Source: Candidatus Wolfebacteria bacterium | Lineage (GTDB): Bacteria; Patescibacteriota; Minisyncoccia; UBA6257; UBA9933 | Direction: 5' to 3' | DNA length: 60,790 nt | NCBI GenBank assembly: GCA_016188075.1 | Contig: JACPIO010000014.1 | Coordinates: forward strand, 1 to 60,790 | In this document: positions 1 through 60,790 of the stretch, in pieces | Numbering within the stretch: the stretch's first letter is position 1 | How the letters are laid out: each line of letters begins with the position of its first letter | The notes under the pieces: model-generated | Told to the model about the DNA's origin: nothing | The model's database searches: none | What the model saw: the letters and a program-made list of their open reading frames with translations, nothing else | Translations under genes and position numbers: made by a program

Positions 1-152
1 AGACGAATCAAGGACCCTGATTATCCTAAACCGATATTGACCAATGACGCCTCTTTTGAGGTTTTTACCTCGCCGACTTCCACCGAATCCGTCGGGAAAG
101 CCGGCAATAGTTTTAGGGCGCTCAAGTTGTCGTTTTGATATGGAAGCTCGTT

Positions 153-662
153 ATGAAAGAAATTGAGATAAAATTTAAAGTAGAAAATTTGGAAGGGCCG
201 AGAAAAATTATAAAAAAACTCGGAGCGCGTTTACTTTGGAAGGGGATTGAGGAAAATTACTATTTTGATACCCTGGATAAAAAATTAAAAAAACGCGGCC
301 AGGTTCTGCGGATTAAAAAATGGAAGGGTTTTGAAACCACGCTCACGTTAAAAACGGATTTGGAAGGTTATAACCGCAAAAGATTTAATATCCGCGAGGA
401 GGCGAGAATGCTCATTGATGAGAGTCACGTAAAATTCGCCGCCCGTATTTTGAAGCACTTGGGCTTTGTTGAATTTTTCCGGTATAATAAATATAGGGAA
501 CATTGGGAAGCGGGAAACGTTTCTTTTGAATTGGATAAGGTCGGTAGCCGTTTTTTTGTGGAAATCGAAGCGCCCAAGAAAAAAATAAGAGAGCTGGCGG
601 ATAAGCTTGGTTTGGATTGGGCAGGATCTACTGCGGAGAGTTATATAGAGCTAATAAAATGA
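153..662 (+). CDS. CYTH-domain protein (class IV adenylyl cyclase / triphosphatase-like)
   Basis: N-terminal EIEIKF matches the ExExK CYTH signature; about 170 aa. The ORF track gives 135..662; the ATG at 153 is preferred. Confidence 0.6.
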   Translation: MKEIEIKFKVENLEGPRKIIKKLGARLLWKGIEENYYFDTLDKKLKKRGQVLRIKKWKGFETTLTLKTDLEGYNRKRFNIREEARMLIDESHVKFAARILKHLGFVEFFRYNKYREHWEAGNVSFELDKVGSRFFVEIEAPKKKIRELADKLGLDWAGSTAESYIELIK

Positions 663-1279
663 AATATTTGATCAATCTTTTTAAGATTATAGAGCTATCT
701 AGATCTCAGCCGCAAACTGGATACGTTTTGCATAGCATTCAGCAAAATGAACTAAGTAATTTAGCCGAACACCATTACTTGGTTGCTTTTATTGCGTGGC
801 AACTTGCTTCGAATCTTCAAAATTTGGGCGCAAAGATAAACGTTGTTAAGGTTTTGGAATTTGCTTTAGTTCACGATCTTGGTGAACTTTTCGGAGGCGA
901 TATCTCTATGCCATACGCGCAAATCAATCCGGAAGCGCGCAGGCACGCTAAAGACTTCGAGGCGGAAAATCAAAAGTTTTTGTCGAAATTTTTTGGTCCG
1001 CAAGCCGATTACTTCAAGGCTTTAAGCGCCGAGGTTCTTAATTTTCATTCTGACGAAGCTGCGGTTGCGAAGATTGCGGATTACTTAGAAGTTACGCATT
1101 ATCTTTTGTATATGGGGGTCACTTTAGATTCTGTTATTGATTCTACCAAGGTAAAAATAGAAAAAATGATTTCCGGTATTAAAGATCCGGTCGCCAATAA
1201 AGAATTGACTAATTTTATCGAAGTTTGGGCCGAAGATTTGCAGAAAGGCACTGCTTTAGATGCGTTGCGTGGCGAATGA
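659..1279 (+). CDS. HD-domain phosphohydrolase (YfbR-like 5'-nucleotidase family)
   Basis: HHYLVAF... and LVHDLGELFGGDI metal-binding H..HD..D pattern. The track ORF is 617..1279; the internal ATG at 659 avoids overlap with the previous gene. Confidence 0.6.
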   Translation: MKYLINLFKIIELSRSQPQTGYVLHSIQQNELSNLAEHHYLVAFIAWQLASNLQNLGAKINVVKVLEFALVHDLGELFGGDISMPYAQINPEARRHAKDFEAENQKFLSKFFGPQADYFKALSAEVLNFHSDEAAVAKIADYLEVTHYLLYMGVTLDSVIDSTKVKIEKMISGIKDPVANKELTNFIEVWAEDLQKGTALDALRGE

Positions 1280-1286
1280 ATGATTT

Positions 1287-1697
1287 ATGGAATTACAAAT
1301 AGGAGTTAAGGTATTATTAAAAAATGAAGATGGTAGGTATCTTCTATTGCGGCGTTCGCCCGCGAAATATCCGGACGTGGCGAAGACTGAACTCTGGGAT
1401 ATTCCGGGCGGCCGGATCGAGGCCGGAAAAACGCTTTTCGATAATTTAAAAAGAGAAGTTAAAGAAGAAGTAAATTTAGAATTAGTTCGCGAGCCGAAGC
1501 TCGTGGCGGCCCAGGATATTTTGCGTTCTCCGGAAAAACACGTGGTTCGATTAACCTACGCGGGCGAAATTGAAGGAGAGCCCCGGCTCGATAACGATCA
1601 CACGGAATTCGGGTGGTTTACGCTAGACCAACTGAAAAACCTCGACAATCTTGATGATTACTTTGGAGAGCTTTTAAGATTGAGGTATTTTTCCTAA
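1287..1697 (+). CDS. NUDIX hydrolase
   Basis: Nudix box GGRIEAGKTLFDNLKREVKEEVNL (GX5EX7REUXEEXGU). Confidence 0.8.
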   Translation: MELQIGVKVLLKNEDGRYLLLRRSPAKYPDVAKTELWDIPGGRIEAGKTLFDNLKREVKEEVNLELVREPKLVAAQDILRSPEKHVVRLTYAGEIEGEPRLDNDHTEFGWFTLDQLKNLDNLDDYFGELLRLRYFS

Positions 1698-1755
1698 AAA
1701 ATTGCAGTTATTTCAGCTATAGCAAATAAAACTGCGAGTTTTTGGAGTGACGCAG

Positions 1756-1796
1756 TTTTGTATTTCTTATAAGATTAATCTCGTATAATGTACACA
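1756..1796 (+). repeat. 41-nt direct repeat copy 1 (TTTTGTATtTCTTATAAGATTAATCTCGTATAATGTACACA), carrying TATAAT and the palindromic core AGATTAATCT
   Basis: Near-identical (one mismatch) to 3629..3669; related copies at 24134..24177 and 34366..34393. Confidence 0.85.
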
Positions 1797-1806
1797 CTTT
1801 TCCCTA

Positions 1807-1834
1807 TTGACATCGTTGATTAGTTTGGTAATAT
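1807..1834 (+). promoter_or_regulatory. Sigma70-like promoter (TTGACA-16 nt-TAATAT)
   Basis: TTGACA at 1807-1812 and TAATAT at 1829-1834, upstream of a leader with two terminator-like hairpins. Confidence 0.45.
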
Positions 1835-1883
1835 CTTAAATATAAATGAATAGCTCAAAAGTCAAAACTTTCTTTAATCATCA

Positions 1884-1963
1884 CAACCTCCCCTTATAGG
1901 AAGGGGTTGGTTGTTTTTCTTTCAATAAAAAGACCATCTACCCCTTCTTGGAAGGTTTTTTTA
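1884..1963 (+). promoter_or_regulatory. Leader with two tandem hairpin+T-run elements (possible attenuator or riboswitch expression platform)
   Basis: CAACCtCCCCTT..AAGGGGttGGTTG+TTTTT (1884-1918) and CCTTCttgGAAGG+TTTTTTT (1940-1963). A 17-codon ORF (1846..1899) ends inside hairpin 1. Confidence 0.35.
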
Positions 1964-2011
1964 TTTTCTAAGAAGGGTGTTCCTTAATAAGCGGAATAGG
2001 AGGGATGGGCA

Positions 2012-2695
2012 ATGGTCGATCTCTTCGAGGCGTTAAGGCGGTTTGAGACCGTAGAGAAAGTGAGCTATCTTTATCCGAATGTAGTCGGTCAAGGCGCGAT
2101 AGATTTTTTCTTTTTTGTCTGTCCGGCACGAAAGCCTTTTAGACTGAATGCCTACGGTACTGGTTTTACCACTGCCTACAGAGAGGGCGTAACGCCTTCT
2201 TCTCTCGAGCGGGTCAAGAGGGTATCTGCCTTTTTGTCTGAATTCGAGAAGAAGGTTACGTTTCCGTTTTCATGTCGTTGTATTTTCGCGAGCGCCGATG
2301 CCTTAATTTTATTTCCTATTCCAATCGATCCTCCCTCACTTCCTTCGGAGGTCGCGGGATTCCCCGTGGTTTCTAACTACGACCTGGTGGCTAAAAATAG
2401 CCAAGTGTGGGCTCGCCTTATGCGAGATAAGCCGTGGGAAAAGGTGCCGGAGAGGATTTCAAATCAGGAAAGAGAAAGATTTTCTTCTCTTTTCTGGTCT
2501 CGTCCTCCGGCGAACCTCATCCGTGAATTCATCGACCGTTCATTCGCTGGATTCGCTTTGGACGGAATTCTCGCGAGGCAAGGCTGTTTTGGCTCGAATC
2601 CGGTTTTACTAGGAGTAGAAGGCGAGGGCGTGGCTATTCTTCAGAACGCCGGCCTTTCTAAGCCAGAATGGCTGCCTGTTGCTTTGCTTAAATAA
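2012..2695 (+). CDS. Hypothetical protein (uncharacterised family, CPxR motif)
   Basis: 227-aa ORF. Distantly similar in motif order to the next ORF (VCPAR / ECPPR; FASADALILFP / IADTNAYYITP; SFAGFALDGI / TYAAEGITF). Confidence 0.5.
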   Translation: MVDLFEALRRFETVEKVSYLYPNVVGQGAIDFFFFVCPARKPFRLNAYGTGFTTAYREGVTPSSLERVKRVSAFLSEFEKKVTFPFSCRCIFASADALILFPIPIDPPSLPSEVAGFPVVSNYDLVAKNSQVWARLMRDKPWEKVPERISNQERERFSSLFWSRPPANLIREFIDRSFAGFALDGILARQGCFGSNPVLLGVEGEGVAILQNAGLSKPEWLPVALLK

Positions 2696-2711
2696 GAAGG
2701 GAGGAGGTCTT

Positions 2712-2748
2712 AGAGCGGGAGGAAGAAATTTTTTCTTCCTCCCGCTCT
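2712..2748 (+). terminator. 17-bp perfect hairpin between the two paralogous ORFs
   Basis: AGAGCGGGAGGAAGAAA ttt TTTCTTCCTCCCGCTCT; no clean T-run follows. Confidence 0.4.
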
Positions 2749-2756
2749 CTCAAAAT

Positions 2757-3599
2757 ATGTACAATAAAACCGATTTTATTGTAGAAAAAATTAAAAAGTT
2801 TTCTCAAAAACCTCCAGAAAATGAGAGGGTGATTAGACTTTGCATAAACCAGTCTTTAAGAGGAACCCCTATAACTTTTTATAACTGGGAGTGTCCGCCT
2901 CGGGTTTTAATCCGGGATAGGCAAGGCCGATTATTGCTTAATTATTTGGTTGATATAGATAAGGTATTTAGAGGAGAAAAAATTGATAAATACACAGAGA
3001 TTCCTCGGGTAGTGAAAGATCAAAATAGAGAGATAAAAATTTTAAAATTATTAAATTCTCTGGGTATTAAATTCCGTTTTGTGAAAATCATTGCCGATAC
3101 CAATGCTTACTACATTACCCCAAATTCTTTGGAGGCTTTGGGAGAGAAAAATATTCGGCGGAGCCTTTCTATTTTTAAAAGAAAAATAAAAGAGATAACG
3201 GATAAGGCGTATAGCGTCAAACCCAAAGTTTACCTGTTTACAAAGTTAATGTCTGGATTTCGCAGCGACTACGATACGGTCTTTAACGAATCTTTAAAAT
3301 TATTAGCCAAGCCGGCTGATTTAATCCGTCAGAAAACCTGGAATGAAGAAATTAATTATTTAAGACGGCACATTGGTTTTAGAAATAATCAAAAAGACGA
3401 GCTCGTAAATTTCGCGCGGAGAACCATAGCTACTTACGCGGCCGAAGGAATAACTTTTGATTTGCTTTCCCGAACTGAATATTTTTCTAATTGCGTTTGG
3501 TTAAATATTGAAGAGATGAGTGATAGAGTTGTTGAAATAACCAACTGTTTAAGAATTAAAAAAGGACTCGGCGCAATGCCCATGATTTTTCCAGTTTGA
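2757..3599 (+). CDS. Hypothetical protein, paralogue of the 2012..2695 family
   Basis: The track ORF is 2679..3599; the ATG at 2757 lies after the hairpin. Shares motifs with the upstream ORF. Confidence 0.5.
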   Translation: MYNKTDFIVEKIKKFSQKPPENERVIRLCINQSLRGTPITFYNWECPPRVLIRDRQGRLLLNYLVDIDKVFRGEKIDKYTEIPRVVKDQNREIKILKLLNSLGIKFRFVKIIADTNAYYITPNSLEALGEKNIRRSLSIFKRKIKEITDKAYSVKPKVYLFTKLMSGFRSDYDTVFNESLKLLAKPADLIRQKTWNEEINYLRRHIGFRNNQKDELVNFARRTIATYAAEGITFDLLSRTEYFSNCVWLNIEEMSDRVVEITNCLRIKKGLGAMPMIFPV

Positions 3600-3628
3600 T
3601 TATTAACGTTTTGCGATGACGTCCAAAA

Positions 3629-3669
3629 TTTTGTATCTCTTATAAGATTAATCTCGTATAATGTACACA
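3629..3669 (+). repeat. 41-nt direct repeat copy 2 (with TATAAT at 3657-3662)
   Basis: Matches 1756..1796 with one mismatch. Confidence 0.85.
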
Positions 3670-3718
3670 TTTTTACACTGTCTTGATTAATAAGGAGAAA
3701 TGGTGTTATACTTAGTTG

Positions 3719-3871
3719 ATGAAATACCCTTGGGCGAGCGTGGCAATTATCGCGGTCTGGGGCGGATCGCTTTTAATCTCTGTTTTCAGAGCCAATTCTG
3801 ATCCGGCCATGGTTTTGGTTTTCGCCACTTTGGCCACGGCCATTATCGCGATTCTTGGCTTTCGCTCGTAG
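3719..3871 (+). CDS. Small 2-TM membrane protein (50 aa), MKYPW family
   Basis: Not in the track (under 60 aa). MKYPWASVAIIAVWGG...ILGFRS is a paralogue of the 52-aa ORF at 5400..5558. Confidence 0.45.
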   Translation: MKYPWASVAIIAVWGGSLLISVFRANSDPAMVLVFATLATAIIAILGFRS

Positions 3872-3897
3872 AATAAATTGCGAGGATTACGAAACTA

Positions 3898-5382
3898 ATG
3901 GAAAGAATCCCCATAATTTTAGTTTTTCGGAGAATAGGGCAGATTATTCTCGCCCTTTTTAAATACTTGCCGAAATTAAAACAAGGCGGACCGCGATACT
4001 GGCGTTTCGTGATTGAAGATTTAGGCGGCGGCATTATAAAAATTGCCCAAATTTTGGCAATGCGTTATGAGATTCTGCCGAAACGTTACTGCGAAGAATT
4101 TGCCGGCTTGTTCGATGCGGTCGCGCCTATTTCTCCAAAAGAAATTCAAGAAGTTTTTAAAGAAGAATTCGGTGCTTTGCCGGAATCAATTTTCGAGAAA
4201 TTTTCTTATGAATCTTTTGCCAGCGCTTCTTTTGGTCAGGTTCATATCGCGGAATTAAAAAATCAAAAACTGGCGGTCAAAATTCAAAAACCCGATGTCC
4301 AAAGATGGGCGTTGGCTGATATCCTGATTATTAAATTCTTGGCCTTTGGGGCGCGGCTCGTAATTCGAGCGCCGGTTGATCTTCGGGAGGCTGTTCGGGA
4401 GTGGGAAAGCTGGACGCTCCGGGAATTGGATTATCGGTTGGAGGCGGAGAACGCCGAGCGTTTTCGGGCGCAAAACACTAATCCCGAAGTTTATATCCCT
4501 AAAGTTTTTAAGGAATATAGCAGGGCTAAAATTTTGACGGAGGAATTTTTAGAAGGAGTAAGTTTGAATGAAATTCATAGAGATACGGAAATCCTTTCGT
4601 TGGAGGATCGGACGCGAATTACAAAAAAGCTTGTTTACGCCCAACTTTGGGCTTATTTTAAAACCGGATTTTTTCACGCTGATCCGCATCCGGGGAATGT
4701 TATTCTTTTGGGTGATGGGCGTTTGGCTTTTGTTGATTTCGGAATTATGGGCCAAGCCGGCACGCCAAGAGAAAACCATCATTTCGCCAATTTTATTAAG
4801 TTTTCGGCGGAGGGTGTAATTGAGGAGGCAGTTGGTCATTTTAGGAAGGTTATGACTGGAGCGGGAGCCTTGCCCATCATTGCCGAAATTCTTCCGGGCC
4901 GGTTGCGGAGAAAGCCAGCAGCTAAGTTAGAAAAGGGATTTAACCGCTTTTTAGTGCATAAGCTCGGCGCCGTAATTTTGAGATGGGGGGAGCGGGTTGG
5001 TTCACAAGAGGAAAGTCTCTTAGAGCGGAGCACGGCCCGGCATTTTCTTTCCCTGCTTTCTCTTGGACAGAGATTCGGGTTAGAGATGCCCGTGAACCTT
5101 TTAGCTTTTATTCGTTCTACGATTATCGTTGATATGATTTGTTTGCTTCTGAATCCGGAATTCAATATGAAAGAAGAGCTTTCTTCTTACTTTCGCGAGT
5201 ATCCGGAGGTTTGCGGCTCGCCGGTTTTGGAAATGTCGTCGGTCGCGGAAACAAAAGTAAGTCTAATGTTTGGGTCTCGCGAGAGATTGATTGAGAAATA
5301 CCGCGAAGATATTTTTAGAATACTGGAAAAGATAATAGAGGAGGGCTCCCACGCTCTGGCCTATTTTTCAACTCGGTTATAG
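3898..5382 (+). CDS. ABC1/UbiB-family atypical protein kinase
   Basis: FASASFGQVH..AVKIQKPDV and HADPHPGNV...VDFGIMG motifs. Confidence 0.85.
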   Translation: MERIPIILVFRRIGQIILALFKYLPKLKQGGPRYWRFVIEDLGGGIIKIAQILAMRYEILPKRYCEEFAGLFDAVAPISPKEIQEVFKEEFGALPESIFEKFSYESFASASFGQVHIAELKNQKLAVKIQKPDVQRWALADILIIKFLAFGARLVIRAPVDLREAVREWESWTLRELDYRLEAENAERFRAQNTNPEVYIPKVFKEYSRAKILTEEFLEGVSLNEIHRDTEILSLEDRTRITKKLVYAQLWAYFKTGFFHADPHPGNVILLGDGRLAFVDFGIMGQAGTPRENHHFANFIKFSAEGVIEEAVGHFRKVMTGAGALPIIAEILPGRLRRKPAAKLEKGFNRFLVHKLGAVILRWGERVGSQEESLLERSTARHFLSLLSLGQRFGLEMPVNLLAFIRSTIIVDMICLLLNPEFNMKEELSSYFREYPEVCGSPVLEMSSVAETKVSLMFGSRERLIEKYREDIFRILEKIIEEGSHALAYFSTRL

Positions 5383-5399
5383 TGTATACTAAATAATAT

Positions 5400-5558
5400 A
5401 TGAAATATCCGTGGGTCGGATTATCAATCTTAATTATTTGGCTCGTTGGCGCGATCATCGGAATCGCGAGAAAAGACGTGCGGATTGAGTATCTTTTGAC
5501 GCTGATTCTCCTGTCAACGCTGATTTTGGGCTTTGTCGGTTTTCGATCGCCAAAATAA
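5400..5558 (+). CDS. Small 2-TM membrane protein (52 aa), MKYPW family
   Basis: MKYPWVGLSILIIWLVG...ILGFVGFRSPK. Shares the N-terminus, W14 and the GF.GFRS C-terminus with 3719..3871. Confidence 0.45.
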   Translation: MKYPWVGLSILIIWLVGAIIGIARKDVRIEYLLTLILLSTLILGFVGFRSPK

Positions 5559-5677
5559 GCCATATTCAGGCCTCTAATTCTGTCTTTTTTGTCCCGTAGG
5601 GGCTTGTTCCCCGGCTATATTTTTGATATACTGAAGTTACCCGTTGGGGTATATTTTGTTTTGAATAAATAAAAACC

Positions 5678-7768
5678 ATGCCCAAGAAAGCTTTAAAAAC
5701 AGAAAAAAAACCGCCTGTAATCGGCCAAAATCAAAAACCGGAAAATAATCACAACGCCTCGGCTTCCTATGGAGCCAAGGATATTTACGTTCTCGAAGGT
5801 TTGGAGCCGGTCCGGAAACGGCCGGGAATGTATATCGGCTCAACCGGAGTGGATGGCTTACATCATTTGATTTGGGAAGTTTGCGACAACAGCCTCGACG
5901 AGGCAATGGCTGGTTTTGCCAAAAATATCCGGGTGGAGCTTTTGCCGGATAACAAAGTGGCGGTGACTGACGACGGCCGAGGCATTCCGGTTGATATTCA
6001 CTCGCAGACAAAAAAATCAGCCCTGGAAACCGTGATGTGTACTTTGCATGCCGGCGGAAAGTTCGGCGGCGAATCCTATAAGGTCGCGGGCGGTCTTCAC
6101 GGCGTAGGCGTTTCTGTGGTTAACGCGCTTTCCCAGTGGATGCGGGTTGAGGTTTGTCGCGAAGGCGAGCTCTGGTCCCAGGAATACGAGCGCGGTAATC
6201 CGAAATATAAAGTTAAAAAAGAAGGGAAATGCGGCGAGAATGGCACAAGGGTAACTTTTTCTCCGGATCCCAAAGTTTTTTCCAAAATCGAATTTGACCG
6301 TAAAAGAATTTTAGATCATCTTCGCCAGCAGGCTTTCTTAACCAAGGGTGTTAAAATCGAAATTATGGATTCCCGGGACGATCCGCCTTTTTACTACGGT
6401 TTTCAATTCGAGGGCGGGCTTTTATCTTTTATTCAATATCTCGACGAATCCAATGAAGAGATTCAGAAGGAGATTTTTTATACGCATAAAAATTATGAGG
6501 ATATCGATGTTGAAGCAGCTTTTTCTTACAACAAAGAAAGCGATACGCAAGAATTGAGTTTTGCCAACAATATTTATACTCCGGATGGCGGAATGCATTT
6601 AACCGGATTTCGATCAGCCTTGACCAGAACCTTAAACGATTACGCCCGAAAAGAAGGATATCTCAAAAATTCTGATGAAAATCTGATTGGTGACGATGTG
6701 CGGGAAGGGTTAGTCGCGATCGTTTCTGTCAAACTTCGCGAGCCGCAATTTGAAGGTCAAACCAAGGCGCGATTGGGCAATCCGCCGGCTCGAACCGCGG
6801 TTGAGGCGGTGGTGGCCGAAGCTTTAAAAGAATTTTTAGAGAAAAATTCTAATGACGCCCGCGTCATCCTTGACAAGTGTTTGCTTACGCAAAAATCCCG
6901 CAAAGCGGCCCGGGCGGCAAAAGAAAGCGTTTTAAGAAAAGGCGTGCTTGACGGAATGACTTTGCCGGGCAAGCTGGCCGATTGCTCGAGTCGTAATCCA
7001 GAGGAATCGGAATTATTTATCGCGGAAGGCGATTCGGCCGGAGGCTCGGCCAAATCAGCGCGCGACAGGCGATATCAGGCGATTCTTCCTTTGCGCGGAA
7101 AAATTTTAAATGTTGAAAAATCCCGGATTGATAAAATGCTTTTAAATAAAGAAATCCGGTCATTGGTTATGGCCATTGGCACCGCTATTGGCGACGAGTT
7201 CGATATTTCGAAAATCAGATATCATCGGGTGATTCTCGCGACGGACGCCGACGTCGACGGCGCGCATATCCGAACTCTGCTTTTAACGCTGTTTTACCGT
7301 TATTTTATTCAGATAATTGAAAAGGGCCATCTTTACATTGCCCAACCGCCGCTCTATCGTATTCAATCCGGAAAGGAGGCGAGATACGCTTATACAGATT
7401 ATCAAAAGGAATTGATCGTTGCTGATTTTCAAAAAATTAAAGATCAAAAATTATTTTTGCGAAGCAAATCCCCGGAGGGTCAGATTAAAAATACAGATCA
7501 AAAAGTAAAAATTGAGGAAAAAGAAGAAAAGGAAGGAGAGGGCACGAAAGGCATCAGTATCCAGCGTTATAAGGGTTTGGGCGAGATGAATCCGGAACAA
7601 CTTTGGGAGACAACCATGGATCCGGAAAAAAGAATTTTGAAATTGGTAATGATTGAAGACGCTAAAGAGGCGGAACGGTTGTTTGATATTTTGATGGGCG
7701 AAGCAGTCGAGCCGCGAAAGCATTTTATCCAGAGTCAGGCGACAATGGTTAAAAATCTTGACGTTTAA
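5678..7768 (+). CDS. gyrB: DNA gyrase subunit B
   Basis: GLHHLIWEVCDNSLDEA, LHGVG, EGDSAGG, PLRGKILNVE, IATDADVDGAHI, YKGLGEMNPEQLWETTMDP. Confidence 0.97.
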   Translation: MPKKALKTEKKPPVIGQNQKPENNHNASASYGAKDIYVLEGLEPVRKRPGMYIGSTGVDGLHHLIWEVCDNSLDEAMAGFAKNIRVELLPDNKVAVTDDGRGIPVDIHSQTKKSALETVMCTLHAGGKFGGESYKVAGGLHGVGVSVVNALSQWMRVEVCREGELWSQEYERGNPKYKVKKEGKCGENGTRVTFSPDPKVFSKIEFDRKRILDHLRQQAFLTKGVKIEIMDSRDDPPFYYGFQFEGGLLSFIQYLDESNEEIQKEIFYTHKNYEDIDVEAAFSYNKESDTQELSFANNIYTPDGGMHLTGFRSALTRTLNDYARKEGYLKNSDENLIGDDVREGLVAIVSVKLREPQFEGQTKARLGNPPARTAVEAVVAEALKEFLEKNSNDARVILDKCLLTQKSRKAARAAKESVLRKGVLDGMTLPGKLADCSSRNPEESELFIAEGDSAGGSAKSARDRRYQAILPLRGKILNVEKSRIDKMLLNKEIRSLVMAIGTAIGDEFDISKIRYHRVILATDADVDGAHIRTLLLTLFYRYFIQIIEKGHLYIAQPPLYRIQSGKEARYAYTDYQKELIVADFQKIKDQKLFLRSKSPEGQIKNTDQKVKIEEKEEKEGEGTKGISIQRYKGLGEMNPEQLWETTMDPEKRILKLVMIEDAKEAERLFDILMGEAVEPRKHFIQSQATMVKNLDV

Positions 7769-7815
7769 TCGCGATACCAATATACTAATGCATACTAATT
7801 TGTTAGCATCGGCTT

Positions 7816-8001
7816 ATGCTTTTGCGTCTTAAATCTTATCTTCAAGAATCGCGGCAGGAGTTTCGCCGGGTCAATTGGCCGACGCGCCAGGAAACGATTC
7901 GTTTGACGTTGATTGTTATCGGTATTTCTCTTGGCGTAGCTGTTTTTTTGGGCATTTTGGATTTTGTTTTTGGCTATGCTTTAGAGAAATTTTTAGCGTA
8001 A
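7816..8001 (+). CDS. secE: Preprotein translocase subunit SecE
   Basis: 61 aa with EFRRVNWPTRQE plus a single TM helix, directly upstream of nusG. Confidence 0.8.
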   Translation: MLLRLKSYLQESRQEFRRVNWPTRQETIRLTLIVIGISLGVAVFLGILDFVFGYALEKFLA

Positions 8002-8619
8002 ATGGAAGAATCAAATAAAAAAGTTAATCAGGAAGCCGGGTCGGAAAAGCCGGCCAAGTCCGGCACGCGATTCCCGGAGGGCGTAAAGAAGGGCGAGCGG
8101 CATTGGTACGCGGCGCACACTTACGCCGGCTACGAAGACGCGGTGGCGCGCTATTTGCGTCAAAGAGTGGACACGCTGATGATGAATGACAAGATTTTCA
8201 ACGTTATTGTTCCCAAGGAGAAAAAGATTAAAATTAAAAACGGCAAGCGGAAAGTAATCGAGGAAAAGCTTTATCCGGGCTATGTTCTGGTTGATATGGT
8301 GATGAGCGAAGATTCTTGGTATATCGTCAGAAATACTCCTCGCGTCACCGGCTTTGTGGGCGCGGATTCAACCGAACCCACCCCGCTTTCCAAAGAAGAA
8401 GTGGATGCTTTGATGGGTAGGATGGAGGGTGAGGAGCCGAAGTTTAAAATTGAATTAAGAATCGGCGATGCTATAAAAATTATCGACGGGCCGTTTAAGG
8501 ATTATGACGGAAAAGTTTCATCCGTTGACGATGAGCACGGAAAAGTGAAAGTAATGGTCCCGATTTTCGGCCGCGAAACGGCCGTGGAATTGGATTCGCT
8601 GCAGGTACAGAGGATATAA
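8002..8619 (+). CDS. nusG: Transcription termination/antitermination factor NusG
   Basis: WY..HTYAGYE NGN domain and a KOW motif (GDAIKIIDGPFKDYDGKV). Confidence 0.9.
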   Translation: MEESNKKVNQEAGSEKPAKSGTRFPEGVKKGERHWYAAHTYAGYEDAVARYLRQRVDTLMMNDKIFNVIVPKEKKIKIKNGKRKVIEEKLYPGYVLVDMVMSEDSWYIVRNTPRVTGFVGADSTEPTPLSKEEVDALMGRMEGEEPKFKIELRIGDAIKIIDGPFKDYDGKVSSVDDEHGKVKVMVPIFGRETAVELDSLQVQRI

Positions 8620-8623
8620 GTTG

Positions 8624-8701
8624 ACTACAGACTACAGTCTACGGACTACGGCCGAATAGTAAAATGCTGTAGTCGGTAGTCTGTAAGCCGTAGACTTTTT
8701 T
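8624..8701 (+). terminator. Long imperfect hairpin of CTACAG/CTACGG words plus a T-run
   Basis: gactacagactacagtctacggactacgg...ctgtagtcggtagtctgtaagccgtagac TTTTTT. A related module lies at 25261..25330. Confidence 0.6.
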
Positions 8702-8705
8702 CGTT

Positions 8706-9131
8706 ATGACTAAGCCGATTAAGACAACTTTAAAATTACAGATTGAGGCTAGTAAGGCCAATCCGGCTCCTCCGGTGGGTCCGGCTTTGGGCCAACACGG
8801 AGTCAATATCCAGCAGTTTTGTCAGCAGTTTAATGAAGCCACGAAAAATATGACCGGCGATATTGTGCCGGCGGAAATTACCATTTATGAAGACCGGACT
8901 TTTGATTTTAAATTAAAAACGTCGCCAGCCTCGGCCCTGCTTAAAAGGGCGGCTGGTATTGAAAAAGGTTCTGGCGATCCCTTAAAGAAAAAAGTCGGCA
9001 AAATTTCGCGTGAAGATCTTCGTCAAATCGCCGAAAAGAAAATGGTTGATTTAAACGCCAATGATATTGAAGCGGCAATGAAAATCATCGAAGGTACGGC
9101 AAAAAATATGGGAATCGAGATAGAGAAATAG
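8706..9131 (+). CDS. rplK: 50S ribosomal protein L11
   Basis: [26 protein letters not shown] signature. Confidence 0.95.
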
Positions 9132-9142
9132 ATAGAGCGCTA

Positions 9143-9176
9143 AAATTATCGAGGTTGAACCTCGATAATTTTGTTT
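9143..9176 (+). terminator. Hairpin AAATTATCGAGGTTgAACCTCGATAATTT plus a T-rich tail
   Basis: Perfect 13-bp stem after rplK. The same hairpin recurs inside gatB (14775..14800). Confidence 0.6.
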
Positions 9177-9191
9177 TAATTTAATAATTTA

Positions 9192-10163
9192 ATGCCGAAA
9201 AACCTTTTTCTCCAGAACATCATCGCGCTTATTTGGGATTTCGACAAAACTTTGACTCCCGGCTATATGGAAGAGCCGCTCTTTCGGCATTTTAACGTTG
9301 AGCCGAAGAAATTTTGGGAAGAAGTCAACGGCCTGCCTGATTTTTACAAACAGAGCGGTTTGGAATTGGTCTCTAAAGACACGCTTTATCTGAACCACAT
9401 TTTAACTTACGTTCGGCAAAGTATTTTTAAGGGACTAAATAATAAATTATTGCGCGAACTTGGTTCGCAAATTGAATTTTATCCGGGCTTGCCGGATTTT
9501 TTCGCGCGCGTAAAAGAACGAGTAAAAAGTAATTCGGTCTACGCTGGTCATGAAATTGCGGTGGAAAACTATGTTGTAAGTACTGGTTTAAGACAAATGA
9601 TTTTGGGCAGTAAAATTGTTTCTTATGTGGATTACGTGTGGGGATGTGAATTTATTGAAAACATCGCTCCACCGGGATATCTAAATAAGGGAGGTGGGAA
9701 GTTAGAAGTGGGAAGTGAGAAGGGTGAAATAATTGATATTGGTTATGTTTTGGACAATACCACCAAGACCAGGGCAATTTTTGAAATTAATAAAGGCGCC
9801 AATAAACTCACGGATATTGATGTTAATGCCGCTATCAAACCCGAAGACCGAAGAATTCCTTTTCAGAATATGATTTATGTGGCTGATGGTCCGAGCGATA
9901 TTCCGGTTTTTTCGATTGTGAACCATAATAGCGGCAAAACTTTTGCTGTTTACAATCTTCAAAAGCCAGAGGAATTTCGGCAAGTGAACGAACTTCAAAA
10001 ACAAGGCCGGGTGCAGTCATTCGGCGAGGCGAATTATAAAGAAGGCTCGCAGACCTTTATGTGGTTGACGAACGCAATTGAGGAGGTCGCGAGCCGGATT
10101 GTCCGCGACCGCGACCGGGCTGTCGGCGACAAAGTCGGTTTGCCGCCCAAGCATTTGGGGTGA
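9192..10163 (+). CDS. HAD-superfamily hydrolase-like protein
   Basis: DFDKTLTP (motif I DxD) and YVADGPSDIP (motif IV). Confidence 0.55.
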   Translation: MPKNLFLQNIIALIWDFDKTLTPGYMEEPLFRHFNVEPKKFWEEVNGLPDFYKQSGLELVSKDTLYLNHILTYVRQSIFKGLNNKLLRELGSQIEFYPGLPDFFARVKERVKSNSVYAGHEIAVENYVVSTGLRQMILGSKIVSYVDYVWGCEFIENIAPPGYLNKGGGKLEVGSEKGEIIDIGYVLDNTTKTRAIFEINKGANKLTDIDVNAAIKPEDRRIPFQNMIYVADGPSDIPVFSIVNHNSGKTFAVYNLQKPEEFRQVNELQKQGRVQSFGEANYKEGSQTFMWLTNAIEEVASRIVRDRDRAVGDKVGLPPKHLG

Positions 10164-10169
10164 AATTTT

Positions 10170-10745
10170 ATGAAAATTATTTTAGGTTCGGCTTCGGAAA
10201 GGAGGCAGCGGATTTTGAAAGAGATGGGATATGAGTTTGAAGTGATGACCGCTGATATTGACGAGAAGGCGATTCGGCATAATGATCCGCGGGAGTTAGT
10301 TTTGATGTTGGCACGGGCCAAGGCCGAGGCACTACTTTCTAAAATTAAAGAGCCGGCTTTACTTATTACTTCTGACCAAGTTGTTTTCTCTAATGGAAAA
10401 ATTCTTGAGAAGCCGGAAAGCGCGGAAGAAGTGCGCAATAATTTAGAATCCTTTACGGATTATCCGCCGGAGACCATCACATCAGTTGTGGTTACTAATA
10501 CGGGAAATGGAAAGAGAGTTGAGGGGGTGAATGTCGCCAAGGTGATACTTAAGCCGATTCCGGAGAGAGTGATTTTAGAGTTAATTAAGCAAGACAAGGT
10601 TTTTGACCTGGCCGGCGGCTTTACCATTGAAGAGCCGCTTCTCAAAGATTATATTGAGAGAATTGAAGGTGAAAAAGAAAGTGTGATTGGTTTGCCAAGG
10701 GTGCTCACAGAAAAGTTAATAAGAGAAGTTCAGGTCTTGCCTTAG
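10170..10745 (+). CDS. maf: Maf-like nucleoside triphosphate pyrophosphatase
   Basis: ILGSASERRQRIL...ADIDE...TSDQVV pattern. Confidence 0.85.
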   Translation: MKIILGSASERRQRILKEMGYEFEVMTADIDEKAIRHNDPRELVLMLARAKAEALLSKIKEPALLITSDQVVFSNGKILEKPESAEEVRNNLESFTDYPPETITSVVVTNTGNGKRVEGVNVAKVILKPIPERVILELIKQDKVFDLAGGFTIEEPLLKDYIERIEGEKESVIGLPRVLTEKLIREVQVLP

Positions 10746-10748
10746 AAT

Positions 10749-10789
10749 AAAAACATTCCAACATTCTATAGAATGTTGGAATGTTTTTT
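10749..10789 (+). terminator. Rho-independent terminator (AAAAACATTCCAACATTC tata GAATGTTGGAATGTTTTT)
   Basis: Perfect hairpin flanked by A and T runs, so bidirectional. Near-identical stem at 59894..59927. Confidence 0.8.
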
Positions 10790-10829
10790 ATTGGAGGTTA
10801 ATAACCTGGATAACTAATAAACTAATTCG

Positions 10830-11384
10830 CTATACCTGCCTTTCTCTTTGTCGGGTGGTTTGTTTTGTGGTTACTCTCCCGTGTTGCCATTGGCCGCGAT
10901 ATAAGTTATTTCTGCCCTTCACGGTAAAAAACTGAATGTGGACTACGCGGCTGCCCATTTCAAGATAAAACGGCACTGGCCGCAAATTCACCATTCCGAA
11001 ATTTAATTGGCCTTTGTAGCCGGGTGCCACTTGCCCTAATAAGAGGTGTACGCCGGAGCGAAAAAGAGTGGTGCGCGGCCGCATCAAAGCTACTAAATTG
11101 TCAGTCAGATTCACTTTTTCGATCGTGCCCATCAGGTAGTAGGTGTTGGGTTTTAAGGTGATTTTTTTCTCGCCGTCTTTGGCAAAAGAGGCGATTAATT
11201 TTATTTTCGGTGTTTCGCGGTCAGTCACACCCAAAAACCCGGAGCCGGATAATTCATAAAGTTCGCCGATCCGCAAATCAAAGCCCGCGCCCTCGGGATT
11301 TTGCAGTTCGCGGTCCGATAGGCCTTCGACGAGTTTTTTTGATTTGACTAATTTGTGGAGTTCGGAGATTCCGAGGATTGCCAT
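10830..11384 (-). CDS. dCTP deaminase / dUTPase-superfamily protein (divergent)
   Basis: AGFDLRIG and RTTLFRSGVHLLLGQVAPGYKGQL resemble the Dcd trimeric fold motifs. Confidence 0.65.
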   Translation of the reverse strand: MAILGISELHKLVKSKKLVEGLSDRELQNPEGAGFDLRIGELYELSGSGFLGVTDRETPKIKLIASFAKDGEKKITLKPNTYYLMGTIEKVNLTDNLVALMRPRTTLFRSGVHLLLGQVAPGYKGQLNFGMVNLRPVPFYLEMGSRVVHIQFFTVKGRNNLYRGQWQHGRVTTKQTTRQRERQV

Positions 11385-11429
11385 AGTATTTAGTAGTTAG
11401 AATTTAGTATATAGAATTTAGCTAATTTA

Positions 11430-13148
11430 TTAAGCACAGACCCCAGTTGGGTCGTTGGGGTCGCAAACATTTTGTTTACTATCACGTGTGATAGTAGCGT
11501 CGGGTTCGCAAACTCCATTTGGCTCGCAAACGCCGGAGTCGCTTGGACTACAGACTCCGTCGCTTGCCGCGTTTTTATCGTAAAATCCGCTGCCAGAGAC
11601 ATCTTCTATTTTTCGCACATCACCCATCTTGGCACCGCTGCCGGATCTAACATTCCTCTTTCCGTTTGGCGACTTGCCGCAGATCACTTCTAAATTCGGC
11701 ATATTATCCTGCCGGAAATCAAACCCGTATTTTAAGGAGAGATCAGCCCAGCCCAATTGTTTGCCTAAATCAAAAGCATGGCCGATGGCGGAAATCCATT
11801 CATACATTACCATTTTTTCCATTGCTTCCACGGAATCGCGCGCGTCCATCTGCGCCACGAGCTCGCCGCGCGGGGACAAGAGCGATAATTCAATTAAGCC
11901 TTTTTCCTGATTAGTCGCGATAATCACATTGCCGCGCGGATCTGGAATACAGCGGAGTTTAGTCTCTTGTTTTACAATTTTGTTCGCGTCATTCCACTCC
12001 TTTTTATAAATGTGGGCGCTCGCGGAAACAACGGTTAACGGCCCCATTGGCACGCCCACTGCTTCGGAAATTTCTTTTTGGATTTTAAGTAAGCCGAAAC
12101 AATTGCGCGGCCAGGCTTGATACATATCGTTTGAGCGGATGTAGGAGAGAAGATGAAGAAGATCGTCTTGGATTAAAGCTTGAATCAAAATAATACAGGG
12201 CCGTTTTTTCATTCCTAAATCGCGGTCAGCGTCCCATGTCACAGCGCAGGCGCCGCGGTCGTCTTTCTCTTCCTTCAAGCGATTGATAATAAATTCAATT
12301 TGATTTTTGCCGCGCATTGAACGCATTCTATTTCCATAGCCGTAATGAGCGCCGGGGTGCAATTTATCGGTTGTGTATTGGGTGTAGTATTCGAAAAGTT
12401 CGTTTTTGTTTAAGCCGAGAAGCCAATCGGGGAGATAGGGATTATCTGGGTCTTCGTTTTCGATTACGGTTGAGACCCCTACTAATTCACGGATGTCGTC
12501 ATCATAGTGCGAAGTTTTTATGGCGCCGAAGCGCATTATGTTTTTTAAAACTTCGGGCCAGACGTCAGCCACGCGCTCGCCGCGGAGCTTGAAAACAGCC
12601 GGATCTGTAGGGAAGCGATCGGTTGAAGGAGGCGGCGGATCAGGGAAAATGGCGGCTTCGCGAAACGGGCCTTGGGGTTCGAATTTGTTAATGACAGAAC
12701 TCACTTTTCCCGCATCTTGCTCTTCGCGCATATCAATTACTTCAATGTTTTTTCTAAAATCCTCGATGGCTTTGCGGTCAATTTCTTTTTCAACATAGGC
12801 ATCGGATACTCCTAAAATTTTATTGTCATTATCCAAGCCGTTTTTTATGAGATTCACAATAGCTTGACCGGAACCGGATAAATCCGAACCGCAAACAATA
12901 AGATGGCGAATAAAGGGCCGGGCTAAGATATTTCTGATAATGAAGTTAATCCCTTTTTTGGAATAAAGCTGGCCCACGAGATTGTAGCGGGATTTGTCGA
13001 GGCCCTCCGCGATAAGTTCGCGGCGAGTCCACAAAGTCGCCACGCCCACGGAGGCGGTATCGTTTCCGACGTAAAGCTGGTTTTTAAAATAGAGAGGCCA
13101 AGACATACAATGTAAAACTCGAAATTCTAAATCCGAAATCCTAAACAA
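11430..13148 (-). CDS. Thymidylate-synthase-fold protein with an N-terminal extra domain and a Cys-rich C-terminal tail
   Basis: KRPCIILIQ...YIRSNDMYQAWPRNCF resembles the ThyA/dCMP-hydroxymethylase catalytic-Cys and SxD regions. The tail has repeated GVC(S/E)P units. Confidence 0.6.
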   Translation of the reverse strand: MFRISDLEFRVLHCMSWPLYFKNQLYVGNDTASVGVATLWTRRELIAEGLDKSRYNLVGQLYSKKGINFIIRNILARPFIRHLIVCGSDLSGSGQAIVNLIKNGLDNDNKILGVSDAYVEKEIDRKAIEDFRKNIEVIDMREEQDAGKVSSVINKFEPQGPFREAAIFPDPPPPSTDRFPTDPAVFKLRGERVADVWPEVLKNIMRFGAIKTSHYDDDIRELVGVSTVIENEDPDNPYLPDWLLGLNKNELFEYYTQYTTDKLHPGAHYGYGNRMRSMRGKNQIEFIINRLKEEKDDRGACAVTWDADRDLGMKKRPCIILIQALIQDDLLHLLSYIRSNDMYQAWPRNCFGLLKIQKEISEAVGVPMGPLTVVSASAHIYKKEWNDANKIVKQETKLRCIPDPRGNVIIATNQEKGLIELSLLSPRGELVAQMDARDSVEAMEKMVMYEWISAIGHAFDLGKQLGWADLSLKYGFDFRQDNMPNLEVICGKSPNGKRNVRSGSGAKMGDVRKIEDVSGSGFYDKNAASDGVCSPSDSGVCEPNGVCEPDATITRDSKQNVCDPNDPTGVCA

Positions 13149-13161
13149 ATTTCGGATTTTT

Positions 13162-13713
13162 TTACTTTGCCGCGGTTAAACTGCCGGGTTTATTCCATCT
13201 ATTGATTTTTTTCTGGCTGTATCCACGAGAGACCGGTTGAGTGAGAGTTTCAAAAACTAATTGGCAAACGCAGAGGCCCTTATGGAGAATGATTGGTAAT
13301 TTTCCGATATTGTTGATTTCCAGAGTAATGCGGCCGCAAAAGCCCGGGTCAATGTGGCCGGCAGTTTGAATTATTAATCCTAACCTTCCTAAACGACTTC
13401 GGCCGTCAATGCGGGCCGCGATATCATTAGGCAGGCAGACCTTCTCGATGGTTGCGCCCAGCACGAATTGATCTGGATGAAGAACAAATGGTGCGTTAGC
13501 TTTTAGTTTATAATCCTTGGTTATATTTGTGAATGTTTTTTTATCGGAAACGTCAATGAAAGCCGAACGGTTGTATTCGAAAATTTTAAAATCCCCAGAG
13601 AGTTGTAAATCCAGAGAACAAGTGCCGAGCTGTTTTTTTAAGTCCGGTTTCGGCGTAATTTTTATTTGGCCGGAGGTGATGGCTTTTTTGATGTCGAGAT
13701 CCGATAAGATCAT
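13162..13713 (-). CDS. dcd: dCTP deaminase
   Basis: MILSDLDIKKAI...SLDLQL...DGRSRLGRLGLIIQTAGHIDPGFCGRITLEI. Confidence 0.85.
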   Translation of the reverse strand: MILSDLDIKKAITSGQIKITPKPDLKKQLGTCSLDLQLSGDFKIFEYNRSAFIDVSDKKTFTNITKDYKLKANAPFVLHPDQFVLGATIEKVCLPNDIAARIDGRSRLGRLGLIIQTAGHIDPGFCGRITLEINNIGKLPIILHKGLCVCQLVFETLTQPVSRGYSQKKINRWNKPGSLTAAK

Positions 13714-13890
13714 GAATCATAAAACATGAAACTTGAAGCATAAAACGTTTTTTAACGGAGCTAATTTAACAATGCTCCATGCTTTATGCTATGTGCTTCA
13801 TGATATTAGGTTATCTAATTATAGATGGCGATCTTGGGGCGTCAAGGCTTGTCGGACGGTGGTTTTTGACGTAGAATGTGGATAAATGAT

Positions 13891-15378
13891 ATGAATTACG
13901 AACCTGTAATTGGTCTCGAAATCCATGCTGAACTCAAAACCCGAACCAAAATGTTTTGCGGGTGCTTGAATGACCCGGATGAGAAGCATCCGAATATTAA
14001 TGTTTGTCCGGTTTGTCTTGGCCATCCCGGGACTTTACCTGTGCCGAATAAATCCGCGATTGAATCGGTTTTAAAATTAGGTTTGACGTTGGATTCTAAA
14101 ATTCCCGAAGAATCCAAATTCGACCGAAAAAATTATTTTTACCCGGATTTACCGAAAGGATACCAGATAAGCCAATACGATCAACCGCTGGTTTTAGGTG
14201 GAGAATTAAACGCGGTAAGGATTACGCGGATTCATTTGGAGGAAGATACCGGACGATTAGTCCATGAAGCGTATAGCATGAAACATGAAGCAGAAAAAAA
14301 TGTTTCAGGCTTCGGGCTTCATGCTTCAAGTCTCGTCGATTTCAACCGTGCCGGAGTGCCGCTTATGGAATTAGTCACCGAGCCGGATATTAAAAGCGGG
14401 GATGAGACGGTTAGATTCGCGAAAGAATTGCAGCTCATATTGCGTTATTTAAAAATCTCCGACGCTGATATGGAAAAAGGACAGATGCGAGTCGAAGTGA
14501 ATATTAGTCTCGGGCAAATTATAGACGGCAAGCTACAGATGGGAACAAAAGTGGAGATTAAAAATTTGAACTCTTTTAAAGCCGTTGGGGATGCGATTGA
14601 TTACGAAATTAAAAGACAAGCCGAAGTTTTAGAAGCAGGCAAAGAAGTAGTTCAGGAGACGCGTGGCTGGAACGAAGGCCAAGGCAAGACTTTTTCTCAG
14701 CGTTTTAAGGAGGAATCGCATGACTATCGCTATTTCCCGGAGCCGGATATTCCCCCGATGGAATTATCGAGGGAATTATCGAGGTTCAACCTCGATAATT
14801 TGAAAATTGAGATTCCGGAGTTGCCGGCGCAGAAAAGAAAGCGATTCGCGGAAGAATATGGACTCAATGAGGAACAAACGGAAATTCTTGTATCAGACCG
14901 CAGACTCGCGGAATTTTTCGAAGAATCCGTTTCGGAACTGAAATCGCAATTACCAATTACTAATTACCAATTACTAATTAATTATTTAACAAGTGATTTG
15001 ACCGGTTTAATGAATCAAGAAGGGATTTCTATCTCCGAATTAAAAATCACGCCGGAGCACTTGGCGCATTTGGTCGCGATGATTGAAAAGAAAGAATTAA
15101 CCTCGCGGATGGCAAAAGATGTTTTAGCAGAAATGATTGCGACCGGTCTTGACCCGCACGAGATTATAAAAGAAAAGGGGATTGCGCAAGTTTCGGATGA
15201 AGATTCTATTAAAAAAGTAATTGAAGAAGTTATTGCAGAGAATCCCGTAGCTATAAAAGATTATAAAAAAGGCAAACAAAACGCTTTGCAGTTTTTGATC
15301 GGTAAAACAATGGCGAAATTAAAAGGCCAAGGCAATCCGGAGGTGATTGCTAAAATATTAAATAATAAATTGCGGTAG
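13891..15378 (+). CDS. gatB: Asp/Glu-tRNA(Asn/Gln) amidotransferase subunit B
   Basis: YEPVIGLEIHAEL, CPVCLGHPGTLP, RIHLEEDTG, VDFNRAGVPLMELVTEPD. The track ORF starts at 13876. Confidence 0.95.
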   Translation: MNYEPVIGLEIHAELKTRTKMFCGCLNDPDEKHPNINVCPVCLGHPGTLPVPNKSAIESVLKLGLTLDSKIPEESKFDRKNYFYPDLPKGYQISQYDQPLVLGGELNAVRITRIHLEEDTGRLVHEAYSMKHEAEKNVSGFGLHASSLVDFNRAGVPLMELVTEPDIKSGDETVRFAKELQLILRYLKISDADMEKGQMRVEVNISLGQIIDGKLQMGTKVEIKNLNSFKAVGDAIDYEIKRQAEVLEAGKEVVQETRGWNEGQGKTFSQRFKEESHDYRYFPEPDIPPMELSRELSRFNLDNLKIEIPELPAQKRKRFAEEYGLNEEQTEILVSDRRLAEFFEESVSELKSQLPITNYQLLINYLTSDLTGLMNQEGISISELKITPEHLAHLVAMIEKKELTSRMAKDVLAEMIATGLDPHEIIKEKGIAQVSDEDSIKKVIEEVIAENPVAIKDYKKGKQNALQFLIGKTMAKLKGQGNPEVIAKILNNKLR

Positions 15379-15393
15379 CTTTAAAGCTACCGG

Positions 15394-16323
15394 TCAGTTT
15401 TTGAGAAAATTTTTTGCCAGATTAAGCGCTTGATTGTCGTTTCTGATCCACTTAATTTCTTTGTCTTTTTTAAACCAAGTTATCTGCCGTTTGGCGTAAC
15501 GCCAGGTATTGCGTTTTATTAAAGTGATTGCCTCGTTGAGGGAAATTTTGTCTTCAAGATAGTTTATGATTTCGCGGTAGCCGATGGCGTCGAAGGCCGG
15601 CAGATCAGGCGAGTATTTTTTAATGAGATTTTTTACTTCGTCTACGAGTCCGTTTTTTACCATTTGATCAGCGCGTTTATCAATGCGATATTTCAAAATT
15701 TCTTTTTGGGAATTCAGGCCGATTTTTAGGGCGTTAAATAATTGGGGGCCGCGGCGGCGTTGTTTAGAAAAAGGAATTTCGCTTTGGAGAGTGATTTCCA
15801 ATGCCCGAATTACTCGCCGCGGATTATTTCGGTCAATGATATACGCGGCTTCGGGATCGAGCTTAATCAATTTTTCGTAAAGATATTTGAGGCCTTTCTT
15901 TCGGAGTTCTCGCTCTAGTTTTTGGCGGAGTTTTGGATTGGGTTTGACCTTGGGGATTTCTAAATTATCCACCACGGCTTTGATGTATAAGCCAGTGCCG
16001 CCGACAAGAATCGGGATTTTGCCATTTTTTAAAATTTTTCTGATGGCGGCAACGGCGTCTTTTTTGTATTGAGCCACGGTATATTCTTCATTGGGGTTTT
16101 TAATATCAATTAAATAATGCTTAACTTTTTTCATTTCTGCCTTCGTCGGTTTGGCAGTGCCAATGTTGAAGCCGCGGTAAATTTGCCGCGAGTCAGCGGA
16201 AATAATTTCGCCATTAAATTTTCGAGCTACTTTAATTGATAGGGCGGTTTTGCCGGAAGCAGTAGGCCCGACAATAACGATGATTTTTGGTAGGGCGCGA
16301 AGCGTTGATAACTTTTTTGACAT
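15394..16323 (-). CDS. miaA: tRNA dimethylallyltransferase
   Basis: GPTASGKT P-loop, SADSRQIYRG, VGGTGLY. Confidence 0.95.
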   Translation of the reverse strand: MSKKLSTLRALPKIIVIVGPTASGKTALSIKVARKFNGEIISADSRQIYRGFNIGTAKPTKAEMKKVKHYLIDIKNPNEEYTVAQYKKDAVAAIRKILKNGKIPILVGGTGLYIKAVVDNLEIPKVKPNPKLRQKLERELRKKGLKYLYEKLIKLDPEAAYIIDRNNPRRVIRALEITLQSEIPFSKQRRRGPQLFNALKIGLNSQKEILKYRIDKRADQMVKNGLVDEVKNLIKKYSPDLPAFDAIGYREIINYLEDKISLNEAITLIKRNTWRYAKRQITWFKKDKEIKWIRNDNQALNLAKNFLKN

Positions 16324-16856
16324 AGGTTGCGTTTCTATTCTATACTAAAAGTATTCGAGATTGTACTTTGTTGTTTTGATAAAAAAAGGGTGGCGGAGCG
16401 CGTCGCGTTCCGCTTGTGACTGAACATGACTTGCTCTCGGGAGGAGGTGATCTTTATGAGAGGGTTCTACGCGGCGACGACGGGCACGGGGTCCGCGGCG
16501 TGATACGGTAACCTTCAAGGCCCAGAGCCGAGAAAGGAGGTGCCGCTATGGGAGTCGGATTCCGACTCCTCCTGCGGGATTGCGATCTGGAGCGATGAAG
16601 ACGGGGGATGTGGTTTCTATCTCGGCCTAAAGCTGGGAAGTGCTCCGTTTGGGCGCCTGATGAAACCCGGCCTTGCCGCGGTCCAGGTCCCTGTAGGAGC
16701 CGGAGGGAGCCGACTTTCCCTACCACCAAGACGAGGTAACCCCGGTCGGATACGCCTTCGTGGCGGGAAGTCCGGTCGGGACTGGACAGGGTTGGCGTTC
16801 CGGACCCTTCCGCGGGGCGGCAGGCTTCCCCAGCCGCCCAAAAAGGAGGATGTCCA

Positions 16857-16988
16857 ATGAGCACGCGCGGTTCTCCGATGTTCAGCGACGACGCTCAATC
16901 CGGGATCGCGACGTTCATGGCGTTCACCGACACGCGTCCCCCCGACATCCTGGGGACGGCGGCTTCGACGGTCACCCGGAAGACCTGA
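16857..16988 (+). CDS. Possible 43-aa peptide inside island A
   Basis: AAGGAGG sits 7 nt before the ATG, and third codon positions are almost all G/C (MSTRGSPMFSDDAQSGIATFMAFTDTRPPDILGTAASTVTRKT). Confidence 0.25.
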   Translation: MSTRGSPMFSDDAQSGIATFMAFTDTRPPDILGTAASTVTRKT

Positions 16989-17087
16989 GCCATCGAACGG
17001 GGGCATAGCTCACCCCCAACCATGGGAACGGTGCGGCGGAGCACTTCAAGGCCAGCGGGCCAAAGGGTGCTTCGCCGCACCCACACC

Positions 17088-17164
17088 TGAGGGCGGGGAT
17101 TTGAACCCCGTTCGTACAGCGGGGATTCAATTCCCCGGCAGTGGGTCCAGCCCCGCCCTCACCA
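17088..17164. ncRNA. tRNA-shaped element at the edge of island A
   Basis: A 7-bp closing stem (TGAGGGC/GCCCTCA) encloses three hairpins. The minus strand reads a canonical T-arm CGGGGTTCAAATCCCCG; the plus strand ends in ACCA. The anticodon-like loop is 6 or 8 nt, so this is not a standard tRNA. Confidence 0.35.
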
Positions 17165-17347
17165 AAATTTTTTGCACCTTAAAATAATTCAGCACCTTTA
17201 GCCTTTACGGGCTTCGCGGCCGCTCTCTCTTAAGTGGGCGGCTGATTTGTTTCCGGAAATTTTTCCTTTCCCGAATTTATTAACAAATTTTACGATCGTA
17301 AAAAATGTTAACAAAAGTTAGAAGACACAAATAAGCACAAATAAGAG

Positions 17348-18571
17348 TTAAATCACTTTGTCTTTAATTTCCTTTTGGATTTTTTTAAGGAGGTCGGCGA
17401 GTTTCGTTTCGCCCATTTGACCCTGGCGGTAGTGGCGAACATTTACCGAGTTATTCGCAATTTCTTTGTCGCCGACGACCAAAATATAAGGAATTTTCTG
17501 GAGTTCGGCTTCGCGGATTTTTTTGTTGATGGTTTCGTTTTCGTTATTCACTCGGGCGCGGATACCCTTTTTAATAAATTTTTTCGCAACTTGCTCGGCG
17601 TATTTGACGTGTTTATCGGTGATGCTTAAAATTTCCACCTGAACCGGAGAAAGCCAAAGCGGAAGTTTTCCTTCGGCGTGCTCGAGAAGAATGCCGATGA
17701 AGCGCTCAAAAGTTCCTAAAATCGCGCGGTGAATCATCACGGGGCGCTGTTTCAATCCTTTTTCGTCAATGTATTCGAGCTCGAAACGTTCGGGCATTTG
17801 GAAATCCAATTGAATCGTGGCAATGGTCCATTCGCGATTTTGCGAATCAGTGACATTAATATCAATTTTCGGCCCGTAGAAAGCGCCGTCTTTTTCTTTA
17901 ATTTGATATTTCATCTTCGCTTTTTTCAAAACATTTTCCAGATTTTTTTCGGCTTTTTTCCAAAGTTTGGGATCGCCCATTGCTTTGTCCGGTCGAGTAG
18001 CCAAATTAAAAGAGAGCGGCATATTAAAGTTGTCGTAAAATTCTTTGACTAATTTCAGGAGTTTTTTTATTTCGGATTCGATCTGATCGGGCCGGCAGTA
18101 AATATGAGCGTCGTCTTGGGAAAACTGCCGCACCCTTAAGAGCCCGCCCAATACTCCGGAAAGTTCGTTTCGGTGCAGGCGGTCCGTGATTTCGGAAAGC
18201 CGAATGGGCAAGTCTCTATAAGATCTAATTTTGGAAGAATAAATCAAAGTGCTTTCCGGGCAATTCATTGGTTTCAAAGCGTAAGTTTCGTTGTCCACTT
18301 CAAGAGTGAATATATTTTCTTTGAAATGCTCCCAGTGGCCGGATTTTTCAAAGAGCGTTTTTTTGACCATTACCGGAGTCGAGACTTCGGCGTAGCCCTC
18401 CTTGTCTAATTTTTCCCGCAGATATTTTTCGAGCTCCCGCCAAATAATCATTCCTTTACCGTGCCAAAAAGCCGCGCCCGGAGCGTATTCGTGGAAAGAA
18501 AAAAGGTCGAAGTCCCGGCCCAAGTCGCGGTGGTCTTTGCGGTTATTATTTTGTTCTTGCTCTTGTTCCAT
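17348..18571 (-). CDS. thrS: Threonyl-tRNA synthetase, catalytic plus anticodon-binding domains only
   Basis: Starts at the RDHRDLGRDFDLF region that opens the class II core. 407 aa; no TGS or editing domains. Confidence 0.9.
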   Translation of the reverse strand: MEQEQEQNNNRKDHRDLGRDFDLFSFHEYAPGAAFWHGKGMIIWRELEKYLREKLDKEGYAEVSTPVMVKKTLFEKSGHWEHFKENIFTLEVDNETYALKPMNCPESTLIYSSKIRSYRDLPIRLSEITDRLHRNELSGVLGGLLRVRQFSQDDAHIYCRPDQIESEIKKLLKLVKEFYDNFNMPLSFNLATRPDKAMGDPKLWKKAEKNLENVLKKAKMKYQIKEKDGAFYGPKIDINVTDSQNREWTIATIQLDFQMPERFELEYIDEKGLKQRPVMIHRAILGTFERFIGILLEHAEGKLPLWLSPVQVEILSITDKHVKYAEQVAKKFIKKGIRARVNNENETINKKIREAELQKIPYILVVGDKEIANNSVNVRHYRQGQMGETKLADLLKKIQKEIKDKVI

Positions 18572-18576
18572 GTTTT

Positions 18577-21500
18577 TTACAGCGTTATCGCCTGATCGCA
18601 GATAAATTTCGGTTCGTCGTCGCGATAGGACAACTTGCCGGCCATTAAAATCACATTATTTTCCCGCCAAACCGAGGGATTTTTGGAAAGGGTGTCGGCA
18701 AAGACGATGGCTTCCACTCTCCCGCTTGAATCTTCCACTTCGACGAAGAGCACTGGCTGGCCGGATTTGCCCACAATGCGCTTGATTTTGGAGATGATGC
18801 CGCCGATTCGAAATCCGTTTCCGTTCCCGCCGTTTCTTTTAAAAGTCGCGAGCTCTTTGATGGGTTTGGCGTTCGCGCCCTTTAATTTTTCTTGATATTC
18901 GTCAAGCGGATTGCCCGAAAGGTAAAGTCCCAAAAGCTCTTTTTCCCACGCCAGTCTTTCTTTGAATTTATCTTTGCCTCCAGCTGCCGGAGCCACAGGG
19001 CTTTTTAGGAATGACGGAACAGCGTAGCTTTGGCCGAATAAATTTCCTTGCGAGCTTTGAAGTCCGCCTCCCTTTTCCTTTTTAATAGTTTGACTGAAAC
19101 TAAGAATTTCTTCAATATGCCCCAAGAGTTGGTTGCGGTCGATTTTTAATGAATCAAAAACGCCGGCCTTGATCAAACTCTCGAGCGACTTTTTATTCAA
19201 ATCTTTGTGGTAAACGCGATTCAAGAAATCAACGAAATTGTTGAACGGGCCGCCTTTTTGCCGCTCTTCGATAATCGCGTCAACAATATTCTTGCCGACG
19301 TTTTTAATGGCTAAAAGTCCGAACCGAATTGCGTTTCCTTCCGGCACGAAATCCACAAAACTTTGATTGATGTCCGGCGGCAGAATATTTATTCCGGATC
19401 GTTTGGATTCGGAGACAAGAAAGGCGATGCGTTCGATGTCGCCGGAATCGGAATTGAGTAAACTCGTCATAAATTCAATGGGCCAGTGGGATTTAAGATA
19501 AGCGGTACGGTAGCCGATTAAAGCGTATGAGGCGGCGTGGGAGCGGTTAAACCCGTAGCGGGCGAAAGGCGGGAAAAGTTCCCAGACAGCCCTCGCGGTT
19601 TTTTCGTCAATGCCGTTCTCGCGCATTCCCTTAAGCAGTTTTTCCTTTTGGGCGTCAAGTAAAACTTTTATTTTTTTGCCAATGGCTTTGCGGAGAGTGT
19701 CGGCTTCAGCCAAGGTGTAGCCGGCCAAATCTCGGGCAATCCGCATCATCTGTTCCTGATAAACGCCGATGCCGTAAGTGTTTTTCAAGATGGGTTCCAG
19801 TTTCGGATGAATATAACTTACTTTCTCTTTTCCGAATTTGCGATTAATAAAAGAGGGAATAAGTTCCATCGGCCCGGGCCGATAAAGGGACACCATGGCG
19901 ATAATATCTTCAAGTTCGGTGGGTTTTAATTCTTTTAAATAATGACGCATCCCCGATGATTCCAACTGAAAAATTCCGGTGGTCTCCCCGGTCTGGAGAA
20001 GTTCAAAAGTTTTTTTATCATCCAACGGAAGTTTTGACATCTCTATGTTTTCTCCGGTAATGCCGTAAACCAGCCGAACCGTTTCTTCGATGATGGTTAA
20101 ATTTTTTAGTCCCAAAAGATCGATTTTTAAAAGTCCCAAATCTTCAATGGAGTGCATCTCGAATTGGGTAATGACGATATTCGGATCCTGGGGCGAGAGT
20201 TGGAGCGGAACGTAATTCACGAGAGGTTCCTTGCTCAAAACCACTCCGCAGGCGTGAACCGAAGCGTGCCGGGCCACGCCTTCAAGTTTCATCGCCGAGT
20301 CAATCAGGCGTTTGGCCTCCGGATCAGTTTCGTAAATTTGTTTTAATTCCGCGACTCGCTCCAGACACTTTACGAGCCAGCCGCTTTTCATGCCTTGAGT
20401 CGGGTTAAAGGGAATCAGCTTGGCAATTTTGTCGCAAAAGCCGTAGCTCATTCCCAAAGCCCGGCCGGCATCGCGAATCGCGGCTCGGGCCGCCATTGTT
20501 CCGAAGGTGATAATCTGCGCCACCCGCTCCTCGCCGTATTTTTGCCGGACATAAGCAAAAACTTCGTCGCGCCGAATATCGGTAAAATCAATGTCAATGT
20601 CCGGCATGGAAATCCGATCCGGATTTAAAAATCTTTCGAAGAGCAAGTCGTATTTTAAGGGATCAACATCGGTGATGCCTAAAACATAAGAAATTAAACT
20701 GCCGGCAGCCGAACCTCGACCCGGTCCAACCACGATGCCGCGTTCTTTGGCCCAGTTCACGAAATCCTGAACAATTAAAAAGTAATCGGCAAAACCGGTT
20801 TTTTCGATGACGCCGAGTTCGTAATCCAGCCGTTCTTTCACTTTTTCGTCGTGAGCCGGAAAGCGGCTCGATAATTTAGACTCCGTAATTTTTCGAAGAT
20901 AATCGGAAGCGGAAGTTTCGCCCGGCGGCAGGGGAAAATTCGGCAAAAGAGTCTGATTAAGCTTGAGGGTGACATTGCAGCGATCGGCAATTTTAATGGT
21001 GTTTTCGATGGCTTCCGGAGTTTCCTTAAAAGACTCGATCATTTTTTCTTGGGAGGTCATTGAAAAATCATCAGCGCGAAGCGTTAAGCGATCTTCTTCA
21101 CTTAGGCGATTGCCGGTCTGAATGGCGAGAAAGATATCGTGGTATTCCGCGTCTTCGGTTTTTAAATAATGAATGTCTTGGGTGGCAACGAGCGGCAGGT
21201 TGTGTTTTCGGGCGAGTTCAATCACTCCTTTCCCGGCCACGAGGGTTTCTTCGATATTCGGGTGATGCCAAACTTCCATAAAAAAATTGTCTCGTCCGAA
21301 AATTTCAAGGTATCCTTGAAGCGCTTGCTCGGCCTCCTCGTTTTTTTTGTGAAGCAAGAGCCGGGGAATTTCTCCGGAGAGACACCCGGATAAGGCGATC
21401 AGTCCTTCGTGGTACTTCTGAAGAAGTTCTTTGTCGATTCTCGGCCGATAATAAAAACCCTCGAGATGCGCTTTGGTTGTGAGTTCGATTAAATTTTTCC

Positions 21501-21786
21501 AGCCAGTTTCATTTTCGGCGAGAAGCGTCAAGTGGTAATATTTATTTTCTTTATTTTTTTCGAAGTGGCTGCCGTTTACGATATAAGCTTCGACTCCCAA
21601 AATCGGTTTGAGGTCGGCTTTCACGGCTTTTTTGTAAAATTCAACCGCGCCGTAGAGATTGCCGTGGTCGGTTAAGGCAATGGCTTTCATCCGCAATTCT
21701 TTGGCCCGGTCAATTAGATCATCGATTTTCGCCAAACCATCGAGCAGGGAGTAGTGAGAGTGAGTATGAAGATGGACGAATTTCAT
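18577..21786 (-). CDS. dnaE: DNA polymerase III alpha subunit
   Basis: PHP domain HLHTHSHYSLLDG, GPGRGSAAGS, FNRSHAASYA, C-terminal OB fold. Confidence 0.97.
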   Translation of the reverse strand: MKFVHLHTHSHYSLLDGLAKIDDLIDRAKELRMKAIALTDHGNLYGAVEFYKKAVKADLKPILGVEAYIVNGSHFEKNKENKYYHLTLLAENETGWKNLIELTTKAHLEGFYYRPRIDKELLQKYHEGLIALSGCLSGEIPRLLLHKKNEEAEQALQGYLEIFGRDNFFMEVWHHPNIEETLVAGKGVIELARKHNLPLVATQDIHYLKTEDAEYHDIFLAIQTGNRLSEEDRLTLRADDFSMTSQEKMIESFKETPEAIENTIKIADRCNVTLKLNQTLLPNFPLPPGETSASDYLRKITESKLSSRFPAHDEKVKERLDYELGVIEKTGFADYFLIVQDFVNWAKERGIVVGPGRGSAAGSLISYVLGITDVDPLKYDLLFERFLNPDRISMPDIDIDFTDIRRDEVFAYVRQKYGEERVAQIITFGTMAARAAIRDAGRALGMSYGFCDKIAKLIPFNPTQGMKSGWLVKCLERVAELKQIYETDPEAKRLIDSAMKLEGVARHASVHACGVVLSKEPLVNYVPLQLSPQDPNIVITQFEMHSIEDLGLLKIDLLGLKNLTIIEETVRLVYGITGENIEMSKLPLDDKKTFELLQTGETTGIFQLESSGMRHYLKELKPTELEDIIAMVSLYRPGPMELIPSFINRKFGKEKVSYIHPKLEPILKNTYGIGVYQEQMMRIARDLAGYTLAEADTLRKAIGKKIKVLLDAQKEKLLKGMRENGIDEKTARAVWELFPPFARYGFNRSHAASYALIGYRTAYLKSHWPIEFMTSLLNSDSGDIERIAFLVSESKRSGINILPPDINQSFVDFVPEGNAIRFGLLAIKNVGKNIVDAIIEERQKGGPFNNFVDFLNRVYHKDLNKKSLESLIKAGVFDSLKIDRNQLLGHIEEILSFSQTIKKEKGGGLQSSQGNLFGQSYAVPSFLKSPVAPAAGGKDKFKERLAWEKELLGLYLSGNPLDEYQEKLKGANAKPIKELATFKRNGGNGNGFRIGGIISKIKRIVGKSGQPVLFVEVEDSSGRVEAIVFADTLSKNPSVWRENNVILMAGKLSYRDDEPKFICDQAITL

Positions 21787-21990
21787 AAGGAGTAGTCGCG
21801 AATATACGGATTAAAAATTAATATACGAATATACAAATAATCGAATAAGCGAATCACGAGCACACGCATTATTATATATGAATAAGGGATGATTTCAAAT
21901 TGTATAATCATAAGTCCTCTTAAATGTTTAGGAGGGCGCCCCCGGAGTTTTCCACAGGAGGCATTGACAGAAAGACCCCTCGGGTTTAAA

Positions 21991-22155
21991 ATGCAAATAA
22001 TGAGTTATTTAAGAGATAATTTAATCGGCTTAATCAACTTTAATCTCGCGGCTGGCTTTGGTTCGGTCCTTATTCTTGTTGTTTTGTTCATTATCCTTGG
22101 CCTTAAGCGGCGGGGAGGTTTGGTTAAAGAAGAAATTAGAAAATATAGAAATTGA
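21991..22155 (+). CDS. Small single-TM protein (54 aa)
   Basis: MQIMSYLRDNLIGLINFNLAAGFGSVLILVVLFIILGLKRR. The track ORF is 21889..22155. TTGACA at 21964. Confidence 0.35.
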   Translation: MQIMSYLRDNLIGLINFNLAAGFGSVLILVVLFIILGLKRRGGLVKEEIRKYRN

Positions 22156-22180
22156 GAAACTAAGAAATTAAGAAAAAACC

Positions 22181-22210
22181 AAAAACCTCCCAGCCGCTGG
22201 GAGGTTTTTG
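22181..22210 (+). terminator. Rho-independent terminator AAAAACCTCCCA gccgc TGGGAGGTTTTT
   Basis: Perfect stem plus T-run. Sister copy at 23680..23708. Confidence 0.8.
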
Positions 22211-22374
22211 GTTATCGAAGATCGAAAGTTCTTTGTTCCAGCGCAGATTTCCGCGGATCGCAACGCGGATCGGCGCAGATGTAGTAGAGAACTTTTGCTC
22301 TTTGACAGTTGTTGTTTGACTGCGGTAGTTGGCGGTGAACCGGAAGGGATCCGATGGGATCCGGAGGGGGTGCC

Positions 22375-22749
22375 ATGGCAGAGTTGACCATAGCTGAGCC
22401 TAAAAAATGCGTTAATCCGGAGTATCGAGGGTTTAGCGTACGATATTACGATTCGCCGTTAGAGTGTTGTACCTGGATCATCGGGGTCAAGTATGGCCAC
22501 GAGCCGCCCCTTGGGATCGTGGTGTGTCCGGTCGGTGCTCACGTACTTGAAGATGGTTCTGGGGTTGGTCGGGTTGTCTTCGCGTGTTGCACCCTTGAAA
22601 CGCTTGCTTCGGAGGTTGCCCGGCAAACCGCGAACCTGGAGCCGGGTTTTTTCTTGCGGGAACTGGATCCACGGGATCCTTCTCGCAACCTCTGGGGTGA
22701 GATTCTTGCTCTGTACGACAGGAGGGGAGACAATGCTGTCACGGCTTGA
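22375..22749 (+). CDS. Cys-rich hypothetical protein in GC-rich island B
   Basis: GGAGGGGG lies 4 nt upstream of the ATG at 22375. About 125 aa with seven Cys in six positions (KKC, ECC, VVC, ACC). Confidence 0.45.
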   Translation: MAELTIAEPKKCVNPEYRGFSVRYYDSPLECCTWIIGVKYGHEPPLGIVVCPVGAHVLEDGSGVGRVVFACCTLETLASEVARQTANLEPGFFLRELDPRDPSRNLWGEILALYDRRGDNAVTA

Positions 22750-22942
22750 TATCGATCTGGGAGTTCTCGAGGGTACACCGGATGGAGCAATTATGCAGGA
22801 GATTGATGAGAATCTTCATCGCCTTCGTCAAGTGCGCGACACAACGACCTGTTTTATTTTGAAACAGGTTGTGAGGAGGGCAATTGTTGTATATCGAAAG
22901 CGTCGCGCATGCATCATCAAGCGGATTCTGAATCTCGAATAG
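22734..22942 (+). CDS. 69-aa hypothetical protein in island B
   Basis: AGGAGGGGAGACA precedes the ATG. The start overlaps the stop of the previous ORF by 16 nt. Confidence 0.4.
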
Positions 22943-23400
22943 AGAGGAGGTGATCGCGGGTGGTAGATGTATCTCGAGAGGAGTTCGGGCAATAGGCAGT
23001 AAGGATATTACTCGGCCCCTTGGATCCGCACAAGCATCAACCGGATCCAGGGCGTGTCAGGCGGGTGCTTGATCGTGATTCTTTGCCGACCGCTCTGGAG
23101 CAACCCGGAGTGTCGGTAACGCCCCGTTTTTCCGAGGAGCCGGTCGAGGGGCAGCAAGTCGTTGTTTCGCCCTTGCCGGCGGGAGCTCTCAAGCCGCAGT
23201 CATAAACCAAGCCGATCCTTCGGGGTCGGTCAGTGCCCGCGCGTGGGTCATCCCGAAAGCGCGGAGGATGCCGGCCAACACAAATCGCTGGCGTCCAACA
23301 AAGGGAGCCGATTCGCATCATCACAAGGAGTCGGCCCCGCATGGGGAGTGGTAGTCCAGAACATCTACCCCGGACTACCCTCCCCATCTTCACTTTTAAA
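22943..23400 (+). ncRNA. GC-rich structured 3' region of island B, ending in a long terminator hairpin
   Basis: GGATCCG..CGGATCC, CCGATCC-TTCG-GGGTCGG and CCGCGC..GCGCGG hairpins. GGGGAGtGGTAGTCC...GGACTACCcTCCCC is followed by a T-rich tail (23343-23400). Confidence 0.35.
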
Positions 23401-23425
23401 TTTTTACTAAAGTTAAGTTTACTAA

Positions 23426-23467
23426 TTACTAAAGTTATGACGACGGCCGTCGCAGAAACTTTAGTAA
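23426..23467 (+). repeat. Hairpin module TTACTAAAGTT-(n)-CGACGGCCGTCGC-(n)-AACTTTAGTAA
   Basis: Second copy at 29605..29648 with the same arms and the same GACGGCCGTC centre. Confidence 0.8.
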
Positions 23468-23512
23468 CTTAAAGGGTTGACAAAAAATTGCTTTAAACTA
23501 TTCTGAATAATA

Positions 23513-23632
23513 ATGGATCAACTCATCAATACTAAAACATTTTCCCTTAACTTTTTAACCGCTTTTGGTTTCTTTTTTGGTTTTTTCTACTTTGTTTATC
23601 CTGTAAAGGCCAGGAGGTTTATTATGAGTTAG
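23513..23632 (+). CDS. Small hydrophobic peptide (39 aa)
   Basis: TTGACA(23477)-16 nt-TATTCT promoter. MDQLINTKTFSLNFLTAFGFFFGFFYFVYPVKARRFIMS. Not in the track. Confidence 0.3.
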   Translation: MDQLINTKTFSLNFLTAFGFFFGFFYFVYPVKARRFIMS

Positions 23633-23679
23633 AATTTAGAATTTAGAAGTTAGATATTAGAAATTAAGATAACATAATC

Positions 23680-23708
23680 AAAAACCTCCTCGCCGCAGGA
23701 GGTTTTTG
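23680..23708 (+). terminator. Rho-independent terminator AAAAACCTCCT cgccgc AGGAGGTTTTT
   Basis: Stem plus T-run. Confidence 0.8.
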
Positions 23709-23850
23709 CTTTTGAGTGTTGTCGGGCTTCGAAAATTATTCGATTTATAAATTAAATAATTTTCGCAATTTGACAAGTTGTATATGGGCGATAAGGGCGG
23801 TCGGTTGTTCCATAACCGAGGACTCGAGAAGTCCTTAAGAAGGAGATAGA

Positions 23851-24057
23851 ATGTGGGTACATGTTTTTCAGAGGCCGCGACGGAACGGCACCAAAGGTGA
23901 TAACAGAGAGAGGATTGCGTCTTACGGGGAAGGGGTGACTTTGCGGATTACTTCTACTGCGACGGTCGAGGGCGGTATCACCTTGACCGAGGATTTATGG
24001 AATATAATGTTGGCGTTTGGTCAGGATGAGGTTGAACGGCGCCTCAAGGCGCCTTAA
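23851..24057 (+). CDS. 68-aa hypothetical protein in GC-rich island C
   Basis: AAGGAG lies 6 nt upstream of the ATG. TTGACA at 23771, preceded by a 12-bp inverted repeat. A strong terminator follows. Confidence 0.4.
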   Translation: MWVHVFQRPRRNGTKGDNRERIASYGEGVTLRITSTATVEGGITLTEDLWNIMLAFGQDEVERRLKAP

Positions 24058-24089
24058 CCGGCGGATGATCTGTCGGAAGAGAAAATCGC

Positions 24090-24130
24090 GGGGCAGTCTC
24101 TCTGAAAAGAGACTGCCCCTGCTCTTTTTT
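24090..24130 (+). terminator. Rho-independent terminator GGGGCAGTCTCT..AGAGACTGCCCC plus a T-run
   Basis: 12-bp perfect stem followed by TGCTCTTTTTT. Confidence 0.85.
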
Positions 24131-24133
24131 ATA

Positions 24134-24177
24134 TTTGTATATTATAAAAGATTAATCTTATATAAGGTAAACATTTT
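24134..24177 (+). promoter_or_regulatory. Copy of the AGATTAATCT palindrome module upstream of rnhB
   Basis: tttgtatattataaaAGATTAATCTtatataaggtaaacatttt; same core as 1756, 3629 and 34366. Confidence 0.45.
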
Positions 24178-24253
24178 TTGGGAAAGGCGTTTGGCCTCTT
24201 TGAAAGAGCTTCAGCCTTTGAAAGACTTTCAGCCGCGGTGTATTATCTTGTAG

Positions 24254-24934
24254 ATGGTAAGGGATAAAAAGTTTATTATCGGCATTGATGAAGTGGGGAG
24301 GGGGGCTTTGGCCGGAACAGTAACCGTGGCGGCTGTTGCGTTGCCGAGGAATTTTCAATTTCCAATTCTTAATTTTCAATTAAATTCTAAATATAAAATT
24401 TCAAAATTAAAATTACGAGATTCAAAAAGATTGACTCCAAAACGCCGGGAAGTTTGGTTTCGATACGTTAATCAACAAACAACGGCAAATAACAAACGAC
24501 AGCGAATTTTTTATGCCGTAGCTTCGGTGACGCCGAAAGTTATTGATAAAATTAATATTTCAAATGCCGCTGATTTAGCCGCCACGAGAGCTTTAGAGAA
24601 ACTAATTACCAATTACCAATTACCAATTACTAAAACGAAGGTTTTTCTCGACGGCGGACTCTACATTAAAGAATTAAGAATAAAGAATAAAGAATTAAGA
24701 ATTAAAGGTAAGACTATTATAAAAGGTGATGAGAAAATTCCGGCGATTGCGTTGGCTTCGATTATGGCCAAAGTCACCCGCGACCGATATATGAAAAAAT
24801 TCCATAGAAAATACCCGGAATACGATTTTATAAACAATGTCGGTTATGGGACTAAGAAGCATATCAAAGCTGTAAGGAAATATGGTTTGTCGTTAATTCA
24901 TCGTCGAAGTTTCAAAATAAATAAAAATAATTGA
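24254..24934 (+). CDS. rnhB: Ribonuclease HII (with low-complexity insertions)
   Basis: IIGIDEVGRGALAGTVTVAAV, DSKRLT, ASIMAKVTRD. Confidence 0.9.
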   Translation: MVRDKKFIIGIDEVGRGALAGTVTVAAVALPRNFQFPILNFQLNSKYKISKLKLRDSKRLTPKRREVWFRYVNQQTTANNKRQRIFYAVASVTPKVIDKINISNAADLAATRALEKLITNYQLPITKTKVFLDGGLYIKELRIKNKELRIKGKTIIKGDEKIPAIALASIMAKVTRDRYMKKFHRKYPEYDFINNVGYGTKKHIKAVRKYGLSLIHRRSFKINKNN

Positions 24935-24991
24935 CTTTTCCCTTCATTTTCTCTATCCTTACTCATAAAGGTAATCCTTCGGCAAGCTCAG

Positions 24992-25068
24992 GATGCTGAA
25001 TTTTTTCCGCCTGAGGCGGATCTGCCCATGGCAGACAGCTACTCGCGTTGCTCGCAGGAAAAATTCGC
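24992..25068 (+). repeat. About 78-nt multi-hairpin element, copy 1 (5' leader of rpmF)
   Basis: Reverse complement of 29485..29562 with 2 mismatches. GAATTTTTT/AAAAAATTC closing stem around the CCGCC-tga-GGCGG and TCTGCC-cat-GGCAGA hairpins. Confidence 0.85.
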
Positions 25069-25263
25069 ATGGGTGGCGTACCAGTAAAACATCATACGCA
25101 TTCAAAAGTGGGCCGGCGGCGGTCGCATTTGGCGTTAAAACCTTCGCAGATGTTCGCTTGTTCCAATTGCGGCCATCCGATTTTGCCCCATCGTTTTTGC
25201 GTGAATTGCGGAAATTATAAAGGGAGAATTATTAAAGAACCGAAAATAAAGATAAAGAAGTAG
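25069..25263 (+). CDS. rpmF: 50S ribosomal protein L32
   Basis: MGGVPVKHHTHSKVGRRRSH...CSNCGHPILPHRFCVNCGNYKG. The track ORF starts at 25048. Confidence 0.85.
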   Translation: MGGVPVKHHTHSKVGRRRSHLALKPSQMFACSNCGHPILPHRFCVNCGNYKGRIIKEPKIKIKK

Positions 25264-25335
25264 TCTACGGTCTACTGACTACCGACTACAGCTATTTGAC
25301 TGTGGTCTGTAGACTGTAGTCCGTAGTCAGCCAAA

Positions 25336-25764
25336 TTGGCTACTCGACATCTGGTAAGAAGTATCGTCCTTCAGTCGCTCTACGAATGGGATTTTTACGA
25401 TCGGAAGTCTGATTTCACGGAAATTTTGGAAAGAAATTTGGAAGAGTTCGGCCCGGGCATTGACGAGCCGGAATTTGCTTGGCGGCTGGCAAAGGGCATT
25501 ATGGAGAATTTTGATAAATTGAATAAAATTATAGAGAAGGCGGCGCCGGAATGGCCATTGAAACAAATTGCCACGATCGACCGGAATGCCCTGCGCATCG
25601 GACTCTACGAACTTTTATTCGCTGACAAAGAAGAGGTGCCCGCCAAAGTGGCGATAAACGAAGCGATTGAGCTGGCCAAAAACTACGGCGGACCGAATTC
25701 GGGAAAATTCATCAACGGCGTTTTGGGCACGGTGTATAAGGAAATAGAAAATAAAAAAAAGTAA
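25336..25764 (+). CDS. nusB: Transcription antitermination factor NusB
   Basis: [17 protein letters not shown]...[15 protein letters not shown]...[14 protein letters not shown] start. Confidence 0.85.
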
Positions 25765-25792
25765 TTAGTAATTAGCAACTAGGAATAAGGTA

Positions 25793-26482
25793 GTGAATTT
25801 ATCTTCGCTCGAAAAAAATCTCGGAATTGTTTTTGAAAACAAAACTCTTCTTAAGGAAGCCTTAACTCATCGTTCTTATCTTAACGAAAATTCTTCGTGG
25901 GGAATTCTTCATAATGAACGTTTGGAATTTTTGGGCGATGCCGTTTTGGAATTGGCCGTAACCGAAAATCTTTTCAGCCGTTTTCCCAAATACGCCGAGG
26001 GACAGCTTACCAGCATTCGGGCGGCTTTGGTCAATTATCAAATGATGGCCAAAGTGGCGCGGGAAATTGATCTTGAAAATTTTGTTTTGATGTCCCGCGG
26101 CGAGGCGAAAGATGTCGGTCGCGCCCGAGAAGTGATTCTGGCGAACGCGATGGAAGCCTTGATCGGCGCCGTTTACCTTGATCACGGCTACGAAGCCGCC
26201 CAAAAGATGGTTGAAAAAATCGTTCTCGCGCCCAATCTTGAAGTGGTAATGAAAAATCATCTTTACAAAGATCCCAAAAGCGAGCTTCAGGAAATTGTTC
26301 AAGAAAAGCATCGGATTACGCCAATTTATCAAATTATCGAGGAATGGGGGCCGGATCACAAAAAGATTTTCCGGAGTGGCGTTTTGATGGGAGAAAAGTT
26401 ATTGGCCGAAGGCGAGGGCTACTCCAAGCAGGAAGCGGAAACGGAAGCGGCGAGAAACGCGTTAAAGAAGATCAACGAATAG
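25793..26482 (+). CDS. rnc: Ribonuclease III
   Basis: NERLEFLGDAVLEL signature plus a C-terminal dsRBD. Confidence 0.93.
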   Translation: MNLSSLEKNLGIVFENKTLLKEALTHRSYLNENSSWGILHNERLEFLGDAVLELAVTENLFSRFPKYAEGQLTSIRAALVNYQMMAKVAREIDLENFVLMSRGEAKDVGRAREVILANAMEALIGAVYLDHGYEAAQKMVEKIVLAPNLEVVMKNHLYKDPKSELQEIVQEKHRITPIYQIIEEWGPDHKKIFRSGVLMGEKLLAEGEGYSKQEAETEAARNALKKINE

Positions 26483-26559
26483 CGAATCTGTTCGAATAAG
26501 CGAATCAGCGAATTCGTTTATTCGTAAATTCGTATCAATTCGTTATTCGTTGATAAGGC

Positions 26560-28728
26560 ATGTTTCTTAAATCTCTCGAACTCAACGGTTTTAAATCTTT
26601 TGCCTCAAGGACGGTTCTGGAATTTCCGGCCGGTATTACCGCCATTGTCGGTCCGAACGGTTCCGGCAAGTCGAATATCATTGATTGCATCCGTTGGCTT
26701 TTGGGAGAAAGAGAAGCGAAAAATTTGAGAGGCGCGAAAGTCGAAGATTTAATCTGGAACGGCACGCCGAAGAGACCGCGAGTAGGAATGGCGCAGGCGG
26801 GGCTTCATTTTGATAATGGCTCCGGTTTTTTCCCGGTAGATTTTAAAGAAGTGGCGATTGGAAGACGGGTTAGTCGAGACGGCCAGTCCGAATATTTTTT
26901 GAATAAATCCGAGGTTCGACTTAAAGACATTGTTGATTTTTTCAGTCGTTCGCGTCTCGGAACAAAGGGTCTTACCGTTATTGGGCAAGGATCAAGCGAT
27001 CTTTTCGTTCGCGCCACGCCCGAAGAGCGGCGGCTGATGATCGAGGAAATTCTCGGACTTCGCGAATATCAGATAAAAAAAACCGAAGCGGAAAGAAAAT
27101 TAAAAAACACCGGCTTCAACTTGGAAAAGGCGCGGGCGATGATTGAAGAAGTTTTGCCGCGTCTCCGGCTGCTAAAACGCCAGACCAACAAGTGGAGTAA
27201 AAGGGTTGCCCTAAGCGAAGAGCTGCGTCAGATGGAAGACAATTATTTTTCTTTAAAATTGGGAGACATCGATCGATCGGAGACCGAAATTGAGCCGAAG
27301 CTAAAAAGCATCGAGGCTTCGATCCAAGCTTTAAAAGCGGAGGTTCGCGGACTGGAATCGGAAATCCGCGAGATAGAATCCCAGCCTCGCGAGTATGAAG
27401 AAATAAAAAATATCAAGAAAGAACAGGCCGTTCTTTTCGCGGAAAGGAACAGGATCGAAAAGGAATTGGGCCGGGTCGAGGCGAGGCTGGAATTCGCGAA
27501 GCGAGAGGCGTCAGCCGGCAGTCAGTCTTTCGAAGCCGGAGAGCTTTTGGGATTGGTCGGCGAAATCAAAAGAGAACTCGAAGCGGGCATGGAAGAGTCA
27601 AACATTGATAAATTTCGGGGAATGGCGAAAAAAATTATAGTGAGAATTTCGGATTTTTTGAGCGGACGCGACGGCCAAAAAGAAATCGGAAAAGATTTTG
27701 GGGAGATTGAATCTCTGCGGGAAGGGCTGGTTTTAAAAGCTCGAGAGCTGGAGGACAAATTTAAGGAAATGGAGGCGAAAGAAGCTAAAATCACCAAGGG
27801 TTTGGAAGATTTTAACCGGCAGTTTCAGAAAATTTTTGAAGCTATTGACGCGAAACGAAGAAGGCTGGGAGTCTTCGAAGAAGAAAGAAGTAAAATGACT
27901 TCTCTGAGGGAAAGACTGGAATTTAGAAAAGGGGAGTTGAAAAATCAGATGGTTCAGGCCGGAAGGGGCATCGACGAATTTAAGTCGGATCCTTACGCGC
28001 GCCTCGGAGAGGCCGAGTTTTTGAATCTGGAGAAAAAAATGTTCCGATTAAGAGGGGAGCTCGGCGCGATCGGCGAGATAGACGAAACCTTGATCAAAGA
28101 AGCCGAAGAGGTCGAAAATCATTATAATTTTTTGGAGAGTCAATCGAAAGATTTGGATTCCGCCCGGGAAGACCTAAAAAAATTAATCAAGGATTTAAGT
28201 GAAAAAATTCATAACGACTTTAATAAATCGTTGAAGCTGATTAACGAAGAGTTTAATAAGTTTTTCCGCTTGATGTTCGGCGGCGGAAGCGCGAAGTTGA
28301 GAATCATGAAGCGTGAAGCGCGAAGCATGAAACAGGTTCACGAGGAGGGATCTGAAACGGAAGGAGGAAGGGATGTCTTAGAAACGGACGATTTGTCGGG
28401 TATTGAGATTGATTTGAGTTTGCCGAAAAAAAGAATCACCGGACTCGAAATGCTTTCCGGCGGCGAGAAAAGTCTGGTTTCGATCGCCGCTCTTTTTTCT
28501 TTAATTTCGGTAAGTCCGCCGCCATTTTTGGTTTTGGATGAAATTGACGCGGCGCTTGACGAAAGCAACTCGCGGCGCTTTGCCAATTTGGTTAAAGAAT
28601 TTTCCAAGAAAACTCAATTTATTATTGCCACTCACAATCGCGCCACGATGGAAGGGGCGGACGTTTTATATGGGGTGACGATGGGAGAGGATGGAGCATC
28701 AAAGGTGCTGTCTTTAAAGCTTGAATAA
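26560..28728 (+). CDS. smc: SMC-like chromosome partition ATPase, short form (722 aa)
   Basis: FKSF...GPNGSGKSNIIDCIRWLLGE head and LSGGEKSLVSIAALF...LDEIDAALD tail. The coiled coil is short and no obvious hinge is seen. Confidence 0.8.
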   Translation: MFLKSLELNGFKSFASRTVLEFPAGITAIVGPNGSGKSNIIDCIRWLLGEREAKNLRGAKVEDLIWNGTPKRPRVGMAQAGLHFDNGSGFFPVDFKEVAIGRRVSRDGQSEYFLNKSEVRLKDIVDFFSRSRLGTKGLTVIGQGSSDLFVRATPEERRLMIEEILGLREYQIKKTEAERKLKNTGFNLEKARAMIEEVLPRLRLLKRQTNKWSKRVALSEELRQMEDNYFSLKLGDIDRSETEIEPKLKSIEASIQALKAEVRGLESEIREIESQPREYEEIKNIKKEQAVLFAERNRIEKELGRVEARLEFAKREASAGSQSFEAGELLGLVGEIKRELEAGMEESNIDKFRGMAKKIIVRISDFLSGRDGQKEIGKDFGEIESLREGLVLKARELEDKFKEMEAKEAKITKGLEDFNRQFQKIFEAIDAKRRRLGVFEEERSKMTSLRERLEFRKGELKNQMVQAGRGIDEFKSDPYARLGEAEFLNLEKKMFRLRGELGAIGEIDETLIKEAEEVENHYNFLESQSKDLDSAREDLKKLIKDLSEKIHNDFNKSLKLINEEFNKFFRLMFGGGSAKLRIMKREARSMKQVHEEGSETEGGRDVLETDDLSGIEIDLSLPKKRITGLEMLSGGEKSLVSIAALFSLISVSPPPFLVLDEIDAALDESNSRRFANLVKEFSKKTQFIIATHNRATMEGADVLYGVTMGEDGASKVLSLKLE

Positions 28729-28810
28729 GGAATTACGAATAATGAATTACGGAGTTGACTTTTGAAATATAAGCTTTTATTCTTGATTCATTATTCTTAA
28801 TTCATAATTC

Positions 28811-29089
28811 ATGCTCGCCATTAAACTAATGCGTATCGGAAAAAAGCATCAGCCCTCGTACCGGGTTATTATTAAAGAAAAGCGTTCCAAGCTGGGAGGT
28901 CGGTATGTTGACGACGCGGGATGGTTGAATCCCCGCGATAAGTCATTTAAACTTAACAAAGAAAGAATTCTTTACTGGCTCCAAAACGGAGCCCAACCGA
29001 CTGACTCGGTTCGTAATTTATTGGTTAGGGCCGGAGTTGTATCTGGTCCGAAAATAGCGGTGCATAAAAAAAAGAAAGAAAAAGGCTGA
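28811..29089 (+). CDS. rpsP: 30S ribosomal protein S16
   Basis: MLAIKLMRIGKKHQPSYRVI. Confidence 0.93.
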   Translation: MLAIKLMRIGKKHQPSYRVIIKEKRSKLGGRYVDDAGWLNPRDKSFKLNKERILYWLQNGAQPTDSVRNLLVRAGVVSGPKIAVHKKKKEKG

Positions 29090-29171
29090 TTTGTTAAAGG
29101 TCGAAAGTCAAAAATGAAATGAATGCGTGGAAAGTTCAAGTTAAATCCGCGTAAATCAGAATTATACTAAA

Positions 29172-29483
29172 ATGGATATGGAAGCGGATAAGAAATTCCT
29201 GGAATTTCTTGTTAAGTCGATTGTGGACCATCCGGATGACGTGGAGGTTAATCGGAAAGTTGACGAGATGGGAGTTTTATTGACTCTCAAAGTCCACCCC
29301 ATGGATATGGGACAGGTGGTGGGAAAGGGCGGTTCTACGGCTCAAGCCATCCGCGCCCTTCTTCGGATCGTCGGCATTAAAAATAATGCCCGCGTGAATC
29401 TGAAAATTTTGGAGCCGGAAGGCGGGCACGGCGGAAGAGGCGGGAGTAGAGTGGACGAAGCGGCGCGAGAAATGAATTTGTAG
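29172..29483 (+). CDS. KH-domain RNA-binding protein (YlqC/UPF0109-like)
   Basis: GQVVGKGGSTAQAIRALL GxxG motif, in the usual position after rpsP. Confidence 0.8.
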   Translation: MDMEADKKFLEFLVKSIVDHPDDVEVNRKVDEMGVLLTLKVHPMDMGQVVGKGGSTAQAIRALLRIVGIKNNARVNLKILEPEGGHGGRGGSRVDEAAREMNL

Positions 29484-29484
29484 G

Positions 29485-29562
29485 TGCGAATTTTTTCTGC
29501 GAGCAACGCGAGTAACTGTCTGCCATGGGCAGATCCGCCTCAGGCGGAAAAAATTCAGCATC
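29485..29562 (-). repeat. About 78-nt multi-hairpin element, copy 2 (inverted)
   Basis: Starts 2 nt after the KH gene stop. See 24992..25068. Confidence 0.85.
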
Positions 29563-29563
29563 C

Positions 29564-29601
29564 CGCCCCCACGCTTACGCGTAAGTGTGGGGGCGTGTTT
29601 T
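29564..29601 (+). terminator. Rho-independent terminator CGCCCCCACgCTTAC gc GTAAGtGTGGGGGCG plus TGTTTT
   Basis: GC-rich stem plus T-run. Confidence 0.7.
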
Positions 29602-29604
29602 AGA

Positions 29605-29648
29605 TTTACTAAAGTAATCGCGACGGCCGTCGCCATAACTTTAGTAAA
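29605..29648 (+). repeat. Hairpin module TTTACTAAAGT-(n)-CGACGGCCGTCGC-(n)-ACTTTAGTAAA
   Basis: Sister of 23426..23467. Confidence 0.8.
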
Positions 29649-29788
29649 TTGAGAAACTGCTAAATTGTTGAAAAATTTTCAAATTTCAAATCAAGGTTAT
29701 TTCTAAGGACATCGCAAGTCCTTAGTTAGATTGAATAGTGGTTAATTTTCTGGTTAGATTATAGCGACATCGGGACCGCCATAGTTAT

Positions 29789-30478
29789 ATGAAATTTGAT
29801 ATCATTACAATTTTTCCCCATATTTTCGATTCTTATTTCAATGAATCCATTATTAAACGCGCCCGCGAGAAAAAATTGATTCAGGTAAAAATTTGGAATC
29901 TCCGCGATTTCGCGGTTGGCAAACACAAGTCGGTTGATGATTCTCCTTTTGGCGGCGGTCCGGGGATGGCATTAAAGATTGAACCGATAATTAAAGCGGT
30001 TCAATCTTTAAATTCAAAAATCATTTTTGCGAAGCAAATCCCCGGAGGGTCAAATAAAAAATCAAAAATCATTCTTTTTTCCGCGCGCGGCCAGCAATTT
30101 GATAATAAAATGGCGAGCAGACTCGCAAAAAATTATGAGCGACTGATTTTAATCTGCGGCCGCTATGAGGGGGTGGACGAACGAGTGAAGAAAGCGATAG
30201 GCGATTTAGGATTAGAAATTCAGGAGTTATCCATTGGGCCGTATATTTTGACAGGCGGAGAGGTACCGGCAATGGTTGTCGTAGATGCTGTTTCAAGGCA
30301 TTTGCCCGGAGTTTTGGGTCGGCGGGAGTCGCTCGAGGAAATTAAAGGTTCTTATCCGGTTTATACGCGGCCAGAGGTTTTTGAATTCCGGGGTCGGAAA
30401 TACCCGGTGCCTAAGATGCTGGTTAGGGGAGATCACGAGAAAATTGAGCGTTGGCGGAGGAGTCGGGGCCGGTCGTGA
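29789..30478 (+). CDS. trmD: tRNA (guanine37-N1)-methyltransferase
   Basis: FDIITIFP, DDSPFGGGPGM, ICGRYEGVDERV, GGEVPAMV. Confidence 0.93.
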   Translation: MKFDIITIFPHIFDSYFNESIIKRAREKKLIQVKIWNLRDFAVGKHKSVDDSPFGGGPGMALKIEPIIKAVQSLNSKIIFAKQIPGGSNKKSKIILFSARGQQFDNKMASRLAKNYERLILICGRYEGVDERVKKAIGDLGLEIQELSIGPYILTGGEVPAMVVVDAVSRHLPGVLGRRESLEEIKGSYPVYTRPEVFEFRGRKYPVPKMLVRGDHEKIERWRRSRGRS

Positions 30479-30545
30479 TTGACACCAATCAAAGTCTTTT
30501 GGTATATTTAAGCAATGCCCAAGGGGCTATTTATAGTGCTTTATT

Positions 30546-31304
30546 ATGGAAGAACAGGTTTTAGACCAAGAAAAAATTGAAAAAGAAGATGATTTATTGC
30601 CCCCGAATGTTTCGAAAGAAGATTTGGCGATTTTGGAGGAGATGATGCGAGCCGGAATGATGTACGGCCACAAAAAATCGAAGACCAATCCCAAATTCCG
30701 TCCGTATATCTATACCACTCGCAACGGCCTGGAAATTATCGATTTAGCGCAGACGATTCCGGCGTTGGAGAGCGCGGCAGAGTTTTTGAAAGGAAAAATA
30801 AAAGAAGGGGCTGTTGTTTTGGTCGCGGCTACCCAGCCAGCCGCGAGGGATGCCGTGGAGGCATTGGCCAAAAAATTCAACTTTTCTTTCATCAACGAAC
30901 GCTGGATCGGCGGTCTTTTGACGAATTTCAAAGTTATCTCCAGCCGGATTGAATACTTCAAAAAAATTAAGGCTGATTTTGACGCCGGCCGATTCGAGAA
31001 ATACACTAAAAAAGAACGAGTGATGATCAATCGCGATATCGACCGGATGAAAAAAATGTTCACCGGTTTGGAGAATTTGCTGAAAGTGCCGGATGTTCTT
31101 GTGATCATCGATCCCATCTTGAAAGGGCACGTGACAGCCCTAAGGGAAGCGAAGCGATTAAAAATTAAAACCATCGCGATTGTAGACAGCGATGACGATC
31201 CCGAAGCGGTGGATTTCCCGATTCCGGCCAATGACCATTCGAAAGCCAGCATTGATTGGATTATTGAAAAAATTTCAGCGTATTTGGAGAAAATCAACGA
31301 ATAA
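30546..31304 (+). CDS. rpsB: 30S ribosomal protein S2
   Basis: MMRAGMMYGHKKSKTNPKF...ERWIGGLLTNF...AIVDSDDDP. Confidence 0.95.
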   Translation: MEEQVLDQEKIEKEDDLLPPNVSKEDLAILEEMMRAGMMYGHKKSKTNPKFRPYIYTTRNGLEIIDLAQTIPALESAAEFLKGKIKEGAVVLVAATQPAARDAVEALAKKFNFSFINERWIGGLLTNFKVISSRIEYFKKIKADFDAGRFEKYTKKERVMINRDIDRMKKMFTGLENLLKVPDVLVIIDPILKGHVTALREAKRLKIKTIAIVDSDDDPEAVDFPIPANDHSKASIDWIIEKISAYLEKINE

Positions 31305-31402
31305 CGAATCTGTTTCGAATAATCGAATAATCGAATATACGAATCCGTAATTCGTTTATTCGTAAATTCGTAATAAATTCGCTATTCGATGATACTCATC
31401 AA

Positions 31403-31846
31403 ATGACCAATGACGACATTAAGAAATTAAGGGAGCTGACTGGCGCCGGCGTCGTGGAGTGCCGGAACGCCCTCAAAGACGCGGGGGGCGACCTCGAAAG
31501 AGCCCGCCAGATTATCCACGAGAGAGGGCAGGTGAGGGCGGAGAAAAGAAAAGACAGGTTAACCGGCGCCGGTATTTTGGAATCTTACATTCATAACGAA
31601 AGAGTGGGTGTGCTTTTAGAACTTCGATGCGAGACGGATTTCGTGGCTCGTTCCGAAGATTTTCGCGAACTCGCTCATAATTTGGCAATGCAGATTGCCG
31701 CGATGAATCCGGCTGATATTGATGAATTGATAAAGCAGGTGTATATTAAGGAGGAAACGCTCGCTGTGGACGGGCTTATTGGGCGAGTAATGGCCAAGAC
31801 TGGAGAAAATATAAGGGTCGAAAGATTTACGAGGTACGAAATTTAA
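31403..31846 (+). CDS. tsf: Elongation factor Ts, short form (147 aa)
   Basis: IKKLRELTGAGVVECRNALKDAGGDLERA UBA-like N-terminus; ETDFVARSEDF. Confidence 0.85.
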   Translation: MTNDDIKKLRELTGAGVVECRNALKDAGGDLERARQIIHERGQVRAEKRKDRLTGAGILESYIHNERVGVLLELRCETDFVARSEDFRELAHNLAMQIAAMNPADIDELIKQVYIKEETLAVDGLIGRVMAKTGENIRVERFTRYEI

Positions 31847-32023
31847 AGGGCTTTCTCTGAAATTTCGAGCCGCAAGGCGAAGAAATTTCAGATAGAAAAC
31901 CTTTACCCTGAGCCTGTCGAAGGGTTACTATACTATAATGTAATTCTTCGACTTCGCTCAGAATGCTCAATGTTGTAGCTAAATTTATTTCGCTCGACAT
32001 TGAGTCTCACTCATAAATTTGGC

Positions 32024-32383
32024 ATGTACAACTTCATTCTTCAATTTTCGTTAATGGTCAGTTTGGGCGTGATGATTTATTTGATGGCGCGAGCCCTGCC
32101 GCGAGTAGGAGATGAAATCGTCCAATCCGAACAAAGCAAGATTGATCAGTGGTTTTCCGCGCTTCCCTTGGACAAAATTGATTCCGCTTTTGGCAATTTT
32201 GCCGAAAAGTTTTTGCGGCGGTTCAGGCTGATTTTGATGAAGTTGGATAATCTGGTGGGCGGCTATCTTCATAGAGTGAAAAAATTTAACGGCAACGGCG
32301 GAGGAAACGGTCCCCAAAAACCAAGTCTTTTTACTAATGGTTCCGCCGGCGGAGAAGAGAAAAGGGAAGAGGATGCTATTTAA
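32024..32383 (+). CDS. Hypothetical membrane protein
   Basis: N-terminal TM helix (FILQFSLMVSLGVMIYLMA). The track ORF starts with TTG at 32000. Confidence 0.4.
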   Translation: MYNFILQFSLMVSLGVMIYLMARALPRVGDEIVQSEQSKIDQWFSALPLDKIDSAFGNFAEKFLRRFRLILMKLDNLVGGYLHRVKKFNGNGGGNGPQKPSLFTNGSAGGEEKREEDAI

Positions 32384-32385
32384 GA

Positions 32386-32469
32386 GGGCAGGTGGCAGAG
32401 CGGTCAATTGCACGAGACTGTAAATCTCGCGCCTTCACGGCTACGGGGGTTCGAATCCCTCCCTGCCCA
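32386..32469 (+). tRNA. tRNA-Tyr (GTA)
   Basis: Cloverleaf with anticodon loop CTGTAAA, a long variable arm, and T-loop GGTTCGAATCC. Confidence 0.9.
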
Positions 32470-32477
32470 CTACATAT

Positions 32478-32515
32478 GCCGGAATAGCTCAACGGCAGAC
32501 TTGCCCGCCATCGCC
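32478..32515 (+). pseudogene. Orphan tRNA 5' fragment (acceptor plus D-arm) fused to a GC-rich repeat
   Basis: GCCGGAATAGCTCAACGGCAGAC is followed by TTGCCCGCCATCGCC. No matching 3' half is seen. Confidence 0.4.
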
Positions 32516-32518
32516 TAA

Positions 32519-32702
32519 GCCCGCGTAGCTCAACTGGCAGAGCAATGCTTTTGCCCGCCTGCCATCGCAATTTGCCAGCGTAGCTCAGTGGTAGAGCAAT
32601 CCCTTTGTAAGGGAAAGGTCGTGGGTTCAAATCCCTCCGCTGGCTCAGGCAAATGGCGGGCAGGTAAAGCAGAGGTTGTCGGTTCGACTCCGACCGTGGG
32701 CT
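32519..32702 (+). tRNA. Interrupted tRNA-Thr-like gene (5' half 32519-32551, 3' half 32663-32702) enclosing a complete tRNA-Thr(TGT)
   Basis: The halves give a 7-bp acceptor stem (GCCCGCG/CGTGGGC), canonical D and T arms, and an anticodon stem ATGCT/AGCAG. The joined loop would read TTGGTAA or TTTGTAA. The insert is bounded by TGCCCGCC(TGCC) / (GGCA)aatGGCGGGCA. Confidence 0.45.
32574..32645 (+). tRNA. tRNA-Thr (TGT)
   Basis: GCCAGCG acceptor, anticodon loop TTTGTAA, T-loop GGTTCAAATCC. Confidence 0.85.
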
Positions 32703-32757
32703 CAGGCTTTGGCAGGCGGGGCAGCGCTTTTTTAAAAAGTTAGGGTAAATTGAGGCT

Positions 32758-32829
32758 GCCGATGTAGCTCAGTGGCAGAGCACGTTCTTGGTAAGAACGG
32801 GGTCGGGAGTTCAATCCTCCCCATCGGCT
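32758..32829 (+). tRNA. tRNA-Thr (GGT)
   Basis: GCCGATG acceptor, anticodon loop TTGGTAA, T-arm GGGAGTTCAATCCTCCC. Confidence 0.9.
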
Positions 32830-32890
32830 CAAATAAGATAGGATGCATCAGAATATTGATAATTGGTACTATTGATGATATGCTGTATAA

Positions 32891-33574
32891 ATGAAATCAA
32901 AGTGGTTCCGATATAAAGACGAGGCGATTCGTTTAAGAAAAAAAGGATTTTCGATTGGTAACGTTGAAAAGTGCTTAGGGATTCCTCGTTCTACCCTGAG
33001 CGGCTGGTTTAAGGACGTAAAGCTTTCGGAAAAGCAGAAACATAAACTATGGCTTAATTGGAAAAATGGTTTAACTAAGGCACGAAAAAAGGCAGTTCTT
33101 TGGCATAATCAACAAAAGCAAAATAGGTTGAATGAGGCAAGGGAAGCATCGTTAGGGGTACTGCGGAGAATAAATCTTAAAGATAAAGATATTTTAGATT
33201 TGGCCTTGGCTATGTTATATTTGGGGGAAGGAGCGAAGAAAAACGCAGAAACAGCTATGGGCAGCTCGGATCCATTGATACTGAGATTTTTTATTGCCGC
33301 TTTACGAAAAATTTATAATTTTGATATCTCAAAGATGCGTTGCGAACTCTATTTAAGAGCAGATCAAAACCCAGACGTAATTAAAAGATTTTGGTCCAGC
33401 GAGTTAAATTTGCCGATAAGAAATTTTAAACAAGTTAGTATTGACAAGAGGACGATTGGGATAAAAACTTACCCTGGATATAAAGGGGTGTGCAACATAC
33501 GCTGTAGCAATGTTGCAATTAAAAGAAAGTTATTATATCTAAGCGAGCTGTTTATTAAAAAATTTATATCTTAA
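32891..33574 (+). CDS. HTH plus LAGLIDADG-like homing-endonuclease-type protein
   Basis: The N-terminal segment GFSIGNVEKCLGIPRSTLSGWFK is HTH-like. LALAMLYLGEGAKK resembles a LAGLIDADG motif. The gene sits between tRNA genes. Confidence 0.45.
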   Translation: MKSKWFRYKDEAIRLRKKGFSIGNVEKCLGIPRSTLSGWFKDVKLSEKQKHKLWLNWKNGLTKARKKAVLWHNQQKQNRLNEAREASLGVLRRINLKDKDILDLALAMLYLGEGAKKNAETAMGSSDPLILRFFIAALRKIYNFDISKMRCELYLRADQNPDVIKRFWSSELNLPIRNFKQVSIDKRTIGIKTYPGYKGVCNIRCSNVAIKRKLLYLSELFIKKFIS

Positions 33575-33576
33575 CG

Positions 33577-33651
33577 GGGTGATTAGCTCAGTGGCAGAGC
33601 GCTTCCTCGACACGGAAGAGGTCACTGGTTCAAATCCAGTATCACCCACCA
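33577..33651 (+). tRNA. tRNA-Val (GAC)
   Basis: GGGTGAT acceptor, anticodon stem CTTCC/GGAAG with GAC, encoded CCA. Confidence 0.85.
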
Positions 33652-33697
33652 GATAGGAAATTGCAAATTAGGATATTTTTTATTAGTATTTAATTTT

Positions 33698-33865
33698 ATG
33701 CCCAAATCTAAACTTTCCGAAAATTTAATAAGACTGCGTTGCTCCGTTTGTAAACGTTATAATTATTACACGCGCAAGAAAAAAACCTTGGAGCGGAAGC
33801 TTGAATTTAAAAAATATTGCCGCTGGTGCCGCAAACATACGATTCATAAAGAAGCAAAGAAATAA
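33698..33865 (+). CDS. rpmG: 50S ribosomal protein L33
   Basis: 55 aa, not in the track: ...RLRCSVCKRYNYYTRKKK...LEFKKYCRWCRKHTIHKEAKK (two CxxC pairs). Confidence 0.85.
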   Translation: MPKSKLSENLIRLRCSVCKRYNYYTRKKKTLERKLEFKKYCRWCRKHTIHKEAKK

Positions 33866-33877
33866 ATTTTTAGAATG

Positions 33878-33948
33878 GGGTCCATAGTTCAATGGCAGAA
33901 CGACGGTCTCCAAAACCGTTAATGGGGGTTCGACTCCCTCTGGACCCG
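33878..33948 (+). tRNA. tRNA-Trp (CCA)
   Basis: GGGTCCA acceptor, anticodon loop CTCCAAA, T-loop GGTTCGACTCC. Confidence 0.9.
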
Positions 33949-33950
33949 CA

Positions 33951-34340
33951 ATGGACTATCGCGGCGTCATAATTGAAGAAAGTTTGGAGAATGCCGAAGC
34001 GCTAAAAAAAGTGAAACTCCTCTGGACTAACGTCGAAGGCGTCACGGATTCTCATGATACTCCTTGGCTTAAAAAATGGACGCTCCATCATGTTTTAGTT
34101 CCGGAAGAAGAAGCGGAAGCAGCGGCAAAAATTTTAAGCGAGTCGCTGGATAAAGAGCGGCCGTGGTACGCGGATTTTAAAAATGAATCCACGCATTTCG
34201 TAGTTTTTCGGGACAAGGTTTTTAAAATCAATCGCGAAAGCAAGGAAGAATATAAAGAAGCGGTGAGATATGGATTGTCTCTGGGTATTCCAGCGCATCA
34301 GCTGGATTTTTCCCCTGATATTCGGGATTGGAAAAGATAG
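33951..34340 (+). CDS. Hypothetical protein (129 aa)
   Basis: Clean ORF with protein-like composition. No family recognised. Confidence 0.5.
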   Translation: MDYRGVIIEESLENAEALKKVKLLWTNVEGVTDSHDTPWLKKWTLHHVLVPEEEAEAAAKILSESLDKERPWYADFKNESTHFVVFRDKVFKINRESKEEYKEAVRYGLSLGIPAHQLDFSPDIRDWKR

Positions 34341-34365
34341 CATAGACTCTAACAGAAATTTGGTA

Positions 34366-34393
34366 CCTCTTATAAGATTAATCTTATAAGAGG
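34366..34393. promoter_or_regulatory. 28-bp perfect palindrome CCTCTTATAAGATTAATCTTATAAGAGG
   Basis: Self-complementary. Shares the AGATTAATCT core with 1756, 3629 and 24134. Confidence 0.6.
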
Positions 34394-34598
34394 TAAACAT
34401 TTTATTTAAGAATAAATTAGCCCCGGCGCTGGATTGGACAGACGCCGGGGCTGGTTTTCGGGTCCGCGGTGCTCGGTGGGATCCCTTGCTGGCTAGCTTT
34501 TGCCAGCAAGGGCAGTGACCCCGACTTTTCGATTGGACGAGCCACCAAGATAGCCGAGGCCTATTCGTCATAGGCGTCTCCTTTCTCTGGCTCCGGCA

Positions 34599-34808
34599 TT
34601 ATTGCCGGAGGCGCGTGGACTGGTTGAAGCGGGGATCGTGGCGAACGGTTCTTCCTTCTCCGTTATGTTCATCGCGGAGAAAGACGAATTCGAGACGTCG
34701 GCACCCCTCCTCTTTTTTATCATCAATGAAGTCGTGGAGGCGGGTTTCGTCGATGATTTCTTGGCCGCGTCCGTTATCCCTTCGCTTCCACCTGACTAGG
34801 ACCTGCAT
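34599..34808 (-). CDS. 69-aa hypothetical protein in GC-rich island D
   Basis: AGGAGGGG lies 4 nt upstream of the ATG. Second gene of a two-ORF unit. Confidence 0.4.
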   Translation of the reverse strand: MQVLVRWKRRDNGRGQEIIDETRLHDFIDDKKEEGCRRLEFVFLRDEHNGEGRTVRHDPRFNQSTRLRQ

Positions 34809-34826
34809 GATCCCCTCCTGTGGCGG

Positions 34827-35036
34827 TTAATGGGTCCGCGCCGAGCGGACCCGGTGCAAAACGCCGACCGGTAGTTGTAGTACCACTACCGGTATTACTT
34901 CGTTGGGAGTAATCCAAAGAAGGTTTTTACAGCCGGGGCATTTTTCGTTGCGTCCCCTTGGTACTAAATCGATCCGGCGCAACCTCGTTAGATTGCGCGG
35001 CAACTTCGTTTGACAAAGCGGACACTTGCTTTCCAT
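34827..35036 (-). CDS. 69-aa zinc-ribbon-like protein in island D
   Basis: CPLC...CPGC pairs. GGGAGGGTG upstream of the ATG. TTGACA(35107-35112, minus)-18 nt-TATTCT promoter. Confidence 0.4.
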   Translation of the reverse strand: MESKCPLCQTKLPRNLTRLRRIDLVPRGRNEKCPGCKNLLWITPNEVIPVVVLQLPVGVLHRVRSARTH

Positions 35037-35224
35037 CGCCGCACCCTCCCTTCTTCTTTTGTTCTTGTTCTATAAATTAGAATACAAAAAATTGATAATC
35101 TTTGTCAACCGTTGGATAGCGCCGTTTGGCGCCGCGCCGTTTTTAGGGATTATCGAATAAGCCGTTATTCAACATAGAAATTCAATTAAATTTCCAATTG
35201 TTTTATTTACATTGTTCCTTTTTA

Positions 35225-35520
35225 ATCTAAGTGAACCCGTCCGCGCCGCAAGCGGCGCGGCATCAGGGCGGGTTCGATCCAATAAGGGTCGGCTCCGCCG
35301 AGATTCATAGTTGCGCCATTCATCCTCGCCGCAAGCGGCGAGGAATTGCTGGCGCTTGGATTAAATCGCTACGTTTAAACGTAGCGCCGCGAGATCGGCG
35401 TATTAAACCATCGCATCCTTCCAGGCGTGGGGTAAAATACTTTATGAACGGCGTTTTGGCGATGGCAGTAGTCGCGAAAAGAAACGCGCGCGAGTTGAAC
35501 TCGCTTGCTCTTAAATTTTA
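35225..35520 (+). ncRNA. GC-rich island E: candidate structured RNA or long 5' leader of pcm
   Basis: Nested helices GAACCCG/CGGGTTC, ATCCAA/TTGGAT, GCGCCA/TGGCGC and CCATCGC/GCGATGG. Two GCCGCAAGCGGC hairpins. GCGCTACGTTTAAACGTAGCGC. The track ORF 35231..35539 is not protein-like. Confidence 0.4.
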
Positions 35521-35535
35521 CTTTATAATTTACAT

Positions 35536-36168
35536 ATGAATCCCGACTGCGATAATCTTATAAATTCTTTAATTAAGGACGGCTACTTGAAGACGCCGGA
35601 AATTATTGAAGCTTTCCGGGCGATTGATCGGCAGGATTTTGTGCCGGAGGAATACAAAAAAGACGCTTACGTGAACGCGCCCTTGCCCATTGATTTTGGC
35701 CAGACCATTTCCCAGCCTTTGACTGTGGCTTTTATGTTGGAACTTTTGGAGCCGAAAAAAGGGGAAAAGATTTTGGACGTCGGCGCCGGCTCTGGCTGGG
35801 TAACAGCGCTTTTATCTTGGTTAGTAGGTGAGACTGGCAGGGTTTTGGCTATCGAAAGGATTCCGGAGCTTCAAGAATTTGCCGAAAAAAATACGGCTAA
35901 ATACAGCTTTGTGGAAAGGGGAATAGCGAAGATTGTTAAAGCAGACGGCTCCAAGGGCTATTCCAAAGAAGCGCCCTATGATAAAATTATTGGAGGAGCC
36001 GCTAGTCAGGGCGAGATTCCGCCAGCGTGGCGGCGGCAGCTTAAAATCGGCGGCCGGATAGTGGCGCCTGTTGATCAGAGTGTCTGGATGATTGACAAAA
36101 CCGGCAAAAACCAATATAGTCAAAAAGAATATTTCGGCTTTAGTTTTGTGCCATTAGTAAAAGATTGA
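35536..36168 (+). CDS. pcm: Protein-L-isoaspartate O-methyltransferase
   Basis: QTISQP...ILDVGAGSGW SAM motif. Confidence 0.88.
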   Translation: MNPDCDNLINSLIKDGYLKTPEIIEAFRAIDRQDFVPEEYKKDAYVNAPLPIDFGQTISQPLTVAFMLELLEPKKGEKILDVGAGSGWVTALLSWLVGETGRVLAIERIPELQEFAEKNTAKYSFVERGIAKIVKADGSKGYSKEAPYDKIIGGAASQGEIPPAWRRQLKIGGRIVAPVDQSVWMIDKTGKNQYSQKEYFGFSFVPLVKD

Positions 36169-36211
36169 GATGCGGGAAGGAGCTTAAAAATATTAATTAA
36201 TCTTAGTAAAA

Positions 36212-37816
36212 ATGGGCGAAGGAAGCGGTAATAGAGAAAAAATAAAAGGAACAGGATTCAGAGGGGGCGTGGAAGCCGCCGGTCAAACTCAATCGAAGAA
36301 AGTTCCAAGAAGAGGATCCCGGAGGGGATCATCAACGGAGGAGCGACTCGTTAGTCGACGTCGGTCGAAGAAATTTCGGAAGGAGCAACTTGAAGCAGTA
36401 ATAACTGCTTTTGAAGAAGCGGTTCGCGGTGGCGAGGAAAATCAGATTGAAATCCTTCGTCAAGAATTACGGAAGAGCTGGCAGAAGAATATACCGGAAA
36501 CAAGCAGGGAAAAGCTTGATGAGTTTATTAGAAGGATAGAAGATGGGGCTTTGGAAGGGCGGATTGAAGCGGAACCAGCAAGGAACGCAGAGCATCTTGA
36601 AGCGGACTACGAAGCGGCATTCCGCAGGTATCTAGAAAGTTTTCAGGAGGAGAAAAGAAGGAGGCTTAGCCCGGAAGAATTAGATGAATCCTATTTAAAG
36701 AAATCTGATAGTAAGGTTAGATGGAGGGAATTTCTGATTCGAGAATTCAAAAAAACTCAATCTGAATTATCTGACGAAGAAGCGAGTAAATTGGCAGACA
36801 GAGCGATAGATGAACTTCAAGAAAGAGTTGTCGAGGAAGTAGGGGTGAAAAAACCGAGAAAGCCGGTTCCTCCAATAGAAGAAGCCTTAATTTTAGGAGC
36901 GGATGAGGAATACACGCCGCGGAGGCATGAAGAGCGGCGCGATCCGGATTTGATTAAAAAGGATCTGTACAATGTTTTAAAAATTCTATATCCCGCGGAT
37001 TCTCAAGGACCCAGTTATAAAGAAACAGCCGAATATAAAGATGCTGTTGTTCAATTAAGAGATTTGGGAAGTGAGTTAAGAAATTTTCATACTCATGAAG
37101 GAGTAACTGTTGATGAGGCTAATAAAGCAGTGCGCGATACCATTCGAGAAGTGCGGGATACTATTCTAGAAACGCGGGAACGAGTTCGTAGAGAATCAGA
37201 GGTGGGGAAGCGGGCGCCGGCGCCGGAACCAGCGTCGACTCTCGAACAGCTTCCGGAAAGTATTCAAAACTTTATCAGAGAAGAATTTACACCTTCATAT
37301 CGAGAGTTTTTTGAATTTGAAGAACAAAATAAAGGCAAACCGGAAACCGATAGAACCGCCAAAGATTTATCTCGAGAGAATACCTTAAGGGCAATGTATT
37401 TCGCTAAATCAATAAGGTTAGCAGAGTTATTAACTGCTTTTTGGGGAGAGTCTTACACTAAAGAACAAGCGGGGAATTTGGCAGTTAAGATATCTAATGC
37501 CATCGAAGAAAAAGTTAAGCAAGAAGTAAGAGCGGAAATAGAAACGGGCGCGCCAGTCGTCGGAGGAGAATCATTGGAGCGGCCGGCGGAAGAAGCAGGA
37601 GCGCCGGTACTCGAGGCGGAAGCGGCGCCTCCGCGGGAAACAAGAATTACTAAGATATTTGATCAAGTGATGGAATCCGCAAGAAAATCCCTTGAGGAAA
37701 AGTATAAAGATTTTGATTCGGAAGAACGAGCAGTTCTCGTTGTGGCAGATTTAATAATCCTTCGCCCGCAGATAAGAAAAAAAATTGAAGAAACAATTCC
37801 CAATCCCAACGAATAG
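36212..37816 (+). CDS. Highly charged (E/R/K-rich) hypothetical protein
   Basis: 534 aa, helical low-complexity. First of three consecutive ORFs. Confidence 0.5.
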   Translation: MGEGSGNREKIKGTGFRGGVEAAGQTQSKKVPRRGSRRGSSTEERLVSRRRSKKFRKEQLEAVITAFEEAVRGGEENQIEILRQELRKSWQKNIPETSREKLDEFIRRIEDGALEGRIEAEPARNAEHLEADYEAAFRRYLESFQEEKRRRLSPEELDESYLKKSDSKVRWREFLIREFKKTQSELSDEEASKLADRAIDELQERVVEEVGVKKPRKPVPPIEEALILGADEEYTPRRHEERRDPDLIKKDLYNVLKILYPADSQGPSYKETAEYKDAVVQLRDLGSELRNFHTHEGVTVDEANKAVRDTIREVRDTILETRERVRRESEVGKRAPAPEPASTLEQLPESIQNFIREEFTPSYREFFEFEEQNKGKPETDRTAKDLSRENTLRAMYFAKSIRLAELLTAFWGESYTKEQAGNLAVKISNAIEEKVKQEVRAEIETGAPVVGGESLERPAEEAGAPVLEAEAAPPRETRITKIFDQVMESARKSLEEKYKDFDSEERAVLVVADLIILRPQIRKKIEETIPNPNE

Positions 37817-37842
37817 AATTTAGCGTTTGAAGGTCAGTTTTT

Positions 37843-39414
37843 ATGGCAACAAATACCGATAAGACTTCGGGGATTGATAGAGAAAAGATTCGGGAAGAAA
37901 CGAGGGCATTAGCTTTCGACGAAATCGACCGTTTGGCGGCCGAGGAAGTTTCTATTTCGAAAACGAAGAGGATTGGCGGCGAAGGGGTCGTACTCGATCG
38001 GGAAAAGATTCGCGAAGAGGTGAGAGACGAGGCTTTTGGTCAGATTGATCGGTTGGCCGCTGAGATCCCGGTGTCGGCCGAACCGTCACCGGCGTCTCGT
38101 ATTCCAGAGAAATGGGAAGATTTGCCTGCGGATTTGCAAAAATTAAAAGACGAAGTGCTCCCGCTTTTTAGAAAGTACTATGCTGGTACGATGATAGAGG
38201 TGATTCAAGGGCGGGAAGAAGTTAATAAATTAGGAATTAGAACGGGCGATCTTTACAGTACCGCTTCCGAGAGGTCTGATCGTATTCAAGATGAATTGCG
38301 TCAGCATTTTGAATCGCTTGATCCGCAGACGCCAAATCAGATTTACGTAGAAAGACTAATGAACCGTTTGAATGATCAGGCCATCGAAGAAGCGGAATCA
38401 GAAACAGGGCTTAGTTGGGTAGAGGCACAAAGGATGCTAAATGAGAGAGAGCGGAAGCGTGAAGAAGCAGGTAGAAGGAGAATGCCTTCACCGGAGCCGC
38501 CGCGAGTACCCGAACCTGCATCTCCGCCATCTGGCCCAGAACCGCCGGCGCAACCCGTACCGCCGCCGCGAAGAGAACCGACTCCGGAAAAAACTTCAGA
38601 GGAAGCGTGGAATGTTTTGAAGGAAGCAAGAACAGCCTACGCGGAAGCGTATCGCAAACACCAACATAGTCATAAAGAGAGACTGGGATTTTTGAGAAAA
38701 ATCATTTTTGAAATCAAAGGCGGAGAATACCCAGGTGATGATTTTTTGGCTCAAGTCAAAGCTAAATATGATGAGGCCAAGCTGGTTTATGGTCAGGCTT
38801 TGCGCCGCGAGGGAGTAGAAGCGGGTCAGATTTTCAAAGAGGTAATTATAGCCGAGAAACTCTCGCTCCAAAAAGAACAAATTGAGACTTTGCCGCCGAA
38901 GGAAAAAAATTTATTGGGTAAAGCTTGGGATTTATGGAATAGACAGAGTAGATATACGAAGGTGGGTGTTTCCGTTTTTATAGCAACCGGAGCGTTTGCC
39001 AGCGCGCCTCTGGTTATGGCTGGAGCAACGGGTTTTACCAGTATTTCAGCCGCTTTGCTTTTTGCCGGACAGCGTTTTATTCGGGCTGCGGCTATTTCTT
39101 CACCGATTGTCGCGGGATTTTTCGAGCGCACTGGAGAATTCTTTTTTTCCGAAGGCAAGACTCAAGATAGAAAAGAACAGGCCATTTCGCGTTTGCAAAG
39201 CAAGTTTTCCTTAGATGCTATTGGAGCAGCAGACGAAGAGTATGGTCAGATTTTGCGGGAAGAAGCGAGAAGACAAAAAATGAAGTTCGCGGTTAAAGCA
39301 GGAGGACTTGTTGTAGCTGGGTCTGGATTAGGTCTTTTAACGTACTATCATGGCGGTGGATTGGTAGGGCGCGGGGGAATTAGGTGGAGTGAGAACATTG
39401 ATGCCTGGCGATAA
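37843..39414 (+). CDS. Charged repeat protein with C-terminal transmembrane segments
   Basis: Tandem units IDREKIREETRALAFDEIDRLAAEE / LDREKIREEVRDEAFGQIDRLAAEI, a Pro-rich linker, and hydrophobic helices near the C-terminus. Confidence 0.5.
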   Translation: MATNTDKTSGIDREKIREETRALAFDEIDRLAAEEVSISKTKRIGGEGVVLDREKIREEVRDEAFGQIDRLAAEIPVSAEPSPASRIPEKWEDLPADLQKLKDEVLPLFRKYYAGTMIEVIQGREEVNKLGIRTGDLYSTASERSDRIQDELRQHFESLDPQTPNQIYVERLMNRLNDQAIEEAESETGLSWVEAQRMLNERERKREEAGRRRMPSPEPPRVPEPASPPSGPEPPAQPVPPPRREPTPEKTSEEAWNVLKEARTAYAEAYRKHQHSHKERLGFLRKIIFEIKGGEYPGDDFLAQVKAKYDEAKLVYGQALRREGVEAGQIFKEVIIAEKLSLQKEQIETLPPKEKNLLGKAWDLWNRQSRYTKVGVSVFIATGAFASAPLVMAGATGFTSISAALLFAGQRFIRAAAISSPIVAGFFERTGEFFFSEGKTQDRKEQAISRLQSKFSLDAIGAADEEYGQILREEARRQKMKFAVKAGGLVVAGSGLGLLTYYHGGGLVGRGGIRWSENIDAWR

Positions 39415-40351
39415 AATGCCGCGGGTCCCTGAAAGCCCAATAAGAGAGGTTGAAATTCCTAAGGGGGTTATGCCAGCGGAGGTAGGCAAATCATCAGCCG
39501 AAGCCGCGCCGCCGGAGAATGTGGTTCCAACACGCGAATATCTAAGCTCAACTAAGATAGAGAAGGGCGAAGGTGTCTGGCATGGTGTTTACCGAATTCT
39601 TGATCAAGAACTCAAGGGCGATCTTAAGGAGTTTAATTCGAGATTCGGGAAGTTTGGTGTTCAAATTAAGCCCGAAGATTTAGAAAATCCCGTTAAACTA
39701 AAGCGGATTTTGAATAAAGTAACCGGAAAACTTTTAGTAGAGCAGGGTTATATGAACGACGTTGAGTTGAGAGTTACGAGGCCTGGAGTGGAAATAATTT
39801 TGAATTCGGATGACACCATTAGTTTTGGAGAGACAGGCAGAGTTCTCCGTGAAGTGCCAAGAGGAACAGTGGAAACAGTGGGCGGAGCAAGGGTCGAACC
39901 GGATTCAGTCGCGCCCGAAACACCCGAATACCAAATACACGAACCCGGCAGAAGTCCTCTCGGTATTCAAGAAGAACGCGGCATAAGAAGTTTTGAGGCC
40001 CCGCAACCCCTAAGGGACCCCTTGGAACCTATTCCCGGGATTACCGACATCCTATCTTCTGGCCAAAGGGAAATTTTGGAACATACCTTTAACAGAAATC
40101 TTCTTGTCCGCGACGAGCTCTTGGAGGCGGGATTAGATAATATAGCAAATCAAATCCAACGGGGGAAATTAGGAGTGGAACATTTTAACGAATATCTCTG
40201 GGAAAATAAATTTATTGCCGAACCGCTGCCCCGGCACACGGTGGAAAATTTTAAGCATAGTTTTAAAATTATAGGCGGATCGAACGAAGCGGCGAAGAAA
40301 GTCGCGTTAGAGTCAATGAGGGATTTTTTGAAGAGAATTATTAAGCAGTAG
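39401..40351 (+). CDS. Hypothetical protein (third gene of the charged-protein operon)
   Basis: The track ORF is 39389..40351 and overlaps the previous stop. The ATG at 39401 is preferred. Confidence 0.45.
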   Translation: MPGDKMPRVPESPIREVEIPKGVMPAEVGKSSAEAAPPENVVPTREYLSSTKIEKGEGVWHGVYRILDQELKGDLKEFNSRFGKFGVQIKPEDLENPVKLKRILNKVTGKLLVEQGYMNDVELRVTRPGVEIILNSDDTISFGETGRVLREVPRGTVETVGGARVEPDSVAPETPEYQIHEPGRSPLGIQEERGIRSFEAPQPLRDPLEPIPGITDILSSGQREILEHTFNRNLLVRDELLEAGLDNIANQIQRGKLGVEHFNEYLWENKFIAEPLPRHTVENFKHSFKIIGGSNEAAKKVALESMRDFLKRIIKQ

Positions 40352-40408
40352 GAAGAGGCAAAAGGTCGTGAGAGTAATCGCAAATAATGCGAATAAAAAA
40401 GTAACTTT

Positions 40409-40717
40409 ATGGATTCGATTCTTAAGCAAAATATTATTCAAGATTTAGGTATTGACCGCTTGCCGGCAGACGAACAAGAAGAAGCCTTGCTTTCCATCGG
40501 CCGGATTATTTTTCAAGGAGTTTTAATTCGAGTGATGGGGCTTTTGGGCGAAAAAGACAAAGATGAGTTTGATAAATTATTGACGGAAAAAGCCGACGAC
40601 GAAGAAGCGGTTCTGAAATTTTTACAGGCAAAATTGCCCAATTTGGACGAAATCGTTAATAATGAAATCGCCATGTTCAAGCGTGAAAGTCTGGATTTTA
40701 TGCAGGCTTTGAAGTAA
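40409..40717 (+). CDS. Small acidic hypothetical protein (102 aa)
   Basis: Clean ORF. No family recognised. Confidence 0.45.
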   Translation: MDSILKQNIIQDLGIDRLPADEQEEALLSIGRIIFQGVLIRVMGLLGEKDKDEFDKLLTEKADDEEAVLKFLQAKLPNLDEIVNNEIAMFKRESLDFMQALK

Positions 40718-40961
40718 GATAATGTTGTGATTGATGCTCGGGCGCTTGACATTTGATACTTGACACTGGTAATCTTATCTTTAATCCGCAGACAAGAGGT
40801 GGACCGTTGCGCGGTCAGAAAACCTCTCGAGGATGTTTGTTTTTTCGTCTGCGGCTCTGGTCGCGGATTTTTTATTAGAGTAATCGCTAATAATGCCAAT
40901 GACTGCAAATAACGCGAATTAGCATTATTTGTTTTTAATTCGCATTATTCGCGAACACTCT

Positions 40962-41444
40962 ATGCTTACCAAGCTCCAAAAATCCAAGCAAATCGAAATC
41001 GGGAAAAAGCTTATTGAGGAAAGCCGGAGTTTGATTTTTGTTGATTTCGGCGGAGTGAGCGTAAAAAATTTGGAGAGCTTGCGCCGGAAATTGAAAGAGA
41101 TCGGCGCCCAGCTTAAAGTTATAAAAAAGCGTCTGCTTCGCATAGCTTTCGAGAAAAGAAATTTAGATTTTAATCCGGAGCAATTTGAGTTGCAAGTGGG
41201 GACGATTTTTTCGCCGAAAGAAGTTTATGAAGTGGCTGGTTCGATTTCGAAATCCGGAGTGAAAATTTTAGGCGGATACGATTTAGAGTTGAAAAGTTTT
41301 TTTGACGCGGAAAAAGTGAAATTCTTCGGCAATTTGCCGTCTCGGGAAATTTTATTGGGACAATTAGTGGGAATGATTGCGGCGCCAATTAAGATGCTGA
41401 TGTATGTGTTAAAAGAGAAGTCAAAAATGGTCGATACGAAATAA
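40962..41444 (+). CDS. rplJ: 50S ribosomal protein L10
   Basis: LIFVDFGGVSVKNLESLRRKLKE. Upstream of rplL. The track ORF starts at 40929. Confidence 0.85.
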   Translation: MLTKLQKSKQIEIGKKLIEESRSLIFVDFGGVSVKNLESLRRKLKEIGAQLKVIKKRLLRIAFEKRNLDFNPEQFELQVGTIFSPKEVYEVAGSISKSGVKILGGYDLELKSFFDAEKVKFFGNLPSREILLGQLVGMIAAPIKMLMYVLKEKSKMVDTK

Positions 41445-41534
41445 TCCATACGAAAATACGAAAACATACGAAATTACGAAATATACAAAACACCTTTCGT
41501 ACTTTCGTAAAATTTCGCGATTTCGTAAGGGGCT

Positions 41535-41903
41535 ATGGATAAATTCAACGATATTATCGAAAAAATTGAAAAATTAACCGTTGTCGAACTCGCCGAATTA
41601 GTGAAAACCCTTGAGGAAAAATTTGGCGTCTCGGCAACCATGGCTGTCGGCGCTCCCGCCTCCGCCGAAGCTTCGGCGGGCAAGGAAGAAAAATCAACCT
41701 TTGACGTTATCCTTAAAGCTGTCGGCGATCAAAAGGTTAATGTTATAAAAGCGGTCAAAGAAATTACGGGCTTGGGCCTCAAAGAATCCAAAGACTTGGT
41801 TGATGGCGCGCCCAAACCGATTAAGCAGGGACTTAAAAAAGAAGACGCGGAAGAAATAAGAAAGAAATTGTCAGATGTGGGAGCAGTGGTGGAGTTAGCA
41901 TAA
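41535..41903 (+). CDS. rplL: 50S ribosomal protein L7/L12
   Basis: [19 protein letters not shown]...[28 protein letters not shown]. Confidence 0.95.
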
Positions 41904-41992
41904 AGCATGAAGCATGAATCATGGAGCATGAAGCGTAGATAGAAAAAAGGCGTCTTGAAGAAGGCGTCTTTTTGTTCTATTTTTAAGGAGAA

Positions 41993-42066
41993 GGGCTCGT
42001 AGCTCAGCTGGTTAGAGCGTTCCGTTCACATCGGAAAGGTCAGCCGTTCAAGTCGGCTCGAGCCCA
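41993..42066 (+). tRNA. tRNA-Val (CAC)
   Basis: GGGCTCG acceptor, anticodon loop TTCACAT, T-arm AGCCGTTCAAGTCGGCT. Confidence 0.88.
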
Positions 42067-42086
42067 CAGTAAAAAAATCAAAGATT

Positions 42087-42446
42087 ATGCAGGAATTTTT
42101 CACAAAGAATAAAATTGTAATCGCCATATTAGTCGGTTCGGTTATAGTCGGAGGCGCTATTTATCTCTCGCGTTCGCCGGAGTCGCCGGGAATTCAACCG
42201 ACATATCAATTTAATAATGCTCCGAGCGAGGCTAGCATTCTTGATTCGATTACAAAGTCGCCTCAAGGGGCAAATACCAGTTGTGTTATTAAGGGTAATA
42301 TTAGCTCAGGCGGAGAAATTTATCATTTACCCGAGTGTGCTTCTTATGATAAAACTGTAATTAATGAAAACGCAGGAGAAAAGTGGTTTTGCACTGAAAC
42401 CGAAGCAGTTAGTGCCGGTTGGCGCAAGGCGAAAAATTGTCCGTAA
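42087..42446 (+). CDS. Membrane-anchored protein with a C-terminal Cys-containing 'sunset'-like domain
   Basis: N-terminal TM helix. CVIKGNISSGGEIYHLPEC...WFCTETEAVSAGWRKAKNC. Confidence 0.5.
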   Translation: MQEFFTKNKIVIAILVGSVIVGGAIYLSRSPESPGIQPTYQFNNAPSEASILDSITKSPQGANTSCVIKGNISSGGEIYHLPECASYDKTVINENAGEKWFCTETEAVSAGWRKAKNCP

Positions 42447-42487
42447 CGATTCAATTTAAAAGGGACGCTTTGTTTATTTTATAAAAA

Positions 42488-43420
42488 ATGTTTTCAAAAC
42501 CCGTAATACTGGATTCATCCGAGATAAAGAAGTTTGCACAAGGAGACATAATGGACTTGGTTATTAAAGTCGATAAAAATAGATACTTTAATGTAATATT
42601 TGGCGAAGATATACTATTCCGTATCTTAAAAAGAGATTCAGTTATAAAAGAAAAAAATAACCTTAAAAAACTTGTTCGTCATAAAAACCTCGTTGAGAAA
42701 AATAATCTCGAGATCATAAACCAAATAATTGCTCTTGATACAGAAATAAAAGCAATAATTAATAATGATAGATTTTCCGTTAATAAAAAAAGTGGCTACG
42801 ATGACAAAATCGTTTTGATAGAAGATAAAACAAAGCGATTAAAAAACTTAGAAAAGATTTTAGGAGTAGGATTATCAAAAGAAGATGAGATTAGTATTTG
42901 CGGACATTGTAATGCATTTAGATTCGGAGAGGTGATAGGTAAAAGTTTAGGATCTAAAAACCAAGAACGGGAATGTCCTATATGTTCGAGAATTATAAAT
43001 AAATCTTTTGATGTTTTATGTCTTCCCAATGCGATAAAGGATTTTTTAGCTGGAGAATGGTTTGAATTTTATGCATCTAAATTTTTCGAATTAAATGAAT
43101 GGAAAATATTTACAAGGGTTTATGTCTTTGGATCTTCTGGGGTGGAGCATGAGGTTGATTTTTTGGCAGTGAAGAAGGGAATTTCAATTATCGGAGAATG
43201 CAAGACTGGTAATATAACGAGGAGGGATGTTTCAAATTTTATTGCAAAGTATTATGATATAAATTGTACTTACGCAATGTTGATAAGTATAAATAGAGTA
43301 GATCCAGGTACATTAAAATATATAAGAAAAAATCCAAATCTTATATATCTCGATAATATAAAGAAAGATTCTAATATTAACAAGAAAATATTACAATTAG
43401 ATAAAGCTTTAGTAAATTAA
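42488..43420 (+). CDS. Zn-ribbon plus PD-(D/E)xK nuclease-fold protein
   Basis: CGHC...CPIC pairs. HEVDFLAV...IIGECKTG fits D...ExK. Lies in the AT-rich islet. Confidence 0.5.
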   Translation: MFSKPVILDSSEIKKFAQGDIMDLVIKVDKNRYFNVIFGEDILFRILKRDSVIKEKNNLKKLVRHKNLVEKNNLEIINQIIALDTEIKAIINNDRFSVNKKSGYDDKIVLIEDKTKRLKNLEKILGVGLSKEDEISICGHCNAFRFGEVIGKSLGSKNQERECPICSRIINKSFDVLCLPNAIKDFLAGEWFEFYASKFFELNEWKIFTRVYVFGSSGVEHEVDFLAVKKGISIIGECKTGNITRRDVSNFIAKYYDINCTYAMLISINRVDPGTLKYIRKNPNLIYLDNIKKDSNINKKILQLDKALVN

Positions 43421-43423
43421 AAC

Positions 43424-43699
43424 ATGTCTCAGGTTTTGAATTGGACACGTGAGAATATAGAATCAGTTCCAAACGGAATGGGTTTATACGTTCTTAGAAA
43501 TTTCCCCGGGTTAAATGGAATTATTTATATTGGTAAAAGCCTGACTTTAAAAAATAGACTGCTTGAGCACTACAATCTCGGAGATGTGCCGGAAGTGTTA
43601 TATTTTGATTGGTATCCTATAAATACTTCTTCGGAAATAGATAGATTAGAAAGAGAATGGATAATTCAATATAATCCTAAATATAATCAGAGAATATGA
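43424..43699 (+). CDS. GIY-YIG nuclease-domain protein (91 aa)
   Basis: GLYVLRN...GIIYIGKSLTLKNRLLEHYN. Confidence 0.65.
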   Translation: MSQVLNWTRENIESVPNGMGLYVLRNFPGLNGIIYIGKSLTLKNRLLEHYNLGDVPEVLYFDWYPINTSSEIDRLEREWIIQYNPKYNQRI

Positions 43700-43790
43700 T
43701 AGGTGATGGGTTTGTATGCCGAAGTCCCCGCAAAATGTGGGGATTTTTGGTGTTTGTTGCTAAAAAGAAAATCTGTCATAATTGTTTATT

Positions 43791-44636
43791 ATGGAGCCGT
43801 ATTACGAGAGAGATAATTTTATTTTGTATCATGGCGATAGTTTAGAGTTCTTAAAAGAATATCCAGAAAATTCCGTGGATATGGTTTTTGCGGATCCGCC
43901 ATATAACTTATCTAACGGCGGATTTAGTGTTCATGCTGGAAGGAGGGTTAGCGTTAATAAAGGAAATTGGGATAAGAGTAGAGGATTCAATGACGACTAT
44001 AATTTTCACTATGGATGGCTCGAAGTTTGTAAAAGAGTTTTGAAACCTCACGGAACGATTTGGGTGAGTGGGACCTATCACTCGATTTATCAATGCGGAT
44101 ATGCTATTCAAGCGCTGGGCTATCATATTCTGAATGATGTTTCTTGGTTCAAACCGAATGCTTCGCCTAATTTAAGTTGTCGTTTTTTTACTGCAAGCCA
44201 TGAAACTTTGATTTGGGCCAGAAAAGATAAAGAAACCAAGCACACTTTTAATTATAGTCAGATGAAAAATGGTTTTTGGCCAGATGATTTTATTAAAAAA
44301 CCAAATATGCAAATGCGGTCGGTTTGGGCGATTGGGACACCAAAAGGTATTGAAAAAAAGTTTGGCAAGCACCCAACACAAAAGCCGGAAGATTTATTAA
44401 AAAGGATTGTGCTTGCGAGTACGAACAAGGGTGATTTAGTGGTTGATCCTTTTACTGGTAGTTCAACAACTGGTATAGCAGCTTATCTTTTAGGTAGAAA
44501 ATTTATTGGCATTGATAATGAGAAAAAATATTTAGATTTATCAATCAAGCGATTTGAGGAGTTAGATAAAAATTTAAAAAATAAACTGAATTTTAAAAAT
44601 TTTAACATAAAGACGCCGAGTTATATCACAAAGTAA
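43791..44636 (+). CDS. Beta-class N4/N6 DNA methyltransferase
   Basis: Motif IV FADPPYN precedes motif I VVDPFTGSSTTG. HPTQKPEDLL. Confidence 0.88.
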   Translation: MEPYYERDNFILYHGDSLEFLKEYPENSVDMVFADPPYNLSNGGFSVHAGRRVSVNKGNWDKSRGFNDDYNFHYGWLEVCKRVLKPHGTIWVSGTYHSIYQCGYAIQALGYHILNDVSWFKPNASPNLSCRFFTASHETLIWARKDKETKHTFNYSQMKNGFWPDDFIKKPNMQMRSVWAIGTPKGIEKKFGKHPTQKPEDLLKRIVLASTNKGDLVVDPFTGSSTTGIAAYLLGRKFIGIDNEKKYLDLSIKRFEELDKNLKNKLNFKNFNIKTPSYITK

Positions 44637-44648
44637 CAATCAAAGAAT

Positions 44649-45176
44649 ATGATCGAAAAAGGTAAAGGAGGGGGAAATACTCTTACGGGACTTAATTTTG
44701 AAAGGAGAAGCGATATTTTATCTCTTATAAAAAATCTGCGTGGGTATTCTATAAAAGGCAACGTTATCTATTTTGAAAGTAAAGAAGTCGCCAAAAGTTT
44801 TAAGAAATACGGCCTTTATCGTTATTTGAAGTTGGGGGGTGTTGATTACCAAAAATATATATCTAAGCGATTAATGCCGGATGAGGCGATTTATGTAATT
44901 CGCAATAATACACTTTTTGTTATCGAGATGAAGTTTCAAAAAGTTTCTGGATCGGTGGATGAAAAACTGCAGACATGCGATTTCAAAAAGAAACAATACA
45001 AAAAATTAATGGCTCCGTTAAACATTGAAGTTGAATATATTTATATTTTGAGCGATTGGTTCAAAAAACCTGAATATAAAGATACGTTGGATTATATAAT
45101 TTCTGTTGGTTGCCAATATTATTTCCATTATTTGCCGTTACAAAAATTAGGATTACCGGTACCCGATACGAAATAG
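44649..45176 (+). CDS. Putative type II restriction endonuclease
   Basis: Immediately downstream of the methyltransferase. PDEAIYV...FVIEMKFQK fits PD-(D/E)xK. Confidence 0.5.
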   Translation: MIEKGKGGGNTLTGLNFERRSDILSLIKNLRGYSIKGNVIYFESKEVAKSFKKYGLYRYLKLGGVDYQKYISKRLMPDEAIYVIRNNTLFVIEMKFQKVSGSVDEKLQTCDFKKKQYKKLMAPLNIEVEYIYILSDWFKKPEYKDTLDYIISVGCQYYFHYLPLQKLGLPVPDTK

Positions 45177-45268
45177 AGGGTGAGTATATTTAAATCGCTT
45201 CAGTATAAATTCGTCCGATAAACTTCATTCGTCCTTATAAAAATTATACAACTGGTAAAAATTTTAAT

Positions 45269-45297
45269 TGGTGCAATTAATTGCACCACTCATTTTT
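45269..45297. terminator. Bidirectional terminator (GGTGCAATTAATTGCACC flanked by A/T runs)
   Basis: 18-bp perfect palindrome between convergent genes. Confidence 0.6.
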
Positions 45298-45412
45298 TCC
45301 GATTTTACCGATGTTAAATTAGGGAAACCGAAGGAAGCAGCCATTGAACAATTCTATAGAATTGTTCAATGGACCATAGGCTATCTTCCGGGGAGACAAT
45401 TCCGGGGATGCT

Positions 45413-46639
45413 TTATTTCTTCACAAACGCCTCTTTCGGCGAAAGATAAGTGGCTCGTTCGGCTGGCCAGAAACCGGAGACGATTCCAATGAATGCCGAG
45501 GAAACGAGAATCACTAAAATGAACCACGTTGGCGTGATAAACAAAGTGAACGGTTTTCCGCCAAATTGCCGAGCCAAAAGATTCAGTGATAAATTGGCAA
45601 TCTGTCCCAGTCCGGTTCCGAAAACCACGCCGCCCACTCCGCCCAAAAATCCCATCATTAAAGATTCGGTTAAAAATAGGTTTCGGATGTCCCGGTCAGT
45701 CGCTCCCAGGGATTTCATAATTCCGACCTCGTAAATTCTTTCCAGAAATCCGATAATCATCGTGTTAAACATTCCGATGGCCGAGACGATTAAAGCGGCA
45801 ATTCCGAAAACTCCCAAAACAATAGTGATGATGTTCATCACCTTTTTCGCCTGATTGACCAAATCTATTCTGGCCGAAATGACAAAACCTTTGGCAATTA
45901 ATTTATCCCGCAGGATTTCAATGGAATCAATGCTTTTGGACTTGACCAGTATTCTTTTGTAGAAAGGAGGCTCTTTGGTTGAAAAGCCGTAAGGAAGAAG
46001 AGCAAAGGGCGGCTGAACCTCGTCGGTAATCACGCCTTTGAGATTTAATGGTTTTTGCAACTCAATTTCTTCAACGTTCACGTCGTTTTCTTTTTGGTAA
46101 AAAATTTTAAAGGCAAAAGATTTGTTTAAAGTCGAAGCATCGGGAATAAGTTCGGTCAATTTTACCGCTTGACTCGAAAGCACGGCGCCGGCTTCATCCT
46201 CTCGATAGGGAAAGCCGATATCCGGCACAATCCCTGACAGCCGAAAATAATTCGGCCTGGCAATCCTGATTAAAGTGAAGCCGGAGGAATCTCCGTAGCG
46301 GATTTCTCCGGGAAATTCCGCCACCAAACTGATTTCGCCGGTTTCCGGCAGCGCCAAAATCTCTTCGGCCGTTTCTTTGGTGACGTTTAAGCCGGATTCG
46401 CCCGGGTAAAAGGCTTCCATCGTAATTAAAGAATCTTCGGTGGCGACCAGTTTCCCGATTAAAATATATTGAAGTCCGTATCCCAGAGAAATTAAAAACA
46501 AAACCGTTCCGATCCCCACCGACATTCCCAAAATGGTGAGGAATGTCCGCAGGGGCTTGGTTTTGAAAATCCGGAAAGACAGACGAAGCAAGTCTATAAA
46601 GCTGATGTTGTGCGTGGCTCCTCCCCATTCGCCGTTCAT
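45413..46639 (-). CDS. ABC transporter permease, FtsX/MacB type
   Basis: N-terminal TM helix, a large periplasmic-type domain, and a C-terminal FtsX 3-TM bundle (GMFNTMIIGFLERIYEVGIMKSLGA). Confidence 0.8.
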   Translation of the reverse strand: MNGEWGGATHNISFIDLLRLSFRIFKTKPLRTFLTILGMSVGIGTVLFLISLGYGLQYILIGKLVATEDSLITMEAFYPGESGLNVTKETAEEILALPETGEISLVAEFPGEIRYGDSSGFTLIRIARPNYFRLSGIVPDIGFPYREDEAGAVLSSQAVKLTELIPDASTLNKSFAFKIFYQKENDVNVEEIELQKPLNLKGVITDEVQPPFALLPYGFSTKEPPFYKRILVKSKSIDSIEILRDKLIAKGFVISARIDLVNQAKKVMNIITIVLGVFGIAALIVSAIGMFNTMIIGFLERIYEVGIMKSLGATDRDIRNLFLTESLMMGFLGGVGGVVFGTGLGQIANLSLNLLARQFGGKPFTLFITPTWFILVILVSSAFIGIVSGFWPAERATYLSPKEAFVKK

Positions 46640-47964
46640 ATTGTTTCTTGGGCTAATTTCTCCGAGGGGTCGACTCCTAAAATGGTATCAATTTTTTCAG
46701 CCAACCGTTGGGCGGCGCGATAGGATAAGCCGACCCCAAATTTACTTTTGGAGAGACTTAAAACTTTTCGGAAATCCGCCGAGCTTATAATTTTCCGTAT
46801 GCGTTCGCCGATAATCTCGTCAAGGCGCAGCCGTTGAATGTCGTTTATCTTTCCTTTGTATTCGTTTAAGAGCCAGGCTCTGATTCTGTCAACTTCTTCC
46901 TGAATGGATGAAAAAGGGTTGGCTGCCAATTCTTTTTCGACCGCCTCCAGGCCTTTCTTTTGTTTAATAATGTCTTCGGTCCATTTGGTTATTTTTTCGA
47001 CTTTGGTTCTCCAAAGACCAACCCCGCCGTCTTTAAATGGCTTGTCCAAAAGCGTGGCGAATAAGTCGCTCTCGATTTGATTATTAAATCTTTGCTTCAG
47101 GAAAAATTCAAATCGTTTCACTTCCTCGATGGAATATCCCCGAAGCAGAAGGTGGGCCAATGATTTGGCGATCGCTTCATTCGAAGAAAGCTCGGGATGA
47201 AGCTCTTTGTAAAGATAGGTGGAGAGAGCCGCTTTCGCGGTCTCCGCCGGGGCCTTGGGTATCTCCACTTTGATAATTGATCCGTCCCTCATGTAAAAAA
47301 CTCTTTTGCAGTCCCTTAGACTCCAGGCTTCGTGGGTTACCATAATAATGGTGCGGCCGTCTTTTTCGTTCAATTCTTTCAAAAATTCCAAAACCTTATT
47401 GGCATTTTCCGAATCGAGATTGCCCAGTGGTTCATCGGCGACGATGATCGGAGGATTATTGGCCAGGGCCCGGGCAATGCCGACGCGCTGTTGTTGTCCG
47501 CCGGAGAGTTCGTAGGGGTGTCTTTCCGCGAGGTCTTTTATGCCAAGCCGCTCCAAGAGCCGCGTCGCTTCTTCGTGCCGTCGTTTTAGGGAAATTCCCA
47601 TTCCCAAGAAAGACAAAGGCAAGGCGACGTTGTCGAGAACGGTGATCGAAGGAATAAGATTGAATTGTTGAAAAACTATTCCCACGCCGACCTGCCGATA
47701 AATCGCCAATTCTCTTTTGGAAAGATGAGTGATGTCTTTTCCATTAATTAACACTTCTCCTTGTTGCGGCTGTTCGATGCCGGCCAAAGTGTAAAGCAAT
47801 GTTGTTTTGCCGCAGCCCGAAGGACCGAAGAAAGCCACGTACTCTCCCTTTTTTATTTCCATATTGATGTTTCGCAAAGCCCAAGTTTCCGCTGGTTTGC
47901 CCTTGTCGTACCAGAGGTCCACGCTTTTCATTTGAATGATGGATGCTGAAGAAATAGTAGGCAT
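46636..47964 (-). CDS. ABC transporter ATP-binding protein with an about 210-aa C-terminal extension
   Basis: GPSGCGKTT, LSGGQQQRVGIARAL, VADEPLGNLD. A non-ABC helical tail follows. Confidence 0.85.
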   Translation of the reverse strand: MPTISSASIIQMKSVDLWYDKGKPAETWALRNINMEIKKGEYVAFFGPSGCGKTTLLYTLAGIEQPQQGEVLINGKDITHLSKRELAIYRQVGVGIVFQQFNLIPSITVLDNVALPLSFLGMGISLKRRHEEATRLLERLGIKDLAERHPYELSGGQQQRVGIARALANNPPIIVADEPLGNLDSENANKVLEFLKELNEKDGRTIIMVTHEAWSLRDCKRVFYMRDGSIIKVEIPKAPAETAKAALSTYLYKELHPELSSNEAIAKSLAHLLLRGYSIEEVKRFEFFLKQRFNNQIESDLFATLLDKPFKDGGVGLWRTKVEKITKWTEDIIKQKKGLEAVEKELAANPFSSIQEEVDRIRAWLLNEYKGKINDIQRLRLDEIIGERIRKIISSADFRKVLSLSKSKFGVGLSYRAAQRLAEKIDTILGVDPSEKLAQETI

Positions 47965-47966
47965 GA

Positions 47967-48410
47967 TTATTGAGACGGAGTTACTGGGGCGTATTTTTCA
48001 ACGCAATTCAAAATATCCTGCGAAAGGTTTTCTCCTTTTTCGAGAAAAGCCTCGGCTCCCAGTTCTAGGGCTTGGTTTTTAAAATCGCCTTGTGTAAAGC
48101 CGGAAAAGATGACGACTTTTATATTTTGGAGCTCCGGATTGCTTTTTATTTTTTTCAAGAGATTCAAGCCGGCTTCCGGCGTGCTTTCGATTCTCCCGTC
48201 TTTTTGCGTGGGCATCACCAGGTCCAAAAAAATCAGCCGCGGTCTGGTTTCCGGATTATTAATAAGTTCCTCGGCCTTCTCCGGAGTATTGACGTCGTCA
48301 ATTTCATACTTCGCTTCCAGGCCGTGAACCCAAAAAATCTCCGTGAGATAAATGCGGATCATCTCATCATCGTCCACGAGAAGAATTTTTATCTTTTTTT
48401 GGTCAGCCAC
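47967..48410 (-). CDS. Stand-alone response-regulator receiver domain
   Basis: KILLVDDDEMIR...FLDLVMP...KVVIFSG. Confidence 0.8.
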   Translation of the reverse strand: MADQKKIKILLVDDDEMIRIYLTEIFWVHGLEAKYEIDDVNTPEKAEELINNPETRPRLIFLDLVMPTQKDGRIESTPEAGLNLLKKIKSNPELQNIKVVIFSGFTQGDFKNQALELGAEAFLEKGENLSQDILNCVEKYAPVTPSQ

Positions 48411-48772
48411 CTTCGAGGAGTCTTAAGTCAATGCTTTTAGAAAGCATATCATAAATTAGGATATTTTTTCTAATCAGTTATCCACAAAGAGGGGAAAGGA
48501 CGTTATTCCCAGAATGGGTTATACTTAATGTTAGCCATCCCGGGGATCAGACTGGATAAATTAACATTGCTCTTTTGCGTTTAAGGTTATATAATTTGCG
48601 GTTTCAGAGAAGAAGAAGTCCCCGAAGCATTTAACGCTATGCTATAGCATAGTACCCTAACCGGTTTAAGAGAAGAATTTCAAAATGAACAGCCGCCTGA
48701 CTAAATTAAAGAAACGCACTAGGCCACATTTCAAAATCTTGTTTTGTAAATAAATATAGTATAATAAAACTA

Positions 48773-49438
48773 ATGGCAGATATTAAAGAATCTCGAGAAT
48801 CTTTCCCGCCGGATTTGAGCGAAAAAGAAAGAGGAGCTTATCAGCTTTTGCGGGAGGCGATGGACGGATACAATGAGGCGGTCTGGAAAGCGCTGGATGC
48901 CGACGCTGTCCAGTCCCGCGAGGAAGAGAGAGAAAGAGCTATTGCTGAAGTTTCAAAGAGTTTGGCCGGCGCCACCCGTTTTGGCGGCAAGGAGGGCATT
49001 GCCCCGCCCGACCTTCCTTATTTTATAATGCGCCGAATCGCGCTGGAAGCGCCGGAGCATTCCGGGGGTTACCGCGGTATTTTAAAAAGCGCGATGTTTT
49101 TTGAATTAGAGGAGGCGCGGCGGGAACAGCGGGGAGCCACTCGTCAATATCGGGAAAATAGTCACGATTCAGAGACGCCGGATCTGCAGATTCTTCGGGC
49201 TTGTCAAAAGAATATGAGCGATCATATTGGAGTTTTAAATCGAGCCATTGACGAGGCTAATGCCGGCAAGTTGACCGTGAGCCCGATGTATCTTGGCGGA
49301 CAAATTGCCGAGCTTTTAAGAAAACGGGATATTTTAAGTCCCAACGCCGAAGAGCGAATAAGAAAGAAATACCGAGAACTTTTGAAAGAAGAGGATGCGA
49401 AAGAGGTTTTGAGACTGCTTGATTCAATCGCGTGGTAG
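48773..49438 (+). CDS. Hypothetical protein (221 aa)
   Basis: Clean ORF. No family recognised. Confidence 0.45.
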   Translation: MADIKESRESFPPDLSEKERGAYQLLREAMDGYNEAVWKALDADAVQSREEERERAIAEVSKSLAGATRFGGKEGIAPPDLPYFIMRRIALEAPEHSGGYRGILKSAMFFELEEARREQRGATRQYRENSHDSETPDLQILRACQKNMSDHIGVLNRAIDEANAGKLTVSPMYLGGQIAELLRKRDILSPNAEERIRKKYRELLKEEDAKEVLRLLDSIAW

Positions 49439-49490
49439 CGACGCCCGCGAGTCTTTGCTTATTTTTGTTTTTTTGGTAGGCTATATTTAA

Positions 49491-49565
49491 TCCGGGGTAG
49501 TTCAGCGGTAGAACGGCGCCCTGTTAAGGCGAGAGTCGGAGGTTCGAATCCTCCCCCCGGAGCCA
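49491..49565 (+). tRNA. tRNA-Asn (GTT)
   Basis: TCCGGGG acceptor, anticodon loop CTGTTAA, T-arm GGAGGTTCGAATCCTCC, encoded CCA. Confidence 0.9.
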
Positions 49566-49573
49566 AATTGGAT

Positions 49574-49605
49574 GAGCAGAGCCAAAAGCTCTGCTTTTCT
49601 TTTTG
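49574..49605 (+). terminator. Rho-independent terminator AGCAGAGC caaa GCTCTGCT plus a T-run
   Basis: Follows tRNA-Asn. Confidence 0.7.
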
Positions 49606-49953
49606 TTTTCAGCCAAATTTTTGATACAATCGGATTGTTACGAAAATTAAAGGTTTACCCAGAATAAGCGGTTAGATTATACTCACGTAAACATGGCAAG
49701 CCATTAATAGTCTTCCACAGCCCCAATACGCCACCCGCATGGCGCATTCAGCAGGCGAAAACAGGATTTGCGCATAGTTTTAGGCCTAGATGTGTAGATT
49801 GTGGTATTTTTGTGTAGTTTTGACTATGACTTGTGTAGATTTAAAGTCCATAGTATATCTAAAGGGTGCCGATAAAACTTTTCGTGTTACACGGGGTCGA
49901 GACAACGTGCGAGGATGTTTAGCAAAAATAGAATTTTAAAAATAAAATATTTC

Positions 49954-50244
49954 ATGAAACTACAACTGGAAAAATTCGGCACCACTCTCTTATCCCGTGA
50001 ATTAGGCAGCGAGGCGTTCAAAGCGTTTCAGCCCGCCTTACTGGAATTTTCCCCGTCCGATGAATTGGAAATTGATTTTTCCGGCGTATTAACATTGCCA
50101 TCTTCATGGGCGGACGAGTTTTTGAGCCCTCTGCTTGAAAAATTAGATGAGCGGCTGGTGTTATTACCCTCTGACAATCTCTCGGTGCAGGCAACCCTAA
50201 AGATTCTGCAAGAGGCGAATAAACGCCCATTCAAATTTAGATGA
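49954..50244 (+). CDS. Small STAS-like (DUF4325-type) protein
   Basis: ELEIDFSGVLTLPSSWADEFLSPLL resembles STAS-like anti-anti-sigma folds. The track ORF starts at 49915. Confidence 0.4.
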   Translation: MKLQLEKFGTTLLSRELGSEAFKAFQPALLEFSPSDELEIDFSGVLTLPSSWADEFLSPLLEKLDERLVLLPSDNLSVQATLKILQEANKRPFKFR

Positions 50245-50502
50245 AAAGGGAGATCTTCATACTTCGCCCGGTAGTGAATGGGTTTAGGGTGCTTATCAAA
50301 GACACCCGGTTTTTTGATGTAAGCGTTGATGATGTAATGAAATAAATTTATGAGAATAAAAGATTTACCAAAAAGCATGCCCCGTAGTGAACTTGCCTGC
50401 CCCGCTGGAAGCTTGCTTTCCTGCGGGGTTCTCCTTCGGGGTCAATGCGCCACCCGGGTGGCGTATTGGAGAAAATGGGGCTTAATCTAAGTGACTATTG
50501 AC

Positions 50503-50532
50503 AAAAGAGCTTATCATATGATAAGCTCTTTT
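50503..50532. promoter_or_regulatory. 30-bp perfect palindrome AAAAGAGCTTATCAT|ATGATAAGCTCTTTT next to a TTGACA box
   Basis: Lies immediately 5' of hsdM, whose product has an N-terminal HTH. TTGACA at 50498-50503. Confidence 0.5.
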
Positions 50533-50536
50533 GTAT

Positions 50537-52333
50537 ATGGATAATAAAACACAATATATAACCACTACGGAACTGGCCAAAATGCTTGGTATCAGCCGCG
50601 TTTCCGCGGCCAAGCGGGTTACGAAGCTCATTAAAGAGGGCGCTATTACAGCTGCGGAAAGGGGCAAGGGCTACATCATAGACAAAGATTCTCTGCCTGA
50701 TGAAATAAAAGACGAAATCCGCAAACAGCAGGATGAAGCCGCTAAAAAAATCACCGAACTTGGCAAAAAAGCAGGCCACGATCTTGAATTTGAAAAAGAG
50801 CTTTGGAAGGCCGCGGATAAATTACGCGGGAGTATTGATGCCTCCGAATACAAGCACATTGTTTTGGGTCTTTTATTTTTAAAGTATGTTTCTGATTCCT
50901 ACTATCAGCGGCGCTGGCAGTTGGAGCAATGGACGAGCGATCCGAAAAACAGGGACTATTTTATAAAAAACGAGGCGGAGAGAAAACATATCATCGGCGA
51001 TAAGGACCAGTACAAGAGCGCCGGAGTTTTCTATATTCCGGAAAAATCCCGATGGGAGCAGTTGCGAAATCACGCGATGCACCATGACATCGGAAAATAC
51101 ATTGATGAGGCGATGGAAGTGATTGAAAACGAAAACCCGAAGGAATTGAAAGGCGTATTGCCGAAAATTTACACAAAAACTACTCTGGACTATCAAATTC
51201 TCGGCGAGCTAGTAAATATTTTTTCAAAAATCAAATTTGACCACGATATAGACAAAGAAAAGGACATCCTTGGCCGCGTGTACGAATACTTTTTGGGGCA
51301 GTTCGCTTCCGCCGAAGGGAAAAGAGGCGGAGAGTTCTATACTCCGCGCTCCATTGTTCGACTTTTGGTTGAAGTATTATCGCCGTATGAAAACGCTCGT
51401 GTCTTTGATCCTGCTTGCGGGTCGGGCGGAATGTTTGTGCAGTCCAACGAGTTCTTGAAGATGCACCAAAAGGACCCGACTAAAATTTCGTTCTTCGGGC
51501 AGGAAAGCAACCCGACAACGCTTCGGCTTTGTAAGATGAATCTTGCCATCCGAGGCATCATCGGCCAAATGGAAATCGGAAATTCCTATTATGATGATAA
51601 ATTTCCAGACCTTCGCGCGGACTTCGTGCTTGCCAATCCTCCTTTTAACGCTGACTGGGAACCGGACCGGCTTTCTGACAAAGACCCGCGCATTAAATTC
51701 GGCACGCCGCCCGGAAGCAACGCCAACTTTTTATGGATTCAGCATTTTATTCATCATCTTTCGCCCAACGGAATGGCAGGTTTTGTTATGGCAAATGGGG
51801 CACTTGCAGTAGGTGGGCGTGAGGGCGAGATACGCAGAAAAATTATTGAAGAAGATTTGGTTGATGTGATTATCGCCTGTCCGCCGAAACTTTTTTACAA
51901 TGTCGCGCTTCCTGTTTCTCTCTGGTTTGTGTCTAAAAACAAAAAAAATGGTAGATTCCGAAATCGCACCGGTGAGACGCTTTTTATAGACGCGCGCGAG
52001 ACATTTGAGCAGATTTCCCGCAAGCAGGTTACATTCACTAAAGAACAAATAAAAAAAATCGCGGGTACAGTTCGCGCATGGCGTGGCGAAGTGGGCGCGG
52101 ATAAATACGAAGACATCGCTGGTTTCTGCAAAGGAGTCAAAAAAGAAGAAATCGCCAAAAACGGCTATGTCCTCACCCCCGGCCGGTATGTTGGCGTTGC
52201 GGAAGAAGAAGACGACGGGGTGCCGTTTGAGGAGAAAATGGCCGTATTAAACAAAGATTTGAATAAATACTTTGAAGAAGGTCGAAAATTAGAGATAGAA
52301 ATTAAAAGTAATTTAACCAAATTAAATATATGA
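50537..52333 (+). CDS. hsdM: Type I R-M methyltransferase subunit with an N-terminal HTH extension
   Basis: LWKAADKLRG..YKHIVLGLLFLKY, GEFYTPRSIV, DPACGSGGM, LANPPFN. The first about 80 aa are HTH-like (TTTELAKMLGISRVSAAKRV). Confidence 0.92.
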   Translation: MDNKTQYITTTELAKMLGISRVSAAKRVTKLIKEGAITAAERGKGYIIDKDSLPDEIKDEIRKQQDEAAKKITELGKKAGHDLEFEKELWKAADKLRGSIDASEYKHIVLGLLFLKYVSDSYYQRRWQLEQWTSDPKNRDYFIKNEAERKHIIGDKDQYKSAGVFYIPEKSRWEQLRNHAMHHDIGKYIDEAMEVIENENPKELKGVLPKIYTKTTLDYQILGELVNIFSKIKFDHDIDKEKDILGRVYEYFLGQFASAEGKRGGEFYTPRSIVRLLVEVLSPYENARVFDPACGSGGMFVQSNEFLKMHQKDPTKISFFGQESNPTTLRLCKMNLAIRGIIGQMEIGNSYYDDKFPDLRADFVLANPPFNADWEPDRLSDKDPRIKFGTPPGSNANFLWIQHFIHHLSPNGMAGFVMANGALAVGGREGEIRRKIIEEDLVDVIIACPPKLFYNVALPVSLWFVSKNKKNGRFRNRTGETLFIDARETFEQISRKQVTFTKEQIKKIAGTVRAWRGEVGADKYEDIAGFCKGVKKEEIAKNGYVLTPGRYVGVAEEEDDGVPFEEKMAVLNKDLNKYFEEGRKLEIEIKSNLTKLNI

Positions 52334-53352
52334 ACGAAAGACCAAGCGAAATAAACGATCAAAATGTTCTTACTGCAGATATAGAATCTATTGCTCAAGA
52401 TAGAAGATTTGATGAGCTAAAGTTTGAGAATGCAAAGGATAAATTAAGCAAGGTTCAAAAATGGCTTGTTGAAGCAAAAGAGCTAAATTTTGAAAAGCTT
52501 TTAATATCAGAAGATATAACTCGAATATCAGATATTAAAAATCAGCTAATAAAATACCTGCAAGATCTTTTAACTTTTGATAATAGGACAACAAGAGAGA
52601 ATGCTAAACAAGAACACGATAGTTTAGAAAACCAGGTTGAAAAATATTATAACGGGGCGTATCAACATATCGCGATGCGCATTCTTCCGTTTTTGAGGCA
52701 GGAAGTGGCTAGAAGTAGTGAAGATGCCAAAGAACTTGAGAAACGACAAAAATCCGCATCCCAAGCTGAAAAAAAGTATAAGGAGTTGTCCGAAAAATTA
52801 GAAACACGATTTCAAGAATTAGATCAGCAAGAGAAAGAACTTGATGAGAAAAAGAAACAAGTAGAGTCGGGGCATGGCGAGCTTGCCGCAGTACGTCTTA
52901 CCAAGCACTTTCAAGGAGAAGCTGATAATTATGCAGAACTATCGAACAACTGGTTAAAAATAAGATCTAAATTTTACTGGGGCATTATAATCATAATTCT
53001 TATATTGGCAGCTATTTATTTTTATGTCGGATGGGAAAAGATTTCTTTACAGTTGGGAGTTGCAAAAATAATATTTTTGTCTGCCCTGTGGTATGGATTA
53101 GCTTTTGCCACTCGCAATTATAACATCAACTCTCATTTAGCAGCCGTAAATAGACATCGGGCAGCAGTTGCGCGTACCCTCGAAGATTTTCTAGAATCGA
53201 ACCCAGAAAGAAAATCAGAGATGTTAAAAAATGCCACCGAAGCCATGTTCAAACATGCACCGATTGGTTTTGTTACAAAAGCGGAAAAAGATTCCGGAAA
53301 CCCTCTTTTTGAGATTATAAATAAAATTATTAATCCGAGGGACGGTCAATAG
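52330..53352 (+). CDS. Coiled-coil protein with two C-proximal TM helices (R-M-embedded)
   Basis: The start overlaps the hsdM stop (ATGA). Long E/K-rich helix, then YWGIIIIILILAAIYFYVGW and IIFLSALWYGLAFA. Confidence 0.6.
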   Translation: MNERPSEINDQNVLTADIESIAQDRRFDELKFENAKDKLSKVQKWLVEAKELNFEKLLISEDITRISDIKNQLIKYLQDLLTFDNRTTRENAKQEHDSLENQVEKYYNGAYQHIAMRILPFLRQEVARSSEDAKELEKRQKSASQAEKKYKELSEKLETRFQELDQQEKELDEKKKQVESGHGELAAVRLTKHFQGEADNYAELSNNWLKIRSKFYWGIIIIILILAAIYFYVGWEKISLQLGVAKIIFLSALWYGLAFATRNYNINSHLAAVNRHRAAVARTLEDFLESNPERKSEMLKNATEAMFKHAPIGFVTKAEKDSGNPLFEIINKIINPRDGQ

Positions 53353-53358
53353 TGATTT

Positions 53359-53424
53359 ATGAATCAAACAATTAAAGATACGACTTGGCGGAAGGTGAAG
53401 TTGGTAAGAAAAATTTATGAATAA
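53359..53424 (+). pseudogene. Remnant of an hsdS 5' end
   Basis: MNQTIKDTTWRKVKL... parallels the hsdS N-terminus MKTNIKTTWWKVKL. 23 of 25 nt are identical (53380-53404 versus 54261-54285). Confidence 0.5.
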
Positions 53425-54253
53425 CATACAGATTGAGCAATTCGATAAGCGACTCAGAGAGCTTGGTAAATTTACCCAAGACCGTGACGGTGGCTACAAA
53501 GAAACGGAAATCATCGACTGGATTGCTGATTGCACAAACCTTTTCTATGAAGTTGGGGTTGATTCTGTGGCAATTCGCCACTTTTTGGATTACTTCAATT
53601 TTAGGATTGAAGAAGTAAAAATTAATAATGACATGGTTATATTCCCAGGCCATAATGACCGTTTTGAAAAAGTAAGGGTCATAGGCCCTTTTCAGGAGGA
53701 GTATAACGATGATGGTTTCTTTCGCCGCAAAACGGGGAATTATATTTTGGCGGGTAGCTTCTATTATGCGAGGGTTGCTTTTTCAGCAGCAAAAAATACC
53801 CTGAAAAGAAAAATCGAAGAAAAGAGACTTGTGCCTTTCTGGCTTGTTGAACAAACAGCGACTCAAGACAAACTCAAACATCTTACCTCATCGTTAGAGT
53901 TGATTGAAAATAAATATGAACAAAGGGATGCTCACGGCCTTGTCACAGAATCTATCACCCTACTGGATAGTGTTTTAAATTTAGATGAGGATTTGAAAAC
54001 AAAAGACAGTATAGGAGGTAAATTAAACTCATTAATTGAGAATGAATCGAAGCGCCAATCTTTTGGTGTAAGCAGAGATTTAGTTGTGGGTCTTAACAGC
54101 GGCCGAATCTTAAGAAACGAGAAAGTGATTCACAAAGAAGCACCGCTGAAATACGAAATACCTTTTTTGATCGCCACGAGTTTTGCGTATTTGGTTTTAT
54201 TTTTTGTAGAGTGTGCCATTTTAAATGGAAAAGTTATTCATTATGAAAACTAA
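53417..54253 (+). CDS. Hypothetical protein with a HEPN-type motif (R-M-embedded)
   Basis: 278 aa. C-terminal GRILRNEKVIH fits R-[NDH]-x(4-5)-H. Confidence 0.55.
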   Translation: MNNIQIEQFDKRLRELGKFTQDRDGGYKETEIIDWIADCTNLFYEVGVDSVAIRHFLDYFNFRIEEVKINNDMVIFPGHNDRFEKVRVIGPFQEEYNDDGFFRRKTGNYILAGSFYYARVAFSAAKNTLKRKIEEKRLVPFWLVEQTATQDKLKHLTSSLELIENKYEQRDAHGLVTESITLLDSVLNLDEDLKTKDSIGGKLNSLIENESKRQSFGVSRDLVVGLNSGRILRNEKVIHKEAPLKYEIPFLIATSFAYLVLFFVECAILNGKVIHYEN

Positions 54254-55478
54254 TATCAAAACAACTTGGTGGAAGGTGAAGTTGGGAGAATTTGCAAACA
54301 TAAACCCAACGGTTCAGCTTCAACGCGGCAAAGAGTATTCATTTTTGGATATGGCGGATGTCACGCCGCTTTCGCGCACAACAAACTGGCAAAAGCGGAA
54401 AATTTTCAAAGGTTCCGGGGCGAGATTTGAAGAGGGCGACACTCTATTTGCTCGCATTACTCCTTGTTTAGAGAATGGAAAGATAACGCAAGCTCAAGAG
54501 CTAAAAAGTCCCGCGTTCGGATCAACTGAATTCTATGTATTACGTGGCATACAAGGTGTATCTGACAGCGACTTTATTCATTATTTATCTCGCACATTCC
54601 GTATCCGAAAACTAGCCGAAGGAAGCATGGTTGGTGCTTCTGGTCGTCAGCGTGTAGAACGCGTTGCTTTTGAAAATATAGAGACAGAAGTTCCAGAAAG
54701 TCTAGAGATCCAAAAACGCATTGCGGACATTCTTTCCGCTTTTGATGACAAGATTGAACTGAACAATAAAATCAGCAAAAATTTGGAGGCAACGGCGCAG
54801 GCGATTTTTAAGGAGTGGTTTGTAAATTTCCGTTTTCCCGGCCATGAAAAAATAAAAATGATTGATTCTGAATTGGGGGAAATTCCAGAGGGGTGGGGGG
54901 TGAAAATGTTGCCCGAGGTTTTTGATTTTCTTGAAGGGCCTGGCATTAGAAACTGGCAATATGCCCCAGAGGGGTGCCGCTTCATCAACATTCGTCTTAT
55001 CCAAAATAATGATATAGACATTAAGTCAGCAAATTCCATTTCAGAAAAAGAAGCAAATGGAAAATATAAACATTTTCACCTTCAAGAGCGAGATATGGTC
55101 GTATCAACATCAGGAACGCTTGGAAGATTGGCCATCGTTAGAGAAGAACACCTGCCATTATTACTTAACACCTCGGTCATTAGATTTAAGCCAAAAGATA
55201 AGCAGAACTACGGCTTTATGTACCAATTCCTAAATTCCGCTTACTTCCAAAACAAGGTATTAAGTATGGCATCAGGAAGCGCACAACCAAACTTTGGCCC
55301 AGTACACTTAAAACAAATTGAGGTGCTTATGCCGGACAAGAGCATATTGGGTACTTTTGGAAGTTCGGTAAATTCAATTTACGAAAGAATCATCGCCATT
55401 AAATCAGAAAACCAAAAATTAGCCGCGCTCCGCGATTTGCTTTTACCAAAGTTAATGAGTGGGGAGATTCTTGTTTAA
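54243..55478 (+). CDS. hsdS: Type I R-M specificity subunit
   Basis: Two TRD halves with conserved spacers (ILSAFDDKIELNNKI...; LAALRDLLLPKLMSGEI). The track ORF starts at 54225. Confidence 0.9.
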   Translation: MKTNIKTTWWKVKLGEFANINPTVQLQRGKEYSFLDMADVTPLSRTTNWQKRKIFKGSGARFEEGDTLFARITPCLENGKITQAQELKSPAFGSTEFYVLRGIQGVSDSDFIHYLSRTFRIRKLAEGSMVGASGRQRVERVAFENIETEVPESLEIQKRIADILSAFDDKIELNNKISKNLEATAQAIFKEWFVNFRFPGHEKIKMIDSELGEIPEGWGVKMLPEVFDFLEGPGIRNWQYAPEGCRFINIRLIQNNDIDIKSANSISEKEANGKYKHFHLQERDMVVSTSGTLGRLAIVREEHLPLLLNTSVIRFKPKDKQNYGFMYQFLNSAYFQNKVLSMASGSAQPNFGPVHLKQIEVLMPDKSILGTFGSSVNSIYERIIAIKSENQKLAALRDLLLPKLMSGEILV

Positions 55479-55481
55479 ATT

Positions 55482-56444
55482 ATGAAATCCCGACATCAAA
55501 TTTTATTGGATAATTCAATTTCAGCCACACTTGCTGGAATTGAGATTTATAACAAGCCGATTTTTTCAAATAGAGAAGCTAGTTTCTGTTTTCAAATTGT
55601 GAATGCCTGGGAACTTTTGCTAAAGGCAAAAATCCTCAAAAACAATCGTAATCAACTTAAACATATCTATAAATACGAGGGACGATTTATTAAACGAAAT
55701 CGATCCAGTAACCCAATGACCATTGGCATTTATGAGGCATTTGGGAAAATAAGAAATCTTGACACGCGAATCAAGAGTAATCTTGAGGAATTAATAGCTA
55801 TTCGTGACGCCGCTACTCATTTTTATTACAAATCAAAAGCACTTCCGTATTTGGTGTTTACGCTCGGCACAGCAGCATTAAGGAATTACGAAAAATGTTG
55901 TCGCGATTGGTTTTCCACAAATCTAGATAAATATAACTTCTACATTTTGCCGATAGGGTTCGGTTATACATTTCAAACCTTTTCTAAACTTACTACGCGA
56001 GACGAAACAGAAGAAATAGCAAACATTATGCGTTCTGTTTCAAAAAAACAATCGCGCTTAAAGTCGGCATCACCTACGGATTTTCAGTTTATCTGCGAGA
56101 TTAAAATTCAAACAGTTTCGGTCAAGAAAGCGAAGGACGCCGACATAGTTGCAAGTATTGATAGTAGCGGGGCAGACGCTCAATTTATAGAACGCGAGGT
56201 TAATAAATTAGACAAATATCCATATACTTTTAGGCAGATTCTAGCTGAGGCAAAGAAACAAAAGAATATCAAACCAAATAAATTATCAAGTTTTATAAGA
56301 GAGCGGAACATTAAGGACAATCCGGCATATCACGACTATACCTACCGAAGCAAGAAACACGAATCAGAAAATAAACCATCTTCTGATATTTATAACTACG
56401 CCTTTTTGCAATTAGTAATTAATGATCCGTACTTTAAATCATGA
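55482..56444 (+). CDS. Hypothetical protein with a HEPN-type motif (R-M-embedded)
   Basis: Starts 3 nt after the hsdS stop, and its stop overlaps the hsdR start (ATGA). IAIRDAATHFYY fits R-D-x3-H. Confidence 0.55.
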   Translation: MKSRHQILLDNSISATLAGIEIYNKPIFSNREASFCFQIVNAWELLLKAKILKNNRNQLKHIYKYEGRFIKRNRSSNPMTIGIYEAFGKIRNLDTRIKSNLEELIAIRDAATHFYYKSKALPYLVFTLGTAALRNYEKCCRDWFSTNLDKYNFYILPIGFGYTFQTFSKLTTRDETEEIANIMRSVSKKQSRLKSASPTDFQFICEIKIQTVSVKKAKDADIVASIDSSGADAQFIEREVNKLDKYPYTFRQILAEAKKQKNIKPNKLSSFIRERNIKDNPAYHDYTYRSKKHESENKPSSDIYNYAFLQLVINDPYFKS

Positions 56445-59400
56445 AAAAACTTAACGAAGACACACTAACCGAACAGCCGGTCATAGAGTGGTTCAAGGAG
56501 ATGGGCTATGACCACGAAAAAGGGCCTGACATAGCGCCTGGACAAATTACCGGCGAGCGCGAGGACTTTCGCGAGGTAGTTTTGGTTGGACGGCTTAAGC
56601 GGTATATTCGTCGTCTCAATCCTGATTTACCGGAAGCCGCTATTGATGATGTCGCGCGGAGTTTGAAATCAGAACATCCGAATTTGGAAATCGCGAATAA
56701 AGAAATTTATACTATGCTGACGCAAGGTGTGCGCGTTAATTTTCGGGGCGCGGACGAAGAAGATATTTGGCGATTCGCGAAAATTGTTGATTTTGATAAC
56801 CCCCAGAATAATGAATTTCTTGTCATCAATCAATTCGCGATTCAGGGATCGGAAAAGGTTCGCCGACCGGATGTGGTTGTTTTTGTAAACGGAATCCCGC
56901 TTGCGATTTTCGAACTCAAAAACCCAGCGCTTGAAAATGCGACAATCTACACTGCCTATGAGCAGCTGCGGGAGTATAAAAAAGATATTCCGGAGATCTT
57001 CAAATACAATCAGGTACTTGTTGTTGGCGATTTAATTGAAGCGAGACACGGCACAATTTCATCGTCGTGGGAGTGGTTTTCGCACTGGAAAGGCATTGAA
57101 AGCGAAGATGAGCAGAATCACGGCATTTCTGAGCTTGAAACCTTAGCGCGAGGAATTTTTCATAAAATTCGATTTTTGGATATTGTCCGGAACTTTATTA
57201 TTTTTGAGGCCGATGCCGAAAAAGACGCAAGTAAATTCACAAAAAAGATGGCAATGTACCATCAATACTTTGGCGTAAACAAAGCCGTGAATGAGACTTT
57301 GCGCGCCGCAAAGCCGAGGGGAAATAAAAAAATCGGTGTTTTCTGGCATACGCAAGGATCGGGCAAATCGCTTTCAATGGTTTTTTATACAAACAAAGCC
57401 AAGCGGTTGGAAGAATTAAAAAGCCCGACATTTGTATTTTTGACTGACAGAAACGATCTTGATGGACAGTTTTATAAAACATTTTTGCGAAGTGGCTATC
57501 CAAGCGCGAAGCAAGCGGAAAGCGTCACTGGATTGAAAGAAAGATTACGCGAAGCGGCCGGCGAACTTATTTTTACGACAATTCAGAAATTTGATACTGA
57601 ATATGAGGTTTTGAGCGAACGAGAAAATATCATTGTTATTGCGGACGAAGCGCATCGCTCGCAGTATGCGAAATTTGCTGGCAATGTCCGAGTTGCTTTA
57701 CCGAACGCCTCGTTCATGGGCATCACGGGTACCCCGATAAGTCTGCAAAATCGCGAAACGCGACTTGTATTTGGAAACCACATCAGCGAATACAAGATAA
57801 ACCAAGCCGTAGAAGACGGCGCAACCGTTCCGATTTATTACGAAGGTCGCCTCGTGCCTTTGCATCTGGCGAATCAATTTATTGATGAGGAGTTTGAGGA
57901 CTTGACCGGCGAGATAGAATTTGAGGCAAAAGAAGTGTACAAGCGTAAATGGGCGCGACTTGAGCAAGCCGTAAGCGCAAAAGATCGTCTGGAGCAAGTG
58001 GCAAAAGATATAGTTTCGCATTTTAACAATCGCGGGCTTGAGGGAAAAGGAATGATTGTGACAATTTCGAGAAAGACGGCGGTTGAGATGTATAAAATAA
58101 TTTCAAAGTTATTGAGCGCGCCCGCCTACGCCGACCTGCGCTTCGCCGATGGCTCCATCAAGGCGAGGGCTTCGGCGGGCAAGCCGGAAGTGGCGGTTGT
58201 TATTTCAAAACCGGAAGATTTTCCGGAACTTCATCAAAGCAGAGATACAAAAGAGCTGGAAAAAAGATTTAAAAATCCCGATGACTCATTGAAACTCGTG
58301 ATTGTATGCGATATGTGGTTGACCGGCTTTGATGTTCCTTCGCTTCACACTATGTATATTGATAAGCCGCTCAAAAATCATACCTTGATGCAAGCGATAG
58401 CTCGCGTCAATAGAATTTTTAAGGACAAGCCCGGCGGTCTTATCGTGGACTATATTGGAATTGCTGACGATCTAAAGAAAGCCCTCTCAATTTATAGTTC
58501 AGGCATACAGAAGGAGGCAATGATACCGATTGAGGAAATTATTGCCAAGATGATGGAAAAATACGATATCGTTCGCGCGATGTTTGCTGGCGTTGAATAC
58601 AAGGAATGGAAGAAGCTGAAAGGCTCGGACCTGGCGCAGCTATTTCAAAAAGCGGTCAATACGATTATCACGAACGAAAGAAGCGGAATGGTTGATGATG
58701 AACAGAAAAAACGATTTGCGAAAGAAACAGAACTACTCTCACAGCTTTTTGCATTTGCTATGCCGCACAAGGAAGCAAACGCCATACGAAATGAAGTTGA
58801 ATTTTTCCAAGCAGTGAAGCGTGCGGTTATTAAACGGATAATCATCCAGCCCGAAGGCATTGGGTTTGATATTGAATCTGCTGTACGAGAGCTTGTTTCC
58901 AAGGCCATATCTGCCGAGGGAGTCATTGATATTTTTGACATGAAGGGCAAAGGAAGGCCGGACATTTCTATTTTTGATGAGAAGTTTTTGGAAGAGGTGA
59001 AAAATCTGAAGTACAAGAATCTTTCCGTGGATGTGCTTCGCAAACTCTTGAATGATGAGCTCCGAGTGAGGATGAGGAAAAATCTGGTTCGTTACAAATC
59101 GCTTCTTGATATGTTGGAAGATATAATTGAAAAATACGAAAACAACATCATCAATTCCACGAAAGTTATTGAGAAACTGATTGAATTGGCAAAGGAAATC
59201 CGGAAGGTTGAGAAACAGGGCGAAGGCATCGGCTTGTCAGAGGAAGAAATGGCGTTTTATGATGCGATATCCGTCGGACGCAAAGCAATCAACGGAAATG
59301 GAAAATTTAAGGAATTGGTACGCGAGCTTGTAAAAATCATCAAGAGAGATTTGGCGATTGATTGGATGAATAATGATATAATCAAAGCGAGGATTCGTGC

Positions 59401-59521
59401 GAATGTTAAGCTGCTATTGTTACGAAAAGGATACAAGGCGGAAGAAAGCGAAAAGGTTTTAGATTTGATATATCAACAAGCATTTTCATTGTACAGAGAT
59501 TTTGTGCCAGCTATGGCGTAA
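56441..59521 (+). CDS. hsdR: Type I restriction enzyme R subunit
   Basis: RPDVVVFVNGIPL nuclease region, GSGKS, VIADEAHRSQ, GITGTPI, QAIARVNR. Confidence 0.95.
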   Translation: MKKLNEDTLTEQPVIEWFKEMGYDHEKGPDIAPGQITGEREDFREVVLVGRLKRYIRRLNPDLPEAAIDDVARSLKSEHPNLEIANKEIYTMLTQGVRVNFRGADEEDIWRFAKIVDFDNPQNNEFLVINQFAIQGSEKVRRPDVVVFVNGIPLAIFELKNPALENATIYTAYEQLREYKKDIPEIFKYNQVLVVGDLIEARHGTISSSWEWFSHWKGIESEDEQNHGISELETLARGIFHKIRFLDIVRNFIIFEADAEKDASKFTKKMAMYHQYFGVNKAVNETLRAAKPRGNKKIGVFWHTQGSGKSLSMVFYTNKAKRLEELKSPTFVFLTDRNDLDGQFYKTFLRSGYPSAKQAESVTGLKERLREAAGELIFTTIQKFDTEYEVLSERENIIVIADEAHRSQYAKFAGNVRVALPNASFMGITGTPISLQNRETRLVFGNHISEYKINQAVEDGATVPIYYEGRLVPLHLANQFIDEEFEDLTGEIEFEAKEVYKRKWARLEQAVSAKDRLEQVAKDIVSHFNNRGLEGKGMIVTISRKTAVEMYKIISKLLSAPAYADLRFADGSIKARASAGKPEVAVVISKPEDFPELHQSRDTKELEKRFKNPDDSLKLVIVCDMWLTGFDVPSLHTMYIDKPLKNHTLMQAIARVNRIFKDKPGGLIVDYIGIADDLKKALSIYSSGIQKEAMIPIEEIIAKMMEKYDIVRAMFAGVEYKEWKKLKGSDLAQLFQKAVNTIITNERSGMVDDEQKKRFAKETELLSQLFAFAMPHKEANAIRNEVEFFQAVKRAVIKRIIIQPEGIGFDIESAVRELVSKAISAEGVIDIFDMKGKGRPDISIFDEKFLEEVKNLKYKNLSVDVLRKLLNDELRVRMRKNLVRYKSLLDMLEDIIEKYENNIINSTKVIEKLIELAKEIRKVEKQGEGIGLSEEEMAFYDAISVGRKAINGNGKFKELVRELVKIIKRDLAIDWMNNDIIKARIRANVKLLLLRKGYKAEESEKVLDLIYQQAFSLYRDFVPAMA

Positions 59522-59538
59522 AAATCGTCGACAAAATT

Positions 59539-59889
59539 ATGACTCTCATTCTCATCTCCATAATTATTTTTCTGGCCGCGGCGGTTGTGGCGCTGGTTGT
59601 TTTCGCGCGCAAAGAGGCGGGGAAACACGGCACAAGCGTGAAGGAAGAATTTGTCGGGATCTGCGCCTCGGCCATTGAAACGGCTTCGCAGAAGGAGGCT
59701 CGCAAGGAAAGCGCGCTCGCGTATCTACGCTCGCGCGGTGAGCTTTCCAACTCCGAAATCCGCAAAGCGCTTGGTGTTTCCAGCCGTACAGCCGTGCGCT
59801 ATCTGGACGAATTGGAGGCGGAAGGAAAAGTGGAACAGGTCGGCAAAATCGGCCACACCGTCACTTATCGTCTAAAACACACCGCCTAG
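59539..59889 (+). CDS. Membrane-anchored winged-HTH protein
   Basis: N-terminal TM helix. SNSEIRKALGVSSRTAVRYLDELEAEGKV. Confidence 0.55.
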   Translation: MTLILISIIIFLAAAVVALVVFARKEAGKHGTSVKEEFVGICASAIETASQKEARKESALAYLRSRGELSNSEIRKALGVSSRTAVRYLDELEAEGKVEQVGKIGHTVTYRLKHTA

Positions 59890-59893
59890 AATA

Positions 59894-59927
59894 AACATTC
59901 CAACATTCTGCAGAATGTTGGAATGTT
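59894..59927 (+). terminator. Hairpin AACATTCCAACATTC tgca GAATGTTGGAATGTT
   Basis: Same stem as 10749..10789. No T-run here. Confidence 0.5.
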
Positions 59928-60138
59928 GCGAATACGCCACCCGCCTGGCGTATTGAGAGCGAGGTGCTCCCTCCAGAAGCGGGCAGGCACCACGGAGGAC
60001 CCCAGTAGTAGAGCGCAAAGCGTTCACTACGGGGCAAGGATTAAAATTGTGGAAAATAAATAAAATTATGAATAATCAAAACTCAAAAAAATATTTGCTT
60101 CAGTTTTAGTCCGTCCAATGAAGTGATAATATAAGCTC

Positions 60139-60369
60139 ATGATCCTGAAAGAAAACAATTTTGCATACATAGACGGCGCGAACTTGCACAAAGGTGTGGC
60201 TGGTTTAGGCTGGAGGTTAAATTACAAACGATTCAGAGTGTGGCTGTCTGAAAAATATGGAGTGCGCGCCGCATATCTCTTCATGGGGCTCATACGTGCC
60301 CATTTAGAGCTTACCCAAAAAGAAAAAGCCCCCGGCGGGGACGGAACCCCGCAAGGGTCTTTTTCGTGA
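60139..60369 (+). pseudogene. Truncated NYN/LabA-like (PIN-fold) gene
   Basis: FAYIDGANLHKGVAGLGWRLNYKRFRVWL matches NYN N-termini. The ORF ends after 76 aa in unrelated sequence. Confidence 0.45.
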
Positions 60370-60613
60370 GTATTACTTGTAGTATAGCAAGTGCTCGGTA
60401 GAAGTCAATAGTTTTCCACAGGCGGTAAATATAGGGAGTAAATCTATGGAAATCGAAACCAAACAACCCCATACCAGTTCGCTACGGGGCATGCTTTCCG
60501 CATAAAGTCATCGGCGGACTCTCGCCGGCAGAGAAACTTTTAGAACACCATCAATCCCACAAATAACATCCTTATAAACTGGAGTTTGTAAGGATGTAGT
60601 GTATAATGAAATT

Positions 60614-60790
60614 ATGGCGAAAATGAAAACAGCAAAACAAATGGAGCGGCATTTAAAGGGAATGGCCAACCATTATCGCATTGAAATACTGCTTCTCGTT
60701 GCGCAGCGTGACGGTATAACGTTGGAAGATGTTGTCGATACACTTGGTGCTAATGAAAAAACGATCGGTGAACACACACGCCGGCTCTAT
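60614..60790 (+). CDS. ArsR-family HTH regulator (partial, runs off the window)
   Basis: LKGMANHYRIEILLLVAQRDGITLEDVVDTLGANEKTIGEHTRRLY. TATAAT at 60602. Confidence 0.6.
   Translation, partial: MAKMKTAKQMERHLKGMANHYRIEILLLVAQRDGITLEDVVDTLGANEKTIGEHTRRLY

Follow-up and report, generated by a model that had tools for sequence, protein, structure and literature searches.

The small dispersed repeats (SDRs) of Nostocaceae are reportedly 21-27 nt long, and ever since these cyanobacterial elements were described it has been asked how repeats shorter than ~30 nt move. A REP element is a single imperfect palindrome, 20-40 nt in length, whose head GT(A/G)G is conserved. HUH Y1 enzymes are thought to act on REP and on the ends of IS200/IS605 in single-stranded form (PMC3116915, PMC6006769). 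SDRs have not been found outside Nostocaceae (PMC5861425). In yeast mitochondria, GC clusters sometimes lie inside the VAR1/rps3 protein gene and rRNA genes, altering the size of the product (PMC4464245). Here, a GC-rich two-hairpin unit of 25-27 nt has apparently been copied into gyrB and trmD of a groundwater Parcubacteria bacterium, where it is read through as 9 residues. These are the only two copies in the window, the whole 60.8-kb stretch of DNA.

The repeated unit in gyrB and trmD

The features of the two sites, all on the + strand, are:
5678-7768, +, gyrB host gene (ORF; Pfam HATPase_c, DNA_gyraseB, Toprim, DNA_gyraseB_C)
7437-7453, +, A-rich left flank in gyrB, similar to 30007-30023 and present in the insert-free relatives L023 and L025
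7454-7480, +, 27-nt unit in gyrB, T plus the 25-nt core TTTTGCGAAGCAAATCCCCGGAGGG (7455-7479) plus T; one clean 27-nt gap against the L023 and L025 linkers
7456-7468 and again 30026-30038, +, hairpin 1, TTTGC-GAA-GCAAA, read from the sequence
7470-7479 and again 30040-30049, +, hairpin 2, CCC(C)-GGA-GGG, predicted in every fold
7481-7504, +, A-rich right flank in gyrB, including the second AGATCAAAAA; pre-existing linker in insert-free relatives
29789-30478, +, trmD host gene (ORF; Pfam tRNA_m1G_MT)
30024-30050, +, 27-nt unit in trmD, T plus core (30025-30049) plus T, same sequence; an exact repeat, its ends set by analogy with gyrB
30051-30073, +, A-rich right flank in trmD, including the second TCAAAAATCATT; encodes conserved SKII(LF)

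The 30-mer ATTTTTGCGAAGCAAATCCCCGGAGGGTCA, which the sequence-only reading had reported as identical in both genes, is indeed exact at 7453-7482 and 30023-30052, and none of 100 dinucleotide-preserving shuffles produced a match, none being expected by chance. Ungapped similarity extends over 56 nt at 89% identity (7437-7492 versus 30007-30062). Position 7453 falls on the third base of its codon in gyrB, whereas 30023 opens a codon in trmD; the two copies are thus read in different frames, and their peptides are those proposed earlier, LFLRSKSPEGQ in GyrB and IIFAKQIPGGS in TrmD. The unit proper is translated as (L)FLRSKSPEG and (I)FAKQIPGG, respectively. A repeat length of 30-37 nt had been given; this has to be corrected to an inserted unit of 27 nt, consisting of the 25-nt core plus 2. 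The boundaries in trmD are inferred to be the same as those in gyrB, and removal of the unit from trmD yields LNSKITNKKSKIILF, which is similar to the TrmD loops of other Parcubacteria.

Similarity of the flanks had also been noticed, and both sites are A-rich on either side, but these flanks are a pre-existing low-complexity linker outside the insert. They contain direct repeats, TCAAAAATCATT occurring twice at a distance of 48 nt and AGATCAAAAA twice at 54 nt, which were considered as target-site duplications and rejected since both are already found in insert-free gyrB relatives and the real gap is 27 nt. Heptamer periodicity is weak in the window's own flanks and clear in L004, L012, L016 and the intergenic copies.

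The GC content of the core is 56%, versus 29% in the flanks, and none of its six frames contains a stop codon. A 'designed' compatibility with open reading frames was rejected, as 11-14% of comparable 25-mers are equally stop-free and two sister units are not. Hairpin 1 has a 5-bp stem, a GAA triloop and GCGAAGC at its centre; in variants, its position is taken by hairpins of other sequence (TTCGCC-AAA-GGCGAA, TTTGCT-GAA-GGTAAA and CCCC-TTGA-GGGG), and in one variant G.T wobbles preserve hairpin 1, but only in the core-sense strand. Hairpin 2 is kept in variants as CCCC-GAA-GGG (L021) and TCTCCC-GAA-GGGAGA (L026), and AAATCCCCGGAGGG is retained while hairpin 1 is swapped for other hairpins. 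The ViennaRNA fold of the 56-nt region was no better than those of shuffled sequences, with z between -0.5 and -1.0. A tRNA or rRNA fragment, to which the T-loop-like string CAAATCC might point, was rejected for want of a stem partner and of any Rfam match, and a promoter or terminator on account of poor spacing and the lack of a strong hairpin.

Both segments had been described as insertion-like with respect to the conserved cores. This holds for the 27-nt unit but not for the loop segments as a whole, which are not one insertion. Surface loops had been expected at the sites, and the unit does sit in coding segments of essential genes that correspond to surface loops or linkers: the TrmD insert (residues 80-88) maps to a low-confidence (low-pLDDT) loop between a helix and a strand and is absent from solved TrmD structures, and the GyrB insert lies within an unaligned hypervariable junction where E. 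coli GyrB has its large insertion. Every relative shows hypervariability in both loops, and KQIP-like peptides stand at the position of the insert in some relatives of TrmD; the segments might accordingly be taken for ancestral peptides, and the repeat for a chance match or an artefact of assembly or polishing. Both sites, however, were reproduced with 0 differences in Logan assemblies made independently from several groundwater metagenome runs, and the repeat pair is therefore not an assembly artefact. Together with the result of the shuffles, the differing frames and the exact empty sites described below, this concordance leaves the ancestral, chance or artefact reading already refuted, with practically no probability attached to it.

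Empty sites and in-frame indels

Alignment with relatives had been proposed earlier as a check on lineage-specific insertion. In the gyrB of L023 and L025, which have the same linker, exactly 27 nt are absent and the flanks are present. The topA alleles L012 and L026 are 97.9% identical, with ~4.2 kb of shared coding sequence, and they differ by three indels only: the core unit (27 nt), a variant in antisense orientation (30 nt) and a double hairpin (30 nt). One of these alleles lacks the 27 nt at the core site and carries two extra 30-nt units of the same architecture. Both 30-nt units are absent from all other relatives and are thus insertions; one sits in ordinary coding sequence without an array. 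The four empty sites show that the repeat is a discrete indel; at the gyrB site and the 27-nt topA site, loss is as parsimonious as gain. No target-site duplication occurs at these four sites, no target motif common to them was found, and terminal inverted repeats are lacking, as TTTTGCG... at one end and ...GGAGGG at the other are not inverted copies of one another. A MITE was rejected on the first and last of these grounds.

All four mapped indels are multiples of 3 (P about 0.012), and units in coding sequence occur in multiples of 3 only and are read as 9-10 extra residues. It could be argued that the units are skipped rather than translated, either through translational bypass, as in the mitochondrial 'byp' elements thought to derive from GC clusters (PMC4464245), or through removal from the mRNA. 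Skipping would require neither multiples of 3 nor a stop-free frame, and both features, found in all mapped coding units, count against it to the point that it can practically be set aside. The copies in coding sequence number at least six and are found in frame in GyrB, TrmD, TopA, a PolB-like 3'-5' exonuclease and a PEP-utilising enzyme (two copies), using all three sense frames (LRSKSPEG, FAKQIPGG and CEANPRR). The idea of a DNA-level repeat tolerated in frame within coding sequence is thereby upheld, given five unrelated proteins, three frames and exact 27-nt empty sites.

The dispersed family and its proposed spread

The DNA behind the analysis of the repeat family amounts to ~330 kb in all. 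Copies were collected by exact match of the core, so that its apparent perfection is partly ascertainment; the 4 nt upstream of it, outside the search string, are TTTT in 17/17 AT-rich loci. The 21-nt core occurs at 19 metagenome loci, and the 25-nt core recurs as a dispersed repeat across metagenome contigs of related Parcubacteria, for the most part between genes (~11 distinct intergenic sites, in both orientations). The unit lies mostly within AT-rich intergenic hairpins or simple-sequence arrays, and intergenic copies form the apex of long hairpins just 3' of genes. An inverted arrangement is confined to L003, and tandem arrangements to L010, L016 and L021. At most two copies are adjacent, with low-complexity sequence between them, and a CRISPR array, which needs at least three regularly spaced repeats and unique spacers, was rejected for that reason. 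In the source metagenomes, k-mer depth rises 6-30x across the core, and ~5-6 further loci at this genome's depth have 41-58 nt in common with the trmD copy.

Searches with exact strings gave 0 matches to the 29-mer in genome representatives, where the 21-mer had one match, unrelated and GC-rich; there were 0 matches in viral contigs and 0 in plasmids and phages. The literature held nothing relevant on the repeat, and no Rfam 15 covariance model matched any copy up to E = 1. A degenerate match in the window at 59021 (-) was rejected as ordinary HsdR-like coding sequence, probably due to chance, and a GC-island scan of the window for more units was too unspecific to resolve any.

The reading preferred here, at a probability of roughly 0.68, is that the window sites are copies of a small dispersed 25-nt double-hairpin repeat, a non-autonomous mobile DNA copied in trans. 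The core consists of two adjacent mini-hairpins, TTTGC-GAA-GCAAA and CCC-CGGA-GGG, is gained or lost as a unit of 27-30 nt and would be copied by a putative enzyme acting in trans. The likeliest route, as a best guess, would be a folded single strand, either an RNA/cDNA intermediate or single-stranded DNA of the replication fork, whose two hairpins might be recognised much as the ends of REP and IS200/IS605 are by HUH-type enzymes. Selection would then retain only in-frame insertions in tolerant loops, and the A-rich or heptamer-array flanks would be preferred landing sites outside the element. Points against this reading are the fold of the 56-nt region, no better than shuffles, the lack of a target motif common to the four sites, and the source population, in which no insert-free variant was seen. 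In both window copies the core-sense strand is the lagging-strand template, as GC skew is positive throughout the window; this is an observation with n=2, confounded with gene orientation.

The flanks also bear on a spread without a dedicated enzyme, in which ectopic gene conversion, or an annealing like that of oligonucleotides, would carry the core between loci, possibly from DNA taken up by competence, with the low-complexity arms serving as short homology. The arms are already there at empty sites, no duplication is made, and copies in the same genome have arms and junction bases in common: the window copies are T-core-T with TCAAAAATYA arms, those of L004 and L012 are C-core-AG with ATTYCCA arms. 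Other loci of the source community, moreover, match the trmD copy over up to 58 nt. Because the two window copies have similar flanks, this particular pair could stem from ectopic gene conversion. As an account of the family, however, spread without a dedicated enzyme appears unlikely, given that the arms around the same core fall into at least three classes unrelated to each other (A-rich, ATTYCCA and CGAATAA hairpins), that one 30-nt unit lies in plain coding sequence without an array, and that GC-rich genomes have the core in quite different flanks.

The conservation of the core raises the question of whether it is a selected signal, of which the coding copies are by-products; it might bind a protein, serve in DNA uptake, or act as a terminator or small structured RNA. 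The 25-mer is identical across genera with only 68% identity between their TrmD proteins, and three GC-rich, unrelated contigs have identical 21-26-mers in quite different flanks, closed by a covarying outer helix; the position of intergenic copies on top of long hairpins just downstream of genes would also suit a signal. Against this stand the lack of an Rfam match, the low density of about one site per 20-30 kb, the occurrence of both orientations and of several unrelated sequences with the same architecture, and differences in presence and absence between strains that are 98% identical; insertion into essential proteins would also be hard to explain. A selected signal is accordingly held to be very improbable. 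A DNA uptake sequence (DUS/USS), expected about once per kb in both orientations, was rejected outright with 2 copies in 60.8 kb and one core site in the 19.6 kb of L021.

Within the preferred reading of a mobile double hairpin, a wider proposal may be put forward tentatively, and is rather doubted by us: such 'nano-elements' of 25-30 nt could be the smallest class of mobile DNA in bacteria beyond cyanobacteria, spread by a putative cross-phylum machinery acting on folded strands and remodelling surface loops in CPR. If true, this machinery would account for the identical 21-26-mers in Parcubacteria and in GC-rich, Proteobacteria-like contigs, and in reduced CPR genomes the elements would continually reshape essential proteins at their surface loops. 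The repeat itself offers a fresh system, with clean gains and losses at strain level, a two-hairpin architecture with compensatory variants, and copies in gyrB, topA and trmD; the strain-level changes, the defined architecture and the copies in essential genes make the question of mobility testable by comparative genomics and biochemistry. It shows one route to lineage-specific protein loops in streamlined CPR genomes. Annotators should be aware that a short peptide found unchanged in unrelated CPR proteins can stem from a repeat, and assemblers that k-mer graphs break at 30-mers of the repeat.

Comparison with known small repeats

The Rickettsia palindromic elements (RPEs), with which the repeat had been compared from the start, are likewise non-autonomous and inserted in frame in unrelated housekeeping genes, where they are tolerated in the protein (PMC10969869). 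The likeness is limited to this outcome, and the comparison fails in size, in overall palindromy and in family membership: RPEs are ~100-150 bp long, palindromic throughout, rickettsial and possessed of their own conserved peptide ORF (PMC10969869), whereas the present unit is 27 nt long, is read in any frame and forms two separate mini-hairpins rather than one long palindrome. The repeat is not an RPE.

With REP/REPIN-RAYT (TnpA-REP) and IS200/IS605 ends, it has in common short hairpins and the lack of a target duplication (PMC3116915, PMC6006769), and the single-strand handling of those elements is, by analogy, a plausible model for its mechanism. Unlike REP, it has two hairpins and no GTAG head; unlike REP/REPIN, it seems not to be strictly extragenic, with most copies intergenic and at least six coding, and seems to lack regular inverted pairs; it has no conserved target tetranucleotide.

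The ~21-27-nt hairpin unit characteristic of SDRs has its counterpart in the 25-nt core and in the two-hairpin units of 27-30 nt. SDRs are reportedly very small, hairpin-forming dispersed units nested in other repeats (Elhai et al. 2008, Genome Res 18:1484, as cited in PMC3116915 and PMC5861425), as is the case here. Their mobility has reportedly been deduced from precise presence and absence between relatives, for which the gyrB sites of L023 and L025 and the topA sites of L012 and L026 are the equivalent, and they are not known to have an enzyme of their own. The present repeat differs in phylum, apparently also in sequence, and in its repeated in-frame insertion into essential genes. The yeast mitochondrial GC clusters, too, are palindromic islands rich in GC within AT-rich DNA, occur singly or in tandem and are subject to strain-specific indels (PMC4464245); the same traits are seen here in the contrast of GC content between core and flanks, in the tandem copies of L016 and L021 and in the strain indels. 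GC clusters, however, are 30-80 bp long, organellar and grouped in M, G and V consensus classes, whereas the units described here are 25-30 nt long, bacterial, of other sequence and found in many different proteins. The repeat is closest to the cyanobacterial SDRs and the yeast mitochondrial GC clusters, and its family counts among the smallest known DNA units that appear to be mobile.

Repeat copies in gyrB, trmD and beyond the window

Two exact copies of the 30-mer ATTTTTGCGAAGCAAATCCCCGGAGGGTCA are present in the window, and no match was found in 100 dinucleotide-preserving shuffles with up to 3 mismatches tolerated. The similarity between the copies extends, ungapped, over 56 nt at 89% identity. 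This exact match within ORFs identified by Pfam bears out the sequence-only reading that both genes share the repeat and translate it in different frames: the GyrB peptide is LFLRSKSPEGQ, that of TrmD IIFAKQIPGGS.

Repeat copies and host ORFs in the window
5678-7768, GyrB host ORF (Pfam)
7453-7482, + strand, 30-mer in gyrB
29789-30478, TrmD host ORF (Pfam)
30023-30052, + strand, 30-mer in trmD

The host organism is a Wolfebacteria-like groundwater member of the Parcubacteria/Paceibacterota, whose closest TrmD relatives are 68-70% and closest GyrB relatives about 80% identical. An assembly artefact is excluded because contigs independently assembled from several runs of the source study match both sites with 0 differences, one of them, of 4,159 nt, covering window positions 7200-7750; no insert-free variant of either site was seen in the contigs from these runs. 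Logan contigs (short-read k-mer assemblies) end at the trmD 30-mer (window 30024-30053), the length of which suffices to fragment k=31 graphs.

Scanning of metagenome contigs with the 21-nt centre GCGAAGCAAATCCCCGGAGGG detected 19 loci, 17 of them on AT-rich Parcubacteria-like contigs (34-40% GC). TTTT, four bases outside the query, directly precedes the centre in all 17 AT-rich loci, which defines a 25-nt core, TTTTGCGAAGCAAATCCCCGGAGGG. Intergenic copies occupy about eleven distinct sites, in either orientation to the neighbouring genes, where long AT-rich inverted repeats ATCAACGAATAACGAAT ... ATTCGTTATTCGTTGAT hold the core close to their apex. Repeats with these arms were also observed in the window, directly downstream of genes (26471-26554 and 31293-31393), in L001-L018 and at L021:4575-4725; they are conserved between genera, have the core at their apex in relatives and are core-free in the window, and may be terminators or a separate palindromic repeat of about 120 nt. 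The other metagenome copies lie within long ORFs, in sense orientation and in frame.

Coding copies in metagenome contigs
L012, TopA, peptide PFAKQIPGG
L004/8/9/17 (one locus, four metagenomes), PolB-like 3'-5' exonuclease, peptide LLRSKSPEG
L016, PEP-utilising enzyme, two copies 53 nt apart in different frames, peptides LLRSKSPEGQ and FCEANPRRV

Including GyrB and TrmD of the window, the host proteins are five, unrelated to each other, and all three sense frames are used. The k-mer depth in the source metagenomes is raised 6-30-fold precisely over the core. About 5-6 more loci, with a depth like that of the window genome, have 41-58 nt in common with the trmD copy, and the continuation of one of them, ...LEAAYKAIQKSFLRSKSPEGQ, suggests that more coding copies exist beyond the window. 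A core match with 5 mismatches at 59021-59045 (- strand; GTTTGCGAAGCACATCCACGGAAAG), inside an HsdR-like ORF of the window, is surrounded by ordinary coding sequence and probably reflects chance.

Gain or loss of units in gyrB and topA

In the gyrB relatives L023 and L025, at 73-74% protein identity, the linker is the same, KIK(D/N)QK-SKIKIT-(D/E)Q..., and the DNA aligns to that of the window with one clean 27-nt gap, TTTTTGCGAAGCAAATCCCCGGAGGGT. The A-rich flanks are already present in these insert-free genes and thus represent a pre-existing low-complexity linker; they include the AGATCAAAAA pair, which for the same reason was rejected as a target-site duplication (TSD). The topA genes of L012 and L026, 97.9% identical in nucleotide sequence, differ by exactly three indels, with no further indels across about 4.2 kb of common coding sequence (topA plus relA/spoT).

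Units distinguishing topA of L012 and L026
27 nt, L012 only, CTTTTGCGAAGCAAATCCCCGGAGGGA, within an (AATTCCC)4 array, which L026 has uninterrupted
30 nt, L026 only, AGACCCTCCGGGGATTTACCTTCAGCAAAA, antisense core variant (reverse complement TTTTGCTGAAGGTAAATCCCCGGAGGGTCT)
30 nt, L026 only, TCTCCC-TAC-GGGAGA + TCTCCC-GAA-GGGAGA, in ordinary coding sequence (WPMQF^EEK)

Both L026-only units are insertions, since they are missing in every other TopA relative; in the more distant TopA of L027 the same loop contains a GC-rich hairpin of 30 nt that is different again, CCCGCC...GGCGGG. Neither a duplication at insertion nor a common target motif was found at the four mapped sites (gyrB and three in topA). 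As every mapped coding unit has a length divisible by three (P about 0.012 for four) and contains no stop in the frame in use, the units are almost certainly translated, with selection filtering for frame.

The TrmD insert comprises nine residues (80-88, FAKQIPGGS) in a low-confidence loop of the AlphaFold model that joins helix 64-82 to strand 91-103, and solved TrmD structures have a gap at this position. Across Parcubacteria this loop is hypervariable, with no insert in some relatives and simple-repeat peptides, for instance SKFKILNSKQIPNSKFKK, in others; the AAATTCA-type array encoding the loop in L021 still has AAACAAATCCC in common with the core. The GyrB insert falls between QPPLY and QRYKGLGEM, in a segment unaligned to all solved structures, whose length in relatives ranges between about 20 and about 60 residues and in which E. 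coli GyrB has a large species-specific insertion. These positions, a loop in TrmD and a variable junction in GyrB, are in line with the earlier expectation of surface loops. The proposal that both sites lie in insertion-like segments is supported for gyrB by the exact 27-nt gap in relatives, and qualified by the hypervariability of the surrounding loops in relatives generally. Five Parcubacteria GyrB relatives of about 1,100-1,200 aa (P0166, P0192, P0199, P0202 and P0234) contain an intein domain (PF14890), and the window GyrB is without it.

Heptanucleotide tandem arrays were observed in an RNase HII-like ORF of the window (24254-24934; arrays at 24357-24386, 24590-24633 and 24663-24715), at three sites of the L012 TopA and in TrmD of P0002/L021. 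The coding arrays (types AATTTCC, AATTACC, AAGAATW and AATTCCC) yield 7-residue periodic peptides, e.g. NFQFPILNFQ, ITNYQLPIT and KELRIKNKELRIK, show hypervariability among closely related strains, and would be preferred landing sites of the hairpin units.

The exact empty sites, the five host proteins and the three frames together support what had been proposed, a DNA-level repeat inserting into coding sequence and tolerated in frame. The 25-nt double-hairpin core is multi-copy, and a precise 27-30-nt unit is gained or lost without duplication, in both orientations, in intergenic hairpins, arrays and tolerant protein loops; these events are recent enough to separate 98%-identical strains. The probability that the repeat is a discrete mobile unit is estimated at about 0.85. 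The main rival is its spread by ectopic gene conversion or annealing through similar low-complexity arms, which would fit the arms and junction bases common within one genome (T-core-T in the window; C-core-AG in L004 and L012); however, one unit lies in ordinary coding sequence and the same core is found within three unrelated arm classes.

Architecture of the core and neighbouring palindromes

The core consists of two mini-hairpins side by side.

Hairpins of the core and their variants
Hairpin 1, TTTGC-GAA-GCAAA, centre GCGAAGC
Hairpin 2, CCC(C)-GGA-GGG
L010 and L021, variant TTCGCC-AAA-GGCGAA
L013, variant CCCC-TTGA-GGGG
L026, variant TTTGCT-GAA-GGTAAA, two G.T wobbles (A.C mismatches on the opposite strand)
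L021, variant CCCC-GAA-GGG
L026, variant with twin TCTCCC hairpins

The GCGAAGC centre is the well-known, exceptionally stable DNA mini-hairpin that carries a GNA triloop. Since the variants keep the double-hairpin architecture with different letters, conservation acts on the fold, probably that of the core-sense strand. A less likely alternative is a core kept by selection as a signal, be it a binding site, an uptake sequence or an RNA module, given the low copy density, the differences between strains and the architecture common to unrelated sequences. With standard energy models, the fold of the 56-nt region did not score better than those of shuffles, and no Rfam match to the repeat was found. 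The GC content is 56% in the core versus 29% in the 40-nt flanks. GC skew is positive throughout the window, which places the core-sense strand of both window copies on the lagging-strand template, a suggestive placement with n=2 and confounded with gene direction. Stop-free reading of the core in all six frames is unremarkable, because 11-14% of comparable 25-mers share it.

Three contigs of about 60% GC from unrelated bacteria carry intergenic copies of the form (T/G)GCCGCGAAGCAAATCCCCGGAGGGGA(C/T).

Copies of the 21-26-mer GCCGCGAAGCAAATCCCCGGAGGGGA in GC-rich contigs
L013:5622 and 6926, - strand
L019:890, + strand
L020:5197, + strand

A different outer helix closes each copy, and the second copy of L013 has a different hairpin 1. 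One or two 21-mer matches by chance are conceivable in databases this large, but the extra flank bases in common are not; because of these bases the motif, or whatever reads it, seems to cross phyla.

Other palindromic repeats were observed as well. A 79-nt inverted repeat (24991-25069 and 29485-29563; 97% complementary, 4.4 kb apart), located upstream of rpmF and of trmD, contains the double mini-hairpin CTGCC-ATG-GGCAG AT CCGCC-TCA-GGCGG, with the architecture of the units studied. About 300 nt of the topA-relA spacer (L012:4170-4480), missing in the 98%-identical L026, consist of GTCATTGCGAGG...CGAAGCAATCT palindromes within (ATTGACC/ACTGACY)n arrays. Palindromes of this type are widespread across phyla; a literature search by peptide strings found no report on them. 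A 46-nt repeat around the palindrome TTATAAGATTAATCTTATAA, upstream of genes (1756-1801, 3629-3674, 24133-24178 and 34359-34404), might act as a promoter or operator, and an intergenic GC-rich double hairpin at 60327-60361 (AGCCCCCGGCGGGGACGGAACCCCGCAAGGGTCTT; -19 kcal/mol) may be a terminator or another double-hairpin unit. Further small palindromic families are mostly intergenic and terminator-like.

Small palindromic repeats in the window
23417-23470 and 29597-29650, pair
10752-10798 and 59881-59927, pair
49723-49751, 50444-50470 and 59931-59957, trio
35240-35263 and 35323-35346, pair

Possible mechanism and comparison with known elements

As a mobile unit the repeat would be non-autonomous and copied in trans. 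Since TSDs and terminal inverted repeats (TIRs) are absent, small hairpins are required and wobble pairs are strand-specific, the intermediate may be a folded single strand, which could be handled as by the HUH Y1 enzymes that act on REP or IS200/IS605 ends (PMC6006769, PMC3116915), or could alternatively pass through RNA/cDNA. A folded-single-strand mechanism by either of these routes is a tentative suggestion, somewhat more doubtful than probable.

The sequence-only reading had compared the repeat to Rickettsia palindromic elements (RPEs). The likeness holds for the outcome, an in-frame and tolerated insertion, and membership was rejected: an RPE measures about 150 bp, forms a palindrome and has an ORF of its own (PMC10969869), whereas the unit studied has 27-30 nt. 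Having neither TSD nor TIR, the unit is not a MITE, and the hallmarks of REP are missing from it. No report of comparable elements in CPR/Patescibacteria was found in the literature searched. The closest kinds are the mobile GC clusters of yeast mitochondria and the cyanobacterial small dispersed repeats, the latter reportedly described by Elhai et al. in 2008. Small dispersed repeats are termed 'short mobile elements' and reported in Nostocaceae only (PMC5861425). The yeast clusters are GC-rich palindromes of 30-80 bp in AT-rich DNA, single or in tandem, and have inserted into VAR1 and rRNA genes (PMC4464245).

Follow-up and report, generated by a model that had tools for sequence, protein, structure and literature searches.

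A GC-rich orphan island between miaA and a thrS-like gene as a candidate transcription unit for three Shine-Dalgarno-led mini-ORFs

A GC-rich island (Table 1) lies between miaA and a gene consistent with thrS in the window, i.e., the whole stretch of DNA analyzed here (60,790 nt). We tentatively read the island as a lineage-specific accessory mini-ORF transcript, encoded on the plus strand and housed in a variable slot, a reading to which we give somewhat less than an even chance. The GC content is 0.636 at 16385-17175 and 0.432 across the remaining window, and this is the only stretch of the window that stays above 0.6. The changeover spans about 50 nt at each edge. The switch from AT-rich to GC-rich sequence claimed in an earlier note on this DNA is borne out (63.6% vs. 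43.2%). An internal comparison of the GC-rich islands of the window found no relation among them. The left neighbor is miaA (15394-16323, minus strand; Pfam IPPT match, E = 8e-89), and the right neighbor, also on the minus strand (17348-18571), encodes a class II aaRS whose anticodon domain is of the HGTP type, which fits thrS.

Table 1. Positions of the features of the island and its promoter in the window
Feature	Position	Strand	Description
Sigma-70-type promoter	16317..16346	+	TTGACA-18 nt-TATACT; 11/12 consensus matches
GC-rich island	16385..17175	.	63.6% GC; without sequence relatives
5′ hairpin	16393..16413	+	GCGGAGCGC-GUC-GCGUUCCGC; G:U pair (minus strand, A:C)
Initiation region 1 and ORF1	16439..16503	+	GGGAGGAGGTGATC at 16439-16452, ATG at 16456
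Initiation region 2 and ORF2	16531..16598	+	AAAGGAGGTG at 16533-16542, ATG at 16548
Structured GC-rich spacer	16599..16842	+	period-3 p = 0.15; RNase-P-like strings inside
Initiation region 3 and ORF3	16843..16988	+	AAGGAGG at 16843-16849, then ATG at 16857
17-bp stem with inner GGCC-AGCG-GGCC hairpin	17030..17082	+	plus-strand-only G:U pair
Sub-threshold tRNA-like cloverleaf	17086..17162	-	ARAGORN at 95% and 90% of default threshold
ACCA-AAA-UUUUUU tail	17161..17175	+	3′ of the terminal stem

The sharp change in GC content on either side could also mark an assembly chimera or a contaminant insert, the test of authenticity named in the earlier note. Two contigs assembled separately, each from a single run (SRR12113424, 4326 bp; SRR12113430, 3594 bp), are however 100% identical to the window over dnaE-thrS-island(-miaA), both junctions included (Logan). 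Since independent assemblies match across both junctions, the island is real DNA and not a chimera. The gene order also resumes on either side, and the gaps in relatives are similar in size; we give the chimera essentially no weight. A third contig of the same kind was also recorded. A gene caller applied to the Logan contigs called no gene in the thrS-miaA gap, and a literature search on the run accessions found no paper.

The promoter, which is absent from the description in the earlier note, has a -35 box that overlaps the start codon of miaA (16321-16323, minus strand), and transcription is predicted to start near 16353. We infer an autonomous plus-strand transcription unit, antiparallel to miaA and thrS, of which the island would be the body. 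The promoter would give rise to a GC-rich, highly folded RNA of ~820 nt that bears three canonical Shine-Dalgarno (SD)-led mini-ORFs of 15, 16, and 43 codons, and the likely product would be that of ORF3. Very stable 3′ stem-loops would stop or stabilize the transcript ahead of an antisense run into thrS; the final one is complementary to a tRNA-like cloverleaf. The plus-strand transcript probably ends, in a non-canonical way, at the ACCA-AAA-UUUUUU tail; a terminator scan made no call at 17161-17175, and the plus-strand 3′ end is without a canonical terminator. Both hairpin strings quoted in the earlier note, GGAGTCGGATTCCGACTCC and GCGGAACGCGACGCGCTCCGC, are present. The latter is found on the minus strand at 16393-16413 and is followed by T7, but as a minus-strand terminator it is weak: the G:U pair of the plus-strand stem is replaced by an A:C mismatch, the T-run begins 5 nt past the stem, and the stem is missing from the minus-strand MFE structure. 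The fold of 16380-16470 has -30.5 kcal/mol on the plus strand (z -2.2) and -17.4 on the minus strand (z -1.4).

The three strong SDs that had been described ahead of short ORFs are all where the earlier note placed them. Each has 8-12 nt of complementarity to the 16S tail, with an ATG 7-8 nt downstream. Initiation region 1 contains GGAGGUGAUC, of which 10 nt are complementary to the canonical 16S tail, and leads ORF1 (15 codons, MRGFYAATTGTGSAA, TGA stop; GC3 = 0.88); a period-3 signal extends across 16385-16600 (p = 0.0025). Initiation region 2 contains AGAAAGGAGGUG, whose complementarity to the 16S tail extends over 12 nt. ORF2 (16 codons, MGVGFRLLLRDCDLER), whose first codons make a perfect hairpin (GGAGTCGGATTCCGACTCC, 16551-16569), shows no coding bias. 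In initiation region 3, the AAGGAGG-to-ATG distance is 7 nt. ORF3 (43 codons, MSTRGSPMFSDDAQSGIATFMAFTDTRPPDILGTAASTVTRKT) has GC1/2/3 of 0.48/0.64/0.84, in agreement with the third positions noted earlier as mostly G/C, and a coding-type period-3 signal (p = 0.0015); it appears to be the most credible coding frame of the island. Of the dinucleotide-preserving shuffles, 0.08% have three GGAGG-N5-10-ATG sites on the same strand (P = 0.0008). The density of such sites is ~30 times that of the remaining window, and the minus strand of the island has none, so that the SD-led initiation regions on the plus strand are both beyond chance and strand-specific. In the predicted fold, SD3 and AUG3 pair with ORF3 codons 20-24 (P ~0.55 to 1.0, most pairs >0.9). 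If ORF3 codons do lock the ORF3 start in this way, as predicted, its translation would be conditional.

No word-sharing homolog of ORF3 was found. The only phmmer matches of ORF3 among 1.84 billion representatives, two tandem-repeat proteins, were rejected as repeat or composition artefacts, because their E-values sum five weak stretches of ~10 bits each. The same window holds two more orphan cassettes of small ORFs that are SD-led and have TTGACA boxes. The earlier statement that all six frames of the island are open is overstated: every frame has 3-10 stops. ORFs of 82-136 aa do exist. The longest ORFs (136 and 129 aa on the minus strand, 106 and 82 aa on the plus strand) are flat in GC1/2/3 and without codon periodicity or homologs; for the 136-aa ORF a search for word-sharing homologs found none. 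One continuous gene, translated through TGA codons or across frameshifts, was also rejected, the periodicity being discontinuous and the 106-aa frame flat.

An SD motif is found in only 2-4 of the 49 host genes, and relatives are similarly poor. This near-absence of SD use in the host went unnoticed in the earlier note. Because host genes almost never carry SDs, those of the island are not background. One Parcubacteria subgroup is without the anti-SD motif (PMC9297842). If the host belongs to this subgroup, the island SDs cannot work as SDs; if the 3′ end of the host 16S reads ...CACCUCCUUUCU-3′, they are usable. No rRNA genes were found in the window.

Within the searches made, the island is an orphan without known relative. 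No match to the island came from collections of phages and plasmids (blastn), from 160 related loci (blastn and nhmmer), or from exact-pattern scans of viral contigs, and the Pfam, NCBIfam, PHROGs, and PADLOC profile libraries gave none to its predicted peptides. When close strains were sought for covariation analysis, thrS proved to be alone in its 90% cluster, and the closest MiaA in genomes and metagenomes is ~70% identical. The thrS-miaA synteny is nevertheless kept in relatives, with gaps up to about 1 kb, and mini-ORF units occupy the slot at loci L002, L003/L085/L088, L026/L089, and L100, and also at L027, L040, and L007. These units, which are undescribed, lie on the strand opposite thrS/miaA and have TTGACA/TATAAT promoters, 9-13-nt SDs, and terminators. 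Their conserved mini-ORFs are MPxxxWPxPF, and RGQP with synonymous-only variation and frame-keeping indels; the RGQP mini-ORFs are 9-25 GC points over their own genomes. In pattern scans, MPxxxWPxPF and the RGQP motif (GAGGACAGCC) are limited to L002, L003, L085, L088, L026, L089, and L100. A HicA toxin module occupies the slot in L010, and in L090 there is an ORF-less sRNA-like unit ending in ...CCACCC-ACCA-UUUGUUUU, which resembles the 3′ tail of the island. The thrS-miaA gap is a variable accessory or recombination slot in this clade.

The island and the relatives' units are alike in slot, strand, own promoter, and long SDs before mini-ORFs. As in the island, several long SDs with properly spaced start codons occur there in genomes otherwise without SDs, and stable hairpins and GC-enriched mini-ORFs are also shared. 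They show no nucleotide similarity, however, and the link is one of position and architecture only. The island is 0.8 kb long vs. about 0.45 kb in relatives, has a far higher GC content, and differs in ORF order. The 10-codon MPxxxWPxPF ORF and the GAGGACAGCC motif are missing from the window, which has STRGSP only, in ORF3; between the start of ORF3 (MSTRGSP) and ..TRGQP.. in relatives there is an RGSP/RGQP resemblance only. No SD-sequestration mode common to the island and its relatives was found. The earlier note had left the choice between a structured RNA and a mini-ORF cassette; the second gains support from the promoter, the SDs, the period-3 signal of ORF3, and the units in relatives.

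The island is aptly called structured, because its RNA is unusually stable. Whole-island folding has z = -3.7 on the plus strand and -3.3 on the minus strand, and the 3′ hairpins reach z = -4.3 to -5.0. In two hairpins, a G:U pair of the plus strand corresponds to A:C in the minus-strand RNA. One of them, the 17-bp stem, has z = -5.0 on the plus strand vs. -3.2 on the minus strand; this stem was also picked up in a repeat search (repeat I4). At the right edge, the minus strand forms a cloverleaf that is absent from the earlier note. Its acceptor stem has 7 bp with a G.G first pair, its variable region 10 nt, its anticodon loop 6 nt, and its T arm is perfect (CGGGG-UUCAAAU-CCCCG). ARAGORN is silent at its default setting (relaxing the threshold adds 5 background calls in 1.28 Mb), the Rfam tRNA model has no match on the minus strand, and mascRNA-menRNA scores 18.6 bits on that strand. 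Given the 6-nt anticodon loop, the G.G pair, and the sub-threshold scores, the element is tRNA-like or a pseudogene and not a tRNA. Its complement on the plus strand is the terminal branched stem at 17088-17161 (z -4.3 to -4.4). No att-type direct repeat of its 3′ part was found at the far island edge, either by eye or by repeat search.

That the best-formed single element sits on the minus strand is a point against the mini-ORF unit. The island might instead be an undescribed large non-coding structured RNA of ~0.8 kb, whose SD-like motifs are structural or bind the 16S tail and are not translated; we consider this unlikely. In one variant the RNA would be read from the minus strand, with the cloverleaf as an RNase P processing signal at its start and the hairpin and U7 (16385-16413) at its end, and a weak minus-strand promoter (9/12) is found at 17314-17287. 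Folding beyond shuffles on both strands is consistent with such an RNA, as are a GC content 20 points over the genome, which is usual for structured RNAs of AT-rich genomes, the absence of coding signal from both the spacer (244 nt) and the 3′ part (190 nt), and the ORF-less unit in the slot of L090. SDs of 10-12 nt are also too long for efficient SDs. On the other hand, an ATG 7-8 nt after all three SDs is expected by chance at ~5e-4 (five ATG positions in 64, cubed), and the shuffle test, the period-3 signal in ORF3, and the coding-type conservation of the mini-ORFs in relatives likewise speak for translated frames. The 5′ and 3′ elements of the minus strand are weaker than those of the plus strand.

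The stability claimed for a large structured RNA holds, but no known RNA family was matched, a further point against the non-coding reading. The cmscan search proposed in the earlier note was run with all 4227 Rfam models. The gathering score was applied to the window and to 13 related loci, and a looser cutoff of E<=10 to a 1.2-kb stretch with the island, to island 2, and to 6 related loci. Nothing relevant was found at either setting, and the top scores in the island were 12-20 bits to unrelated families. The spacer has local hairpins in its MFE structure and is likewise without Rfam match. CR-I-like strings do occur, as reported earlier (GGGAAAGTCGGCTCC at 16706-16720 on the minus strand and GGGAAGTCCGG at 16765-16775 on the plus strand), but the RNase P lead fails: there is no covariance match to RNaseP_bact_a or _b at E<=10, as would be expected to span the conserved core and the P4 helix of CR-I and CR-V, only these short strings. 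A tmRNA was also rejected. ARAGORN at default and Rfam are negative, and with relaxed settings ARAGORN yields permuted tmRNAs alone, all with tags that make no sense. In a tmRNA the 5′ and 3′ ends close the tRNA-like domain, the T arm directly adjoins the 3′ acceptor strand and ACCA, and the tag ORF, which has neither SD nor AUG, ends in ..AA. Here the acceptor-like stem (17088-17161) has a local closure and is not formed by the two ends of the RNA, and a T-arm-like hairpin on the plus strand is 13 nt away from the acceptor strand. Rfam is negative for GOLLD, ROOL, OLE, HEARO, raiA, and Intron_gpII in the island, as in the slots of relatives. A 16S 3′ fragment, raised by h45-like AAGGUUACCGUA and GAUCACCUCC on the minus strand, was rejected as well; once the anti-SD tail motif is set aside, its local alignment with the 16S 3′ consensus scores no better than shuffles do. 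The CR-I-like strings, the ACCA 3′ tail behind the acceptor-like stem, and the minus-strand cloverleaf could in principle betray a divergent RNase P, tmRNA, tRNA, group II intron, GOLLD, ROOL, HEARO, or OLE missed by the models. With the Rfam and ARAGORN searches negative and the acceptor-like stem closed locally, we regard this as very improbable.

Several features would also fit an inert, decaying high-GC fragment acquired horizontally from a host bacterium or mobile element with strong SDs, in which a tRNA pseudogene and small-gene remnants persist without present function. The GC content (64% vs. 43%), the GC3 of ORF3 (0.84, foreign to the host usage of 0.44-0.52), and the SD-led initiation are all unlike the host. 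The tRNA-like element is 66% GC with a defective anticodon loop, vs. 54-56% GC in host tRNAs, and the period-3 signal across 16385-16600 continues past two TGA stops in the same frame, as would be seen in a disrupted gene. The island is also missing from 160/160 related loci, and the slot is a hot spot. However, the three initiation regions are all intact and optimally spaced, a host-type promoter in the AT-rich flank points at the island, and no donor was found in the phage and plasmid collections or viral contigs. The units in the slots of relatives are GC-enriched too, which suggests that the enrichment is inherent to the unit and not the mark of one recent import. We hold a relic to be improbable on balance, though a serious alternative.

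If the island is expressed as a mini-ORF transcript, canonical SD initiation would persist for tiny genes in a CPR lineage whose core genes ignore SDs, which bears on start-site choice in reduced cells. The locus allows testing whether the anti-SD tail of this clade is free, hidden, or absent. With three orphan SD-led cassettes in 60 kb, the window offers candidates for micropeptide or selfish modules in a group whose accessory biology has hardly been explored, and an accessory or selfish role may be supposed for the island. If it is an inert foreign relic, it is ordinary. A far-reaching extension, which we think quite improbable, is that the slot houses fast-evolving GC-rich RNAs whose mini-ORFs, led by 9-13-nt 'super-SDs', engage an idle 16S 3′ tail, as a ribosome-state sensor or a thrS antisense switch. 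A sensor or regulator would respond to the state of the ribosome, as rpsU does in Flavobacteriia; in a switch, which would be coupled to translation, the Thr-rich ORF3 and alternative 3′ helices would set antisense read-through into the convergent thrS. The island would then be the most elaborate member of its class.

Among known systems, type I toxin-antitoxins pair a small hydrophobic membrane toxin peptide with an antisense RNA antitoxin. Like hok/sok and aapA/isoA, the island is predicted to form a small, strongly structured, stable RNA with a sequestered initiation region and paired 5′ and 3′ ends (A7 with U6), and its variable slot elsewhere hosts a TA module (HicA). It differs in that ORF1-3 are without hydrophobic segment (15-residue Kyte-Doolittle maximum, 0.13-0.47), homology is lacking, and the only minus-strand promoter found is the weak one. 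In leader-peptide attenuators such as thrL and pheL/pheM, the structural gene under control follows the leader on its own strand. The island resembles them in that alternative hairpins and a U-run come after short SD-led ORFs, and the Thr-rich ORF3 (19%, p = 0.003) adjoins thrS. In contrast to the attenuators, the next plus-strand feature after the island is the antisense of thrS, which is convergent, and Thr enrichment is absent from the mini-ORFs of relatives. The large RNAs GOLLD, ROOL, OLE, HEARO, raiA, RNase P, and tmRNA are similar to the island in size class, GC excess, and many stable helices, and GOLLD and ROOL commonly adjoin tRNAs; the island differs by giving no covariance match at any threshold tried and by its functional-looking initiation regions. 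In Flavobacteriia, ribosomes are 'blind' to SDs, yet rpsU has an extended SD, which marks translation by a sub-population of ribosomes with a free anti-SD tail (PMC9976891, PMC7797042, PMC13000453). Whereas rpsU encodes bS21 and the island frames encode 15-43-aa orphans matching no family, the two are alike in carrying extended SDs (8-12 nt here) on few frames of a genome otherwise without SDs.

The GC-rich island between miaA and thrS (16385-17175) has a GC content of 0.636, compared with 0.432 in the rest of the window, and is the only stretch of the window that stays above 0.6 GC. Each edge transition takes only about 50 nucleotides, so the abrupt compositional switch described in the earlier note has sharp bounds, and domain matches support its naming of the two flanking genes (see the table). 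It is also evident that the island is real DNA. Two Logan contigs, independently assembled from two sequencing runs, cross the island and both its junctions at 100% identity: SRR12113424 (4326 bp; window positions 15448-19773) and SRR12113430 (3594 bp; 16180-19773). A third Logan contig is on record for this region. Since gene order also resumes beyond each edge and the gaps in relatives are comparable in size, the assembly chimera that had been raised as a possible objection is excluded, and we consider it hardly conceivable that the island is an artefact. The ThrRS-like protein, made up of a catalytic core and an anticodon domain, has only 407 aa: the ORF at the same position has 573-626 aa in six related Parcubacteria loci (L001-L003, L026, L027 and L040), and a short form is also present in some others (L008-L010 and L015).

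Features in the window and in related thrS-miaA loci
Feature	Coordinates	Strand	Description
miaA	15394-16323	minus	Pfam IPPT, E=8e-89
Promoter	16317-16346	plus	TTGACA-18-TATACT, 11/12 consensus positions
tRNA-like cloverleaf	17086-17162	minus	ARAGORN at 95% of default threshold
Class II aminoacyl-tRNA synthetase	17348-18571	minus	407 aa, HGTP anticodon domain; consistent with thrS
Second orphan island	22330-23395	plus	GC 0.54-0.62
Third cassette	about 35110-34420	minus	promoter TTGACA-18-TATTCT, two SD-led ORFs, terminator
Relatives' mini-ORF units	L002:3008-3807, L003:5333-6000, L026:5026-5958, L100:895-1615	opposite to miaA	

The island is an orphan in every collection searched. All six reading frames had been called open; in fact every frame contains 3-10 stops, but long ORFs do exist, of 136 and 129 aa on the minus and 106 and 82 aa on the plus strand, and the judgment that they encode no credible protein agrees with their flat GC1/GC2/GC3 profiles. 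Neither the 136-aa ORF nor ORF3, a 43-codon plus-strand mini-ORF with its ATG at 16857, has a homologue among 5.8 billion proteins. A phmmer search of ORF3 against 1.84 billion representatives matched just two proteins, both containing tandem internal repeats; these matches were rejected because each score adds up five weak repeats. No match to the island was found in Pfam, NCBIfam, PHROGs or PADLOC, by blastn among 50,697 phage and 72,556 plasmid records, in viral contigs, or in 160 related loci. No close strain of the host was found: the 90% cluster of its thrS has one member, and the closest MiaA in 185,579 species genomes and the JGI metagenomes is about 70% identical. All 4227 Rfam models at gathering score yield only six tRNAs in the window, none of them in the island. 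At E≤10 on 1.2 kb, all island matches are at chance level (12-20 bits), with no RNase P, tmRNA, introns, GOLLD, ROOL, HEARO or OLE among them; the earlier RNase P and tmRNA leads thus found no match at either threshold. ARAGORN at default settings also reports nothing in the island. That a known RNA was missed by these searches is very improbable.

Five independent lines of evidence favor the plus strand. The promoter has its −35 box overlapping the miaA start codon. GGAGG-N5-10-ATG sites occur three times on the plus strand of the island and never on the minus strand (P(≥3)=0.0008, dinucleotide-preserving shuffles), at about 30 times their density in the remaining window. These Shine-Dalgarno (SD) sites precede ORF1 (ATG at 16456, 15 codons), ORF2 (16548, 16 codons) and ORF3, with 10, 12 and 8 nucleotides complementary to the canonical 16S tail and the ATG 8, 7 and 7 nucleotides past the GGAGG core, respectively; the strings quoted in the earlier note are all at the positions it gave. 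Both the 16393-16413 hairpin and the 17030-17082 hairpin include a G:U pair on the plus strand, which becomes A:C on the minus strand, and the fold z-scores are stronger for plus than for minus at both 16380-16470 (−2.2 vs −1.4) and 16985-17090 (−5.0 vs −3.2). The minus-strand terminator proposed earlier is poor, with an A:C mismatch in its stem, a T-run that begins 5 nucleotides past the stem, and a stem that is absent from the minus-strand minimum-energy fold. Within the island, coding-type period-3 is found solely in ORF3 (GC1/2/3 = 0.48/0.64/0.84, p=0.0015) and in 16385-16600, in the frame of ORF1 (p=0.0025); it is not found in the 244-nt spacer or the 3′ part. The last 190 nucleotides comprise a 17-bp hairpin and a branched structure closed by an 11-bp stem, followed by ACCA-A3-U6. 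In the predicted full-length fold, SD3 and AUG3, the SD site and start codon of ORF3, pair with ORF3 codons 20-24 (P from about 0.55 to 1.0, most pairs above 0.9), and the 5′-edge A7 pairs with the 3′-edge U6. Stable folding would also suit a non-coding structured RNA of an undescribed kind on either strand, a reading that we regard as quite unlikely given the spacing of the ATGs after the SDs and the periodicity of ORF3. An 11-nt perfect inverted repeat, GAAGTGCTCCG / CGGAGCACTTC (16637-16647 and 17037-17047, spaced 389 nt), gives the 5′ arm of the 17-bp hairpin a second possible partner, and CTTCAAGGCC is a 10-nt exact direct repeat (16513-16522 and 17044-17053).

SD-like motifs precede only 2-4 of 49 host genes, and many genes look leaderless. 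Core genes are likewise nearly SD-free in relatives (L002, L003, L026, L027, L040 and L007), and many core genes have a −10-like box a few bases ahead of the ATG. These results suggest that initiation in this Parcubacteria clade is leaderless or independent of SDs, consistent with the detection of an anti-SD motif in only 48% of Parcubacteria (PMC9297842). Three SDs of 8-12 nucleotides within 0.8 kb are therefore unlike the host. In the SD-'blind' Flavobacteriia, only rpsU has a strong SD, and the ribosomes that translate it have their anti-SD tail freed (PMC9976891, PMC7797042, PMC13000453).

The cloverleaf at the right edge was missing from the earlier inventory of island features. Its acceptor stem has 7 bp, the first of them G.G, and a D arm is present. 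The anticodon stem has 5 bp and a loop of 6 nt, which lacks one base; the variable region is 10 nt long, and the T arm, CGGGG-UUCAAAU-CCCCG, is perfect. It is unlikely to be a chance call, because 1.28 Mb of related DNA yields only about one sub-threshold ARAGORN call per 256 kb; the Rfam tRNA-like model mascRNA-menRNA also overlaps it (18.6 bits). With 66% GC, compared with 54-56% in host tRNAs, it is compositionally part of the island, and its complement forms the terminal stem of the plus-strand unit. It is a tRNA mimic or pseudogene. The defective cloverleaf, the foreign GC3 of ORF3 and a period-3 signal that runs across two TGA stops would all fit an inert relic of foreign high-GC DNA carrying a tRNA pseudogene. 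We take this explanation seriously but think it unlikely, given the plus-strand promoter and SD sites.

We tentatively favor a mini-ORF transcript that is made autonomously from the plus strand and occupies the thrS-miaA slot as a lineage-specific accessory. ORF3 would be its likely product, RNA structure may gate ORF3 translation, and the 3′ stem-loops could terminate or stabilize the RNA ahead of thrS. The signals and their strand bias, the lack of relatives, the reality of the DNA and the variability of the slot are demonstrated, whereas transcription, translation, gating and role are inferred. Threonine makes up 19% of ORF3 (8 of 43 residues; p=0.003 given its own base composition) and 3 of 15 residues in ORF1, both of which adjoin the convergent thrS; this enrichment is not common to most mini-ORFs of relatives. 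The data do not support a classical type I toxin, since none of the island peptides has a hydrophobic segment, and attenuation of a downstream gene is ruled out by gene order.

Two further small-ORF cassettes of the window are likewise orphan, SD-led and GC-enriched, and both have perfect −35 boxes. The second island encodes SD-led ORFs of 124 aa (22375-22749; P0001) and 69 aa (22733-22942; P0005) plus an 11-codon ORF that follows GAGAGGAGGTGATC at 22945, with numerous GGATCC-stem hairpins. Six Logan contigs match it at 100% identity; its only homologue is itself, and neither Pfam, PHROGs nor PADLOC assigns it a family. The third cassette carries two 69-aa ORFs, at 34827-35036 (CPLC...CPGC, zinc-ribbon-like) and 34599-34808, without a family match, and twin GC hairpins with CUUG loops lie upstream, near 35340-35240. 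Elsewhere, at 23602-23633 (plus strand), AGGAGG precedes a two-codon ORF (ATG AGT TAG) directly upstream of an AT-rich repeat and a terminator (23680-23708).

Synteny of thrS and miaA is kept across the clade, with a gap of 0 to about 1 kb and differing contents, which makes the slot a variable accessory site. Mini-ORF units on the strand opposite to both genes are found in four lineages: L002, L003 (=L085, L088), L026 (=L089) and L100. They have consensus TTGACA/TATAAT promoters, 9-13-nt SDs and terminators, and share a conserved 10-codon ORF, MPxxxWPxPF (MPPLYWPLPF / MPLASWPMPF), with synonymous differences. A second ORF of 29-52 codons contains an invariant RGQP motif, GAGGACAGCC, whose variable positions are all synonymous; its last residues are A-(W/I/F)-A in three of these four lineages, and it lies 9-25 GC points above its own genomes. 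Indels between L002 and L003 keep the frame, and one hairpin shows a compensatory change (GAGGU/ACCUC to GAAGU/ACUUC). These units have no Rfam match, and a limited literature search found no description of their mini-ORFs. Other occupants are unrelated SD-led units (L007, L027 and L040), an sRNA-like unit without ORFs (L090), and a two-gene module whose toxin is HicA (Pfam E=1.3e-14) and whose other gene is probably HicB (L010:5410-5985).

The island resembles the relatives' mini-ORF units in position, strand, promoter, SD style and GC excess, but shares no sequence with them except STRGSP versus TRGQP at the start of ORF3. On the favored reading it is of a familiar kind, small orphan ORFs carried as an accessory cassette in a variable slot, and is unusual in its super-SD mini-ORFs in an SD-poor candidate-phyla-radiation host, its 20-point GC excess and its tRNA-like terminus.

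Follow-up and report, generated by a model that had tools for sequence, protein, structure and literature searches.

Interrupted tRNA genes of archaea contain bulge-helix-bulge introns or are encoded as split and tri-split tRNAs, as in Nanoarchaeum and Caldivirga. The bulge-helix-bulge motif consists of two bulges of 3 nt with a helix of 4 bp between them. Group I introns have a catalytic core recognisable by an Rfam model and a length of about 200 nt or more. Bacterial group I introns, for instance that of tRNA-Leu(UAA), lie in the anticodon loop and are not accompanied by a target duplication (Williams 2020, bioRxiv 10.1101/2020.01.27.920355). In tRNA-dependent lysogeny of actinobacteriophages, the incoming element breaks an essential tRNA gene of the host and does not rebuild it (Guerrero-Bustamante and Hatfull 2024, PMC10865867). 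The element is a whole phage that uses a tyrosine integrase and a common core of ~10 bp and brings a replacement tRNA of its own (PMC10865867). Integrases also leave tRNA fragments at the borders of genomic islands, described in PMC9897764 (and in Williams 2002, cited there) as partial tRNA genes beside a complete one; such scars are direct repeats of one tRNA end across kilobases of island (PMC9897764). Finally, Dada DNA transposons are presented in PMC8869645 as eukaryotic, transposase-encoding elements that occupy fixed positions in tRNA and snRNA genes, where the multicopy nature of the targets makes disruption harmless.

The locus described here lies at 32478-32757 of the window, i.e. the whole stretch of 60,790 nt that was analysed, and contains tRNA-Thr(UGU) genes nested in three levels. 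An older gene, B, is interrupted at nt 35|36 by the innermost gene T with its arms, and a still older one, A, is interrupted at nt 23|24 by B with a second pair of arms. The parts of the nest and the evidence for each are as follows.

32478-32499, + strand: level A (oldest), 5' piece, nt 1-23, GCCGGAA TA GCTC AACGGCA GA (sequence)
32500-32518, + strand: outer cassette, 5' arm (CTTGCCCGCC, 32500-32509) and spacer ATCGCCTAA (sequence comparison; fold)
32519-32553, + strand: level B, 5' piece of tRNA-Thr(UGU), nt 1-35, last base G35 of the anticodon (sequence; ARAGORN on the joined gene)
32554-32573, + strand: inner cassette, 5' arm (CCCGCCTGCC, 32554-32563) and spacer ATCGCAATTT (inverted repeats; arm motif count)
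32574-32646, + strand: level T, innermost tRNA-Thr(UGU), intact (ARAGORN; Rfam RF00005, 69.5 bits, E = 1.6e-14)
32647-32664, + strand: inner cassette, spacer and 3' arm (GGCGGGCAGG, 32655-32664) (inverted repeats; arm motif count)
32665-32702, + strand: level B, 3' piece, nt 36-73 from T36 (sequence)
32703-32720, + strand: outer cassette, spacer and 3' arm (GGCAGGCGGG, 32711-32720) (inverted repeats; arm motif count)
32721-32757, + strand: level A, decayed 3' piece (alignment with intact 3' pieces, e.g. 'GGCAGGCGGG|GCAAGCGCTTCGTAAGCGTTAGG...' of L296)

An initial annotation of this DNA had described a complete tRNA-Thr(UGU) that divides another tRNA gene at its anticodon loop, and the features it noted are present at coordinates that are exact or within 2 nt. 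The inner gene is called as such by ARAGORN and Rfam, and the reported interruption of 111 nt is exact (32554-32664) and free of open reading frames. T does not encode CCA. It is the only tRNA that ARAGORN and Rfam call within 32478-32757, and it is presumed to be the sole functional copy in the nest. The neighbourhood comprises the genes for EF-Ts, tRNA-Tyr, tRNA-Thr(UGU), tRNA-Thr(GGU) and tRNA-Trp.

Excision of the insert from B restores a canonical tRNA-Thr(UGU) with neither an extra nor a missing base. ARAGORN, which had been proposed as a check, accepts the joined gene (32519-32553 + 32665-32702) as a 74-nt tRNA-Thr(tgt) with the loop TTTGTAA, all arms and a standard T loop. The 3' piece consists of TAA, AGCAG, the variable loop, the T arm GTCGG-TTCGACT-CCGAC, the acceptor strand CGTGGGC and the discriminator T. 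The acceptor stem had been counted as 7/7 paired; it is built of six Watson-Crick pairs and one G-U pair, and the anticodon stem pairs at 4/5 positions. Both halves had been recognised with misplaced inner ends: the 5' half does not stop at 32551 but at G35 (32553), and the 3' half starts not at 32663 but at T36 (32665). As the break thus falls at G35|T36, the joined anticodon is UGU and not GGU, and of the two loops considered originally, TTTGTAA and TTGGTAA, the former holds. Relatives with CGU, CAU and UCU anticodons are likewise interrupted at 35|36. Since the anticodon of B is identical to that of T, no decoding capacity is gained from B. An exact search of JGI metagenome contigs with the 5' half of B returned no match.

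The 5' piece of A, initially taken for an orphan fragment, is not randomly truncated: its last base is exactly A23, on the 3' side of the D stem, and this point is the second recurrent insertion site. The fragment is real but no orphan, as its decayed partner follows at 32721-32757. This partner begins with GCA (nt 24-26); the anticodon arm that follows survives as a remnant, GCGCT TTTTTAA AAAGT, the T arm is truncated, and the acceptor strand is mutated (TTGAGGC for TTCCGGC). Joined A is not recognised as a tRNA. The run of T noticed earlier corresponds to the remnant anticodon loop of A. The 5' arm and spacer of the outer cassette are near-identical to the arm and spacer CCTGCCCGCCATCGCCTAA found in L181, L205, L323, L351 and L383, and the 5' arm of the inner cassette also occurs in L086, L098, L111, L134, L159, L183 and L219. 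The trailer after T, CAGGCAAATGG, parallels the outer-cassette trailer after B, CAGGCTTTGG.

GC-rich complementary sequences around the insert had been noted from the start, and several pairings bear this out. At the window locus, TGCCCGCC and GGCGGGCA form an 8/8 inverted repeat, and further complementary cross pairs link 32499-32511 with 32653-32665 (12/13) and 32554-32564 with 32710-32720 (11/11). The further copies of the repeat are likewise there: the degenerate motif CCYGCCYGCC occurs three times in the 60.8-kb window, every time at the nest locus, against a shuffle expectation of 0.22, and three copies were reached in 0/100 shuffles. The cognate arms of the inner cassette can form a duplex of 13 pairs (−20.6 kcal/mol), and in the minimum-free-energy fold the outer 5' arm is paired with 32711-32720. 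The predicted fold of 32478-32757 is fully nested, with −119.2 kcal/mol (z = −4.25), and none of 200 shuffles was equally stable.

Comparable arms are found at nests elsewhere. They are composed of a conserved terminal part of 10 nt (CCYGCCYGCC / GGCRGGCRGG) and an inner helix of 5-6 bp that covaries, for instance TCGCC/GGCGA, ATGCC/GGCAT, GTGCC/GGCAC and AGCCA/TGGCT. The median pairing energy is −16.8 kcal/mol for cognate and −10.3 kcal/mol for non-cognate arms. Flank pairing of −25 kcal/mol or below was observed 81 times versus 16 with shuffled partners, a descriptive comparison only, as arm families and acceptor strands cross-pair between loci and thereby inflate the control. The arm families CCYGCCYGCC, CCCCGTTAGA, CCCCGCACC and CCCCCACACC are associated with various tRNA cargos in distant CPR classes. 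Cassette size is uniform, the 3' arm beginning 86-95 nt beyond its 5' counterpart for most of the 64 cassettes measured.

The tRNA-in-tRNA architecture occurs in well over 100 Patescibacteria genomes and involves Thr, Met, Arg, Phe, Ala, Lys and Val genes. The nests recur at two fixed positions, the insertion sites elsewhere being the same 23|24 and 35|36, and a few arm families are used repeatedly. A scan for a 5' tRNA piece followed by a close tRNA start yielded 107 stretches, mainly from Patescibacteria, including nests of Thr(UGU, CGU, GGU), Met, Arg(UCU, UCG, CCU) and Phe; its non-CPR matches (Solirubrobacter, Ktedonobacter and others) are of the integrase-scar type and look different. 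The D-stem junction of level A, '...GG(T/C)AGA|C(C/T)TGCCCGCC', recurs in 91 stretches from species-representative genomes; essentially all are Patescibacteria, and the single-cell genome L291 is one of them. This class was exposed in the low-GC subset of a scan for a GCC arm plus a tRNA start, which was swamped by chance matches in high-GC genomes. Brute-force splicing followed by ARAGORN proved too permissive, and explicit tests of the acceptor and T arm were used instead. Nests are also present in large assemblies, L103 lying on a complete chromosome and L083 on a contig of 857 kb. The deepest nests reach five or six levels: L087 has five 5' pieces followed by 3' pieces in reverse order, and additional levels are present in L081 and L109, too. 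In several genomes, cassettes occupy more than one tRNA gene, as with L098 and L111, which share a contig, and L083 and L372, which share another. Most tRNA genes of nest-bearing genomes are free of such arms. In the same neighbourhood, the relatives L002, L009, L012, L016 and L089 have a Thr(UGU) relic that is interrupted at 35|36 by another Thr(UGU) gene, with arm families different from those of the window locus, and in L001 the outer-type gene is uninterrupted. In the literature searched, neither tRNA-in-tRNA nests nor tRNA introns of Patescibacteria were described, and a paper on rRNA insertions in CPR does not mention tRNA.

Inner and outer genes match in anticodon, and outer copies decay. 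Of the 45 distinct D-site cassettes, 24 have an outer gene that forms a normal tRNA when joined, and in 23 of these 24 its anticodon equals that of the inner gene. A canonical T loop is retained by 28/45 outer versus 41/45 inner genes of this set. At the anticodon site, the outer gene is intact in 15 of 49 nests, and at least 4/5 anticodon-stem pairs are kept in 25/49. In related as well as unrelated Patescibacteria, decay takes the form of deletion of the anticodon or T arm, mutation of U55 and insertion of hairpins, and further hairpin insertions accumulate in dead outer copies. As about half of the outer copies are broken, they are best regarded as relics and not as split tRNAs that are rejoined.

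Near-identical cassettes are found in diverged resident genes. The L291 cassette is 95% identical to those of L296 and L389, with identical arms and spacers, whereas the outer genes of these three loci share just 72-75% identity and have fully compensated acceptor stems. Similarly, L339 and L386 are 92% identical in the cassette versus 75% in the outer gene. Such a pattern favours horizontal spread, and we infer mobility or horizontal transfer of the cassette DNA. Among the copies found, none was seen outside tRNA genes or their relics. Neither a transposase, an integrase or another candidate enzyme linked to the cassettes nor an autonomous partner element was found, and the flanks of the window nest contain no integrase. 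Target-site duplications are absent at B and at the outer genes of L202, L205, L296 and L372. In this respect the cassettes are unlike MITEs, with which they share terminal inverted repeats.

In our view, the locus probably records two successive replacements of a tRNA-Thr(UGU) gene by a hairpin-armed tRNA cassette of ~110 nt, with T as the only working copy. In a first step, a ~110-nt cassette composed of a GC-rich arm, a complete tRNA-Thr(UGU) and a complementary arm would have entered A at 23|24, cleanly and with no visible target duplication or deletion. A would have been killed by this insertion and B supplied in its place. A second cassette of the same family may then have entered B at 35|36, killing B and supplying T, which would leave B as a young relic, intact if joined, and A as an old, decayed one. 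In the transcript, the arms and relic acceptor strands would close a nested helix, from which T is presumably released by RNase P and RNase Z before CCA addition. The strict anticodon match between inner and outer genes would follow if a hit on an essential single-copy tRNA is tolerated only when the cargo has the same anticodon. About half of the outer copies, B included, form perfect cloverleaves when joined, which speaks against replacement. So do the absence of an enzyme linked to the cassettes, the absence of target-site duplications, the lack of cassettes outside tRNA relics or in the viral contigs scanned, and the arms that remain paired beside a deleted outer gene. Recent insertion would account for the intact outer copies; a splicing pathway would explain them equally well.

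More tentatively, and with slightly less than even confidence, we extend this reading to Patescibacteria in general, which may harbour undescribed gene-less, hairpin-armed tRNA cassettes that kill and replace the same-anticodon gene at 23|24 or 35|36, spread horizontally and nest. Having killed and replaced the resident gene, a cassette would thereby become indispensable, and repeated invasions could stack up into Russian-doll nests with as many as five or six levels. A putative insertion enzyme might recognise the conserved ends of the arms (10 nt), one arm showing a 4-nt asymmetry (CRRG/CYYG).

The arms might instead belong to a vertically inherited processing scaffold. Together with the outer strands they would aid folding of the inner pre-tRNA, its processing by RNase P/Z or its stability; their diversity would be due to compensatory evolution, and they would trace to one or few ancient events and not to mobility. 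This is consistent with the covariation of the inner arm helix and with a nested fold far more stable than shuffles. It also fits the arms of L009 (13 bp) and L085 (12 bp), which have kept perfect pairing although deletion of the outer gene extends as far as the arms. Arms kept paired beside a deleted outer gene hint at a function at the RNA level or as a DNA hairpin, for which simple decay of a scar is insufficient, and arms probably do matter for folding or processing. Nevertheless, inheritance of a scaffold is an unlikely origin of the nests. The same arm families accompany different cargos in distant CPR classes, whereas close relatives with the same neighbourhood have other arm families at the same site. 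Moreover, a 95%-identical cassette resides in resident genes that diverged while functional, multi-level nests need repeated events, and arms are missing from most tRNA genes in nest-bearing genomes.

Alternatively, each cassette could be the minimal remnant of a larger phage or plasmid that integrated into a tRNA gene without restoring it, brought its own tRNA of the same type and later lost by deletion all but this tRNA and the arms, which would be its recombination sites. The logic would be that of tRNA-dependent lysogeny with same-isotype complementation (PMC10865867), and the arms are inverted repeats like the core sites of recombinases. Indeed, as in that system, a tRNA gene is disrupted and the invader brings a replacement of its own (PMC10865867). 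The cassettes differ from it in being gene-less and ~110 nt long, in their hairpin arms and the absence of a core duplication, in the sites 23|24 and 35|36, in stacked nests and in their Patescibacteria hosts. A remnant is very improbable, as dozens of independent cassettes have one compact size, intermediates with genes between the arms were not seen, and neither a common-core duplication at the junctions nor an integrase nearby is present. In addition, IMG/VR viral contigs scanned for an arm plus a tRNA start were without cassettes, all 13 matches being chance matches within coding sequence. The scar of an integrase att site has the wrong topology: in the nest, 5' and 3' pieces bracket a 111-nt insert in nested order, and a direct repeat at the junctions and an integrase in the flanks are absent. 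With Dada elements (PMC8869645) the cassettes would share the aim of a mobile element at a specific position in small RNA genes. Dada targets are multicopy; those of the cassettes are single-copy, and harm would be avoided by the replacement carried along.

As one of two options, the initial annotation put forward a nested or split tRNA that is still functional. The inner tRNA would be removed by RNase P and RNase Z, and the halves of B would be ligated, e.g. by an RtcB-type enzyme, or work as two pieces, so that two tRNA-Thr result. Such a gene would explain why joined B is a canonical tRNA-Thr(UGU), why about half of the outer genes elsewhere are intact (24/45; 15/49) and why the arms are complementary with a covarying inner part. 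We also count in its favour that the insertions lie in the D arm and anticodon loop, which we take to be tRNA parts hosting archaeal introns and split sites. As in archaeal interrupted tRNA genes, the break lies in the anticodon loop or D arm and is adjoined by GC-rich complementary sequences. The nests differ in their bacterial host, in pieces that are contiguous and not separate transcription units, in an intervening sequence that is a complete tRNA with the same anticodon and in the decay of the interrupted copies. The bulge-helix-bulge motif is found at neither junction. At 35|36 exon and arm helix are continuous, and only TAA (nt 36-38), on the 3' side, is left unpaired, a second bulge being absent; at 23|24 the arms abut the D stem. 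Joining of halves in the manner of Nanoarchaeum, as originally suggested, is further disfavoured by the shared anticodon of B and T, which leaves no selective need for B, and by the decay of outer copies. A is visibly broken, as are about half of the outer copies elsewhere, and the inner gene is intact throughout; dead outer copies gain more hairpin insertions. Bacteria are not known to possess a tRNA splicing endonuclease, which also counts against a split tRNA. Among the ten neighbouring ORFs scanned, none has a tRNA splicing endonuclease or RNA ligase domain. We consider it highly improbable that B functions as an interrupted or split tRNA. The comparison of related genomes, proposed in the annotation as a check, revealed outer copies at every stage of decay in related and unrelated Patescibacteria. 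Such decay is what the annotation had named as refuting its first option, and it is close to the second option offered there, a disrupted pseudogene.

A group I intron shares with the insert the anticodon-loop site and the lack of a target duplication. The insert is only 111 nt long, has a G and not a U before the 5' junction and carries a tRNA as cargo. A ribozyme core is absent: an Rfam scan of 31800-34200 at E <= 10 returned only tRNA matches and noise.

Mis-joining of similar tRNA genes or strains during assembly is a negligible explanation: although tRNA clusters are rich in repeats and two short-read contigs carrying a neighbouring ORF, found via flanking proteins, break inside tRNA-Thr(GGU), one architecture with precise junctions recurs across well over 100 genomes produced by many studies and assemblers, among them the single-cell genome L291, the complete chromosome of L103 and the 857-kb contig of L083, and B and T differ by ~23% and are therefore not collapsed repeats.

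If replacement by cassettes is correct, essential single-copy tRNA genes in the smallest bacterial genomes have been overwritten repeatedly by incoming copies, and every event has left a layered, datable record in the DNA. It would constitute a new selfish strategy, in which a gene-less element of ~110 nt disrupts and replaces an essential RNA gene, and a route for the horizontal exchange of tRNA genes. Bacterial examples of tRNA genes with insertions in the D arm and the anticodon loop would also bear on the debate over the origin of archaeal introns and split tRNAs and the role of mobile elements in gene disruption. If the outer genes were spliced after all, the implication would be bigger still, namely the first protein-dependent tRNA splicing in bacteria, distinct from group I introns. 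For annotation, the nests pose a practical problem, because tRNA finders report the innermost gene alone, and relics and arms can break assemblies.

Two further candidates were rejected. A neighbouring ORF of 227 aa was considered as a LAGLIDADG homing endonuclease; its structure model, a confident one with pLDDT 93, matched no PDB fold at E <= 0.001, and the strand order is presumably unlike that of LAGLIDADG proteins. As a driver of insertion it is rejected as well, homologues lying within 8 kb in just 3 of 107 nest-bearing loci. The end of the tRNA-Tyr gene in the window, CCTGCCC-A, resembles CCTGCCCGCC, which raised the idea that the arms are relic acceptor strands of tRNA-Tyr. Against this origin stand the presence of the same arms in unrelated contexts and with other cargos and pairing that extends over more than 7 bp.

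The tRNA-Thr(UGU) locus of the window, which comes from a Parcubacteria-type genome of the Patescibacteria, is a nest of three levels rather than two. It belongs to a group of loci with nested anatomy and two fixed insertion sites, in which the anticodons of inner and outer copies match, the outer copies decay and cassettes are shared by diverged hosts. Genes for SMC, TrmD, ribosomal protein S2 and a short EF-Ts lie near the nest, the EF-Ts sharing no more than 67% identity with its counterparts in Patescibacteria assemblies. The tRNAs called by ARAGORN were recovered by a permissive Rfam scan, which returned neither a group I intron nor any further credible match.

Features of the nest and its surroundings (window coordinates; T, B and A are the innermost, middle and outermost copies)
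32386-32470: tRNA-Tyr (ARAGORN)
32478-32499: 5′ piece of A, nt 1-23, decayed level
32500-32518: 5′ arm of the second pair, around B and its contents, CTTGCCCGCC-ATCGCCTAA
32519-32553: 5′ piece of B, nt 1-35, intact once joined
5′ flank of T: CCCGCCTGCC-ATCGCAATTT
32574-32646: T, whole tRNA-Thr(UGU) gene, intact (ARAGORN)
3′ flank of T: CAGGCAAAT-GGCGGGCAGG
32665-32702: 3′ piece of B, nt 36-73
32703-32720: 3′ arm of the second pair, CAGGCTTTG-GCAGGCGGG
32721-32757: 3′ piece of A
32758-32830: tRNA-Thr(GGU) (ARAGORN)
32891-33574, + strand: 227-aa ORF between tRNA-Thr(GGU) and tRNA-Val(GAC)

All elements listed in the initial annotation were found in the sequence. It had described a two-level nest beside an orphan tRNA fragment; the fragment (32478-32499) is real, and it is the 5′ piece of the third level, terminating exactly at A23 in the D stem. 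Directly 3′ of the outer 3′ arm follows GCA (nt 24-26) and then an anticodon arm that is decayed yet recognisable, a T arm cut short and an acceptor strand with mutations. Joined A gave no tRNA call; it is a member of the D-site class, interrupted between nt 23 and 24. The joined B pieces form a 74-nt tRNA-Thr(tgt) (ARAGORN) with six Watson-Crick pairs and one G-U in the acceptor stem, four of five anticodon-stem pairs and a canonical T loop. A GGU join of B is also formally possible, UGU being the consistent reading because CGU, CAU and UCU relatives all stop after nt 35 and restart at T36. The sequence CCYGCCYGCC occurs three times in 60.8 kb (chance expectation 0.22), each time in the nest locus and within 170 nt of the others. 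Folding of 32478-32740 yielded a single fully nested structure of −119.2 kcal/mol (z = −4.25), a stability reached by 0 of 200 shuffles. The outer 3′ arm and what remains of A's anticodon loop coincide in part with a weak terminator-like hairpin and T run at 32706-32735 (GCTTTGGCAGGCGGGGC, then AGCGCTTTTT), which is not above chance in that region (one found, 0.8 expected). The tRNA genes of the cluster (ends at 32470, 32646, 32702 and 32830) do not encode CCA. T, the 3′ piece of B and Thr(GGU) are followed by T-CA (discriminator T), continuing as ...CAGGC after the first two (common trailer CAGGC(A/T)(A/T)(A/T)), and tRNA-Tyr by A-CTA.

Cognate arms form a median of 11 pairs with −16.8 kcal/mol, compared to −10.3 for non-cognate combinations. 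The terminal 10 nt of the CCYGCCYGCC family are conserved in sequence and, paired in register, contain a fixed C-A mismatch and a T-G pair, followed by 5-6 bp that covary (TCGCC/GGCGA, ATGCC/GGCAT, GTGCC/GGCAC, AGCCA/TGGCT). By inspection, one arm has four extra terminal nucleotides, CAGG, CAAG or CGAG at a 3′ end or the complements CCTG, CTTG or CTCG at a 5′ end. Thus, the arm pair is polar and occurs in either orientation relative to the cargo. The insertions are clean, as removal of the insert leaves a canonical tRNA with no base duplicated or missing. Dead outer copies (L106, L222, L278, L304, L345 and others; L numbers denote stretches from other genomes) contain, at the same positions, arm hairpins without cargo, which may be cargo-deleted cassettes. 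Small arm-like hairpins without cargo were also seen in relic tRNA pieces of L188 (1-260), L095, L105, L106, L117, L166, L222, L278, L304, L345 and L347. They lie in the D loop, at 35/36 of the anticodon loop or in the T arm, for instance CACCGCACC...GGTACGGGGCAGG, TCCGCC-AAA-GGCGGA, TCCCGAC...GTCGGGA and CCTGCC-TACC-GGCAGGCAGG.

Dozens of related assemblies share the gene order EF-Ts, tRNA-Tyr, Thr(UGU), Thr(GGU), (Val), Trp. In five of them (L002, L009, L012, L016 and the Wolfebacteria assembly L089), an intact Thr(UGU) lies between tRNA pieces and complementary arms at site 35/36, with arms that differ from those of the window (CCCCGTTAGATAT / ATATCTAACGGGG; TCCCCCACCCATT / AATGGGTGGGGGA; TCCCTCA / TGAGGGA; CCGTATACAA / TTGTTGTACGG). 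L001 has a single uninterrupted Thr(UGU) gene that matches the outer pieces of L002 and L012 and serves as an 'empty site'. In the outer gene of L012 the anticodon arm is gone, in that of L009 half of the D arm and the T arm; in both, the complementary arms are still perfectly paired. Upstream of tRNA-Thr(GGU), the spacers of L010, L012, L014 and L019 contain tandem repeats of about 76 nt. In each unit, a small hairpin (GGGCGAAGCCC) comes after the initial 23 nt of tRNA-Thr(GGU) (GCCGATGTAGCTCAGCGGCAGAG), and the rest is decayed. The intact gene has up to three or more such units in front of it, which may represent serial D-site events without their 3′ pieces. L044 (5127-5290) has two overlapping tRNA-Tyr (ARAGORN), then Thr(UGU) with 17-bp AT-rich arms (GATGTTCTAAAAATTTT / AAAATTTTAGAACATC); a 3′ piece is present, a 5′ piece is not obvious, and the locus may be a nest with an overwritten 5′ side.

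[quoted passage not shown] Taxon labels are unreliable in many 'TPA_asm' record titles. The nests involve Thr(UGU), Thr(CGU), Thr(GGU), Met(CAU), Arg(UCU, UCG, CCU) and Phe(GAA). All break after nt 35 and restart at nt 36 except those of Phe, which break earlier within the anticodon loop. Matches outside the CPR are of another kind, 5′ fragments spanning the whole anticodon loop, without arms or 3′ piece, and are ordinary integrase scars. A second scan revealed the 23/24 site (...GGTAGA/CCTGCCCGCC ... GGCAGGCGGG/GCA..., slashes marking the junctions). A pattern specific for this site gave 91 matches, essentially all in Patescibacteria and one in a single-cell genome, with Thr (three anticodons), Ala (three), Lys (two), Val and Phe cargos. 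As the patterns demand particular D-arm and arm sequences, all these counts are lower bounds and no unbiased census. In some genomes, two different tRNA genes contain cassettes. In L087, five successive 5′ pieces, each ending in TTTTG, precede the intact gene, and the 3′ pieces follow in reversed order. This tRNA-Thr(UGU) nest (reverse strand, ~7440-7940) has five to six levels; the 3′ piece of one level and one arm partner are absent. The 5′ half of its innermost gene is identical (34/34) to the 5′ piece two levels further out and the 3′ parts differ, suggesting that levels have exchanged sequence by gene conversion or that two competing types of cassette have alternated.

Several observations speak for transfer of cassettes between lineages. 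Arm families cross tRNA types and host classes. CCYGCCYGCC arms flank Thr, Met, Arg, Ala, Lys and Val cargos in Microgenomates, Parcubacteria, Kerfeld-, Berkel- and Doudnabacteria, and the CCCCGTTAGA family was found with Thr(UGU), Thr(CGU) and Met. Close relatives differ in arm family at one and the same site of a shared gene neighbourhood. L291 has a cassette 95% identical to those of L296 and L389, arms and spacers included, whereas the resident genes they interrupt share only 72-75%. The acceptor stems of these residents differ by fully compensated changes (GCCAGTA/TACTGGC vs GCCGAGG/CCTCGGC); the residents therefore diverged while functional, before insertion. Identity between inner and outer copies within a genome (median ~76%, range 61-92%) is not above that between genomes, which argues against simple in-place duplication. 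A purely vertical processing scaffold accounts for the maintenance of the arms, but neither for how arm families are distributed nor for the L291/L296 case, and we consider it unlikely. There is a substantial chance that the nests reveal a new class of mobile element.

Two known kinds are related to the nests, interrupted tRNA genes and elements that disrupt and replace a tRNA. In function, tRNA-dependent lysogeny (PMC10865867) comes closest, and a stripped-down integrative element of that type would follow the same logic. Yet the uniform 110-nt size and the junctions do not match, and no intermediate was found, making this origin quite improbable. In structure, the nests most resemble interrupted or split tRNA genes of archaea and group I introns in bacterial tRNA genes; the defining features of these that were tested for were not found. 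Searches of the open-access and bioRxiv literature gave no description of nested tRNA genes or tRNA introns in Patescibacteria, an earlier account elsewhere being possible; a detailed paper on CPR rRNA gene insertions does not mention tRNA.

The initial annotation had proposed a nested or split tRNA or a recently disrupted pseudogene, taking decay of the halves in related genomes as a sign of a dead gene; such decay is widespread. Among 45 distinct single-level D-site cassettes, the joined outer gene is a tRNA of normal length in 24, of which 23 share the inner anticodon, and the T loop keeps the canonical form G-TTCRANN-C in 28 outer but 41 inner copies. In 49 anticodon-site nests, picked for a recognisable 3′ piece, only 25 outer copies retain at least four of five anticodon-stem pairs and only 34 a canonical T loop. 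Further outer copies have lost whole arms or gained additional small hairpins. Such a range of damage is what pseudogenes of various ages are expected to show, with B at the young and A at the old end. Changes of U55 to C or G recur in the 49 anticodon-site nests and, across outer copies, come up too often for random decay; shared ancestry of one tRNA lineage or selection disabling the relic T loop may be responsible. Relics of L093, L101, L102, L131, L139, L159, L181, L282 and L291 carry the change, as C (TCCGAAT, TCCGATT, TCCGACT, TCCAAAT) or G (TGCAATT). A spliced or two-piece functional tRNA might still be imagined for young, intact outer copies such as B, but it comes without motif, known enzyme or selective reason and is contradicted by the decay series, and we hold it to be quite improbable. 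An assembly artefact is very unlikely, to the point of being negligible, as anticodon-site nests occur on L103, a complete chromosome, and on L083, a contig of 857 kb.

For a mobile cassette, we envisage entry into a resident tRNA gene with the same anticodon. Insertion would be viable only because the cargo stands in for the gene destroyed. The next invasion would strike the innermost, currently intact copy, since older copies have lost an undisrupted target site. In the transcript, the arms would close a helix around the cargo, whose maturation would then proceed by RNase P, RNase Z and addition of CCA. A HUH-type single-strand transposase, a site-specific recombinase or an RNA-mediated route would each be compatible with clean insertion without target duplication, with the polar hairpin end and with structure-like targeting. 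After a few founding events, spread through homologous recombination via the conserved tRNA exons is possible.

At its N-terminus, the 227-aa ORF downstream of the nest weakly matches a helix-turn-helix; it also contains an invariant LYxGEGxK motif. Its family comprises more than 1,400 'hypothetical' proteins (56-77% identity for the 120 best matches) in assemblies labelled Microgenomates, Azambacteria, Paceibacterota and others. The AlphaFold model is confident (pLDDT 93) and had no PDB fold match at E ≤ 0.001. Homologues lie within or adjoining tRNA clusters in L028, L043, L044, L047, L051 and L170 (twice), and are present also in L046, L131 and L148; the ORF looks like a mobile gene preferring tRNA clusters. 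Two short-read Logan contigs (L307, L308) carry the identical ORF. Both begin 90 nt upstream of it, within tRNA-Thr(GGU); the tRNA nest is evidently a break point for assemblies of this population.
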